The notes below the pieces were generated by a model. The model saw only the letters and a list, made by a program, of their open reading frames with translations. It had not been told where the DNA came from and ran no database searches. From NCBI RefSeq assembly GCF_006345805.1, contig NC_043014.1, positions 51,336,001-51,400,000 of the forward strand: a stretch of DNA of 64,000 nucleotides, written 5' to 3'. This DNA is from Octopus sinensis (lineage: Eukaryota). Shown here one piece after another: positions 1-64,000 of this stretch. Within the stretch, counting starts at the first letter, position 1. The number at the start of each line of letters is the position of its first letter. A program made the position numbers and the translations under genes.

Positions 1-32
<32 letters not shown>

Positions 33-527
33 ATTTATTTACAATGAAAGAAACTATTATATAGTATAACATATGTGATGTCAAAACACAATTCCATTAT
101 TTATGGTAGATTTAAAGGTATATGTTGATTCCTGTTTTTCCTGTATATATTCAAGGCACGGCATCTTCTATCACTGCCATGTGTGTGACTCGAATCATAC
201 AAAATAAAGCTTCAAATATTAATGGCGGATATAAATTGTAAAAATGCTGTTAAGTATCTCCACTTGATGAGCCATTATCGCTACTGTTATGTATAAACAC
301 GTTTTTACTCTACTCTTTAAGGTCTTGCCTGTCTGTTAATATCTTAAGTGAGTTTTTGAGTACATGCGTGAGATTGTGATTGGAGTTTTATGTGTAATTA
401 ACACCAATAGAACTGGAATGCGGAACACGTGTTGCTACATGTGTGTGTGTATGTGGGAGGGGGGGTAATTATTATTTGAGCGCTGTATGTTCCTGTATTG
501 ATTCGTTTGATTAATTAGTTCCTAGGC

Positions 528-687
528 ATGTGTGTGTGTGTATGCATGTATGTATGTGTGTGTGTGAACGTATGTGAATATATATGCTTATATGTATATA
601 TTTGTGTGTGTGTGTTTGTATATATATATATATATTTGCGTATATATATAAGTATATATTTGTGTATATATATATATATATATTTGC

Positions 688-725
<38 letters not shown>

Positions 726-799
726 GTATATATCGGTATGTATATATTGTGTGTGTGTGTCTGTGTTTGTATGTATATATATATATATATATATTTGCG

Positions 800-831
<32 letters not shown>

Positions 832-899
832 CGTATATATATATATATATATATATATATTTGCGTATGTATATATATATATATATATATATATTTGCG

Positions 900-942
<43 letters not shown>

Positions 943-1225
943 ATATGAATATATCGGTATGTATATATTTGTGTGTGTGTGTTATATATATATATATATA
1001 AGGAGAGAGAGAGAGAGAGAGAAAAAATATTTCAACATATCTATACCTATATATGCATACATTTATATCTCAATATAAATAAATGTATAGCTAACTCTAT
1101 CTATCTACATGCGCGCGCACACACACGCACATTCATATACATATACACACATATACTCACATACACACACATGCACAAAGAAAAACATATATATACATAT
1201 TATATATACAATACGTATGTATAAC
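528..1225. repeat. Compound (TG)n/(TA)n/(GA)n/(CA)n microsatellite with recurring TTTGCG spacer
   Basis: Direct inspection. Confidence 0.95.
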
Positions 1226-1778
1226 GCCAGTTTGTACAGACTGATGCAATTTCTGCTATGAAATATTAATAACTATTAGATAAAAGTAGCGACACCTATC
1301 GTTCGCCGAATGATGACCCACATTCTGGCCAGTTGGCTTGCAGGCTTGCTTTATTTGCTAGCTATTTCAAAGTCTGCTTCCTTTTAATTCTGCCGCAATA
1401 TAGTGCGGTAATTGCAGCGAGAGGAAAGCATACAGAGACATCTATGAACAAAATGGTATTGCCAACAAGTATGGTACGTAACACCAATATATATTGCTAT
1501 TCACGATTACAGCCACCATATTAAATGGTGTGAGGAGCTGGTGGTGTGGGTGTTGAATGTGCTCTGCCTCGTGGTTAGAGCGTTCTTTTCCGTAATCTAA
1601 GGATCGTGGATTCGATTCCCGGATCAGAGGCGCCTTTGTCTTCTCAGGCAAATGCTTTATTTCACGTCCTGTGCGTTTGATAGCTATGATAATACATGGG
1701 AGTTTATTAAGACCAGTGGTGTATAATATCCGATAATCTTGTGAACACAGTGTCTGTAAGTGTGTGTGTGTGTGTACG

Positions 1779-2147
1779 AACCACATGGTTCCGGGTTCAG
1801 TCCCACAGCGTGGCACCTTGGGCAAGTGTCTTCTACTATAGCCTCGGACTGACCAAAGCCTTGTGAGTGGATTTGGTAGACGGAAACTGAAAGAAGCCCG
1901 TCGTATATATGTATATATATATATATATGTGTGTGTGTGTATATATTTGTGTGTCTGTGTTTGTTCCCCCAACATCGCTTGACAACCGATGCTGGTGTGT
2001 TTACGTCCCCGTAACCTAGCGGTTCGGCAAAAGAGACCGATAGAATAAGTACTGGGCTTACAAAGAATAAGTCCTAGGGTCGATTTGCTCGACTAAAAGA
2101 CGGTGCTCCAGCATGGCCGCAGTCAAATGACTGAAACAAGTAAAAGA

Positions 2148-2150
<3 letters not shown>
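1779..2150 (+). mobile_element. tRNA-derived SINE family A (CORE-like), 5'-truncated
   Basis: GGTTCCGGGTTCAGTCCC B-box-like head, CACCTTGGGCAAGTGTCTT core, internal (TA)n(TG)n, tail CAGCATGGCCGCAGTC..GAAACAAGTAAAAGA. Confidence 0.9.
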
Positions 2151-2187
<37 letters not shown>

Positions 2188-2193
<6 letters not shown>

Positions 2194-2403
2194 CCTTCAC
2201 CATCTCGCGGTTCACCAATCGTGGCTCATTATTTAAGTTTATGTCGCTTCCCCCGTGGTATTGTTTTGCATTTATAATAAAAAGAAATATATACAAATTA
2301 TAAAAATAATAAAAATACAGTACAGTACTGTTTTACTTCGTGGATTTTCACCTATCGCGGGGAGTGTTGGAGCGTAACACCCACGATAGTCGAGGGATTA
2401 CTA
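2188..2403. mobile_element. pogo/Tigger-like MITE
   Basis: Right TIR CGATAGTCGAGGGATTACTA, a degenerate left TIR, repeated TCGCGG sub-terminal motifs and TA context. Confidence 0.6.
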
Positions 2404-3595
2404 AATATATATTATATGATAATATGCAATGTTTTGTATATAATGCTAAATATGCATTTTGATGAAAATTGTATGAATTTATCTGAAAAATTCAAGGTAA
2501 TATTAAATGCAGAAGTTTACGAAACAGCTGTAATCATATGGAATTTATAACCATAATATCTCCTCGTTTTTTAGCATGTGTATGTATGGTTATATGTGTG
2601 CTTGTGTTTATATGTGTGTGTCTGTGTGTGTGTGTGGGGGGGGGGGCTGTATCACTTCAAATTTGTCCAACGACTGAGGTAAGTAAAGAAGATAGATGAG
2701 TCGTAATAGTAACGCACAGATTTCGCACGTGGTTTTTTCATTTTGCAACAATTCATTGTGATAAAAATTGATGTAATTTCTCGTTTCAATCCTTGTCGGA
2801 AATTCTCGGCGTAAGTGAATGGAGATTCAATTATAGTCATTTGTATTGGTGTCTTATGGAGATCGTTGAGCGATTGCATTTGCTAGTGTCACGTTCTTAG
2901 TAATAATAGCTGTCACCATTGTACTATATATTTGTATTAAAAACGTATATCTTTTCATTAGCAATACAGACCAAACTAACTTTCTCAAGTAATCCGCTCG
3001 AATCGATTGAATTGTCTAATCTGTGTTACAGATACGCGTATTATCGACTCTGAATGGCTTAACCAGCAACAAAAAGACATAAAATCTGTCAGCATTCGAA
3101 ATCGGACCGGAGATTAACTGCTTTTATATTATAGATATTTAAATACTCTAGCATTCGTTAGAACAACGTAGAGCTTCTAATCCAGTACGAGAAAGCCTTT
3201 AGCTGTCTGTATGTATTGCTAGATATAGCAGCCAAATTTCTTTCTTTCAAATAAAAACCATATTCTGTTATTACAAGAAGGCTACAAAAATGGTCAGTGT
3301 TAGAAATAGGAACGGATATTTACAAGATCTACATTTTATTATTTAATTATCCTACCATTTCTGACAGCATATAGATTCTGAGCCAAAAAGACAGACTCTA
3401 GATGGGCAAACGATTAGCTAGATATAGCAGCCAAATTTTTCTCTTGATTCTCTCAAATTACATGATTATATTATTAACATACGAAGTACATGGCCTTGTT
3501 TTAGATGCAGGCAGAAAGTATGGTCTGGACATGGCTCGCAATGAGCTATTATCAAGTGTCCGCAAGATATTAAGCCTAAGACTATATAATATATA

Positions 3596-3945
3596 TTCTT
3601 TTATTTGTTTCAGTCATTTGACTGCTGCCATTCTGGAGCACCGCTTTTAGTCGAATAAATCGACCCCAAGCGTTATTCTTTGTAAGAGTAGTACTTGTTC
3701 TAACAGTTCTTTTGCCGAACCTCTAAGTTATGGGGTCTTAAACACACCAGCTTCGGTTGTCAAGCGATATTGGGGGACAAATACTCACACATATATATAC
3801 GACAGGCTTCTTTCAGTTTCCGTCTTCTAAATTCACTCACAAACTTTGTTCGGCCGGAGGCTATGCCAGAAACACTTGACCACGGTGCCACGCAGTGGGA
3901 CTGAACCCAGAACCATGTAGGAAGCAAACTTCTCACCACACAACA
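3596..3945 (-). mobile_element. SINE family A
   Basis: Reverse complement of the 1779-2150 consensus. Confidence 0.85.
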
Positions 3946-3969
3946 ACGCTTCAGTGAGAAATCACTGGA

Positions 3970-4085
3970 TTCCATATTTATCGATTTTCCACACGGAAAG
4001 TTTGAGCGTGATTCTGATGTCTCTGATGACGGCAAGTAATCCGGAACTTCGAAGTCCTATTCATCCTAAACTTTGTAAACAGTTA
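3970..4085 (+). mobile_element. PLE-type terminus fragment with minimal hammerhead-like motif
   Basis: CTGATGACGG..CCGGAACTTCGAAGTCCTATT at 4023-4061 shares ACTTCGAAGTC with 33164-33174. Confidence 0.45.
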
Positions 4086-5874
4086 TAGGTGCACAGACAA
4101 ACATACACATAGATTTGAGCATACGTGAGTGAGAGAGACAAACAAAAAAATATATACTAAAACTGTTATGAATAAAATAAAATGAAAGAAGAAGAAGAAA
4201 GGGGGGAGTTAAGAGAATTAAACAGTCAAAGAAAAAATGAAATAACGTAGACCATGTGACCGACAAAGTCGCTTGCAATAATAAGATGGCTACCAGTCCA
4301 GCTTGATGAATATTTGTAGAAAGTAGATACGATATTTTCGTTTAAGTTTTATTGTGTTCCAATGTAATTGTGGGATTGTTTCTGAGTGTCAGGTGGAATA
4401 CAAGCGAGAAACTGGCGATGTAAAGCACTGAATAATGTATCTGCGAATTTTGGAAACCTGTAACTGTGATGTGTGAGAGAGAAAATGTTTATGTATGGAA
4501 GCAAGGGATTGTTGCGTATATTAAAGGTGTATGTAAATTGATCAGCTCTCTTTTCTCCCTCTCTCTCTCTTTCTCCTTCTCTTTCTATCTGTCTATCTAG
4601 CTCACCATCCATCAATTTATCCATCTCTACATCCAAAGAAATAACTACCTCTTCATCTCTCCGTCCATGCATATCTGTATATCTGTCCATGTATCACTCT
4701 ATCCATCCTTTCATCCACCTACATACATACATATGTATGCATATATATATATATGTATATATATATATATGTCACATGATAAATGAAAGATGTTACTGAG
4801 ATTTGTCTTGGGAAATGCGTAGATGAATGCGAGATAGACAAACTCTAAAGTAGCAAGTGAAATCCGATAAAATATGATAACCAGGAATGTCTCCAGAGTG
4901 TTAGAGACATTGAGATTTACAGCATTATTCCTCCTGATGCCTACATATTCGCAGATAGAATCACACACACATACACATATACAAGAATACTTATCTAAAC
5001 ACATACACATACACACCCTTCTCAAGCGGATTTCTTCAAGTATAAATATGCATAGACTAAAGTTCACAGCATTAGGAGCGGTCGTGAAAACATTCGCTGG
5101 TTGAATTTCCAAGTTACAGTAACGTAGATATAAAATTTCGACAGATTTCCCATTGTCATTCAACAGTATTTATAATTTTGACAACGATATTTAAAACGCG
5201 ACAACTATTTTTGGTCTATATGTAATATACGAGAATATCGTCTGCTAATTCGGTATTCATAAATGCACATATCGCAAACAGATAACTTTCTTGTTGTTTC
5301 ATGCCGTATGCAAATTTGAACGTGAGCGAACAAGTAATCTACTGGTAATTGAAGGAAACGAAACCATTTCAATACCCAGGAGGGGAATTTCAATGTGTTA
5401 GCAACTCCTGCTGCTTATTTTCTTCTTCATTTCACACGACTTATGGCTAAGACTTTCTTTTAACCAATGAAGTCTTGGCTCAGCTATTTTATTTGAACCA
5501 ATCAAGACTTCACTAGTTGTTGATGTTAACTTAAACGTTTTACTGCTGCAAGCAGATACAACCGCTCAAAATTTGACTCCTGTCCTGTGCAGGAAGCAGT
5601 TATATATAGCAATCAATGTTTTGATAAAGAATATCATATTTGAAGTTATTTTCTATCGAGATACATCAAATTTTATTGAGGTACTACGACTTGTAGAAAT
5701 TCCATTTTATGGCAAGTATTTAATTTCATTTCTGGGATAACTATGAAATTTGATTTAGCGATTAATGGGTTAGCCCTTCAGAAGGGAGGCCTCTTTTAGA
5801 ACAGAAATTAGCTATATCGTATGACCATTTAGTCTCTCTCTCACTGGCTCAGAAAATATGTTGTTATAAACCAT

Positions 5875-6130
5875 TTACTCCTTGCTGCCATTTGACCATA
5901 GCCATGCTGGGGTTCGGTCTTGAAGGGTTTGGTCAAAATAATCGACCCCAGTGCGTATTTTGGAATCTCTGGCTTAATCTATCAGTTGCTTTTGCCGACC
6001 TCATATATACACACGATGGGTTTCCTTATAGTTTCCATCTAACAAATTTATTCATAGATTTGTCAGTCCGAGATGTAGTAGACATTTGCACATAATGCCG
6101 CTCCGTAGAACGAAACCGGAAACACGTGAT
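5875..6130 (-). mobile_element. SINE family A, degenerate
   Basis: GCCATGCTGG..CGACCCCAGT..TTTGCCGA..AGTTTCCATCTAACAAAT remnants. Confidence 0.6.
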
Positions 6131-6509
6131 TACGAAGTGAACTTCTAAAGCATAAAGCATAGATGTATCTGTGTGTGTATATATACATACATACATAGAT
6201 GTATATATATACATATATACATACATAGATGTATATGTACATATATAGATGTATATAAACATACAGACATACATAGATGTATATATGTGCATGAATGCTT
6301 CTTCTTGCATATATCTACATACATATCTATTCAGATATATACGCACACTGATATATATGTGTGTGTTTAGGTGGTTAAATATATATATGTTGAAAGAATA
6401 GATACACGCAGAGAAGATATGAATATGTAGAAAAATCAATAAAGAATTTGGAAAAAAAACTAAGTCGTACCAGCACACACACAAACACTCACATATATGT
6501 GTGTGTGCG

Positions 6510-6547
<38 letters not shown>

Positions 6548-6961
6548 TGCATACTTTTGTGCGTATGTTTGTGAAATAGCTATCAATATGTAAGCTATTG
6601 AACCCATTCATGAGAAATGTTATATAAATATATTAAATACGAAAGGTCTTTGTTTGCACAAAACAGCATGTCACGATACAGCGATGATATAATTAGAACA
6701 AATATTTGAAACTATCAAAGAAAGACTTGTAAATAACACAAACGATTCGATATTCTATTTAAATGCAATATATATATGTAAACAACATCAACTCAATAAT
6801 TTAAAATGAAATTTTGTCTAAATTCTGACCTTAAATACCTAATGATATTGATTTAATATTTCAATATAGAATCTTAAATTGTTTACGTTTCTAGCAGAGA
6901 TTTCTTTTGAAATCCCGTATGACATTTGTCTAGAATCTTTCAATTCTCTACTTCACTGATT

Positions 6962-7712
6962 GAATCTATCTATCTATTTATCTATCTATCTATTTATCTA
7001 TCTATCTATTTATCTATCTATCTATTTATCTATCTATCTCTGCCTTTCTCTCTCTCTCTCTCTCTCTCTGCCTTTATATATATATCTGCCTATCTCCCTA
7101 TCCGTCTCTCTCTTTTCATATCTCTCTATCTGTCTCTCTCTTTTCCTATCTCTCTATCTGTCTCTATCTTTTCCTATCTCTCTATCCGTCCATCTCTCTC
7201 TTTCTGCCTATCTCTCTTTCCGTCGTTCTCTTTCTGCCTATTCCTTTATCCGTCCCTCTCTTTCTCTCTCTATTAATTCGTCTCTCTCTTCCCCTGTCTC
7301 TCTCTTCCCCTGTCTCTCTCTTCCCCGTCTCTCTTTTTCCCTGTCTCTCTCTTCTCTCTGTCTCTCTCTCTTCCCTCTGTCTCTCTCTCTTCCCTCTGTC
7401 TCTCTCTCTTCCCTCTGTCTCTCTCTCTTCCCTCTGTCTCTCTCTCTTCCCTCTGTCTCTCTCTCTTCCCTCTGTCTCTCTCTTCCTCTGTCTCTCTCTT
7501 CCCTCTACCTCTCTCTTCTCACTATCTCTCTTTTCTCACTATCTCTCTTTTCTCACTATCTCTCTCTTCTCACTATCTCTCTCTTCTCACTATCTCTCTC
7601 TTCTCACTATCTCTCTCTTCTCACTATCTCTCTCTTCTCACTATCTCTCTCTTCTCTCTATCTCTCTCTTCTCTCTATCTCTCTCTTCTCACTATCTCTC
7701 TCTTCCCACTAT
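6962..7712. repeat. (TATC)n plus CT-rich minisatellite
   Basis: Polypyrimidine tract with repeated CCTCTGTCTCTCTCTCTT and CTCACTATCTCTCTCTT units. Confidence 0.95.
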
Positions 7713-8559
7713 CAATCCGTTCCTGTAAATATCTACCCATCTCTACTTTTCGTTGTCCGTGCGCATATATCTATTTATCCATCTGCCTCTATATCTGTTG
7801 GTCTCTCTGCCTCTCCGTGTCTACTTCTCTCTATGTATGTATCGACGCGTTTATACCCAACTAAGTAAAATAAATACGCCCCCCCACATGCATATACATA
7901 CACACACACACACATATATATATAATATATATATATCAAAGCATATAGATGCATAGCCATATTTTTATGATAGCAAAGACAGCTATTATTATATTACATG
8001 GTAATCGTGTGTTGACGTACGGAGGGTGGAAATGTAATCGGAGATATGCTTTTGTGCAATATTTCCCCGTTCTGTGCAATTACGTTTTACTTATATGGAT
8101 TCTGTGCATGTACAGCTTTGTAGTTAGTCAAAGGCCTGTGTGTGTTATTAAAGTTTGTGTTATTTGTGGCATTAATACAATATTCTGACGTCAATGACAA
8201 TATGTTTTACTATTGTGAAATTTCTGTGTGTTTGTCTTAGTTAGAAAACCTATTTCAATAAATAATATATTTTTAAATTACGATTTTGGAAATGTCTTTG
8301 AAAATTTTGAGACGTTTAAAGTCTTTTATTGAATTCATTTCAGCGTAAATAAACCACCAGAACGAACAGTTACGAATAATAATAATAAATAATAATAATA
8401 ATAATAATAATGATTTGATTTATTTGCCACAAGGGCCAGGATGAGAGGGACAATACAAAGATAGGCATAAAATGTAGGGTTTGCATATAATGAAATAAAA
8501 AAAAAAGGGAAATATACATGGTGTACACTGAAAAAGGGACATATGCATAGCCATAATAA

Positions 8560-9000
8560 TTATTATTTCAAATATTTTTTTGCCACAAGGGTAACTTGAG
8601 GAAGGTGGGGATGAATCGATTACATCAATTGGTCCTTATTTTATCGATTACGAGAGGATGAATGACAAAGTCGACCTCGGCTGAAGTTGAACTCAGAAGG
8701 TAGTAACGGGCGAAAACAGAATGATAATATTAATAATTATATATTTCTTTATTGCCCACAATGGGCTAAACATAGAGGGGACAAACAAAGGATTAATAAT
8801 AATAATAATAATAATAATAATGATAATAATGGTTTCAAATTTTGCCAGAAGGCCGGCATTATCAGGCAGAGGAATATCGATTCCATCTAACCAAGTGTTC
8901 AACTGGTATTAATAATTCCACCCTGAAAGAATAAAAAGCAAAGTCGACATCGACGGAATTTGAACTCAGAACGTAAAGAGGGAGGCACTTCTGTTCAGTA
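8560..9000 (-). mobile_element. Cluster of degenerate SINE family B copies in (AAT)n
   Basis: AAAGTCGAC..GAA(G/T)TTGAACTCAGAA motif occurs twice, separated by (AAT)n. Confidence 0.7.
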
Positions 9001-9026
9001 TTGACCGGTGATTCTGCCACTCCCCC

Positions 9027-9160
9027 CAATTCACTCACAAGGCTTTGGTCAGCTCGTGGCTTGAGTAAAAACACTCGTTGAAGGTTCAACGCATTGGGAT
9101 TGGACCCGGGAACATGTGGTTGGGAAACGAATAACTAACCAAACAGCTACGCTTGCGCCT
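9027..9160 (-). mobile_element. SINE family A, 5' portion
   Basis: CACTCACAAGGCTTTGGTC..CATGTGGTTGG..GCGCC. Confidence 0.65.
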
Positions 9161-9384
9161 ATGTCTTGTTAAAACTATCGTCCTATTCCCCGTCCGAAAT
9201 GTATTTTCTATGGACTGTGCGGCATGGAAAAAGAAACCTCATCAACGTTGAAGCTTCAACGGATGGACATTTCTATAAGATTATTTTATATTTAAAATAA
9301 TTCAAAATGCCTGAATTTTCACAGACGGTGCCTGCCAGTGTCTTCGCATGTATCGCAATACTTGAACATAGGTCCGTGTAAAAC

Positions 9385-9530
9385 AATGATTCTCATCCAG
9401 GGCCCATATGATTCCCGGGGGCCCACGAAAGGTTCCACAAGCAAAAGACTATATTGAGGACCTACACAAGTAATATTAAAAGTCATTGAAAAATTTTGAG
9501 ATGTACTTGCGACAAGAAACATCTTAATTT
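9385..9530 (+). mobile_element. Possible hAT-type MITE fragment
   Basis: TTCTCATCCAGGGCCCATATGATTCCCGGGGGCCCAC resembles CAGTGGTTCTCAACC..GGGGGTCC hAT ends. Confidence 0.35.
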
Positions 9531-10770
9531 CTTTCTCTACACAAGTTAATGAGTGTAAAACAAACAGAATAGGAATTTTGAAAAAAATATCTGAGAATGT
9601 AAAGTATATTTGCAATCTAAATATGGCTAACCACTAAGGGATGGGGGTGTTACTGTAGCTTGTAGCCCCATTTAGCCACAATTAGATTGCAAATATACTT
9701 CACATTGTCGTGCAGTTACTGTTTATACCTCGTTCAGAGATTTATTATTATCTCTAAGAATATTTTCTAAACATCAAATGTGTATGGGTGTCCGTTAGAT
9801 TAAAACAATAATCAGAGGTATCCACAGATGAAAAAATGGCTGAGAACGCACCGCTGTAAAGAATATTTCCCCGCATCCACTTCAATTCCATGAGTAGATT
9901 ATACAGAATGTTGATGGCCCAAAACATATCCTGGTAAACCGACAAGGAATCCACCCAATATAAACAAATGTGAAATAGCGTTTGTAAGAATCGCTTTCGG
10001 TTTTTTTAAACACAAACATCACGCAGGTTGTTGATATTTTGATAATGGAGTCAGACATAACATACTTAATAAGCTTGTCAATAAATAACTTGGCTAATCT
10101 TCTGTGATTATGATTCTTGGAATAATCTAGACGGGAATCTAGATGCAAGTTTTCCAGACACGCAAAAACACAAACATAGAATTGATTTTTAAAAACAAGT
10201 TTATTGAATTTCAAACTAAAACAACGGAAAATTCAATAATTAATATTAAAGAAAATATTTAGAAATAGAATTCATACATCTACTCTCTCTCTGTCTCTTT
10301 CTCCCTCTCTCTTTCTCTCCTTCTCTCTTTCTCCCCTCTCTCTTTCTCCCTCTCTCTTTCTCCCTTTCTCTCTTTCTCCCTCTCTCACACACACATACAC
10401 ACACATTGTGCGTGTGTATGTGTGTCTATGAGACGTAAATGCATATAACATTCATAAAGTTTGTGTATATATATGTGCGTATATATATATACAAACACAC
10501 ATATATATACGTGCATATATGTATATATGTATATGCATATACACACATAATGACACACACACACACACCTCATCTAGTCATATAATGGACATTCGCATAT
10601 TACTTATATAATCACGTCCGTGTATCGCTGTTTGTCGTCTGACAACTGGTCACAAGTGACCAGCTATTTATAACGCCGTGAAGCACACAGCTTATATTCC
10701 TGCTATTAGCGATTAAACCAGTAATCTCTCTCAAATGTATATATTACTACCTGAGGCAAATCAACGACAT

Positions 10771-10813
<43 letters not shown>

Positions 10814-11099
10814 GTATATCCGTTATTACTTTTCATACAGTGTAGCATTTAAATAATAATGGTTATGCGATTTAGTTCTCTGTGACGATTTAACACAGGA
10901 GCAAAAGTGCGTTGTACTAATCTAGTCGCATATAACTAAATTATACAGTAGGACTGTTATTAGGCTTATTTACTTAGCGACGTATTATATTGGTTTTACT
11001 AGAAATCATTAACCCTCTTCTTCACAAAACATCCGCAGTACAAGTAGAAATACTTTTAAAAATAAATATAACTAACACACTTAGACGTTCACCTCTGAA

Positions 11100-11530
11100 T
11101 ACATATCAAAGCACTACTAAGCTTTCCAAGGGTATCATGATCTCAACTTGCAAATAATCGTAAATTCCAAGATCAACTGGATAATTAGAGAGTCTATGAC
11201 TTCCTATATCAACGGAGTGTGTCTCATTCTCTCTGCTTCTCTGGAATGTTCTATATACTTGCTTAGAAAGTCTGTGTAGAAAGATTAAATCTATATTTAC
11301 CATTTGCTTGTCTCTTCAGAATATACATATTTTATGAATACTCAATTAGCTCTGTAAACTGTGCAATGCCCTCCATTTACGATTCTCAGCCGTATTCTCT
11401 AATCTGCTTCTACCTCGCATTTACATTCACCTTCAAGATTTGCTCACTTTTATTGTCAGCAACATAGTTTTGCTGCCCCTCTTCATGTTGCTTCTATCAC
11501 GATCGCAAAACGCATCATTTACAAGCAACT
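11100..11530 (-). mobile_element. Possible highly decayed non-LTR retrotransposon remnant (R4/Dong-like)
   Basis: Unique coding-like sequence with faint, frame-broken resemblance to the W.K.LHG / QDQ.L.T / RHD motif order. Weak. Confidence 0.25.
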
Positions 11531-12173
11531 ATGTCGAATATATCGGCGAATTTCTTTGATTCTATTCAACATTATTATTTATATCGACACTCTCATTTGG
11601 ATTGCAGAATTTCACACGCTGAACATTGAGATTCGCTCATGCATATAACGAGGATAAATGCAGCCGATAGTTGTGTATTCATGACTCACAGTTCTATCAT
11701 CATTGGCACAAAGGAGGCCCATAAAATTCACACAAGCGCTCAGGTGAATTATATGTGTTACCGGATTAAATTACACTGACGACTAAAATCAAAATATACT
11801 TGCCCTTCTATTTGCATCTTCACCTTTAACTTTTAATGTCACAATGAGAATGTATATAAATGAACGTATATAATTATATAGGCTCGTGCGTGTATATACG
11901 TGTGGATGCAAACAATTATTCTTATGTAGGTACATACAAATTTTATAACGGTGTTATAAAATTATCAATATATAGATATATGGACATAACACCGACATCC
12001 CATACCAACCATACATAGAGAAATATTAGACATATCTGCATTTAACCCCCTCTCGTATTTATATGACATATACGGAAGAAATAGGGTGTGCACGTGCGCG
12101 TATAACATTGCTACCGTTCAGCATACAATCATTGAGATGTATAAATGTGCAGATGAACAAATGTATGCATGTA

Positions 12174-12219
<46 letters not shown>

Positions 12220-12412
12220 AACACACACACACACTCGCGCATGTATATATTCATGAGTATATGAATATGTATACTACTACAGCCTCTGATACTCTTTGCC
12301 AAAAAGGGAAACCTTTGTATTGTCATCCGTCGTTTCCCTTATGTACTTCCGAATCATATATCTATATATATATATATATATATAATTCTATGCTTGCGTG
12401 CGTACACATAGT

Positions 12413-12620
12413 GAAGGCGTATGGCTTAGTGCACTCGTGATTGCGAGTTCGATTCCCGAACCGGGCGTTGCGTTGTGTTCTCGAGCAAATTACTTCATTT
12501 CACGTTTGCTCTGCGATCATTTCGTCGTGTGGCATGTGGAACCCGTTGCACCTGTACAGGTAATGCCAATATGAGTGAGTGAGTGAGCTTATATCTGCAC
12601 AAGCATTTGATCAGTAATAA
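12413..12620 (+). mobile_element. Older tRNA/CORE-like SINE (related remnants at 1565-1740 and 40385-40500)
   Basis: GGCGTATGGCTTAGTG..GAGTTCGATTCCC..GTGTTCTCGAGCAAAT..CATTTCACGTT. Confidence 0.6.
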
Positions 12621-13029
12621 TATTTCTAAGTGGATTTTCCTACCTTTCAGACGATAACGAATATCTAATGATATAAAATTGAAAACGGACATTACGGTCA
12701 TGAAAGGACTGGAAATAGAAAAACCAAGTCTCTCAATTAGTAAGCGCTTTGTGAGGAATAACATGATGTACCGAAGTGTCCGGCACTCAAGTCGAATTTT
12801 AAGACCAAACTTTTTGGCCGAAGAGGAAAGTGTCTGTCTTTAGCCCTTTTAAAATTGTCCACCACACTAGCTTTTTCGCTACAGTCACCAGACAAATAAA
12901 AATTGCCTGCTCCTCCCGGCCAAAGACGGGCGGCGGGACAAACTTCCTTGTGGATTCATCTGATAGCCAAATCCATCCACACGCGACAAGAAGTATTCGA
13001 CATTTCTATAATAAAATTATTAATAGTAA

Positions 13030-13230
13030 TAATTTCAAAGTGTAGTAAAAAGGTCAGCGGTTTAGAGAGAGGGGGCAATTCGATTACATCAACTGGTCAA
13101 CGGTTCATATTTTATCGACCTCGAAAAACGAAAGGTAAACTCGCGTCAGCGAATTTGAACTCAGTGCAATAAGGACGGACGAAATACCGATAGGCATTTT
13201 GACCGACGTGCTAACGTTTCTGCTTGCTTA
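13030..13230 (-). mobile_element. SINE family B, degenerate
   Basis: TTTATCGACC..GAATTTGAACTCAG..GACGAAATACCG..GCTAACGTTTCTGC, followed by (AAT)n. Confidence 0.75.
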
Positions 13231-13799
13231 TTACTTTAATAATAATAATAATAATAATAATAATGGTAATAATAGTTATGAGTTCAATATCAGGAAGCGC
13301 TCTTGAGATCGAGCTATTACTCTGATGTAACCACATATTTATATACACGCGCCATCACCCTCGGAATTACACATACATACATACATGCACGTGCGCACAC
13401 GGACGTATGCATACGCACATGCAAGCGCACGGGGAAAGCTCACTCACACATATATACGTACACAGAAGACTACACAAGCACACAAAAGCGGGCATGCACG
13501 AGCACACATACACACACAAACACGCGAAATAATCACTTCAAACGTGTTCTTTCTTTCTCGAAGATCACACGTTTAACATTCCTTCAAAGTCCTTTTTATC
13601 CCGCTAATACACAGTTAACACGCAATAATATATACATAATGACGAACGAACGAACGGAGCCCGTAAGAATAGCAACAACGAGGTATTACAGCGTTTGTGA
13701 TTACCAAAAAAAGAAAAAAAAGAGAAAATTAACACAAGATAAAATAAAAATATGAAAAACAAATAAAGCGAGCACTGTACGTATTCATCACCTTTGATT

Positions 13800-14108
13800 G
13801 TGTGTCTCTGTATATATGTATGTATGTATATATATATATATAATATTATATATAATATATTAATATATATATACGCACATATATTGTTATATATATAATA
13901 TGTGTGTATATATACATATGTGCATATATTATATATATGTGTATATAATACATATGTGCATATATTATATATGGATATATATATATATGTGTATATATAT
14001 ATATATATGTGTAGTATATATATGTGTATGTATATATATATGTATGTATATATATATATGTTGTATATATATATGTATGTTATATATATATGTTATATAT
14101 ATGTATGT

Positions 14109-14139
<31 letters not shown>

Positions 14140-14818
14140 ATATATATATATTGTATATATATGTATGTGTATATATGTTGTATATATGTATGTGTATCTA
14201 GTATGTATATATGTATGTGTATATATGTATATATATATATATATATATATGTAGGTATGTATATATGTATATATAGTATGTATGTATGTATATATGTATA
14301 TATATATGTATGTATGTATATATGTATATATATATGTATGTATGTATAATGTATATATATATGTATGTATGTATATATGTATATATATGTATGTATGTAT
14401 ATATGTATATATGTATATATGTGTATATATGTATGTGTATATATGTATGTATATATATATATGTATGTATGTATGTATGTATATATGTAGGTATATATAT
14501 GTATGTGTATATATGTATGTATATATATATTAATGTATGTATATATATATATTGTATGTATTTTATGTATGTATGTATGTATGTATATATGTATGTATGT
14601 ATATATGTTAAGTATGTATATATATGTATGTATATATATTATGTATGTATATATATTATATATTGTATATATATGTATGTATGTATATATTATGTATATG
14701 TATATATATATATATGTATGTATGTATAATGATATGTATGTATATATATATATATATTATGTATGTATATATGTATATGTATATATATATAATATGTAGG
14801 GTATGGATATATGTTATG

Positions 14819-14853
<35 letters not shown>

Positions 14854-15016
14854 GTATATATTGTACATTATAACTATACATGTATGTATGTATTATATGT
14901 ACATATATATATATACATGTATGTATATATATATGTGTGCATATATATATATGTATGTATGTATGTTATATATATGTACATATATATTATACATGTATGT
15001 ATATATATATGTGTGC

Positions 15017-15048
<32 letters not shown>

Positions 15049-15603
15049 GTACATATATATACATATATTTGTATATGTTTGTGTGCATATATATATATTA
15101 TACATGCATATAAATTATATGTATGTATGATATGTATGTATGTATATATGTATGTATATATATGTATGTAGATATATATGTATGTATGTATATGTATGTA
15201 TGTATATGTATGTATGTATAATATGTATGTATGTATATATGTATATGTATGTAATATGTATAATGTTGTATTGTATATATATGTATGTATGTATTATGTT
15301 ATATATGTATGTATGTATATATATGTATGTATGTATATATATATATATGTATGATGTATATATGTATATATATATGTATGTATGTATATATATATGTATG
15401 TATGTTATAGTATATATATATGTATGTGTATGTATATATGTATTATATATATGGATGTGTATATATGTATGTGTATATATGTATGTGTGTATATAGTATG
15501 TGTATATATGTATGTGTATATGTATGTATGTTGTATATATGTATGTGATGTATGAGTATGTATAATATATGTATGTATATATGTAATATATATATATATA
15601 TGT

Positions 15604-15634
<31 letters not shown>

Positions 15635-15638
15635 TATC

Positions 15639-15669
<31 letters not shown>

Positions 15670-16050
15670 GTATATGTATGTATATATGTATATGTAAATA
15701 TATATATATGTATATTATATGTAATATATGTATGTATATGATATATATATATATGTATATGTATATATATATTATATGTATTGTAATATATATTATATGT
15801 ATATATATAGGTATATATATGTATGTAGATGTATGTATATATATGTATGTATGTATATATATGTATGTATGTTATATATGTATGTTATGTATATTGTATG
15901 TATGTATATGTATGTATGTATATATATGTATGTATGTATATATATATGCGCGCACACCTACATACGTATGATTGTAGTGTAGATATAATGAACACAGATA
16001 CAAATATACACACACACACACACACACTTGTATATCTATATACACATGCA
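13800..16050. repeat. ~2.2-kb degenerate (TA)n/(TATG)n satellite tract
   Basis: Almost exclusively T/A/G di- and tetranucleotide units. Confidence 0.95.
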
Positions 16051-16267
16051 TAAAATCAAAGAATTAGCACAAGAAATATTCCGAGAGGTGCTGCAAACCA
16101 CGGAACATCAGAGAACTGAGATTAGAGGCCGACATCACGTTGGTCGCATTAGTAGCAGAAGTATTAATAGTAGCAGAATAAATATGAATCGAGAACGTTA
16201 ACGAGACGCCATACACACACGCACACACACACGCGTACCTGTGTGTGTGTGTGTGTGTGTGTGGGTG

Positions 16268-16312
<45 letters not shown>

Positions 16313-16423
16313 AAAAATCCAGTATCCTCTTGAAGAAATGGAGTCTTAACTGCAAGAAAACAGCAAACTAGTAAAGTAGAACAGAATATGTATGCTTGTG
16401 TGTGTATGTTTATATATGTATAT

Positions 16424-16702
16424 TCACGTGACCGACCAGACCATCAGATGTTGTTACACATCGCTGGTCACAATGCGTTCGCATTGTTTTAGCCTTTGAA
16501 TGACGCAGGCCAACAGAAGGAAGATTGGGAGAGAGCGGTGAAATAGTACAGCAGGGATCATCACCACCATCCCCTGCCGGAGCCTAGTGGAGCTTTTAGG
16601 TGTTTTCGCCCAATAAACACTCACAACGCCCGGTCTGGGAATCGAAACTGCGATCCTACTACCGCGAGTCCGCTGCCCTAACCACTGGGCCATTCCGCCT
16701 CC
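16424..16702 (-). mobile_element. tRNA-derived SINE family C (OR-type), tail type 1
   Basis: Head GGAGGCG..TGGCCCAGTGGTTAGGGCAGCGGACTCGCG..GTTTCGATTCCC; tail TGTGACCAGCG..GGTCGGTCACGTGA. Confidence 0.85.
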
Positions 16703-16729
16703 ACATATATGTATATACATGTATATTAT

Positions 16730-17050
16730 TAGTGCTTATAGCCGTTGCTTATCTGCGAATCAAATCATAAGGCTATGGTTATAGTGTTTTGTATGTGGTG
16801 TGTCTTGTTCCCTTACTATTTGGGGCAGAAGGGGACAATGAATGCATGATCTGATTGCTAAAATTTATTAATCTCCCATTTTCTCGCAGAACAGATTTGA
16901 GAGAGAAAGTGGGAGATTAATGAATTTTAGCAATCAGATCATGCATTCATCGCCCCTTCTGCAACATTTAGTAAGAGAGTAAGAAGCCCCACATACTATA
17001 AACACATCCGTATGATTCGATTAACATATAAGGAACGGCTATAAGCACTA
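16730..17050. repeat. ~320-bp imperfect palindrome (fold-back element)
   Basis: Inner arms 16825-16885 / 16903-16962 are near perfect. Outer arms TAGTGCTTATAGCCGTT / AACGGCTATAAGCACTA. Confidence 0.9.
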
Positions 17051-19228
17051 GAAAATAAATAATAATAATTATATATATATAAAACACTTATTATCGTTTT
17101 GTTTACCATGTAGGCAGTCATCGCAATTTTTGTTTGTCTTGTTGTTGAGAGAGGCTCCCTTTCTTTCCTGATGAGAAAATTGCATCTTGCACCGTTTATT
17201 CCTTTGTAATGAAACTGTTGTCATCGAAACATATGTCGAGAGTAAAGGAATTTTGTTAACATTTTCGTTCAACTCCATTCATTTATTTATTCATATATAA
17301 CACACAAATTTATGCACATGAACCCGGAGTTTCCACCCTTGGACAGGTCGCTTCAACCGTGTTTCTGACGTGAATTTGCTACCCTGGTATCGGTTGATCG
17401 AATTTACGGACTATTGTTGCGGTAAACATAGATAATTATTCACCTATCGGAATATATATATATATATATATATATATAAACAAGCGTAGATGAAATTTTG
17501 TGTGCGTCTTTAACATATAAAACATATGGGTTTATACTTTCAATTCGTTCACGACTCTTCGAGTTATTTTCTGTTTGAAAATATCACCTTTGATGTAACT
17601 AAATGGACAGTTCATTTCTCACTGTTCTTAACGTGAAACTGCCGATCCTCTTGTTTTGCGTAATTGAAGTCCAGACGTTAATAGCTACGATCGAACCCGC
17701 GACGTATTGCTTGCTTACAATCATCTCATCAGTTTAACCTTACGTGTCACGTAATAAAATTTCATTATGGCATTCAGCGTATTTCGTTTAACGAGCGTAT
17801 ACTGTAGCCAGCCACAAAACTATAGCATTACTCCTGGGAAAGCGTCTCCTATAGATCTATAGGGATAAAAAAAAGCCCAGAGATCTCATCCAGTAGCAGC
17901 GGCGATGGTTTGCTATATCCTAACTTCTATATTTTTGTTCGTCATTCAGTAGGAAGCATATAACAACTGCATGATAGGACAAATCTCTCATAGATTCAGT
18001 CATGCATATAACAATATATATCATTTTTAATAGTTTTCTGAATAAAAAAAAAATGCGGGGTTCGTCTAGAAATAGCACGTCGTATCGACGTATAGTGTCG
18101 AAAAGCACAGAATCTCCATGACTTATGAAATGTGTCTAGCAATGGCGGTGGAATTCCTCAATCTATATTTCTGCATCTGGTTTCGTTATTTATCCACTAA
18201 CTGTGAGAATTAATTATTTATATTCTTTGTTAAATTCAATAAGCGTCTCCTTTTGTAAAAAAACAGATTGTCTGTTTGTGAGAAACTAGGTTGTTTGTTA
18301 CAATGGTAAATATGGATATTGGTGCCCCAGATGCTGCTTGTCTGAAAAAAACAATGCTTTATAACATTTAGTTTTAATAGTTCAAACGCGTTCAGAGAAT
18401 GAGAGAGAGAGGTTGGTGCGAGTGCGGGCTAAGAAGCTCAACCTTGACTTTCAAACATGCTACAATTCCATAACGTCCCGGTAATGTTCTAAAATGCTTG
18501 TTTATGTAGAACAGAGAAAGTTGATTTATATTCGTAAACGGAGGATGTAGGAAGGTGACGGGAAGAGTCAGACATATGCGATGTAGTGGGAGGAGAGGGA
18601 ATGAACGAGGAATGAGATTTAGCATTGTACGAATATCGCAAATGTCATCGTCGAAAGCATTATTAGACGAAATGTTGGTGAATGCTCAGAAGGACAAGAT
18701 TGATAGAAGTGTGGGAGGGAGAGGAGGAGGAGGCTGTCTGTCTATTATGTCATCTCTGGTATAATGAAAGGCAGCATCCAGTTCTGCAGAAAAGAGCCAT
18801 AATAGGATGGCGCAATGTAATTTATCTGCGGTTCCACCGCTGATTGCCATTAATCTCTCATTTTTCAACGGCAATATTATGTCGATTTTACAGCGACGTG
18901 ATTGGCACTGTGGGAAGTGCGTCGAACAATAAGGTGATAAATAAGTTATTTTACGATAAGAATTGCAATCTGTCGATATCATAGTCGCCAGATTCCGTTT
19001 CATGAAATAATGTATTAGTGATGTGATACGAAAACTAATAAATAGTACATGCGCCTATCCACACATAACATAGGAATCCGTATGCAGACACATGTATATT
19101 AGATGCAGGCGCAAACACACACACACACACACACAGACGCACACACGCATATAATACACATGCACACGTACGAGGGTGGGCTGAAAAGTTCGTAGGCTGA
19201 CCACGATGCAGTATATATATATATATAT

Positions 19229-19553
19229 ACAATTGCAGCGTGGAAGGTGTTTATAAGCCATTTAAGAAACACACAAAAGCCGTTCGATTCACTTCAACAT
19301 TTAAGTTTAATTTGTCAAAATATTTTCGTCGCTTTAAGACCGCGACCTGTTCACTGACAAAAATCCGTGCTGCATCTGAGGAAGTAACAGTTAGTTCGTC
19401 ATATATATGTACGTATGTATATGTGTATGTATGTATACACGCATGTATGTATGTATGTATGTATGTACGTACATGCACCTTCCACGCTGCAATTGTTTTC
19501 GTTCCAGCACACGATCTCAGATCAAATCACTTGCTATGCGAGTACATCTCCCT
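19229..19553. mobile_element. Pair of oppositely oriented fragments of a (TA)n-associated, probably PLE-derived repeat
   Basis: Perfect 21-bp inverted repeat 19229-19249 / 19476-19496. The reverse complement of 19490-19535 resembles 34975-35020 (GATTTGATCTGA..GTGTGCTG). Confidence 0.5.
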
Positions 19554-20093
19554 ATATATATATATATATATATTGCAAAGCGTTATACATTGCTATGGTC
19601 GCAAAGGTTTCCCTGCAAGCCGATTATATCCAAAATTACACAGCGCACTTTTATTGCACGCAATTTCTTACGCTCTCTCTCTCCTATATTCCTATCAAGC
19701 AATGGCGATTTGTTAATAAACGTACAGTGATGAGACATAGCAAATATGGTAATGAATTCTCACTGACAATAAATTGCATATGAATATACGAGGAAAATAA
19801 ACTCGTGAATATGTAGATGCGGTTCGGGTTCTTCATTTTCATATTTAAATATTTGATTTGTTTAACTGTGTGATTAAGTGAAACGCTGAATATTGTGATC
19901 TCGTTGAACATTGAATATATTCATTCATGAACAGGTTTATTCCCTGAGGGAATTTAGTTTCAGCTTCCTTCGTTTTTACAGTCAGTGTTTGAAGAGAATC
20001 TCGAACGAACCAATGTAAGAGTACATTGTCGAAACATACAATGTACCCTTTCCGCTTGCAAACATACTTCATCTTCGCCTTCCCCCCACACAC

Positions 20094-20134
<41 letters not shown>

Positions 20135-20177
20135 CTATCTCTTTTCCTATATATACACACACACACACATATATATA

Positions 20178-20399
20178 AGGCGAGCTGCCAGAAACGTTAG
20201 CACACCGGGCGAAATGCGTAGCCGTATTTCGTCTGCCGTTACGTTCTGGGTTCAAATTCCGCCGAAGTCGACTTTGCCATTCATCCTTTCGGGGTCGATA
20301 AATTAAGTACCAGTTACGCACTGGGGCTCGATTTAATCGACTTAATTCGTTTGTATGTCCTTGTTTGTCCCCTCTGTTTAGCCCTTGTGGGTAATAAGA

Positions 20400-20402
<3 letters not shown>
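20178..20402 (+). mobile_element. SINE family B
   Basis: Full head and core, inserted in (TA)n. Confidence 0.9.
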
Positions 20403-20452
<50 letters not shown>

Positions 20453-21002
20453 TCGTCTATCTCTCTTCCTATATATATATATATATTGTTTATCTCTTTT
20501 CCTATATATATATATATATATATTGTCTATCTCTCTTCCTATATATATATGTATATATATGTGTGTATGTATTTGTGTGTATTTATTTATATATATATAT
20601 ATATGTCTGTGTGTATATATATATTTGTTTGTGTGTAAATATGTGTGTGTGTGTGTGTGTGTGTGTCATTTCTTGCACTTTCAAAACAGTAAATAGTTTC
20701 TGTTTTTGATTTGTCCACTTCGAATGTCTTTCGCCGGACTAAACAGACCTTGTCAGAAAGTGCGAGCTAAGAATCGTGACCTTCTGTTTTCTTCTTCTCC
20801 TTTCTCTACAGAGAGATTTGTTTTGTAGTTATTTTACACTAACAAGAAACGGCAACCTTAATCTACAATGATCAACGCTGTCAGCTCAAATAAATACAGC
20901 GAACGAAGAGGGGTGGAAGTGCGGTCCTCTTAAATCTCGTTACGATTTACTTTAGTCAAATGTTGGCGAGATATATATGTGCTTGTGTGTGTATATATAT
21001 AT

Positions 21003-21039
<37 letters not shown>

Positions 21040-21146
21040 TATATATATATTATATATATACTTGGCTTATCATTTCTCTATCTCTGCCAGTCTCCCTCTC
21101 GGTCTCTCTCTTTCTTTCTCTCTCTCTCTCCTCTCTTTCTCTCTCT

Positions 21147-21214
<68 letters not shown>

Positions 21215-22027
21215 TATACACACACACACTTGGGTTATCATTTCTCCATCTCTGTCTGCCCAGCCTCTTTCTCTCAATTATATATACATACATACATACA
21301 TATATACATATGTATGTATGTGTGTGTGTGTGTGGTGTAAGAGAAAGAGAACATACAATGGTGTCAAAGAATATAATGGTAAAGGAAAACGAACAAAAGT
21401 CTCAATAAGCTGGAGACAGTAAAAAATAACGTATATAAAACCAGAAAACCCAAGACACACTCAACACACACATGTATGTAACAAGATGGTTTGGGTCTAA
21501 GTTTTTTATGTGGCACAAGTAAAACAAAGTCGAGAATTTTATTTTTGCTTTCTAAATCAGAGACAAGACCACCCATACAGGAAGGCGAGTGAAAAAGTTT
21601 TATTTCTACGAAGCTCCAGTGATTTATTGGAGTTTGACTGTCATTCTTCCGAACTCATTAAAGCGGAGTTGGTATTGATGTAATTCGAATTCTGACAAAA
21701 TAATGTACAAAATAGAATTACAATCTGCAAAACATTTTATCCAGGGGTCTACTGTGTCTTCCGACATATAAATCTATATAATATACAGTGTAAATATTCA
21801 AATACTTTCAACATATTTTGAAAGCCTGTTAAATTTCAGGTGGTTTGTTTGGTCCTTCAAATTTGTTTTGGTACTTACCTTTTATTTGCCCTAAATGTTC
21901 GTCTAAAAAATTCGATTACTATATCCGATAATACAGTACTGAGGTTTCTTATCTTCAAACCAACAAAAATATATTTTCTTATGAAGCCCATAACGGCAGC
22001 TTTTGCTGCAAAGAATTCCTGGTGTGT

Positions 22028-22070
<43 letters not shown>

Positions 22071-22678
22071 GTTTATATAATATAGAAGCACCATCATATG
22101 TATATATTACTTTAGATATATGCCTATGTATCAATATTCAAGAGTCTTTACTTCACATACTGCATAGAAAACATGATTGTTTTCCAGTTTATCTCCTTAT
22201 CGATGTCTCGCGGAAATTCTCTTACGGTTTGCTTGGTTCAATATTTGAAAGTCAAGTATTCTCACTTCCATAATTTTACATTTTGCTCCCTGTATATACG
22301 ATGCGGGAAGTATACACTTCCCGATAATGTGTCTGAGAAAGTTTAGAAATAATGAGGATGTATTTACGGAGTTTATTAGCCAAAACAATTGTGAAATTTA
22401 CCTTCAGCGACATGTATCTATAGTGACAGGATCAACACATTGCTTTACATTTTTCATTAGTTTTTTTTTTTTTTTTTTTTTTTTTTTGCCCTTCAGTTCT
22501 ATGTCTTTATCTTTAGATTGTAAGCGCAGTTTTTGAAATGATTAGCCCCATCCTTCTGATTCGCCATGAGAAAAATCTTCGTGTAAAAGCGTCTGCAGTA
22601 ATCTCAGCTACTTATACGATAATACGGTTTGTCAAACAAATGAATGCACATCATTGAGACCGATGGCGAATCTATCGC

Positions 22679-22711
<33 letters not shown>

Positions 22712-22896
22712 AGGAGATGTGTGTGTGTATGTTTACTCATCAATGTATATATATATATACATACATACATACATACACACACCGATGAGTATATATATAT
22801 GCGTCTGTATACTTATATAAATGTATTTGTATACATGCAACGGTGTGTGCTTGTATGTAAGTAATTACATCTGCATATGTGTACATACATACATAC

Positions 22897-22943
<47 letters not shown>

Positions 22944-23772
22944 CATACATGTGTGTGTATATGCCTGTATGTATTTCTCAATTTACTTTGAGCTAAAGAA
23001 ACAATTGCCTATTTTCTTGAAGCTGTTGTGAAGAATATCGATGTTTTATAGGTAATGGCTGAATATTTGCTTAGCCGAGGAAAAGATGCGTTCTCCAAAA
23101 GACAAAGCAAAAGAAAATTGCGCTCCTGTGAAGCGTAAAATTAAAAGATGATGCGTATTCCAGAAAATCAAGGCAATTCCTAAGTGTAAGATATGGCTAA
23201 TAAAACTGACGGTGATATACACCTGCCTAGAGACTATTATACACAGGCAAGGATATATATATATTATATATATATATATACATAAATATTGTGTATATAC
23301 AGTATGTGTCTGTGTGTGAGTTTATATATTATATATATGATATATAGATATATAGAGGATATATATGTGTGTGAGTGTATTAGAATGAGGATAGAAATTT
23401 ACAGGTACATATACTAAGAGACATGTGAAAGAGAGTGAGATCGATCGATCGATCGATAAATAGATAAGTTGATGAAAGTAAGATGTACGAACACGCGCGC
23501 ATATACATGCATAGTATAAGTATAATAAATTCTTGCAAAGTAGAATTGAAGATGTCTGTGACCTCGAAAGTATCCCATTATGAGCTGATACGTTGCTACA
23601 CGTGATTTTTCCTCTCAATATATTCGTGCTGACCAACTGTACGCCAATCTCATTCTATCGTTTATATCAAGGATCGCACAGCCATCAGGCTATGATTTTT
23701 TTAGTACCGGGCGTACGGAAAGGATACATTTAATATTTTATTTCTATTTTAATGACTATCGCCATGTGCATT

Positions 23773-23811
<39 letters not shown>

Positions 23812-23902
23812 AGATTGTCTGGACAAACGAAAAAGGAAACCGGGAAACCGGCCCTTATCAGCCAGGCGTGGCAGGAGAAGGAACAAACGACAATTAGGGG
23901 TT

Positions 23903-24125
23903 ACTCTTTTACTTGTTTCAGTCATTTGATTGTGGCCATGCTGGAGCACCGCTTTTAATCGAGCAACTCGACCCCGGGACTTATTCCTTTTGTAAGCCCA
24001 GTACTTATTCTGTCGGCCTCTTTTGCCGAACCGCTAAGTAACGGAGACATAAACACACCAGCACCGGTTGTCAGGCAATGCCAGGCGGACAAACACAGAC
24101 ACACAAACATACACACACACACATA

Positions 24126-24161
<36 letters not shown>

Positions 24162-24320
24162 GACGGGCTTCTTTTCAGTTTCCGTTTACCAAATCCACTC
24201 ACAAGGCTTTCGTTGGCCCGAGGCTATAATAGAAGACACTTGCCCAAAGTGCCACGCAGTGGGACTGAACCCAGAACCATGTGGTTGGTAAACAAGCTAC
24301 TTACTACACAGCCACTCTCT
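23903..24320 (-). mobile_element. SINE family A, near full length
   Basis: Close match to the reverse complement of 26044-26415. Confidence 0.9.
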
Positions 24321-24837
24321 TAGAAAATACATATGATAGGAGGGTCACATTTGGAAAGCATTTGATAACAAGTCTATTCAATGAGTTTCCACTTTTTTCA
24401 AGAGACCACAACACGGAGAACTATGAAAACACTCTGAATATTTACTCGGAGAGTGTTTATTTTAAATTTATCGTATTTTCATTTCGTTGTTTGTTGTGTG
24501 GCTAATCGTAATAAATTTAGTTTTATCTGTGTCAGCAAATTTTATTAGAAAGGGGTTAAAACACCAAAAGCAAACTATCGCTTCATAAAATATTGAAGAA
24601 TCGTGTCATAGAATCGTAAATTAAATTCGTAGGAATGTCAGTATGCTTGAATAAAATAATTTTCAAGTAATTAATAAAACGAAATTTCGTTATTTTGTTT
24701 TCAAGAATTTGAATAAAATGACAAAAAAAAAATAACCCCCAAAAAACCCCCCAAAAAAAAGAAAAAAAGAAAACAGCAAGGCTGTGCAGTCGCAGCAATT
24801 TATGTTCCATGTTCAGCCCCATTAAACTCCAAAGTGA

Positions 24838-25600
24838 AAAAGTGTCTTCATTAGCCCCCGGCCCGACTGAGACCTTTGTAAGTGATTTTGTCTGAAAGAG
24901 ACTTTAAGAAGCTCGTTGTGTAAGTATCTGTCTGTCTGTTTGCCTCTTGCATCCCCTACAACGCACCCACATCCTTATATCTATATGTGTGTGTGATCCA
25001 CCGCTTGACAACCGTTGTTTGTTTATAGTCTAGTGACCGAGCGGTTCGGCTAAAGTAACTGATAGAATTAGTCGTGGCTTTAATATAAAGAGCTGAGAAG
25101 GCGGCGAGCTGGCAGAAACGTTAGCGTTCCGGGTGAAATGCGTAGCCGTATTTTGTCTGCCGTTTCGTTCTGAGCTCAAATTCCGCCGAGGTCGACTTTG
25201 CCTTTTATCCTTTCAGGGTCGATTAAATAAGTACCAGTTACGCACTGGGGTCGATATAATCGATTTGATCCGTTTGTCTGTCCTTGTTTGTCCCCTCTAT
25301 GTTTAGCCCCTTGTGTGTAGTAAAGAAATAGGTATTTCGTCTGCCGTTACGTTCTGAGTTCAAATTCCGCAGAGGTCGACTTTGCCTTTCATCCTTTCGG
25401 GGTCGATTAAATAAATACCAGTTACGCACTGGGCTCGATATAATCGACTTGATCCGTTTGTCTGTCCTTGTTTGTCCCCTCTGTGTTTAGCCCCTTGTGA
25501 GTAATAAAGAAATAAATATAAAGAGCTGAGTTTGATTTGTTTGGCTAAATCTACAGGGTGGTGCTTCAGCACGGCTGCAGTCCAATGTCTAAATCTAGTA
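24838..25600 (+). mobile_element. Old SINE family A copy split by a family B dimer
   Basis: Family A motifs at 24838-25080 and 25530-25600 lie either side of the insertion. Confidence 0.7.
25098..25514 (+). mobile_element. SINE family B (MetaSINE/Sauria-like core), partial tandem dimer with 16-bp TSD
   Basis: GGCGGCGAGCTGGCAGAAACGTTAGC head; GTCGACTTTGCCTTT(C/T)ATCCTTTC(A/G)GGGTCGAT core present twice. TSD AATATAAAGAGCTGAG at 25082-25097 and 25515-25530. Confidence 0.9.
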
Positions 25601-26043
25601 TAAAATTTATAAAAGAATGAAATTCACATTATAAAAGCTCAGGAAATGAAATTATGAAAAAAAGAACAAACGAAAAATCATTTCAGAAACAAGACGTACA
25701 ACGGTGATGTGCAAATAAAGATAGGAACTATTTAATATTCGAGGAATCGGAGAATAGAACAAGAAAAAAATTTCTTAATCTTATCTTTGTTTCGCACGGC
25801 AAAGCCGAAAATAAAATATTGAATTTTAAAATAATGAAAAATAATTAGATGGAAAGCAGCTTAGTATCTCCGACGGAATCTATTTCAAGAAATACCGTTT
25901 ATATTCAGAGTCGTAGATATAGTTTATGAAGAATGCAACTGTTTTAATTAGGAAATTGCACAAAAAGGTTAAAGGCTAATTATATCTATTTATATATTTA
26001 GCTATCTGTTTCTTTTTTTTTTATTATTCATTATTCTAAAATA

Positions 26044-26208
26044 GGCGCAGGAGTGGCTGTGTGGTAAGTAGCTTGCTAACCAACCACATGGTTCCGGGTT
26101 CAGTCCCACTGCGTGGCATCTTGGGCAAGTGTCTTCTGCTATAGCTCCGGGCCGACCAATGCCTTGTGAGTGGATTTGGTAGACGGAAACTGAAAGAAGC
26201 CCGTCGTA

Positions 26209-26251
<43 letters not shown>

Positions 26252-26415
26252 TTGTGTGTCTGTGTTTGTCCCCCTAGCATTGCTTGACAACCGATGCTGG
26301 TGTGTTTACGCCCCCGTCACTGGGCTTACAAAGAATAAGTCCCGGGGTCGATTTACTCGACTGAAGGCGGTGCTCCAGCATGGCCGCAGTTAAATGACTG
26401 AAACAAGTAAAAGAG
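26044..26415 (+). mobile_element. SINE family A, complete head and tail with internal deletion
   Basis: GGCGCAGGAGTGGCTGTGTGGTAAG head through GAAACAAGTAAAAGAG tail. Confidence 0.9.
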
Positions 26416-26530
26416 TTTATCTGAAGAAAGTGGTAGAATGTGTTGAGAATGGCCGAGCGGCAATGTTTGTCGCTCAACAAGACAAAGAATTTGGTGTTCT
26501 TGCACAAATGTAGTTGTTCAGGGTTTTGTT

Positions 26531-27018
26531 TTTATTGAGTTTGTATGCTGGGAACCCCCTTCTCAGCCGGTTGAGCTAGATCAGAGCTATCTTGGGCTCA
26601 GTAGATTCATGGAAATATGCATACCAACTGCGCGGCCATAGCGATATTTATCCAGGCAAGCTGTATGTCGCGGCTAGTTATAAAAATAGAAGCACTCCAA
26701 GCGAAAGTTGAAATCCTAGTGAAACAGTCTAATGATCCTTGTTAATCATTTTGGGCGGTTACACCACCATTTCCACTTTGACTTCCCATAAAATTCGTAC
26801 ACGAGCAACAAATTCTTCTGGTCCTTCACAGACTTTACAGTCGCATCCAGCTACGCCAGTTTCGTTGAATTTACGGTCCTCACAGCGATGGCAATGTACA
26901 TAAATAAGCCATGCATGATTTAAAGCGGTTGACATAAATATACGCCGAACCGTTGCCGTGCGCTAAGTGGTTACCGTCATGATTACCGAGATGATTACCG
27001 TCAGTGTAACCGAGCTGC
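26531..27018 (-). other. Candidate minus-strand exon (terminal or non-coding)
   Basis: On the minus strand a ~30-nt T-rich tract ends in TAACAG|G (AG 27020-27019). Unique, less AT-rich sequence follows. Possible donor TTG|GTATGC after 26625, or AATAAA at 26536-26531. Confidence 0.4.
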
Positions 27019-27270
27019 CTGTTAAAAAAACAAAAAAAAAAAAACAAAAAGAAATCGTTGTCCTGGGGTTAATACCGTCTGGCAGCGATATGATTAATTT
27101 AATCCTTATCATAGCTACTTGTTGTTTTGTGATATTGATGTAGGGATTCATAATGTCACAGATCAATTGTATGTTAACGTAAATAGTCGGAGTTCATGGT
27201 TGGTTAGTGTTGTGTGTTAATGGAATTGTAGAATGGTGTAGTTCAACACACAGGGGGAGAAAGAGGGACT

Positions 27271-27306
<36 letters not shown>

Positions 27307-28236
27307 GAAAAAGACAAGGAAAGAGAAAGGCAGATATTCATGGAATGGGAGAAGTATAAGGATAATAGTGAAACCTCAATAAAGAGAGACGTTGAATGTG
27401 AAACGGTACAAGAGACAAACGTGATCTGATACGTAGAAAGATGCAGGGATGTGGACAAAGGGCAAATGAAAGTTATACGAAAGAAAAAATAGAGAAGGAT
27501 GGAGATATCAAGAAAGAGAGAAGCATAAAGCCATGTAGTGAGAATATATATATATATATACATATACATAGAGAGAGAGAGAGACCGGGAGAGATGATTG
27601 TATGGTGAGTGTGGCAGACCTAATTATTGATATAGAGGAAGATAGAGATTTAAGTATCTTGAGAGAGGTGGGGGGAGAGGCAAACGGAAGGAAACAAAAG
27701 AGACTGAAATAAGTTGAGAGGTGTAAGAAATATCAATTGTATTTGGTCAATCCAGTTGATTCGAGTAGAAAAGCAATTCTTTTAGAGACTAATCACGCTA
27801 GTCTATTGATATATTCCTATCTTGCCGTCAAAACGATCATATCACGCAATCAATCATTTTACCTTCAACTTGTGAGATATTTCTGCCAAAGACATCGACT
27901 ATTAGGAAAGTTTGCTGCTTTCACAAAGTATAATTCAATTTGCAAATGCGTCGAGAATTGCAAAAATTTACTCGACCTCACAAGCAGAGTAATAAACGCG
28001 TTCTTACTTCCATCTTTCAATCGATCCGTGGCCATCCTTTCTTTAATTCTTTATTCCTCTTTTCCTTCTTTTACTATTTCTTTCTTTCTTTTCTCTAGCA
28101 ATTCACATCAACTTTGCTGAAGGTGAAGATGTGTCGAGAACCACAATTATCAGGATAAATAAGATTTAGAAAGATGAAAAAAAAAAAAAAAAGAAAATAA
28201 AAAAAAATTGTAACCCCCTCCAAATAAGACACACTG

Positions 28237-28268
<32 letters not shown>

Positions 28269-28374
28269 GTTGTTGTTGTTGAAGAGGTGGTGGTTTTAAT
28301 CGCTTATATTATTGAGGACGATTGAAGATAATCAATGACGACGTCTGATAGTCGCCATTGTTGTAGGTCACACT

Positions 28375-28405
<31 letters not shown>

Positions 28406-28640
28406 GTGTGTATATATGTATATGTGTATATATATATATATGTATATGTGTATATATGTGTATATATGTATATGTATATATGTGTATATATGTATATGTA
28501 TATATGTGTGTGTATATGTGTATATATGTATATATGTGTATATGTGTATATATATATGTGTATATATATATATGTGTATATATATATGTGTATATATGTA
28601 TATATATGTGTATATATGTATATATATGTATACATATACT
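28375..28640. repeat. (TA)/(TG) compound microsatellite
   Basis: Direct inspection. Confidence 0.95.
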
Positions 28641-29218
28641 ACTACACGCTTTAGTGAGGTGAAGATGCAATTTTTTTAAGTGTCTGGTGCATCTGAAAGA
28701 CTACATCACGATATAGGCCTATTCTTATGTAGGTCTATATAATGTATTAATGAAAAGAAATGAAATAAAATACAATAAGACGAATTAGACATTAATTCCA
28801 AGAAGTTTCCTTCCTTTATAATACCGAAGTAACTGCGTTGCTTGAACATCGGACATTTCCTTTCGTCGGATACATCACTATGAGGTCAGCCATGATGAGA
28901 CAGACGTATACCGAAGTTTATTAATGTCGGAAGTAACACTTATCATACTCAGACATAACATATCGAGAAATAAATTATAAATCGTGTCTACGTGCGTGTT
29001 TCTGCTTTCAAATTTAATTACTGAGTAACGTTACACCTGCCAATACGTACACACACACAGACACACACCAAACTACACGTTTTGTATGTCAGTATATCAG
29101 CTACATACGTATAGTTTAGGCGTATTTCTCTTTCAATTAGAAGTGGCAGTGAGCGTCTAATTTATAAAGGTACCTTAGATAGCTTTACTTTAAAGTAGTT
29201 TAGCTCAAATATAATATA

Positions 29219-29696
29219 TTTCTTTATTGCTCACAAGGGTGGATGCAGATGTCTTTAAAATGAAACTGGTTCTTTTCTTGTCAGGTATCTCAAATGAACC
29301 AACTTCACGGCAGGAGGTGCAGATGAGGGCAGCTGCATCGAACTCTCTCATGCACCAAATGGCAATTGCTAAAAAGCATTCCTCAAGTAAAATCATGTAG
29401 CAACACCAAATGGCGGTGCCCCAGCATGGCCACAGCTTGTGAGCTGAAACTAGATAAATAGATAAAAAAATAATAATAATGAAAGGGGCTAAACATAGAG
29501 AGGACAAACAAGGACAGACAAAGGGATTAAGTCGATTACGTCGACTCCAGTGCGAAACTGGTACGTTATTTATCGACCCCGTAAGGATGAAAGGCAAAGT
29601 CATACTCTGGCAGAATTTGAACTCAGAACGTAACGACGGACGAAATACCGCTAAGCATTTCGCCCGGCGTGCTAAGGAGTCTGCCAGCTCGCCGGC
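29219..29696 (-). mobile_element. SINE family B with 19-bp TSD, interrupted by the LINE stub
   Basis: TSD TTAGCTCAAATATAATATA at 29200-29218 and 29697-29715. Confidence 0.9.
29240..29480 (+). mobile_element. 5'-truncated CR1-type LINE 3' end
   Basis: Translates VFKMKLVLFLSGISNEPTSRQEVQMRAAASNSLMHQM (FKxKLDxFLxxxPDEP C-terminal motif). Tail GGCGGTGCCCCAGCATGGCCACAGC..GCTGAAAC. Inserted into the tail of a SINE. Confidence 0.7.
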
Positions 29697-30345
29697 TTAG
29701 CTCAAATATAATATACCAGGCATGTTTTAGCATTGGAAAACATATATTTTTGTCTTGTACCTATTTCTAAAATTCAAATATCCTCACTATTTGCTACGGA
29801 TGTGTAAAATTGCGAAGCGACGTTATTTTCTGCTTAAGTCTAGCATAAAAGGTCTTCTCTCATCTCTCAATTGTAAAGAACTATCGAGCATTTAGAATTA
29901 AAGAAAAGGTAATTAATTGCCTTTTATCAGGATTATCTTAAATACTCAAGAATTAATCGCAATTTTTTCCATAAAATTTTTCACTGCAATATAAACGGAG
30001 GCAATTGGTGTCAATAGAGATAGAATAATTATCATGTTATTTTCTTCGGCATCTGCCGGATTTTAAGCGAAAATTAATTGTTTGGAAAAATAAGATAAAC
30101 GAAAAATGAAAGTCTATTTCCTCATGGGAGAAATAATATTGTAGTCATCCGAAGATTGGTCTTAATTAACTGGAAGGAAATAATAATAAGAACGCTATCC
30201 GGTTTATTAATACAATTGCTGTTAAATGTTGATGAGTAACGTTTTACCCGAATTATTAATCCGACACTCTTTGCTATGTAAAATCACCTGTACGTACAGC
30301 AGTGATTAATTCAGAACACCCCTCGTATACAACAACAGTGCTGTA

Positions 30346-30795
30346 TACGAGGTGGGTTCTGAAAAGTTCCTGGTTTTAAGGGAGTCGCGAAAGACATGAT
30401 TGGAGGCCCAATCGTCTGAGTTCTTTTTACAGGGCTTAGAAAAACTGAAGGACCACTGCAATGATTATGTGAAATTGAGAGAGGAATATGTTGAAGATAA
30501 TCATAATTAACTGATCGTCCTGTATTTTCTTTTATCCGAAACCAGTAAGTTTTCAGCACCCCCTCGTGTACATATATACACGAGAGGTGCTGACAAGCTC
30601 CTGGTTTTAAGGGTATCAAGAATGACCTGGGTGGAGGTCAAAATTTCCGCGTTCTTTTACAGAACTTAGAAAAGTAGGACCGCTGCAATAAGTGTATGAA
30701 TCTGAGTGGGGAATACGTTGAACAAAATCATAATTAATTAATAGTTGCGTATTTTCTTTTAGCCAAACCCAAGAATTTTTCAGTACCCTCACGTA
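30346..30795 (+). mobile_element. Two head-to-tail mariner-derived MITEs (30346-30568, 30579-30795)
   Basis: TIRs of the TACGAGGGGGTGCTGAAAAGTTCCTGG type. Internal remnant FFLQGLEKLKDHCNDYVKLREEYVE (30421-30495) resembles a mariner transposase C-terminus. A third TIR end lies at 30310-30327. Confidence 0.85.
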
Positions 30796-33120
30796 TATCA
30801 TTTTTTTGTTTTCATCTTAGTTTTTACTCGATGCAACCTGTAAGCTGTGGCCTTGCTGGAGCATCGCGATTACTGTCCCTATATTTTTAATTATCCTCCT
30901 ACTTTAAAACATTTAGGGAATGAAGATTTCGAAGTTGCTCCCTTCACTGGTGTTTCTTCCCGTGAATTAGGCTCACCTGTAATTCTTATCTGTAGAAGGA
31001 CCAGTTGCCTTTTGCGGACACTTTTCATCTATATTATGTAGGACGAGCAAAGTTTTTGAGAGGACATTGAAACGGATTTGGAATCGAGTATGCCTGTCAG
31101 TTGATGAGGTGGCGAATGGTAACGAAAAGACTTTGACATACATCACTGGTTGATTGATAGACAGAATGATTAATCATACAATGCGTTATTTAACTGATTA
31201 ATCATTGTAAGTTAAATAATGCAATCAATTGACTAATAATGAGTATGTCTTCATTATTTGCTTGTTACTCCTAAAACATTGACATCGTAGATGTTCGATT
31301 TTCATTCAATAAATTAAATCTGGTGCATATTCAGAACTGTAAAAAGAAATATTTTGAATTAGTTATCATAACATGAATCCTACATAATTATTGGAAGTTA
31401 TTTCCTGCCGAGGTGACTGAAGCATGTTGCTCATGAATACACCACCCGCTCCGGGAATCGAAACCACAATATTAAGATCCAAACAATCTTACGATCCTGA
31501 GTGAATTATTCTAATCACTAGGCAGTACACTCTCACTACTTTGAAGTTATCCATTTGAAATTGGCTCCTAATTGATGCCCAGCGTATTGTTTCTATCAAT
31601 AGTGACCATTATAATAATTTTCAGATTGAATAAATGCAGCAGTGGATATGATTGACTAAAAGAAACCCTGAAGCGCGGCCCCCAGACGGCTGCAGCTCAC
31701 AGAGTGACGCCATCACGTCAATAAAATTTGTGAAATATTGAAGATATACAGATAAACGGAGCTCAATTAGATTGAAAATTGAATAATTATTTCAATAACA
31801 ATATTCAAATCGTTTAACTCTAAATTCCATATGTTTTACATCTCGGCAGAACTGTTCCAATTGCTATAATTTGCCACTCGTTTTTTTTATTATTATTTTT
31901 ATTTTCATGGAGCAACAAAACAGTTTAGAGATTACGAAGAAGAAAATCGAGTTTAATAGACCGGAAATTCCAAACTACTCTATCAATAACTCATTATAGA
32001 AATATTATGAATGTGTAAGCTGTAGTTGTTGATGTTTGGCAGAGAATGTAGAGTGCAGATTAATGGAATTCTGAATGTATATGTTTAGGAGAATTGATTC
32101 CTGGCCGTATTAAATAAATTGAAGTCAGCTGTTGAAGGTCAATCCAATTTTCTAATATTCTAAACAAAATCAATATTGAATGTATTTCAGTTTTGCAATA
32201 AGACAAATTAAAGAAGATCAACATAAAATAAAGCATTATTATTATTATTATTATTGTTATTATTATTATTATTGTGTCAAGTTTTAGTTTCAAGGAATAA
32301 AACGGAGATTATTTTCTCGGGTTATTTATTTATTTTTTTTATGTAATATTTTGTTAGTGGAAATTGTTTGAATAAAATGGTGATTGATTTCTTGTCAGTT
32401 GGGTAAAAAAAAAAAGAGAAAAAAGAACAATACTGAGAGGGAAAGAAGAAAAGAAGACAAGGTAGAGAGTGTGTAAGAGAAACAAATTGAATATATGTAT
32501 CAGAAAGGCAGTGAGATAGGCTAAAAGGAGGGAATGTCATAAACCCTCAGAGAGAGAGAGGGAGTATTATATATATGTGTATATATATGTGTGTGTGTAA
32601 TGACTACAAAAGATATGAGATCTCAAGTAGAAAGAAATAAACATATAATTAGGAAAACATCAACAGAAATGTCAATATCATTGTAAGCGTTTCACAGCGA
32701 AGTATATGAATTTTTTCATCAGCTGTAACATCATATTACTTTGTATATGTGTGTTTCTCTCTCTCACATACGCACACACACATGCACACAAACGTGTGGC
32801 CGAAACTGTAGTGATAATTGGACACTTGACTGGTGAATAGACAGCCACGAATGTTCAGTTCTTTTATCGTCCATCTGTCCGTGTGTTTTCATTGTCGTCC
32901 GTTACGTTCCTGTTCCGTTTTTTAAAATTTATATATAAATATAACAGCGTACGTACACTTATTGCTCAGCTCATATATAGAACATATGTATGTACGTACG
33001 TTAATGTTTGTATTCCTGTGGAGTTGTAATGAAAACAATTTTGCATTAACTTGAAGGATTATCCAATAACTTTTGTAGAGTGCATTTGGTACCTTTCAGA
33101 AAAAAGGTTGACAGAGAATT

Positions 33121-33620
33121 CGAAGCTTTCAATAGGTAGTCCGATGAAGTCTAGAAGGTCGAAACTTCGAAGTCCCCAACACGAATATCTTTTGTAACAC
33201 ATTACTTCATTCAGCGTCATACATTCATTTCTCTCAAATTCTCTCTCTAATCTTCAACTAGATCTGGTGTTGTTGGTTTGATCAGAGTATTGCGAATCTT
33301 TCAAAGATGTTCATCGATGTTATTCATGCAAACGTTTTGTCGTATTTATATATTTCATTTTTGGATTCGGTTTGCAAGATTCTTTATATGAGTTCGTGTG
33401 TTGAAGCATATTCTGTTGTCTCTGGGGAGAGTCATTTTCTTTTTGTGCCTTATAATATAACACACCCACCGGTAAAATTTCCACTCTTTTCTTATTTCTA
33501 TTTTCCTAAAACTTTTGTTGCGTCTTGCAACATTTTCAATAGTCTTGATTATTGAAAAGGTTGCAAGACGCAACAAAAAAGAAAGCAGTGGAAGTTTTAC
33601 CGGTGAGCGTGTTTATATAA
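33121..33620 (+). mobile_element. PLE-type terminus with minimal hammerhead-like motif and inverted duplicated end
   Basis: CCGATGA..CGAAACTTCGAAGTC at 33141-33174. Tail-to-tail inverted repeat at 33450-33620. Confidence 0.55.
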
Positions 33621-35280
33621 TTGCACGAAAACTAGGAAAGATATGAATGGCTGAATTATACACCTCTATGTAGGCGTTCAGACTGCATATATCGGAGGTC
33701 TGTCAATGATCAAAGTGGACCATGCCTCGCCGCATTGTATACACAGACCAATCAAGGAAAACTCGTAGCTGCTCATGCCTACGAGAATCGCCATCTTTAC
33801 ACCGCCAATATTTAATCAAGAGAATGGCTGCCAATTTAGGAAGATACAGTTTGGCACCAGTTACAGCCGGCATAAAGACTTGATTTCTGCGTAAATTTAT
33901 TGACTCGATTTTAAATGGTTTGACCATTTTAAAATCATTTTTGAGTTAATGTCGAATCTCTTTCACTCCACCTACGCAACATAATGAATCAATGACGCAA
34001 TGGTATATTTATTCTTCTCACGGGACCGCCATACCTTCAGTCTAGACACCAAACATCAATTACCAGTTTTTTCTCTGTGTGCATTGAGCGCATCTTTCAA
34101 TGAATACACCCGAAAGTGATTTTGGTTTCTTCTTTGCAAATTAATGAAGCGTGAACAATTATTTAGCTTTATTTGTTTATTTTTTAATTGCTGGATGCTA
34201 GCAAACTACGTTGGATATTTATAAATAGACAGCAAGACTCATGGAAATGAAAATTCTATGTTTATAAATGTTCTTATTTCAATTTTGATGGTAATTCAGA
34301 GAATTGTATGTTGCTTGATGGTATAAATGATTTTGAATAAGGTTTCCTATTTCAAAACATACCAAAGACTGTCTTTAGCGTAATCACCAATCTTGCTTAT
34401 TTTCCATTTGGTTTCATCATATAAGCCTGTTTAAGCATTATACCCGAGCCCATCCTGAGGCTATCCTGTACTGGCTTTAGTCATTGTACAGCGTCCATGA
34501 TAGGAAATGATTTGAAATATAGTAGTCAGGCATATCAACTCCGATATTTATTTTCTAATGTCTCTAGCTTATGTCATTCCCTTTTGCCGAGACACTAAGT
34601 TATATAGACGTAAACAAACTATCATAGGTGGCCATGGGAGAAACACGTACACAGTTTTCGTCTACCAAGTTTACTTACAGAGTATTGGTCAGTCCGGGGC
34701 TGTACTAAAGACTTGCAAAAGACACTGCGCGGTGGTACTGAATGCAGCCATTACTATGCCAATGTGGGACGAAAATGTTATGAATATTTATTATTATTAA
34801 AGCTCCATGACGTTAATTGACTCTAAGAATACAAAACAATATTGCTGGTTTGTAATATAAGTAAGTAACTAGGCTTGTACTTCTGGTTTCCTTTTGACTG
34901 ATTCAAGCTCATACAGGTAACTCAGATAACCTGCTGAAAAATTCCATTTTATCTTTCGGAGATGTACTTGACAGGCAAATGATTTGATCTGACGTTGTGT
35001 GCTGAAGCTAAAAAAACAATTAAAGCTCGGAATACATTTTAGCCATTTAAAAACACAAACTTTACTTAAGGCTTGGCATTAATCTTTCCGTCGCACCCTC
35101 GGCAAACTAGTCGCAAAAGCACCTCCACTGCATCTTCATAAAATCTCATGAACGCCGGAAACTTTATCCTTAATACATCAAAAAACAATAACCATGCATT
35201 ATATTGCTTTGTTGTGGAAATTAATCTAATGTGACATTTTGTATGTATTTTAATTACAATATAATTTACCAAATGATTTA

Positions 35281-35355
35281 CAATTCTTTTCTTTTATTTT
35301 TCAGGTAAGTTCACTGCGATATTCATTATTATCCTCCTATTCCGAGGCCGTGAGT
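35281..35355 (+). other. Candidate recursive splice site (ratchet point) with 45-nt RS-exon (35305-35349)
   Basis: ttcttttcttttatttttcAG|GTAAGT (AG 35303-35304, GT 35305-35306). No AG dinucleotide from 35120 to 35302. Branch-like CTAAT at ~35226. Downstream donor GCC|GTGAGT at 35350. Confidence 0.65.
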
Positions 35356-35704
35356 GCACAATTCCTTTTTCTTTCTTATTTTGTAAATGCTATATCAAAT
35401 TGGCGATTTGTTAAAATGATACCAAACAGGGTTTCAATCACGAAAACCCTTTCTATATTGATTTATTAAGTTATATAAAACACAAGAGTTCAGGGTGTAA
35501 CTTTACCAATGTTCTTTATAAGTACTGAGAACTTAAAAGGCAGCAATCAAATAAATATTTTGACAGATATTTCTCTAACCAGTGTCTTTGTAAAAATTCT
35601 AAGATGTTCAAGTAACTTTTGAAATACTGTTCCAACTTTCGGTATGAAATATAGAATATGGTACCCATCCCACTTCAAGCCGCTAATCAACTACTTTTGT
35701 ACAC

Positions 35705-35935
35705 GGCGAGCTGGCAGAAACGTTAGCACGTCGGGCAAAATGCGTAGCCTTATTTCGTCTGCCGTTACGTTGTGAGTTCTAATTCTGCCGAGGTCGACTT
35801 TGCCTCTCATCCTTTCGGGGTCGATTAAATAAGTACCAGTTACGCACTGGGGTCGATATAATCGACTTAATCCATTTGTCTGTCCTTGTTTGTCCTCTCT
35901 GTGTTTAGCCCCTTGTGGGTAGTAAAAAGATATAT
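35705..35935 (+). mobile_element. SINE family B with 10-bp TSD
   Basis: TSD TTTTGTACAC at 35695-35704 and 35936-35945. Confidence 0.9.
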
Positions 35936-36174
35936 TTTTGTACACAGTTATTAATGCATAATTTATTCATAACTTACGCATACTTTTATATATATGTTGT
36001 GTAAATGAAATACCCCCCCACACACACACACAAACAACTTTAGTTTTCTGTAAAAAATTCAATAAAGTGTTTCCCTGATGAAGCAATGATGCTAAACATT
36101 GAAATGCATTTGGGATGTCTACTGCTGAGTTCCAAACAACCAAGGTGATGAAATGTACGTAGTTGCAAATGATA

Positions 36175-36265
36175 GAAAGACACTTGCCCATTGTGCCACG
36201 TAGTGAGGCTAAACCCAGAACCATGTGTCTGGGGAGTAAGGTTCCTATCATACAGCCACGCCTAG
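36175..36265 (-). mobile_element. SINE family A head fragment
   Basis: GACACTTGCCCA..GTGCCACG..AACCCAGAACCATGT..CAGCCACGCC. Confidence 0.65.
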
Positions 36266-36345
36266 ATTTACGTGAAAATAATGCATGTAGGAATGTATGA
36301 AATGTCTTTAGATGCACCACACATGAGATGGTCTTGTGGGATAAC

Positions 36346-36830
36346 TGTTACACCCCGGTAGACTCTTCACCCTTGTCGTGGTCTCCGTCACGGATCGGCA
36401 CCAAAGTATAAGCGACGAGTAGCGTTGTTGTCAATCTGATGAAGTAGGAAGCGGCGGGCGCTGTGGTGGATGTCAAACGACGAGGTCGAGTGGCTCGACA
36501 ATGGAAGAAACACATGGACACACGCTCATACACTTGAAAGGCGTTTGGGCGCTGGCTCTCCGGTAAGGAGCCGCTGAGAGAAAGAGAGACCGTGGAGCAG
36601 AGGTAGCTGCGAAGCTTTCGATCAGCGCGGGATGACTACCAACGACTTCTTTTGCATGTTCTTACTTATTCATCGGAGGAATGCTGTTGGCGTACCCGCT
36701 TCCACGTGGTCGATCCATCGTTCGCTTCAATATCGAACTCAGTGGTGAATAGACGGGACGTATGAAACAGATCAGAAATACATAACCAGCAATGTTACAG
36801 GTGATTGCAAAAGCTGGCGCCCACCTCACA
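36346..36830 (-). mobile_element. Solo-LTR-like GC-rich segment
   Basis: Sharp ~485-bp GC/CpG-rich block; minus strand runs TGTGAGG...GGGGTGTAACA (TG..CA). No matching TSD seen. Confidence 0.45.
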
Positions 36831-36988
36831 TCTGGTTTTTAGTCTTTGTGATTATTGGTTATGTGTTGCACTTTTATGCATGTGTAGACGTATATGTAAG
36901 CTATATACACATACATATATACACATAAATATGTATGGATATATCTGTATATGCATATATATACGTGTATATATAGATTTATGTATAT

Positions 36989-37048
<60 letters not shown>

Positions 37049-38015
37049 CTTTGTATATAATGTGTATTTGTATGCATGTATATTTTTGTGTGTATGCATA
37101 TACATACATATATGTATGTGTGTTTGTATGCATATATATTTATGGATATATATATATTTGTATTCGTATATATGTTTGTATGTATATATATATATACATA
37201 AGTTAATATACATATGCCATCATTTATAGATAACTGCTTCCAAAGATAACATCCGACTTTTCTTGTATAAATCTGTCTGTAGACGTCCATAAGACATGAC
37301 ATTTCTACAGAATCTTGTATACAACATGGCAGATTAATAATTTATGTCAGTGTATGTGGCTTATCTTTTCGTGTTTCAGTTACATAACACACACTGTATT
37401 CGTGTAAGTAAAGCGGCAGACAAATCGTTGTGATAAAACACCTGCACATGGAATGGAAAATACATAAATATCCTGAAACAGCTTATGAGCATTACCTATT
37501 TGGTAAAGTTGTTATAAATAATATATTGAAACATATGTAGGAATATATGTGTGAGTGTGTGCGTGTGTCTGTGTGAAGGTATGTTATACATGTATGTACA
37601 CATATACATGTAAGTATGTAGGTTTTGCACATGCAGACACACACACATACCCGTATGTATGGAATATATATGTATGCATATAATATATATAAAAACTATG
37701 CACACATACGCTTATATATACAGACATATTTTTGAGCGTATATATCTATACACACATACAGTTATCTCTCAACATAAATATTTAGTGCGAATTGTATGTA
37801 TGTAATATGCCAGAGTCTTTGTGTCGTTGCCGTATATTTGTCCTTGAAATATAACAATGCTTCTCAACTTACGTTTAAATTTATTTCACATCGACGTATC
37901 TCTGCTTCTCTCCTTAGTCTTGTGTTGATGCTTAGTAGAAATAGATTAACATTAGGATTATTTCCAAACATGACATGAACTCATAAATCATTCTCTGAAG
38001 ATCACTTCGTCGTAT

Positions 38016-38056
<41 letters not shown>

Positions 38057-39085
38057 GCGCTACTAGAGTTTCATAGAAGAGTTCGATGAAGGCCATTGTC
38101 ATGCAGACAGACAAAAGAATCTAATTGTTCACACCTTAACGATTGACTAATCTTTCGCACCAAGGCTCCTACCAAAGTGACAAGGCCAATTTAGTATGTA
38201 ATTAGTCTAAATAAAATGTTATAATTTCCCTGTAGACAAGTATTGCACTTTATGGAACAGTTAATGAAGAGAGTCGCGTGTATCAATCAATCTTATAATT
38301 GCTGATATACACACCCTTTCAATTTTACTGATATTCGGATATAGAAGTAGACAGGCATTGTACGAGTTTCCATGCAGCTTGTACAATTATTTTGATTCGT
38401 GGTTATCCACAAGGAAGTCTTTAATCAGTTTAGTCATAGTTTCGGATGAAATACGATTGAATTTGAATATATCATGGCTATTCAGTTAAATTGACGTGAA
38501 AGAGAAGGCTTTTGTGTGTCAGTAAAATAGTATTACCTTTATTTCTAATACTTCTCGAAGCATTAAAGGACATGGAGCATGTTAAGCTCGACTTTATACA
38601 ATTTATATCGAATATTTGACGGTATCTATACTCTATTAGGAAATATACTTCCTTCAAAGCATTTGGAAATGTCACTGTTCGAGTATATTGAACCATTGAA
38701 ACTATAGGGTGGATTAAATCAGAAGACCTTATTTTCGTATATTTGCACTTTTAAATATTTGTGTTATGCTTTATGCAACATCGAACGGAGAAGACAGCGT
38801 TATTAACTGATTGTTTGTCATTCACATTCTAACACTTTTTCCTCTCCTGTCACTCTCGCATTTTCTATGGTTTCCGCTTTTTACTCGTTAGATGGCGCCC
38901 ATGTTGGGGCACGGTTTTTCAGAATATTAGTTGAACGAACTGACCCCAGTACTTAGGTTTTTATAAGCCTGGAACTTAACCTACTGGTCACTTTTGCCGA
39001 ACCGCTCCTTACTGAGACGGTTCTCAAGCAGTGGCGGATCATAAGCGCACACGCACAACTATATATATATATATATAATATATAT

Positions 39086-39117
<32 letters not shown>

Positions 39118-39505
39118 ATAGAAATATTAAAATTACTAAGTCTCTTTAAAAGAGATTACGATAACTATTATATATATATATATATATATAAAATTAGTTT
39201 CAACGTATGTTCTTCACAACGTCTTTCAGCGCGAAGACACGAAACGAATACAAACCGTTTTTGCATTTGTTTTTTGTTTATTATTCGTCTGTGTTTTTGA
39301 GGTGTTTTCAACGTACAAAAAAAAAAAAAATATATATATATATTTATCGGATTTCTTGCATATCTTTCTATCATTCCTTGCTCATATACTTCGATACAAA
39401 AGTACAATAAGCATACACGAAATACAAAATCTTTACCATAAACAACAAAGATATTTCCATTTTCCAAAATGCGTTTTTTTTCCTCTGGCACTGATACACG
39501 TTACG

Positions 39506-39541
<36 letters not shown>

Positions 39542-42044
39542 AATATATATATATATATTATATATATATAGGAATCAAATTTTAATAGATTTGCACTTTC
39601 GAATCCGTAAAATTTTGTTCGTTTATATTTAATCCCACAGGAAATATTTTTACTTCTCCTCGTTTCCATCTCTAAAAATGTTAGAAGAATTCTGCTTCAT
39701 GCTATATATATATATATCTGTGTGTGCTAGCTTTACAATAGCTGTTGCCAAGTTCTTTGTTACTTTACATTTATAATCAATGTACTTTCAGTATGCTAAA
39801 CATACATTTATATCATAAATGGTGATACATTTGCCCACGTGCATGTACATATATACACACACAAATATGAAGATATTAACAAGATATATCCATATTATTT
39901 AAGTTCAGTACGAAATTGTTAAAAAATATTTAACAACTTCAAACAAAACTTGGGTTTATGAAACACACGCTCTGGAATTTATAAATGTGTGTGTGTGTGT
40001 GAATGTATGTGAATGCATGTATGTATAATGCATCGTAAATTTTTGATTGCACCTAAGAGATGTACTTCAGTTTCAGCTCGCAAATAGCAGAAATTTGAAA
40101 TGTTGGCGAAGTATTTTTTTATATAGCTCTCAGAAATTATTCCAGGGAATGAAATAAAAGAAAAAATAAGTTTTAGGAATAAAAGATTTCCTATTAAGAA
40201 AAACTGAGTTGAATTGCGTTCACCACAAAAGAAAGCCAAATATAGGTTCTTTTAGATTAGTCAATGTTGGTGACCTAAATGAAGCTATTTGTAGATCCTC
40301 AGAAGTAATGAATTTATAAATGATCTCAGACACATGGGTTATATAAAGGGATATTTAAGTATTGCTTTAAAATGACTGCGAATGTAAAGTGGTCCAGTGG
40401 TTAGGTTACTTGGCTCACGATCCTAATGTAGTGGGTTCAATTAGCAGCAGCGCATTGTGTCCTTAAGCAAGACACGCTTTTTCGCATTGCTCCGGTTCAT
40501 ATTTAAATGTTTTTATTAAATTCATTCAGTTGTTAAACATAAATAGATAAATGTTAGAAAGAAATGGTTTTGATTTACTGTGAGGTGACTTTTGGCCAAG
40601 TCTTTATATAAAAAAATTGAAATAAACTTCATTTTCCAATGTTTTACCAAAAATGAAAAACTTATTTGTCACTAAATGCGACTAATGTATTAGAAACACC
40701 AACATTGCTAGAAATAAGAGCTAAAATGCTGTAATGCTGCAGCCAAAGCACATAATTTTATACATACGACCTCGGACGATTATAGACCCTGTTTGAATAT
40801 TTTTGAGGGATTCTCAATCCGGGCAAAACACTTTTGGTTCAGTGGGCTAACAATAGTCGAGTACTAAAGAATTCCGCTTATTCTTATAGCAGGGTCCGGG
40901 GTTATATGTCACCATTCTCTATTTTAAATCCGTGGGCGTGCTCCAGATACACTGGTTTTTACTCAGTGATGTATAAGACGATGTATAAACAACGGTCATT
41001 ACATAATTCCCTTTATTGCTTTATTTAAGATAAATACGTTCACAAAATGACACACGCATATATATACATATTATATACTTTCATTCAGTCATGTCCCATA
41101 GTTTGTGCTTTACGCGTCCAAGCTTGGAAGATTCTACATCATTAAACTGTTCTCTAGCAAATATTGTCTGTTAAGAGACTGAATCTCTAACATTGTATAA
41201 ATAATGCAGTCACTGTGTTTTTTTTAATATACGAGAGTTTGGGTTTTTTTTCCAACATATTTGACAGTAGGTTTAGTGTGTGTGTGTGTTGGTGTGTGTC
41301 TGACTGCTTCTCAAAGGAGGGGCAAGCGTATACAATCCATATATTTCAGATAATTCGTTGATTTTCAATCTGATGAAAAACTCTGTTACTGACAAGAATT
41401 TTCTCAATGTTTAGGGGTTCGTTCAAGCGATGGCTTCATGCATTTCTTTTCTCTTGTACATTATTCACGGATAAATTCAATCAAGCCATGCATTCCGCTC
41501 AGTGCGAAACAAAACGATATATACAAACCACAGTGAAACGTCAACACAAAGAATACAACACCCAAAGAAGCAAACCATAAAAAAACGCTAAACGGTTCCG
41601 AAAACTGTTTACAGCGAAATAACGTTGTTAAACGTGGCAGAAGCTTTCAAGAAATTGAAAGCTTGTCTCAATAAATGCATGGAAGAATTAGTAAAGTGTT
41701 TCATGTTTTAATTTAATGACTCTTGTTTTATATTTATTGTTTTTTCTATTGCATAACAGTGCGTTCGCGCGTAGTTGTTTTTCTTCTCTTCATTGTATTG
41801 TAACCACTTATTTCCATGTAAAACCAAAATAAATAGAATAAATATATGAATAAACGATGCTTGTCAAAAAGGATTTTCTTTGGTTTTGCAAAAATTATTA
41901 AGTGGGCGCTAATGTATATATTGTTGTGAGCCGACTAGAAATTTGAGTTAATTTAAAATTTACACTGGGGATGTCGGAATAACTAATAATTATTTGAGTT
42001 ACCAACTCTAGTTAAGAAATGTACATGAAAGACATCCATTAATT

Positions 42045-42245
42045 TCTTCTTCTTCGTCGTCTTCGTCTTCGTTTTCTTCTTCTTCTTCTTTTTCTCCTTC
42101 TTCTCCTTCTCCTTCTTCTTCTTCTTCTTCTTTTTCTTTCTTCTTCTTCTTCTTCTTCTTCTCCTTCTTTTTCTTTCTTCTTTTCCTTCTCCTTCTTCTT
42201 CTTCTTTTTCTTTCTTTCTTTCTTCTTCTTCTTCTTCTTCTTCTT
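42045..42245. repeat. (CTT)n trinucleotide tract
   Basis: Direct inspection. Confidence 0.95.
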
Positions 42246-42254
42246 AGTAGAGTA

Positions 42255-42485
42255 GTAGCGAGTTGGTTGAATCGTTAAAACGCAAGGTGAAATGGCGAGC
42301 GGTATTTTTTTATTATTTTTTATCAGTCTATCGTTCTGTGTTCAAATTCCGCTGAGATAAACTGAGTCTTTCATCCCTTCGAAGTTGATATAGAATACGT
42401 ACCAGTTGAATCCTGTGATTGATGTAATCGACTTACCCCACTCCTCCTTCGAACTTACTGGCTACGTGCCAAATTTTGAAACCAT
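42255..42485 (+). mobile_element. SINE family B variant
   Basis: GCGAGTTGG..GTTCAAATTCCGC..GTGCCAAATTTTGAAACC, followed by (ATT)n. Confidence 0.75.
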
Positions 42486-42676
42486 TATTATTATTATTAT
42501 TATTATAAGATTTTCTTTCAATTTTGTTTCCGATTTTGCCGTATGTTATTTTTCGCATTGGACAGAATATTTCACATTGTTATTTGCGCTATACCTTGGC
42601 GCTCCCTGTACCCTTTCACCACAACTTTCTCCCTCTTTCTTCCTGTTTCTGTTGCACCTGTATTTCAAAGAGTAGT

Positions 42677-43058
42677 GGAGGCGCAATGGCCCAGTGGTTA
42701 GGGCAGCGGACTCGCGGTCGTATGATCACGGTTTCGATTCCCGGACCGGGCGTTGTGGGTGTTTATTGAGCGAAAACACCTAAAAGCTCCACGAGGCTCC
42801 GGCAGGGATGGTGGTGATCCCTGCTGTACTCTTTCACCACAACTTTCTCTCACTCTTACTTCCTGTTTCTGTTGTACCTGTATTTCAAAGGGCCGGCCTT
42901 GTCACTCTCTGTGTCACGCTGAATATCCCCGAGAACTACGTTAAGGGTACACGTGTCTGTGGAGTGCTCACGTTAATTTCACGAGCAGGCTGTTCCGTTG
43001 ATCGGATCAACCGGAACCCTCATCGTCGTAACCGACGGAGTGCTTCCATTCCATTTTC
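42677..43058 (+). mobile_element. SINE family C, tail type 2, young copy inserted in an older copy
   Basis: Intact head at 42677. TSD-like ATTTCAAAGAG at 42662-42672 and 43059-43069. Confidence 0.85.
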
Positions 43059-43548
43059 ATTTCAAAGAGCCAGCCTTGTCACACTGTGTGTCAGGTTAAA
43101 CACCACCGAGAATTACGTTAAGGGCATAGGTGTCTGTGGAGTGCTCAGCCACTTGCACGTTAATTTCACGAGCAGGCTGTTCCGTTGATCGGATCAACCG
43201 GAACCCTCATCGTCGTAACCGACGGAGTGCTTCCATTCCATTTTCATTTCAAAGAGCCAGCCTTGTCACACTGTGTGTCAGGTTAAACACCACCGAGAAT
43301 TACGTTAAGGGCATAGGTGTCTGTGGAGTGCTCAGCCACTTGCACGTTAATTTCACGAGCCGGCTGTTCCGTTGATCGGATCAACCGGAACCCTCATCGT
43401 CGTAACCGACGGAGTGCTTCCATTCCATTTTCATTTCAAAGAGCCAGCCTTGTCACACTGTGTGTCAGGTTAAACACCACCGAGAATTACGTTAAGGGCA
43501 TAGGTGTCTGTGGAGTGCTCAGCCACTTGCATGTTAATTTCACGAGCA
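42970..43548 (+). repeat. 187-bp tandem repeat (~3 copies) derived from SINE C tail
   Basis: TTCAAAGAGCCAGCC recurs at 43061, 43248 and 43435. Confidence 0.95.
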
Positions 43549-44796
43549 AACCTCGTTGCCATAATCCACGGAGTGCCACGATATAAACAAGAACTGCATA
43601 AGAAAAAATGGGAAATGCCTTTAGTTTAAACGAAGCCCCACGTATACATATACATGCATACATACATTAATATATATATATATATATATATAGATACACA
43701 CACACACACATAGATACATAAGTAAATACAAATGGTGTTAAGTTTTTTTATATCTACGTCACACCAAGGATCCACTGGTATGTCGGGTCTACAGTTATAA
43801 ATTGGATTTGATACTTGTACATATTCGGTTTTATGTTATTAGATGCAGTCTATAATGTTTTATTTCATTGTGAGTTCTATGCGGCCGTACCTAGCCATTT
43901 TTGACACCCTCCAAGTTGATGTGACTTTATTCTTAAGCATCCTCAATCCTCATAGCCAAATTTTATATTTTGTTGAAGGGTTATATTAGGTTGAAGAGAT
44001 TTGCACATCTACTGTGTGTGAAATTTCATTCACAAAAAATTCTTAGACCAGTGGTTATCGCAAAAGAAAAAATGCATTGCTCAAGAGATGAAATTGAACA
44101 CCGATCCATGAGAGTTCCAATGACAGCTTCTTAAACCAGCAATCTTGTCTTCATTTCTTAAACTACACGTTAATACTGACATCTATGGATTAAAACACAA
44201 AGAACAACAGAAAAATAAATTCAAAATATAGCAATAAATAAAAAAAGGGAAAATATGAAGAAAAACCAAGTGGACAGATTCTATCGTCTGCTTCAATGAA
44301 ATCCGCTTCATTTCCAAGTAATACAATGGCGCACACGATGATTTCTGATTTGCGTAGAGTGAAGCGGAAGAAAGCAATTTTCAGATTAATTTTACAGTGT
44401 GTAAGTTATATAATTTCCCGTTTTAGTGCACGTATCTTATTTACACGTCAGGTAACTAACAACAGTATCACCTTCACTTATATATTATCACCTTCACTTA
44501 GATATTAGTGCATTAGAAGCCTTGTGTAGGGCACACACAAAAGCGTGCATCATGTATGCACATATATACACGCACGCCCAGCAGCTATTTATATAATAGA
44601 GATCCAAAAGAGATTAACCTAACAAAATTCGAATTTTTACATAACGATCAGTAGGGACAATAAATCTGCATGAATGCAATCAATGCGTATACATTTAAAG
44701 TGTACACTCGTACACACACATATACCTACAAACATACGTACGCACATACATATATATTTCATTACATAAATATATATATTATATATATATGATAGA

Positions 44797-44980
44797 TCCT
44801 TAGCCACTACACGCAGTTTTTTCCATCCTTGTTTTTCTCCTTGTTTTTTTGTATCCCTTTCTGTAGAAGAGCATAGACTCGAAACGTAAAAGACTTTTTC
44901 TATTCCTGAGCGTTATACTAATATATCTGTTTGTTTTGTACACCACCTGTCTTTTGTTTTTTTTTCGTAAACTCTCCCTA
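44797..44980 (+). mobile_element. PLE-type terminal repeat (pseudo-LTR-like short element)
   Basis: GAAGAGCATAGACTCGAAACGTAAAAGAC motif, flanked by (TA)n. Homologous to 62478-62665 (-). Lies directly upstream of the PLE coding remnant. Confidence 0.6.
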
Positions 44981-45039
44981 TACATACATACATACATACA
45001 TATATATATATACATGTATATATATAGGGAAATAGTTAA

Positions 45040-46000
45040 AACGTTGTAAGGATTAGGTATTGATAAAAATTGGCTACCTAAATTGTCCGGTGAAAGTAAT
45101 TGTGGACCAAGTAAGACTTAAATTCATTCGCCGTTGCCTATCAATTTGTATATCGGAAGTTCAAACACCGAATAAATCCAAAATGAATTCACATAAAACT
45201 GTAGAATATGGTTCCCCTCACGTCTTTACTAATAACTGCATACATAGGAATATGTTAAGAAATATTAAGTTTAGAGATGTAGTTGTAATGGAATGAATCA
45301 ATCCGCTTAATTGTAATTAGTAGTAGCAATAATAAAGATGAGTGAAATAATGAGAATGGCAATGGTAATAGTAATTAATGATAATGATGAGGACCATAAT
45401 TATCAGTGATAATGACAATATGAACAATGGTAATGGAAAAAGTAAAATGAATCTGAAGTACGTTTCATGAATACAGACCACGTGTATATCAAATGTTTCT
45501 TTTCATTATACAGAAGGGGTTCCCAGCTCAACTTGTAATATTGACAATGGATGGATTGGGAAATTTTCTGGACGAAAAATCACTAGATAATTGGCTTAAC
45601 CGGTTATATAATTGTAAAAACGATGAAGAATGTCCATTAGATAGTCAATGCTTAAGAACAGCCTAGTTTCTAAATACACACTAACGACAGAGGAATATAC
45701 TTACTTTAATATAGGTTCCTGCATAATGAGTTTAAGTGGAGGTCATATAATCACCTTTCTTCGTTTAAATATAAAGTACAGTAAAAAATAAACGAAAACT
45801 TCACTTCTTTCTACCTAACATTACTGGAAAGAAGTATTAGAGATGATATCAAATGGGTTGTAATAGGCAGTGCACTAACGTATAATGGAAGGAAACTAAA
45901 ACGCAGCCTATGCCGCGGGGAGACATTACATATCCTTACATCCAAATCTAACATCTTAAATTAAAAAAAAACGATTTAATGTCAAAATGTGCACATTAAG
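45040..46000 (+). mobile_element. Decayed Penelope-like element (PLE): RT C-terminal linker remnant plus GIY-YIG endonuclease, with frameshifts and stops
   Basis: Manual translation from 45601 across frameshifts gives YNCKNDEECPLDSQCLRT/SLVSKYTL..YFNIGS/NEFKWRSYNHLSSFKY..IKWVVIGSALTYNGRKLKRSLCRGETLHIL..ILN/DLMSKCAH. This follows the PLE pattern CNC..CPL.G.CL..YIG..FK.R..NH..SF..IKW.I..C.LC..E..LN..L..KCRH. Confidence 0.85.
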
Positions 46001-47474
46001 AATTTTAAAATCTTCCCAAATAAATGGAGTACTAATTAGTGTACCATATAATTAATGTACCATACTAAATAGTGTACCATAACTTGCATCTGCATTTCTC
46101 TGTCCAGTACAATTCGAATATTTAGCATACCTGGTATTATTTAGTAGATACAATAAAATTATTTCATCAACTTATTTATCTTAATTTTCTAATTATTGCT
46201 GTTAGTGTGTGTATTAATTTAATAAAGAATATTTGCGGTTGTTTAATTATTTCTAATTATCTGGAATTATTGTAAACATTCATTTCTATTTTAAATCTGT
46301 TAATAATCTTTTAAATTTTTTGTTTTCTTTATTTAACTTATTGTATCTTAATCATATTACAGCTATTTAAATTTTAAAAATAAATTTTAAGAAAACTAAT
46401 TTTTTAAAACAGAATAGAATTATACATTGATAATATTCCTTTGGAATTCTTATTAAGTTAATCTTTCTTCTAGTTATTATATTTTAAATTAATACTGAAG
46501 AAATAAAATTTACACCGTTCCTAAATAATACATCTGTCAATAGATTGGTTCTACGTATCTTCTCCGCACATTTGAGTCAGTAATGATTTTAAACAGAAAT
46601 GTGGTGGGGATTTTTGGGATAAAACATGTTTAAGTTGCCCACTGGGATACTTGGATCTAAGTGTCAAAGGACAATTCTATCACGATCTGACAAATACCAT
46701 TCCTAATCATGTCTGCTAAAAAATATCTCTTACACCCTATACTGATCTCTGTGATTGCTAGTTTTACTACTAATGCCATTCAAATGTTTGTTTTGTAATT
46801 CAAGAAGGATGATATACCTTTGATAGGATGGCGTTAAATTTCTCTAATTCTGTAGTATCTTAGTTCATCAAATAGCTCGATTAATATACATGATTAAAGC
46901 ATCGAAAAAATTTTGAAAATTGCCAATCTATCTGAAACGTACATAAGCTGATTAAATGGTGCATGTTCCTCCTTCCCAATTTTGTGTTTATAAATATGTG
47001 TGTAGGTGTGCATATACGTATGAGTGTGTTTCAAATTGCACATGCCTAAATATGCAACTACATTAGCAAAATTTAGGAGCATATTTACGTATAACTTATA
47101 AATAAAAGGACAAGAAAAAAAACAGATTTTTATGTGTTTACGAATGAAATCTCTTCTAAATCTATCTGTAGTTAAAGTAAGATTTAAGTGGGTAATCGAA
47201 GTGCTTTAGATAGAAAATTGGTCGGCTATGCGTTCAGATATTCTCCCAGAACTTCAATGCCAGCTATGCAGTCAATGGTATATCGATCCTCATCGATTCA
47301 TTTCGAGCATTGTGCCAAAACAAAATCGGATAGTTTGCCATACCAACTAAAGAATTCTGATTGCATTGGTTTTTGTGTATGTACACGAAGGTTTAAAGAA
47401 GCAAAGTCAATAAACTTTACAGACCACCGGGGAAAAATCTCAAATACTAATTCTCAGCGAAATAGCGGATGGAC

Positions 47475-47526
<52 letters not shown>

Positions 47527-48254
47527 GTACATAGTGATATAATGATTGGAGTGAAGGAGGTGGAGAGCAGAGTGAGTTGGAAAAAGCATAGGCGAAAGAG
47601 TAAAGCACAAAATTATCGATATATACATGACTACATTTAGATGACGCAGCAAACGTGAAAGTATGAAGACAGAATTCAAATGATGAGAAATTTTGTACTA
47701 CATACACTTGTTTGTGTATAAATAACAGCGTCATAATATACATATATATACATATATATATATACACACATAACTTTACTAAATAACGAACTGAGGCAAC
47801 TTAAAATATGGTGCTAATGAAACATATTTACTTCTAAAGTTTCGTGACTCAAGGGCGAAGAGTTTAACCTTTATAAAAGATTGAAATATATATATATATT
47901 TTAAATACGTATGTGAAAAGATATTTCCACAGCTATATAAAGAAGGAATTCACAAAATAGTATTTGATAACTAGCTTGACCAAAGGCCTTGGTTATTGAG
48001 TCACTTCTGTAAACATGCAACCGAGTATGATTATACATTCATATAATATATATATATACCTGTGACCTCAGATATATATATATATATATAAAAGAGGTCA
48101 CAGGTATTTGACGAAACATTCACGGACAATCAGAACTGTAATAAACAAGTAAAGAACAAATATATGGTACGTGTGTTTATTTGGTATAAGGAAAATTACA
48201 CCTGCCTTCGTCTTTTGGCTTTCTTTGAAAAATCCTACTATATATATATATATA

Positions 48255-48548
48255 TCACGTGACCGACCAGGCTATCAGATGTTGCTACACATGGCTGGTC
48301 ACAATGCGCTTCGCATTGTTTTAACCTTCAAATAACGCCATCCCGCTGGCTAAGCGAGCAGGCCAACAGAGGAAAGAGTGAGAGAAAGTTGTGGCGAAAG
48401 AGTACAGCGGGGATCGCCACCAAACCCCCCTGCCGGAGATTCGTGGAGCTTTAGGTGTTTTAAACACTCACAATAAACACTCACAACGCCCGATCTGGGA
48501 ATCGAAACCACGAGTCCGCTGCCCTAACCACTGGGCGATTGCGCCTCC
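48255..48548 (-). mobile_element. SINE family C, tail type 1
   Basis: Homologous to 16424-16702. Confidence 0.85.
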
Positions 48549-48555
48549 ATATATC

Positions 48556-48590
<35 letters not shown>

Positions 48591-49697
48591 TTATATATAT
48601 GTATGTATATAGGAATATGTGTACGTACACACACATACGCAATCACACAATACACACTTGCATACACACATGCAGGCGCGTCTTCCGAGTATATCGAAAT
48701 AAATCTTACTGCAACAAAAACGAAGAATGGGCACAAAGCTCTCGCTTGACAAATTGTCTTCCAAAGCAGATAATCTTCGCTCTAACTCAAAAGAGAAACA
48801 TGCGTTCATTTATATGCATTCGTCAGCGTTTAATATCTACATTCCTATAAAAATCGCCATGTAGTATTATAATTTATTCATATTTTACATATGGAAATCG
48901 TGAATAAATATTGCCTTCTTGATAGTTTTACAATAGCTCATGTATTGATTCTCTGCATTTCAGGTGGCGAAAGTGAGAAACTGTTTATCGGATAATCGGT
49001 TTTCTTGCAGATCTATATCAATAATTGGTGTATACATACATCAGCATATACACTGACACGCCAGCAAGCGCATACAAACGTGTGTATATAGATATATGCG
49101 TACGTGTATATATATATAATGTATGTGTATATATATATGTGTGTGTATGCGTATATATATGTGCATGTATGTATATATATGTGTGTGTATATATATGTGC
49201 GTGTATATATATATATGTATCTATATATATATAGATATAATGTATGTGTGTGTGTATGTATATATATATAATGTATGTGTGTACATATATATATATGTGT
49301 GTATGGATTTGTATGTTTGCGCAACGAAGGACGGAAAATGTCTTCCGACCAGATACAGAGAGAGAAAGAGTGTGCCAGCGCGAAGGAAGGATCGAATCTT
49401 GCTACTTTACACAAGAGATGTCAGATAAATGAAATGGAGAATGAACAAAAAGATAGACTGAAGAAGGAGGTTGAAAATAAGAGGTAGTAATAGAGTCAGA
49501 GGGAATACAAAGTCCGAAATTATTGTCAAGAATAGAAGGAAAGGAAACGCCTTTCGTAGCAGTCCTAACAGGAAATTACGAATATGTGAACTTGTAGAAG
49601 ATTGAAGAGAGAAAGGTGGACTTGTCAATTAGAGATTCTGGTAGAAAACGTAACAATATTGAGCTTGCATTTCTGGAAGTATATTCGAACCACGAGG

Positions 49698-50084
49698 CCT
49701 TCTTCTTCTTCTTCGTCTTCGTCTTTTTCTTTTTCTTCTTCATTTTCTTCTTTTTCTTCTTCTTTTTCTTTTTCTTCTTCTTTTTCTTTTTCTTCTTCTT
49801 CTTCTTGTTCGTCTTCTCCTCCTCCTTCTTCTCCTCCTCCTTCTTCTACTTCTACTTCTTCTTTTCCTTATTTTCCTCCTCCTCCTTCTTTTTCTTCTTC
49901 TTCTCCTTCTACTTCTCCTTCTTTTCCTTATTTTTCTCCTCCTCCTTCTTTTTCTTCTTCTTCTCCTTCTTCTTCTCCTACTTCTTTTTCTCTTCTTTTT
50001 CTTTTCCTTATTTTTCTCCTCCTGCTCCTCCTTTTTCTTCCTCTTCTTCTTCTTCTTCTTCTTCTTATTATTATTATCATTATT
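49698..50084. repeat. (CTT/CCT)n tract with internal ~60-bp duplications, ending in (ATT)n
   Basis: Direct inspection; CTTTTCCTTATTTT recurs three times. Confidence 0.95.
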
Positions 50085-50305
50085 AGGCGGCAGGGAGTTG
50101 GCAGAATCGTAAACATGTAGGACCAAATGCGTAGCCGTATTTCGTCTGCCGTTACGTTCTGAGTTCAAATTCCACCGAGGTCGACATTGCCTGTCATCCT
50201 TTTGGAGTCGATAAATCAAGTACCAGTGAAACACCGGGGGTCGATGGAATCGACTAGTCCTCTATCCCCTAATTCCAAGCTCTCAGCCTTAAGTAGAAAG
50301 GATTA
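50085..50305 (+). mobile_element. SINE family B variant
   Basis: GGCGGCAGGGAGTTGGCAGAATCG..GAGGTCGAC..GTAGAAAGG, flanked by (ATT)n. Confidence 0.8.
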
Positions 50306-50759
50306 TTATTTCGACGGTCTGAATCTATAGTTGAAAACGCTTGATCAGGTTACCGTGTAGAAGGACTGCTCACGCGCTTATCACAAACAAATCTGTGTTC
50401 ATGTTATTATAAAAACAACTTTTTTTCTGTTAAATTAAAGGATTACACACTACATTTGTTAGAGTACAAATTTCTTCTTCTTTAATAAGAGTACTGACAA
50501 TTTCGACCTGATTACCCATCACCGAAGGAAAGAGCAGGATTCTTGCAATTAGAGAAGATTATATATACACAGATAAATGTTTTATTCTGAAACGCAGAAT
50601 ACTGCTTGTATAATAGCATGAGAATGATAAATTATATAAATTTTCTGCAAAATATCGGTAATCTATCCTGTCCATGCTATTATATTAGCATTATGCTGCG
50701 TTTGAGAATAATTTCCTTATCTGTATCTTATCTGTATCTTTGTTTACTTTCATCGTAAG

Positions 50760-50814
<55 letters not shown>

Positions 50815-50816
<2 letters not shown>

Positions 50817-50878
50817 AAATATTACATTATATAATTAGGGCTTAGTAAAATAAATTACTTTGCCACATACTGGACTTA

Positions 50879-50921
<43 letters not shown>

Positions 50922-51509
50922 GAGAGTATGCTGCAAAGTTACACGCCGTGAGAAAAAGAAAATACAGGAGAGTTCCTTAATTATCTTTTTATTCAACATA
51001 TTCCCCTCTCAGAACCATTCAGTTAAGACCTGTAAAAGAACTCTGCAGTTTGGGACTTCCAGCCAGTCCTTTCGCGACATCCTTAAAGCCAGTAGCTTTT
51101 CGCTGCCCTCTCGTATATATATCTTGATTCTTGTTTCAGTCATTGGACTGCAGCCATGTTGGGGACACTGTTTTGAATAGTTAAGCCGAACAAATTGATT
51201 TAGTTTTTAACCTATGGTACTTATTCCAAAGGTGTCTTTTGTCAAAACTTCTCTCATGGCCATGTGACAAACCGATACCTGTTATGAAGCTGTGATAAAG
51301 GACGAAGAAAGAAAGAAAGATATACGTCCCCATATGTGACAATCTTCATTCAGTTTCCTTCCGCCAAATCTATTCGCAACGCTATGCTCATTCCGTGGCT
51401 GTAGTAGAAGAAACCTGCACGAATTACCGCACAGTAAGACTGAACACTATGCCACGTGTATAAAAAAAGATTCTCTCAACAGTACAGCATCGCTGATATA
51501 TACATATAT

Positions 51510-51557
<48 letters not shown>

Positions 51558-51630
51558 ATATATATACAAAATATTACATTATATAATTAGGGCTTAGTAA
51601 AATAAATTACTTTGCCACATACTGGACTTA

Positions 51631-51669
<39 letters not shown>

Positions 51670-52257
51670 GAGAGTATGCTGCAAAGTTACACGCCGTGAG
51701 AAAAAGAAAATACAGGAGAGTTCCTTAATTATCTTTTTATTCAACATATTCCCCTCTCAGAACCATTCAGTTAAGACCTGTAAAAGAACTCTGCAGTTTG
51801 GGACTTCCAGCCAGTCCTTTCGCGACATCCTTAAAGCCAGTAGCTTTTCGCTGCCCTCTCGTATATATATCTTGATTCTTGTTTCAGTCATTGGACTGCA
51901 GCCATGTTGGGGACACTGTTTTGAATAGTTAAGCCGAACAAATTGATTTAGTTTTTAACCTATGGTACTTATTCCAAAGGTGTCTTTTGTCAAAACTTCT
52001 CTCATGGCCATGTGACAAACCGATACCTGTTATGAAGCTGTGATAAAGGACGAAGAAAGAAAGAAAGATATACGTCCCCATATGTGACAATCTTCATTCA
52101 GTTTCCTTCCGCCAAATCTATTCGCAACGCTATGCTCATTCCGTGGCTGTAGTAGAAGAAACCTGCACGAATTACCGCACAGTAAGACTGAACACTATGC
52201 CACGTGTATAAAAAAAGATTCTCTCAACAGTACAGCATCGCTGATATATACATATAT

Positions 52258-52307
<50 letters not shown>

Positions 52308-52378
52308 ATATATACAAAATATTACATTATATAATTAGGGCTTAGTAAAATAAATTACTTTGCCACATACTGGACTTA

Positions 52379-52417
<39 letters not shown>

Positions 52418-52987
52418 GAGAGTATGCTGCAAAGTTACACGCCGTGAGAAAAAGAAAATACAGGAGAGTTCCTTAATTATCTTTTTATTCAACATATTCC
52501 CCTCTCAGAACCATTCAGTTAAGACCTGTAAAAGAACTCTGCAGTTTGGGACTTCCAGCCAGTCCTTTCGCGACATCCTTAAAGCCAGTAGCTTTTCGCT
52601 GCCCTCTCGTATATATATCTTGATTCTTGTTTCAGTCATTGGACTGCAGCCATGTTGGGGACACTGTTTTGAATAGTTAAGCCGAACAAATTGATTTAGT
52701 TTTTAACCTATGGTACTTATTCCAAAGGTGTCTTTTGTCAAAACTTCTCTCATGGCCATGTGACAAACCGATACCTGTTATGAAGCTGTGATAAAGGACG
52801 AAGAAAGAAAGATATACGTCCCCATATGTGACAATCTTCATTCAGTTTCCTTCCGCCAAATCTATTCGCAACGCTATGCTCATTCCGTGGCTGTAGTAGA
52901 AGAAACCTGCACGAATTACCGCACAGTAAGACTGAACACTATGCCACGTGTATAAAAAAAGATTCTCTCAACAGTACAGCATCGCTG

Positions 52988-53027
<40 letters not shown>
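50815..53027 (+). repeat. Near-identical 3 x ~750 bp tandem duplication
   Basis: Unit starts CAAAATATTACATTATATAATTAGGGC at 50815, 51567 and 52315. Each unit holds a mariner-MITE remnant and a degenerate family A SINE; junctions lie in (TA)n. Confidence 0.95.
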
Positions 53028-53030
<3 letters not shown>

Positions 53031-53040
53031 CTTACCCCCC

Positions 53041-53071
<31 letters not shown>

Positions 53072-53072
<1 letters not shown>

Positions 53073-53280
53073 AGATAAAGCTGGACCTCTTTCTGTCAGG
53101 TGTCCCAGATGAACCAACTTCGCGGCAGGAGGTGCAGATGAGGGCAGCTGCATTGAACTCTCTCATGCACCAGATGGCAATTGCTAAAAAGCATTCGTGA
53201 AGTAAAATCAAGTAGCAACACCAAATGGCGGTGCCCCAGCATCGCCACAGCTCGTGAGCTGAAACAAGATGAAAATAAAA
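53072..53280 (+). mobile_element. 5'-truncated CR1-type LINE 3' end (second copy)
   Basis: Translates KIKLDLFLSGVPDEPTSRQEVQMRAAALNSLMHQMAIAKKHS*. Highly similar to 29240-29480; flanked by (TA)n. Confidence 0.7.
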
Positions 53281-55888
53281 TATATATATATATATATATT
53301 TATTTATTTATTTATTTGTGTACGTGAACGAGTGCGACTTTGTAGATATGTGAGCTTAAGAGCAACATTAATATAGCCATGTATTAGTCTGTATATTGTA
53401 TAAAGTCGTTTCCCAATCACGATTTACAGTGATTTTGTATGATGTAGCATCTGTCATTTACATACGATTTAAAACACAGTATTGTCTGTTATAGTTTAAT
53501 GTTCAACCAGTTCTAACATTTCACAATAAACCTTTCTAACATTTGTTATTTTATATCTTCTACAACTGATACATTATTCAGTGTGTTTCGTTCTGGTGTC
53601 TATTGATGCGCTGATTTCATTCCATAACCTGCTGCTTCTCTTTTTATATTTAAATTTCCTTTATCTGACGCATTAGATTTGTCATATTTTAGTAATAACT
53701 TTACTTCTAACATACTAATAAATTTAGTTCAATCTATGAAAAAAAAAAAGACGTTATCGATTTCTCAGTGTTTTAAATATTTATTCAATGTTTCAGTGTG
53801 TTTCAATTTCTGTCCATGTTGCATAAGAATATAATAAACACCTACATATCTCTGTGTTTGTTTGGGTGTGTATAAACATGTTATTTATGCATAATGACGT
53901 GGAGCCAATGACAGTCAAGCATTCTGCTAAAGAACGGCAGCCACATCTCTTTCATTCCACACCCTATCGTATATTAAAAGTATGATATGATTCATTGGGT
54001 AACGTGAGGGTAACTGTGCCTCTCAGCTGGAAAAGACTGAATCGATTCAACCGATGTATTAAAGCTCTGATTGATAAATGCGCATCTAGGGTTCATAACG
54101 AAACCCCAGAATACCTTGTGTGCCTTAGGACCATTGAATGCTCATTTTCTATGTCCTATAACTTTCTACACGTAAGAAATGCAGCCCAACGAACAGATAT
54201 ACAATGTTGACGCCCCTGTCGATTGTATACAATGTTCTTCAAATTACGCTTGTCATCAATTAAATGTGTTTGAATTATTCAAGCATTTTGCAACTAAGAA
54301 TATAGTTTTTTTAAACTCAAAAGTACAAAATTATCTGCACAGCAACTTCTCTGATTATAAATTTAGCTTGATTATTATTGATCTAACACTGAATCGATGT
54401 TCTAGCGTTGAATATATATATATTATACAAAGCATATTTGAATATCTAAATGTTGCCGTCTTCTGAACAATCTCAATATTATTCCTACTTTAGGATCACA
54501 GCCTAAATATTTTGCCTTAAAAAACAAAGAATAAAGCAAAAACAGTTATAAGAAATTATCTGCTGTTATAAAATGCCTTAACCCATTTCTGCACTTAGTC
54601 CGACTAAGCAAACCAGCTGGGGGGTAACCAAATGCGAGGCGGAATAGATATTCCGAAGTTTCTAGAAGTTTAGCCTAATACTATAAAAAGTTGATACATC
54701 GAACTACATATTAGAACAACATGAGATGCAACACAGATCTTTCATTACATATTGTTTTGTAGTAAACGGTATCAACTATTTTATGTATACTATTCATTCA
54801 AATATTGTATATATGTTAATGCTTATGGTCCGGTTAATAAAAAAAAATATGTAAGCGAGTTTTTTTGTTAGTATGAATATTCTCACCGTCCAACATTTCC
54901 TACCAAATAAACTGGACTATAAACGATGGACTGACTACCAGGTCCACTAAAGCTGAATCTATGGCTTATATTTCAACTCTTTTGATGTAGAGATTTCACC
55001 AATATATATGTGTGTGTGTGTGTGAAATGTGAGAACCTCTGCTAGCTATACACGGAATCTAAATATATATTAACGACGGAAGTATGCTCTGCAGGGCATC
55101 ACATTCAAAATACAACAATTTATCGCAGCCATTTGATATGGAAGAATCCAAACGGAACACCTGTAAGAAGCTTCTTTACAATGCTTGCCTATAATTGTTT
55201 TTTTTTTTTGTTTTGGGTGTTTTTCTCGCTGACGATTGGTTCACGCTACAGGAAACCCTTGGGCTAGAGCCAAAACAAATATTTATATTTGTGTAAGTAT
55301 TTTATTTTCCACATATATCTGTGAGAGATTTCCTCCCACCAAAAAAAAAAAAATGTGTCATATTATAAAACGATCTACGTCTTGTATTAAACAGAACACG
55401 ATTTTACCACATAAAATATTCCGAGGAATATGCAAAGAATTGTTCGTACTCTATTCCTCACTTGTTTTCGTTACATATGTACATACGTACATATATCTAC
55501 TTACTGTTTCTACGCATGTGTGTAGATATATATATATATTTATATATGAATGTACATCTGATTGTGTGTGTGTGTGTATGTGTCTTTGTGTTGTGGTGGT
55601 TGTGATGGGGGTAAGCGCGGCCAACGCCCGTTCTAACATGGCGATTGAAGTTTTAAGGGAATACATAAATTTAGCATTTTACTTTGATCTATGAACTCAT
55701 TGATTTCAAATGGGTAAAAAAAAAATTCTAAAACTCATTCGTTTGAAATACAGACACACACGTACACATAGGCACACAAGATTTATAAATATACATATAT
55801 ATGTGTTTGTATGTGAGTATATACGTCTGTGTATACTGTACGAATAAATTAAATATATATCATATATATACGCCACATATATATATAT

Positions 55889-55926
<38 letters not shown>

Positions 55927-56212
55927 GACGTACACAAATAGATCAAACTAAACAGAAAAGATATATGTGCTTTCACAGAATATTATCTAAAATAGCATTT
56001 GATATTAATATTAGATAAAGTATGTATGTATGTGTATATATATATATATTTCACCATAAATAGATATATAAACATATATGTGTATATAAACAAATCTATA
56101 TATAGAAACATATATCTCTATCTATCTATCTATCTATCTATATATATATATAAATATAAACATATATATCTATATATATGTAAACACATATCTATACATA
56201 TATATTATAAAC

Positions 56213-56252
<40 letters not shown>

Positions 56253-56749
56253 GTATAAACATATTTATAAGTATGTGTGTGTTTATATATATGTATATAC
56301 ATAACATGCCTATGCTTGTATATAGTTATGTGACTGTGTGCATATTAGAAACTCCAAGAAGTTACATATATATATATATATATTATATATAAAGCATGTA
56401 TATATATTAATATTCATTGTTGGAAGATCAGAAAGGGGAGATCACCGATGGCTTTGTAACCACTTTGAGACTTGTGAGTTTGATTGATGTTCTTGATTTT
56501 TCGGTTTGAACTTCTCTTTGAAGAAGCATGTAGTGTAAATGTGAACAAAAAAAGCCAATTCAGGATGACTGTAACCCCACTGAGGATGCTTTAGGTAACC
56601 TGCTCATCGATTAATAATGTAAAGTATTGATAATTTTTCTCCATGTGGATGTGAGCCCTCATGTGTAATTCCAGTGTCTAAACCTTGTGTCACTTTGGTG
56701 TGTTCAGTGAAACGGACATTGTTTTCCGTTCTATAAAAAACATGAAGAA

Positions 56750-57135
56750 GGCGCAGGAGTGGCTGTGTGGTAAGTAGCTTGCTAACCAGCCATATGGTTC
56801 TGGGTTCATTCCCACAGCGTGGCACCTTGGGCAAGTGTCTTCTGCTATAGCCCCGGGCCGACCAATGCCTTGTAAATGGATTTGGTAGACGGAAACTGAA
56901 AGAAGCCTGTCGTATATATATATAATATATATATATATATGCCTGTGTGTGTTTGTGTGTCTGTGTTTGTCCCCTTAGCATTGCTTGACAACCGATGCTG
57001 GTGTGTTTACGTCCCCATCACTTAGCGGTTCGGCAAACGAGACACGATTAGTGCTGGGGTTCGATCTGTTCGACTCACACATTCAAAGCGACCCCAAAGC
57101 CTGGCCGCGGTACATTTACTGAAACAAGGAAATGA
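56750..57135 (+). mobile_element. SINE family A
   Basis: Full head GGCGCAGGAGTGGCTGTGTGG, with a more diverged tail. Confidence 0.9.
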
Positions 57136-57983
57136 AGTTCAAAAAAGAAAAGAAAATCCCTCTAGTAACCTTCAAAAGAATTCCCTTATGAAGATCTATT
57201 CGTCTCGTGAGCTAAAGTAAAATATATATTTTTTAAGTCGTGTACCGTAGGATTGAACACGAAATCGTATTATTACGAAGTGGATCTTTTAACTACATCT
57301 CAACGCCTATTATTTCTAAGTGGTAAGGTGAGACGTATACATTAGCTTCTGTCTGCCTCGTGTATCTATATTCTAGATACACATGGGACTTATATAATTC
57401 ATAAAACAAGATAAAAGTTTGGCGGAGCTTGTAGATATGATATTTTGCGCCGTAGGTAGTTCACTGTAAAACAGTAAAGGATTACGTCAGTTAGAAATGT
57501 TACCAGAAAGGGAGATGGGGGTTATGTTTGCAATTGGAGGGAAAATAGGACAAAGAATGAGATAACAAAAGCAACAGAGAAAGAATATGCGTCAATGAAG
57601 GGTTAGTATATATGCTTCACAGACACACACATACGCGCACGCAGTTACTGGTGTGTGTTTCTATAAATGTAGGTTCGAGTTCGCCGATAACCTTTGGCTT
57701 TTTGTATCCAAAGTGTTTTTAATCCAATTTTTGCAAACTATTAGTTTTAGCCATTTATGCTTCGATATTCAGTGTTCTTATAAAATACATGTATATTGTG
57801 TAGATAGGGTTAAAATCCAAGCTATCCCTCTTGAAATACCTCTGCTTATTCCAGTATACCGAATCCGTACGAAGATGTTACATTCGTGCGAGGTATACCT
57901 GTAAGTTGAACAATCTGGAATATATATTTTGCATATATCAAAATGAGAGATTAGAACAAAATATTTGGTATAATTTATTCATC

Positions 57984-58019
<36 letters not shown>

Positions 58020-58199
58020 GGAAAATTTGTTGTTGAAAATGAACCTAAATTTGAAGAACTTGTAATTGTTTAAAGACAGTCGGAATTTTTTTCAAATTTA
58101 GGTATATTTTCAACACGTTTTCCTAGATATTTTCCTGCGTGGAAATGCACCTGTTCTTTTATTATATACATTACATTTCATATATATATATATATATAT

Positions 58200-58385
58200 A
58201 TTAAGAAGCAGGATGTGATATGGAGCTAGTAGTCCGCGTAGTAATCAATTACAAAGTAATGTATTGTATTCAGTAACTGAAAATTCCAAAAATCCGAGAG
58301 AGGAAAATATTAGCATAAAGTCAAGCCAATAACAATTGTAATTCCATATAATTACAGCCGTTTCGTAATCTTTTTCCACTATGCA
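58200..58385 (-). mobile_element. PLE-type terminal fragment, related to 2510-2575 (+)
   Basis: Shared TACGAAAC(G/A)GCTGTAAT(T/C)ATATGGAATT motif in both copies; (TA)n flank. Confidence 0.4.
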
Positions 58386-58881
58386 AAAGTTTATATGTAA
58401 AAGAAAAACAAGTAGTTATCATTAAATTGATAAAAATAGTGACAGACATCTCACCAAGATCACGGAAACATCATGTTTATATCTGTGGTGTGTGTGTGTG
58501 TGTGTGTGTAATGGTTTTTTTGTGTTTTTAAGTACGGAGATATTCTGTTTCTGAAACGACGCACGGAATCAACGAGGTGAACGGAGAAACATCTAGAATT
58601 TTTCGAGACAGTCTATTCGTTCACTTGGTGCATGGAAGTAATGTCACGTTAACACAGGGTTCCACTGAAGCATATACTAAACGCATATTTGCTTTCTTTC
58701 TTTTTGTGCCATGTGATATGTTTCCTACCGAGACATACATGTAGATTTATGCATCAAACGGAAATATGGTATCATGTGCTCATACAATGAAGAACACGGG
58801 GATAAATAATGTAGATATTATATTTGTATTTACACGAAGCATTTGTTAATCTATATAGACGTATATTTATATATGTGTCGG

Positions 58882-58936
<55 letters not shown>

Positions 58937-58993
58937 GTCTATCTGTCTATTTCTCTATCTATCTGTCTATCTGTCTATCTATCTATCTATCTG

Positions 58994-59075
<82 letters not shown>

Positions 59076-59112
59076 CGCCTGTCTGCCTGCCTGCCTGCCT
59101 GCCTGCCTACCT
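58882..59112. repeat. (TATC)n/(TGCC)n microsatellite
   Basis: Direct inspection. Confidence 0.95.
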
Positions 59113-59773
59113 GCGTATACCATCACAAACGCAGAGAAATATTTAGACATTTTGTAGTCTTCTTACGTAAAATCACACTCGAAAATAAAATTCCCTATAT
59201 ATGCACACACCCTTTACATACGACGACCCTACCCATCTACTAAATATGGTTTACATTAACTTTCGAACCGCTCCTTTCTTTTATCCTGTATGTTATATTA
59301 GATACCTTACGACAGCCGTAACGATACACGCTATACACACACACACACAGAAAGCTTTTCCTATTTTATGGTTCAGGTTATGGTGTGGGGTATCGCCAGT
59401 TAAATTAACTTTATAATAGCCATTTCTACGTGGTTAGCTTTTGGCGATATTGTTGCCCTTGCTTGATTTTCTTGATGTGGGTTGATGTCATTTAGGATAT
59501 TGGGTACTAGAAGGGCAAAGATCTTATTGAACTCCTCTCCTCCCACCACCCAATTTAGGTCCCACAGGCATCATAGTGAAACATGATATGGCTGTGTGTC
59601 ATTGGATATCAGGCTATTGAATATCTTGTTTGTACTCTAGACGGGATGGGTGGGACATTTCAGCTTTTGAAAAAATATCTACACGCACATACAAGCACAT
59701 CCTCTCACAGACATGCACATCACTCCACACACACTCACTCAGAACATATGTATACACACACATGCACATAGAT

Positions 59774-60150
59774 GTACTCCGTCGGTTACGACGACAAGGG
59801 TTCCATTTGAGCCGATCAGCGGAACAGCCTGCTCGCTAAATTAACGTACAAGTGGCAGAGCACTCCACAGACACATGAACCCTTAACGTAGTTGTCGGGG
59901 AGATTTAGCCTGACACAGAGTGTGACACGGCTGTCCCGTTTGAATTACAGGTATAACAGAAACAGGAAGAAAGAGTGAGAGAAAGTTGTGGTGAAAGAGT
60001 ACAGCAGGGTTCGCCACCACCTCTGCCAGAGCCTCGTGGAGCTTTAGCTGTTTCCGCTCAATAAACACTCAAAAGGCACGGTCTGGGAATCGAAACCGCG
60101 ATTCTACCACCGCGATTCCTCTGCCCTAACCACTGGGTCATTGCGACTCC
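59774..60150 (-). mobile_element. SINE family C, tail type 2
   Basis: Reverse complement of 42677-43045. Confidence 0.85.
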
Positions 60151-60439
60151 ACACATACGGATACACATAGTCATTCATTTTACATTTTGCTTAAAATAGA
60201 TCGTGCACCAATCTACTTTAGTCTTCTTGCAAGCATCGCTGCTGATTATTTGACGAATTATGAGTTAAAATAAACAAAACTGTAAATAATTTATCAACTG
60301 AACTAGCCACCTTCTGGTTAGTTATATTCAGTAACTGTTGGTATATTATGAGCTGTTGAAGGGTGATCCACCCAAAGTATTATGTAATACTATATTAAAT
60401 ATCCTGAAGTTGCACTAAAGAGTGCTTCACCAGGTTCCT

Positions 60440-60867
60440 AATATATACGTAATGTATATATGGGTGTGTATATTTATGTATGTGTGAGTGTGTATATGTG
60501 TGCGCATGTGCGTATATGTGTTTATATATGTGAGCATATGTATGTATATGTATATATGTATACCTCTATAATATGCTTACATACATACACACACATGTAT
60601 ATAACATGGATTTAGGTGATTATGTATATATACGTATATAGATATATATGCATATATATAATAATGTATGTGTTTATATATATGTATATATATATATAAG
60701 GATGTATGTATGTATATATATGTATAAATATATAAATATGTATATATACATATATATATATGTGTGTGCTTGTATATATATGCATATATATATATATACT
60801 TATATGTAATGTATATGTGTTTATATATATATATATTATATATATATATAATATATATATATATATA

Positions 60868-60934
<67 letters not shown>

Positions 60935-60985
60935 TATATATAATATATATATATATATTTATGTATGTATATACGCGCATGCATG
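60440..60985. repeat. (TA)n/(TG)n compound microsatellite
   Basis: Direct inspection. Confidence 0.95.
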
Positions 60986-61474
60986 CGTTCATATTTTGTA
61001 GTGCACCAGACGTTTTACGTAACTCACTTCGCATCTCTTATCTGTCTGCCATCTTGCTCACACACCAATTCACAGATTTGTTCTATCTCTGCATTATCTT
61101 GAAAAAAAAAATTACATAAATATACAAATAAATAAATAAAAGAATCTCAAATAAGCAAATGCTACTAGAGATACCCCAGGCCTCTATAATCCTCCTTCTG
61201 GCATCTCCCCCATCATATCTTTTGATTCCTTGCCTCTTCCAGTCAATCGTTGGGGCTTTATTCATATGTTATCGTCTGCTTGCTCTTTCATAATATTTCC
61301 TGTGTTTGTTTCGCACCACCCTCCTCTCTCTCTCTTTTCTCTCTAGCTCTCTCCCACCATCCCTCTCTTCTCACCTCTCTCTCTCTCTACCTATTACTCT
61401 CGCTTGAATATAACTATGAATGTATATATAAGTGTATACGCACCTACGTGTGTGTGTATGTGTGTCTTTCATCC

Positions 61475-61810
61475 CTTATTTGCTTTTGTCTGCAGACTGC
61501 GGTCATGCTGGGGTACTGCCTTGAAGAGTTTGTAGATGAATGAACTGAACGTAGTACAATTTTTTTGTAAAGCCTCATACGTATTAAATCGATCTCTTTT
61601 TGCCAACCGAAATGTACAGGGACGTATATACACCAACACTGCATATCAAGAAGTAGTAAGTGACGAACGCAAATACATACACGCACCTATATCCGACGAG
61701 CTTCATTCAGTTTCCTTCAATGTATTCCACTCGCCAGGCTTTGGTCAGCCCGTTGCTATAATAGAAGACGCCCAAGGTTCCACGGCGTGGGACTGAACCA
61801 TGTGGTTGAG
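61475..61810 (-). mobile_element. SINE family A, degenerate
   Basis: CTGCGGTCATGCTGGGG..TTCAGTTTCC..GCTTTGGTCAGCCCG..GGGACTGAACCATGTGG. Confidence 0.7.
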
Positions 61811-62477
61811 AGAAAGCGTCCGATGTGATTGGGAGAATATACCTTATGAAAAAATATGCTTCAATATAACTTTTGAAAGAAGAACCAAAGTGGGTAGCGT
61901 ATACCGATATTGCTATTCTCTACTACAGGGTATAATTATAAGTCTTTGAACGTTGTATGCGGCTCAACAAACCGCGGTAAATTAGCCCAATTGGAGTACA
62001 AATGAAATTCTTGGAAGATAATAGGGACTCGTTGGACGTAACTAAAATTATATTAAAAAAAATCTTATTCTTTTTTTAAGACAGAAGTCTTTCTTCGGGC
62101 AAATGTGTATCTGTCCAATGTAAGGGACGTACAAATAGATTCAATAAACCTCTTGAATTCAAAGAATCTATGACTTTATTCCTTTCAAATAAAGGGGATA
62201 GCGTCGCCGTAAATGAATATATTATGCGGTAATTGGTTAAAAAAGTTCCCCGACCTCTGCTATACATCATAAATACTTTGTCTCTATATCCAATACCTTT
62301 GTGGATATGAATATGAGAATCAGCAGAATTTCTTTTAATCCGCTGTTGTGAGGTCCTCAGCAAGTGTCTAAGCATTCCACAGAGTAACATGCCCTTTACA
62401 AAGCTCTCTGCACGATACGACACGTGTAGTGTAATTATATGTGTGGGCGTGCGTGTGAATATATATATATATATATA

Positions 62478-62665
62478 ACGAGAAGGTTTACGAAAATAAA
62501 CAAAAGACGAAGGCAGGTGGAGTACAAACAAACAAATGTATTAGTATAGGGCTCAAGAATAGAAATAGAAAAAAGTCTTTTACGTTTCGAGCCTAGGCTC
62601 TTCGACAGAAAGATACACAGAAAAAAAACAAGGAGAGAAGTAATGCGTGTAGGAGCTAACGATCC
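62478..62665 (-). mobile_element. PLE-type terminal repeat, same family as 44797-44980
   Basis: Reverse complement reads TCGAAGAGCCTAGGCTCGAAACGTAAAAGAC...CACCTGCCTTCGTCTTTTG and abuts (TA)n. Confidence 0.6.
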
Positions 62666-62864
62666 TTCATGGCGTCCTGACTTCGGACAGTGGTCAGACG
62701 CGAGAAGGACAGTAGGGGAGATAACAGGGTCAAGTGACTTCCAAAACGAAGGTGCCCCCAACACAAAGGTGCGTGTGTGTATAACATAGTATGTATGTGC
62801 GCGTAATATTTGTAACGTACATACATACATACATATACGAGATGGTACAATCTTTAGCAACCCT

Positions 62865-63240
62865 GGCAAAAAGCTTATCAGTATTTTGTCCCTCTTTACC
62901 TTCTGATTTCAAGTTGTGTCAAGGTGGACTTCAACTTTCATACTTTCGTGGTTGGTAAATTAAGTAGCAGTGAAATACTGGGGTCTATGTAATAGACTTT
63001 TGTAGAAAGTATCATTATTATTATTACTATTATTATTAAATCGGCCAGCTAGCTGGATCAGAGAAAATGCTTAGCGATATTTCATCTGTCAATACATTCT
63101 GTGTTCAAATTCCGCTGAGGACGATTCTGTCATTGACTCCTTCGAGGTCGATGAAATAAATATCAGTTTTGCACTGGGGTCTATGCAGTCGACTATCCCC
63201 TCCCCTCAAAATGTCAGGCCTTGAGCCAAAATTTGAAATT
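62865..63240 (+). mobile_element. Two degenerate SINE family B copies separated by (ATT)n
   Basis: Core remnants at ~62870-63010 and ~63040-63240. Confidence 0.7.
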
Positions 63241-63583
63241 ATTGTAATTAGCTATAGCTGAAACATTTTAGTAGTCCCAATCGTATTATTTTTCGTTTCC
63301 CAGTTTGCCTATCATTGGATATCCAATTCAGATTTTCTCTATCCTGTTGTTTCTTTCTGTGTCTTCGTTTTTATTTCATTTTTTTTTTTTGTTTTATGTT
63401 AATTGTCCCCCCCCCTCTCTCTCTTGCTTGGTCGGCCTTTGTCTATAGACATACGAACAATCAATGCTATAAATAGACAAACACGCATGCGTGAACTGGT
63501 ATATATAAATACGTACACACATAAAAACATTTTTCAACGCGTATGCGTACATATATCTTTCTCTTATTTTATCTTATCGCATG

Positions 63584-63626
<43 letters not shown>

Positions 63627-64000
63627 CTAACCGTTGTTTTTGCCTATCTGTGTATATATACACACACACACGCGCGCAAGGGCCCACACGCGTACATGTA
63701 TTCATTGATTTATAGGCATACGCTCGCACATATAACGATGTGGGTTTGTGTGTGTTAGCTTGTAAACCGCATCACAACAGCTGCATCTCGAGACAAGATA
63801 TCCAGATAGATCAGAGGGTTTTTATTATCCAAGCGGAAATGTAAACAGGGATTGCGTTTGCCAACATGTATGAAAGGGTCAGGAATTTGTGACCCTCAAA
63901 TGTGTAGAGGAGAGATATGTTTCTGCAGATAATTTTGAGCTATTTCAGAAAACATTAAATTTATTACACAATTTCTTTCTTTTTCTCGTTCTCTCTTTCT

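What the first reader, a model, noticed from the sequence alone, without database searches (positions are those of the whole stretch)
35120..35355. Candidate recursive splice site (AG|GTAAGT) with a 45-nt cryptic RS-exon in a probable cephalopod giant intron
Seen in the sequence: an AG-free run from 35120 to 35302, a long pyrimidine tract, TTTCAG immediately followed by the consensus donor GTAAGT, and a second donor (GCC|GTGAGT) exactly 45 nt later. It sits in unique sequence with no convincing coding exon nearby. Established: Drosophila ratchet points and vertebrate RS-sites have this 3'ss/5'ss juxtaposition and are defined through a short downstream cryptic RS-exon. Inference: the window lies in a very long + strand intron removed stepwise. 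I am not aware of recursive splicing being characterised in molluscs. The 45-nt exon is frame-preserving and open in two frames (VSSLRYSLLSSYSEA, or hydrophobic KFTAIFIIILLFRG), so it could instead or also be an included alternative exon.
Basis: partly seen in the sequence, partly recalled or inferred. Interest (0 to 1): 0.85.

Follow-up and report, generated by a model that had tools for sequence, protein, structure and literature searches.

The report
Octopus stepwise-splicing sites every 100 kb
This octopus sequence is the first of seven back-to-back splice signals lying on one strand, mostly about 100,000 bases apart, ahead of an immunoglobulin-domain gene, and they likely let the cell cut out an intron of roughly 800,000 bases in steps, as flies and mammals do.

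Summary
On its own it is only mildly unusual (8 of 100 shuffles). Its context is what matters. In 984 kb around it, the 7 best-scoring of 7,525 acceptor|donor sites are all on the + strand, 91, 91, 205, 109, 101 and 115 kb apart. The series ends 78 kb before the first Ig exon of a + strand adhesion-type gene (three Ig domains, weak FN3) whose public octopus models lack a recognisable signal peptide. Genome-wide, pyrimidine tract-AG-GTAAGT occurs 202 times against 29 for a same-letter control. Neighbouring sites share a strand (21 of 23), and 12 of 40 carry a second donor 46-76 nt downstream, as fly ratchet points do. No junction, sawtooth or lariat was shown: only assembled contigs were available, and the upstream exon was not found. 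Best reading: a ratchet point with a mostly skipped cryptic exon (0.72). The alternative is an expressed, in-frame RS-exon (0.15). This is a known mechanism, not found in print for molluscs in my searches, at a larger scale than in flies.

The parts
35120..35302 (+). AG-exclusion zone, 183 nt
   Evidence: 5 of 32,231 unmasked AG-AG gaps are this long
35277..35281 (+). candidate branch point (TTTAC, A at 35280, 24 nt before the AG); CTAAT at 35226-35230 is a more distant candidate
   Evidence: read from the sequence; use is inferred, consensus recalled; fly ratchet-point branch points lie at -36 to -21 (bioRxiv 10.1101/006163)
35284..35304 (+). polypyrimidine tract and CAG 3' splice site
   Evidence: acceptor score 12.6 against 9.2-14.0 for six real acceptors of the downstream gene under the same scorer
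35305..35310 (+). GTAAGT, the donor that would be regenerated after the first splicing step (ratchet point)
   Evidence: fifth-best of 7,525 AG|GY sites in 984 kb
35305..35349 (+). 45-nt candidate RS-exon; frame-preserving, open in phase 0 and phase 1
   Evidence: phase 1 matches the first Ig exon's acceptor
35350..35355 (+). GCC|GTGAGT, downstream donor that would define the RS-exon
35362..35382 (+). U-rich tract behind the downstream donor, resembling the tract before the acceptor
   Evidence: read from the sequence; role untested

Best explanation
The site is the first of seven strong acceptor-donor junctions on one strand ahead of an Ig-domain gene, and likely works as a ratchet point that lets an intron of at least 790 kb be removed in pieces of about 100 kb. 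Shown: the anatomy, the series (C18:51,371,305; 51,462,311; 51,552,818; 51,757,679; 51,866,509; 51,967,215; 52,082,648, with a weaker site at 51,657,771 in the one double-length gap), the strand agreement with the gene whose first Ig exon starts at C18:52,160,805, and the genome-wide excess. Inferred from fly and mouse work: the 45-nt stretch is recognised as an exon through the acceptor and the GTGAGT donor; an upstream exon is spliced to 35305; this recreates a donor at GTAAGT, which outcompetes GCC|GTGAGT, so the 45 nt leave with the next intron segment; the step repeats down the series until the Ig exon is reached. Also inferred: that the series and the Ig exons are one transcript.
For: Series: 7 best of 7,525 AG|GY sites in 984 kb all +, scores 20.0-26.6, next 16.8. 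Strong acceptors followed by GTAAGT: 4 of 1,174 on +, 0 of 1,191 on -; in the 664-kb version expected 0.21, P=0.0014 without the seed site. Spacing: smallest gap 90.5 kb, P=0.0007 under uniform placement; with the weak site mean 101.6 kb, CV 0.09. Host: + strand Ig exons at window-relative 824.8-867.5 kb. Genome-wide: 134 and 68 matches for two disjoint patterns against 26 and 3 with the same letters as GATAGT and 59 and 28 read backwards. Neighbouring listed sites share a strand in 11 of 12 pairs within 300 kb and 21 of 23 within 1 Mb, C18 pairs left out; control 6 of 11. Second GTRAG donor 46-76 nt downstream in 12 of 40 sampled sites against about 5% background. Contigs of runs X1 and X2 (RNA only by guess) read through the 35349/35350 donor unspliced. 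Literature: fly RS-exons are about 50 nt (PMC8605326) and evenly placed (PMC6110457); mouse sites prefer first introns and include four in Lsamp (PMC8797253).
Against: No splice junction at 35304/35305 is among the rows shown (113 joints and 1,181 loose ends were not shown). [quoted passage not shown] 30 kb before the Ig exon (784-814 kb) were not fetched and the scaffold has 100-N gaps near -133 kb and within 714-724 kb. A tight GTGAGT pattern shows no genome-wide excess (14 against 12), although two of the seven sites are GTGAGT. One composition control, GTAGAT, gave 157 matches, more than the test pattern; most listed rows are two repeated words. The second-donor excess is not significant against the 20 control sites (2 of 20 in the same bin, p about 0.08 by hand; 15 of 40 against 5 of 20 over 15-105 nt). 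One site (421,679) has no donor-like sequence scoring above my cut-off within 124 nt. The scorer is my own, with recalled weights. Five of the 21 same-strand pairs come from one cluster on C13.
Confidence: 0.72

Rival explanations
1. Expressed RS-exon, like Ubx mI/mII: the site is recursive, but the 45-nt exon is kept in a sizeable share of mRNAs and adds xKFTAIFIIILLFRG, possibly the hydrophobic core of the gene's missing signal peptide.
For: It is phase 1-1, open and in frame with the first Ig exon. By best downstream donor it is the only one of the seven cryptic exons with a length divisible by three (45 against 94, 23/41, 20/28, 76, 34 and none nearby). It is first in the series. None of the four octopod models carries a recognisable signal peptide, whereas the homologue P0005 does.
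Against: No database protein seen contains the peptide. It does not resemble the 15 residues before the junction in P0005 (by eye). Joined directly to the Ig exon it would put proline right after the likely cleavage site (recalled rule). T-rich DNA gives hydrophobic peptides easily. The X1 and X2 contigs run unspliced through the downstream donor.
Confidence: 0.15
2. Ordinary splicing: 35305-35349 is a plain small exon whose internal GTAAGT is never used, or 35304/35305 is simply the donor of an unrecognised first exon with a T-rich end.
For: No strong site of the series lies upstream, so this one could differ in kind from the other six. AG|GTAAGT is the ordinary donor consensus, so some genome-wide matches will be plain donors.
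Against: A 183-nt AG-free zone with a strong pyrimidine tract is acceptor anatomy. Exons that merely start with these letters should be as common with GATAGT, which is seven times rarer. The next site follows at the same 91-kb step as the rest.
Confidence: 0.08
3. Chance motif in untranscribed or indifferent DNA.
For: The core pattern appears in 8 of 100 window shuffles, and the window was picked from many.
Against: Six further top-scoring sites share its strand at regular spacing, three of them (530,509; 631,215; 746,648) found after the scoring weights were set, and the strand matches the gene found last.
Confidence: 0.05

Closest known systems
Drosophila intronic ratchet points with cryptic RS-exons (Ubx, kuz, osp, fz, luna)
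   Same: Strong acceptor directly followed by a consensus donor, a second donor about 50 nt downstream, several evenly placed sites per intron, excess on one strand.
   Different: Scale: in the preprint read, fly recursive introns are 11-133 kb with 1-6 sites and segments of 2.6-63.6 kb; here 7-8 sites, segments of about 100 kb, at least 790 kb. Fly sites are proven by junctions, sawtooth and lariats; these are not.
Mammalian RS sites in long neuronal genes (Lsamp, Cadm2, Ntm, Hs6st3)
   Same: AGGTAAGT with a pyrimidine-rich upstream stretch, first introns of very long genes, Ig-domain adhesion genes among the hosts; four sites in mouse Lsamp.
   Different: Mouse has only 19 such sites and vertebrate long introns show no strand excess (ratio 1.5 or less); this genome shows a fly-like excess of at least 170 tight-pattern sites over control. 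The host is not an IgLON: it has an extra FN3-like domain.
Computationally predicted RP-sites in sea urchin, bee, beetle, mosquito (Shepard 2009, PMC2773006)
   Same: Inference from motif excess alone (4- to 22-fold over the complementary strand; sea urchin 8.2).
   Different: 'mollusc' does not occur in that paper's main text; it reports no spacing or second-donor analysis in the passages seen.
Ubx microexons mI and mII (expressed RS-exons, 51 nt)
   Same: Short, frame-preserving exon that starts with a donor consensus.
   Different: Ubx exons are known to be included and ultraconserved; neither is shown here.
Klingon/Wrapper-type 3 Ig + FN3 membrane-anchored adhesion proteins (label recalled, from no call)
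   Same: Host architecture: three Ig domains, weak FN3 hit, hydrophobic C-terminal tail.
   Different: Orthology not tested; best solved-structure matches are MDGA1, contactins, NEGR1, DIPs and neurotrimin, and databases call it NCAM1-like or LSAMP-like.

Membership tests
Recursive splice site (ratchet point) | Strong 3' splice site directly followed by a consensus 5' splice site | tested here: met
   acceptor as strong as the gene's real acceptors
Recursive splice site (ratchet point) | Short cryptic exon defined by a downstream donor, about 50 nt | tested here: met
   45 nt, GCC|GTGAGT; genome-wide peak at 46-76 nt in 12 of 40 sites
Recursive splice site (ratchet point) | Excess on one strand over the other, even placement | tested here: met
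   7 of 7 on +; 4 of 1,174 against 0 of 1,191; minimum-gap P=0.0007
Recursive splice site (ratchet point) | Lies inside a long intron of a transcribed gene, sense strand | tested here: inconclusive
   Downstream gene is on the same strand with no coding exon recognised in between, but the upstream exon was not found and 30 kb were not read
Recursive splice site (ratchet point) | Junction reads from the upstream exon into the site | tested here: inconclusive
Recursive splice site (ratchet point) | Sawtooth coverage in total RNA | not testable with these tools
   all runs offered were contigs with one depth figure each
Recursive splice site (ratchet point) | Lariats starting at the regenerated donor | not testable with these tools
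   no raw reads offered
Recursive splice site (ratchet point) | Conservation of AG|GT above the flanks | tested here: inconclusive
   X11 aligns over 35170-35694 with 26 differences in 525 and no gaps, positions near the site not listed; the O. vulgaris model P0012 keeps the 76-nt element of site 631,215 at 25 of 25 residues, but the species are too close to show constraint
Expressed RS-exon (Ubx mI/mII type) | Included in mature mRNA, in frame | tested here: inconclusive
   frame fits; peptide absent from the five related proteins seen, four of which lack a true N-terminus
IgLON family (host gene) | Three Ig domains and a GPI signal, no FN3 (definition recalled) | tested here: not met
   an FN3-like stretch follows the third Ig domain in 3 of 3 proteins, below Pfam's cut-off

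The most novel reading that the evidence does not exclude
Octopus uses fly-style recursive splicing widely, with ratchet points laid out at a near-fixed step of about 100 kb, several times the fly step, so that near-megabase introns of neural adhesion genes are cut into 8 or more equal pieces. This would extend defined recursive splicing to the third great bilaterian branch and imply a species-scaled upper limit on the length the spliceosome bridges in one step; the sites would also mark giant genes whose first exons current annotations miss.
Probability: 0.6. Interest if true: 0.82.

Novelty: new member of a known kind. Interest (0 to 1): 0.7.

Why it matters
Defined recursive splicing is proven in flies and vertebrates. 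Whether it is an old bilaterian tool, and whether long introns need it, is open: a lungfish study found no general reliance on it (bioRxiv 10.1101/2024.12.11.627982). An octopus locus with seven or eight evenly spaced sites gives exact coordinates for a decisive test with existing or cheap total-RNA data, and a natural measure of how far one splicing step reaches. The appearance of an Ig adhesion gene as host parallels mouse Lsamp and Ntm. Practically, the motif series points to a gene far longer than its public models, which start at or after the first Ig exon or carry what look like predicted filler exons.

Tried and rejected
RNA runs: no RNA holder listed on record; eight holders are RNA by guess only. 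In one search the X1, X2 and X5 contigs cover unique sequence from 35316, 35297 and 35429 onwards and none of 35057-35296, where the DNA-like run X11 goes on; parts without cover are not counted as evidence. The 20 unlaid letters of X2 record 16 begin exactly at the start of a T run, so an allele of that run explains them as well as a junction does. Hox hypothesis (Ubx-like start): no homeodomain match near C18:51-52 Mb among 149 listed (150 of 275 candidates scored). Written prediction of a further site at 836-867 kb: not met (best score 14.9 of 512 sites); the stated alternative, coding exons ending the series, was met. P0012's use of the 76-nt element as an exon first looked like expression evidence; its first eight residues fit a 16-nt and an 8-nt fragment near site 530,509, which looks like gene-predictor output, so I do not count it as expression. 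Search for the signal-peptide exon: scans with P0005 and for ATG-hydrophobic-donor gave 145 mostly microsatellite candidates and nothing convincing; no shorter homologue found; the representative search gave no closer full-length relative among 150 listed. RNA structure round the exon: z -0.18, rejected. Rfam: 0 matches in the window. Earlier scan notes: none. The reversed-pattern control is noisy (18 and 89 for the GATAGT patterns, above their forward counts of 3 and 26), so I rely on the same-letter control. The planned scored test of downstream donors was lost with the script machine and replaced by pattern counts.

Full report
Observation. The window is G000:C18:51,336,001-51,400,000 of a 2.72-Gb genome. 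Positions below are window-relative and run beyond the window where needed. The stretch has one match in the genome. Alone, the core motif is weak: 8 of 100 shuffles of the window contain it. The AG-free run is rare (5 of 32,231 unmasked gaps). No stable RNA structure and no Rfam family were found.

A series on one strand. I read 200 kb upstream and 720 kb downstream of the window without a break, then 814-884 kb. Strong acceptors followed by GTAAGT number 4 of 1,174 on + and 0 of 1,191 on - in 864 kb. With a simple score of my own (weights recalled; first used), the 7 best of 7,525 AG|GY sites in 984 kb are all on +: 35,305; 126,311; 216,818; 421,679; 530,509; 631,215; 746,648, scoring 20.0-26.6, with the next at 16.8. 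Gaps are 91.0, 90.5, 204.9, 108.8, 100.7 and 115.4 kb; uniform placement gives so large a minimum gap in 0.07% of trials. A weaker site (CAG|GTGAGA, score 15.3, thirteenth in rank) sits at 321,771 in the middle of the long gap; counting it, which is a choice made after seeing it, the mean is 101.6 kb with CV 0.09. Four of the seven have GTRAGT 28-76 nt downstream; one has no nearby donor. The last gap spans a 100-N scaffold break, so its length is uncertain.

Host gene. I predicted in writing either another site at 836-867 kb or a coding exon ending the series. No further site was found (best 14.9 of 512), but + strand Ig exons were, starting with a strong phase-1 acceptor at 824,805, 78 kb after the last site. 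They match a protein recorded as O. sinensis NCAM1-like on a contig of C18's length, and relatives in O. bimaculoides, O. vulgaris and Argonauta named LSAMP-like or NCAM1-like. The architecture is three Ig domains, an FN3-like stretch below Pfam's cut-off and a hydrophobic tail, which recalls fly Klingon/Wrapper (recalled, not tested). None of the four octopod models has a recognisable signal peptide; a more distant homologue, P0005, has one. The O. vulgaris model joins the 76-nt element at 631,215 (25 of 25 residues identical) to the Ig exon, but its tiny first fragments look like predictor output, so it shows colinearity and intact signals, not expression. The true first exon was not found, and 784-814 kb were not read. 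That the series and the Ig exons are one transcript is therefore inferred from strand, position and the absence of any other recognised gene.

Genome-wide. Two disjoint patterns (12 pyrimidines-AG-GTAAGT; 11 pyrimidines-purine-YAG-GTAAGT) match 134 and 68 times. With the same six letters as GATAGT they match 26 and 3 times; read backwards, 59 and 28. A GTAGAT control gave 157, mostly two repeated words among the 100 rows listed. A tight GTGAGT pattern showed no excess, 14 against 12. Of the first 100 listed of the 134, 9 neighbour pairs lie within 300 kb (1.85 expected) and 8 share a strand; the control gave 2 of 6. Adding 54 of the 68 (contigs within the listed range), dropping pairs under 5 kb apart and pairs on C18, 11 of 12 pairs within 300 kb and 21 of 23 within 1 Mb share a strand, the close ones 73-236 kb apart; five of these pairs come from one six-site cluster on C13. 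For the first 20 listed sites of each pattern and 20 GATAGT controls I counted a second GTRAG: 46-76 nt downstream in 12 of 40 against 2 of 20; 15-45 nt in 3 of 40 against 1 of 20; 77-105 nt in 1 of 40 against 2 of 20. Background for the middle bin is 25 matches over about 460 GTAAGT in the 990 kb of tiles (count extrapolated), about 5%. By hand, p is about 1e-6 against background but only about 0.08 against the small control set, and over the whole 15-105 range 15 of 40 against 5 of 20 do not differ.

RNA. Only assembled contigs were offered, RNA by guess. Of 14 runs listed I laid four on 32600-36890. X1 has a contig at 35316-35556 with no differences and X2 one from 35297 onward; both bridge the 35349/35350 donor unspliced, as nascent RNA, a recursive intermediate or DNA would. 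X11 aligns across the site without gaps at 95% identity, but the differences near it were not listed. No junction at either splice site was among the rows shown. Use of the site is thus neither shown nor contradicted.

Mechanism. Best reading (0.72): a ratchet point. Exon definition across 35305-35349 lets an upstream exon splice to 35305; the regenerated GTAAGT donor wins over GCC|GTGAGT; the 45 nt leave with the next segment; six or seven more steps bring the exon to the Ig exon. Every step of this is inferred from the fly and mouse model. Rival (0.15): the exon is also kept in mRNA; it alone in the series preserves frame and encodes a hydrophobic stretch in phase with the Ig exon. Ordinary exon or donor, 0.08; chance, 0.05.

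Comparison. Fly ratchet points have a cryptic exon of about 50 nt, usually skipped, and number over 500 (PMC8605326: passages and Introduction read). They come 1-6 per intron of 11-133 kb, with segments up to 63.6 kb (bioRxiv 10.1101/006163: first half read), and are evenly placed with a mean segment of 9.1 kb (PMC6110457: passages). Mouse brain has 19 sites, 75% in first introns, four in Lsamp (PMC8797253: passages). Motif excess was computed for insects and sea urchin, not vertebrates (PMC2773006: passages). Lungfish shows no general reliance (bioRxiv 10.1101/2024.12.11.627982: first third read). Sibley 2015 and Joseph 2018 were not read (one search failed); I know them through these papers. 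No supplements were read; their site lists could bear on which host families recur.

Novelty. Full-text searches found 0 papers with 'recursive splicing' and 'octopus', 2 with 'recursive splic' and 'mollus' and 1 with 'squid', all unrelated by title and abstract start; broader searches surfaced none. The library lacks most subscription papers. The mechanism is known; the lineage, the number of sites and the 100-kb step are new as far as I could search. Verdict: new member of a known kind, interest 0.7.

Noticed in passing
G000:C13:49,512,245-50,616,988: Six tight-pattern AG|GTAAGT sites, all on the - strand within 1.1 Mb: a second candidate giant recursively spliced gene. Smaller same-strand groups at C13:4.21-4.38 Mb (three, 73 and 97 kb apart), C8:24.4, C8:45.0, C15:39.1 and C3:3.9 Mb.
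   Followed up: partly
window 35695-35935: SINE copy present in the assembly but absent from contigs of runs X2, X5 and X11 (joint 35694-35936): a recent or polymorphic insertion 390 nt behind the site.
   Followed up: no
L055:8878-9261 (- strand): Intronless, degraded copy resembling U11/U12 snRNP 35 kDa protein (E 2.8e-27), probably a processed pseudogene inside the giant intron.
   Followed up: partly
window about 50,800-52,800: A unit of about 748 nt appears three times (identical acceptor-like sites at 51290, 52038, 52786): tandem duplication or assembly artefact.
   Followed up: no
window 42969-43548 and 25148-25514: Near-perfect tandem arrays: 187-nt unit, 3.1 copies, 99% identical; 184-nt SINE-like unit, 2 copies.
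   Followed up: no
L015:5089-5206: ATG-started 39-codon hydrophobic frame ending at a phase-1 donor (AAG|GTATGG), 170 kb upstream of the site; the least implausible signal-peptide exon candidate among 145, unverified.
   Followed up: partly
L090:2377-2648: A 220-nt AG-free run ends 50 nt before the last site of the series, echoing the long AG-free zone at the window's site.
   Followed up: no
L095:805-872 to L099:3535: Public octopod models of the Ig gene differ at both ends and lack a signal peptide; the O. sinensis model starts in the middle of the first Ig domain.
   Followed up: partly
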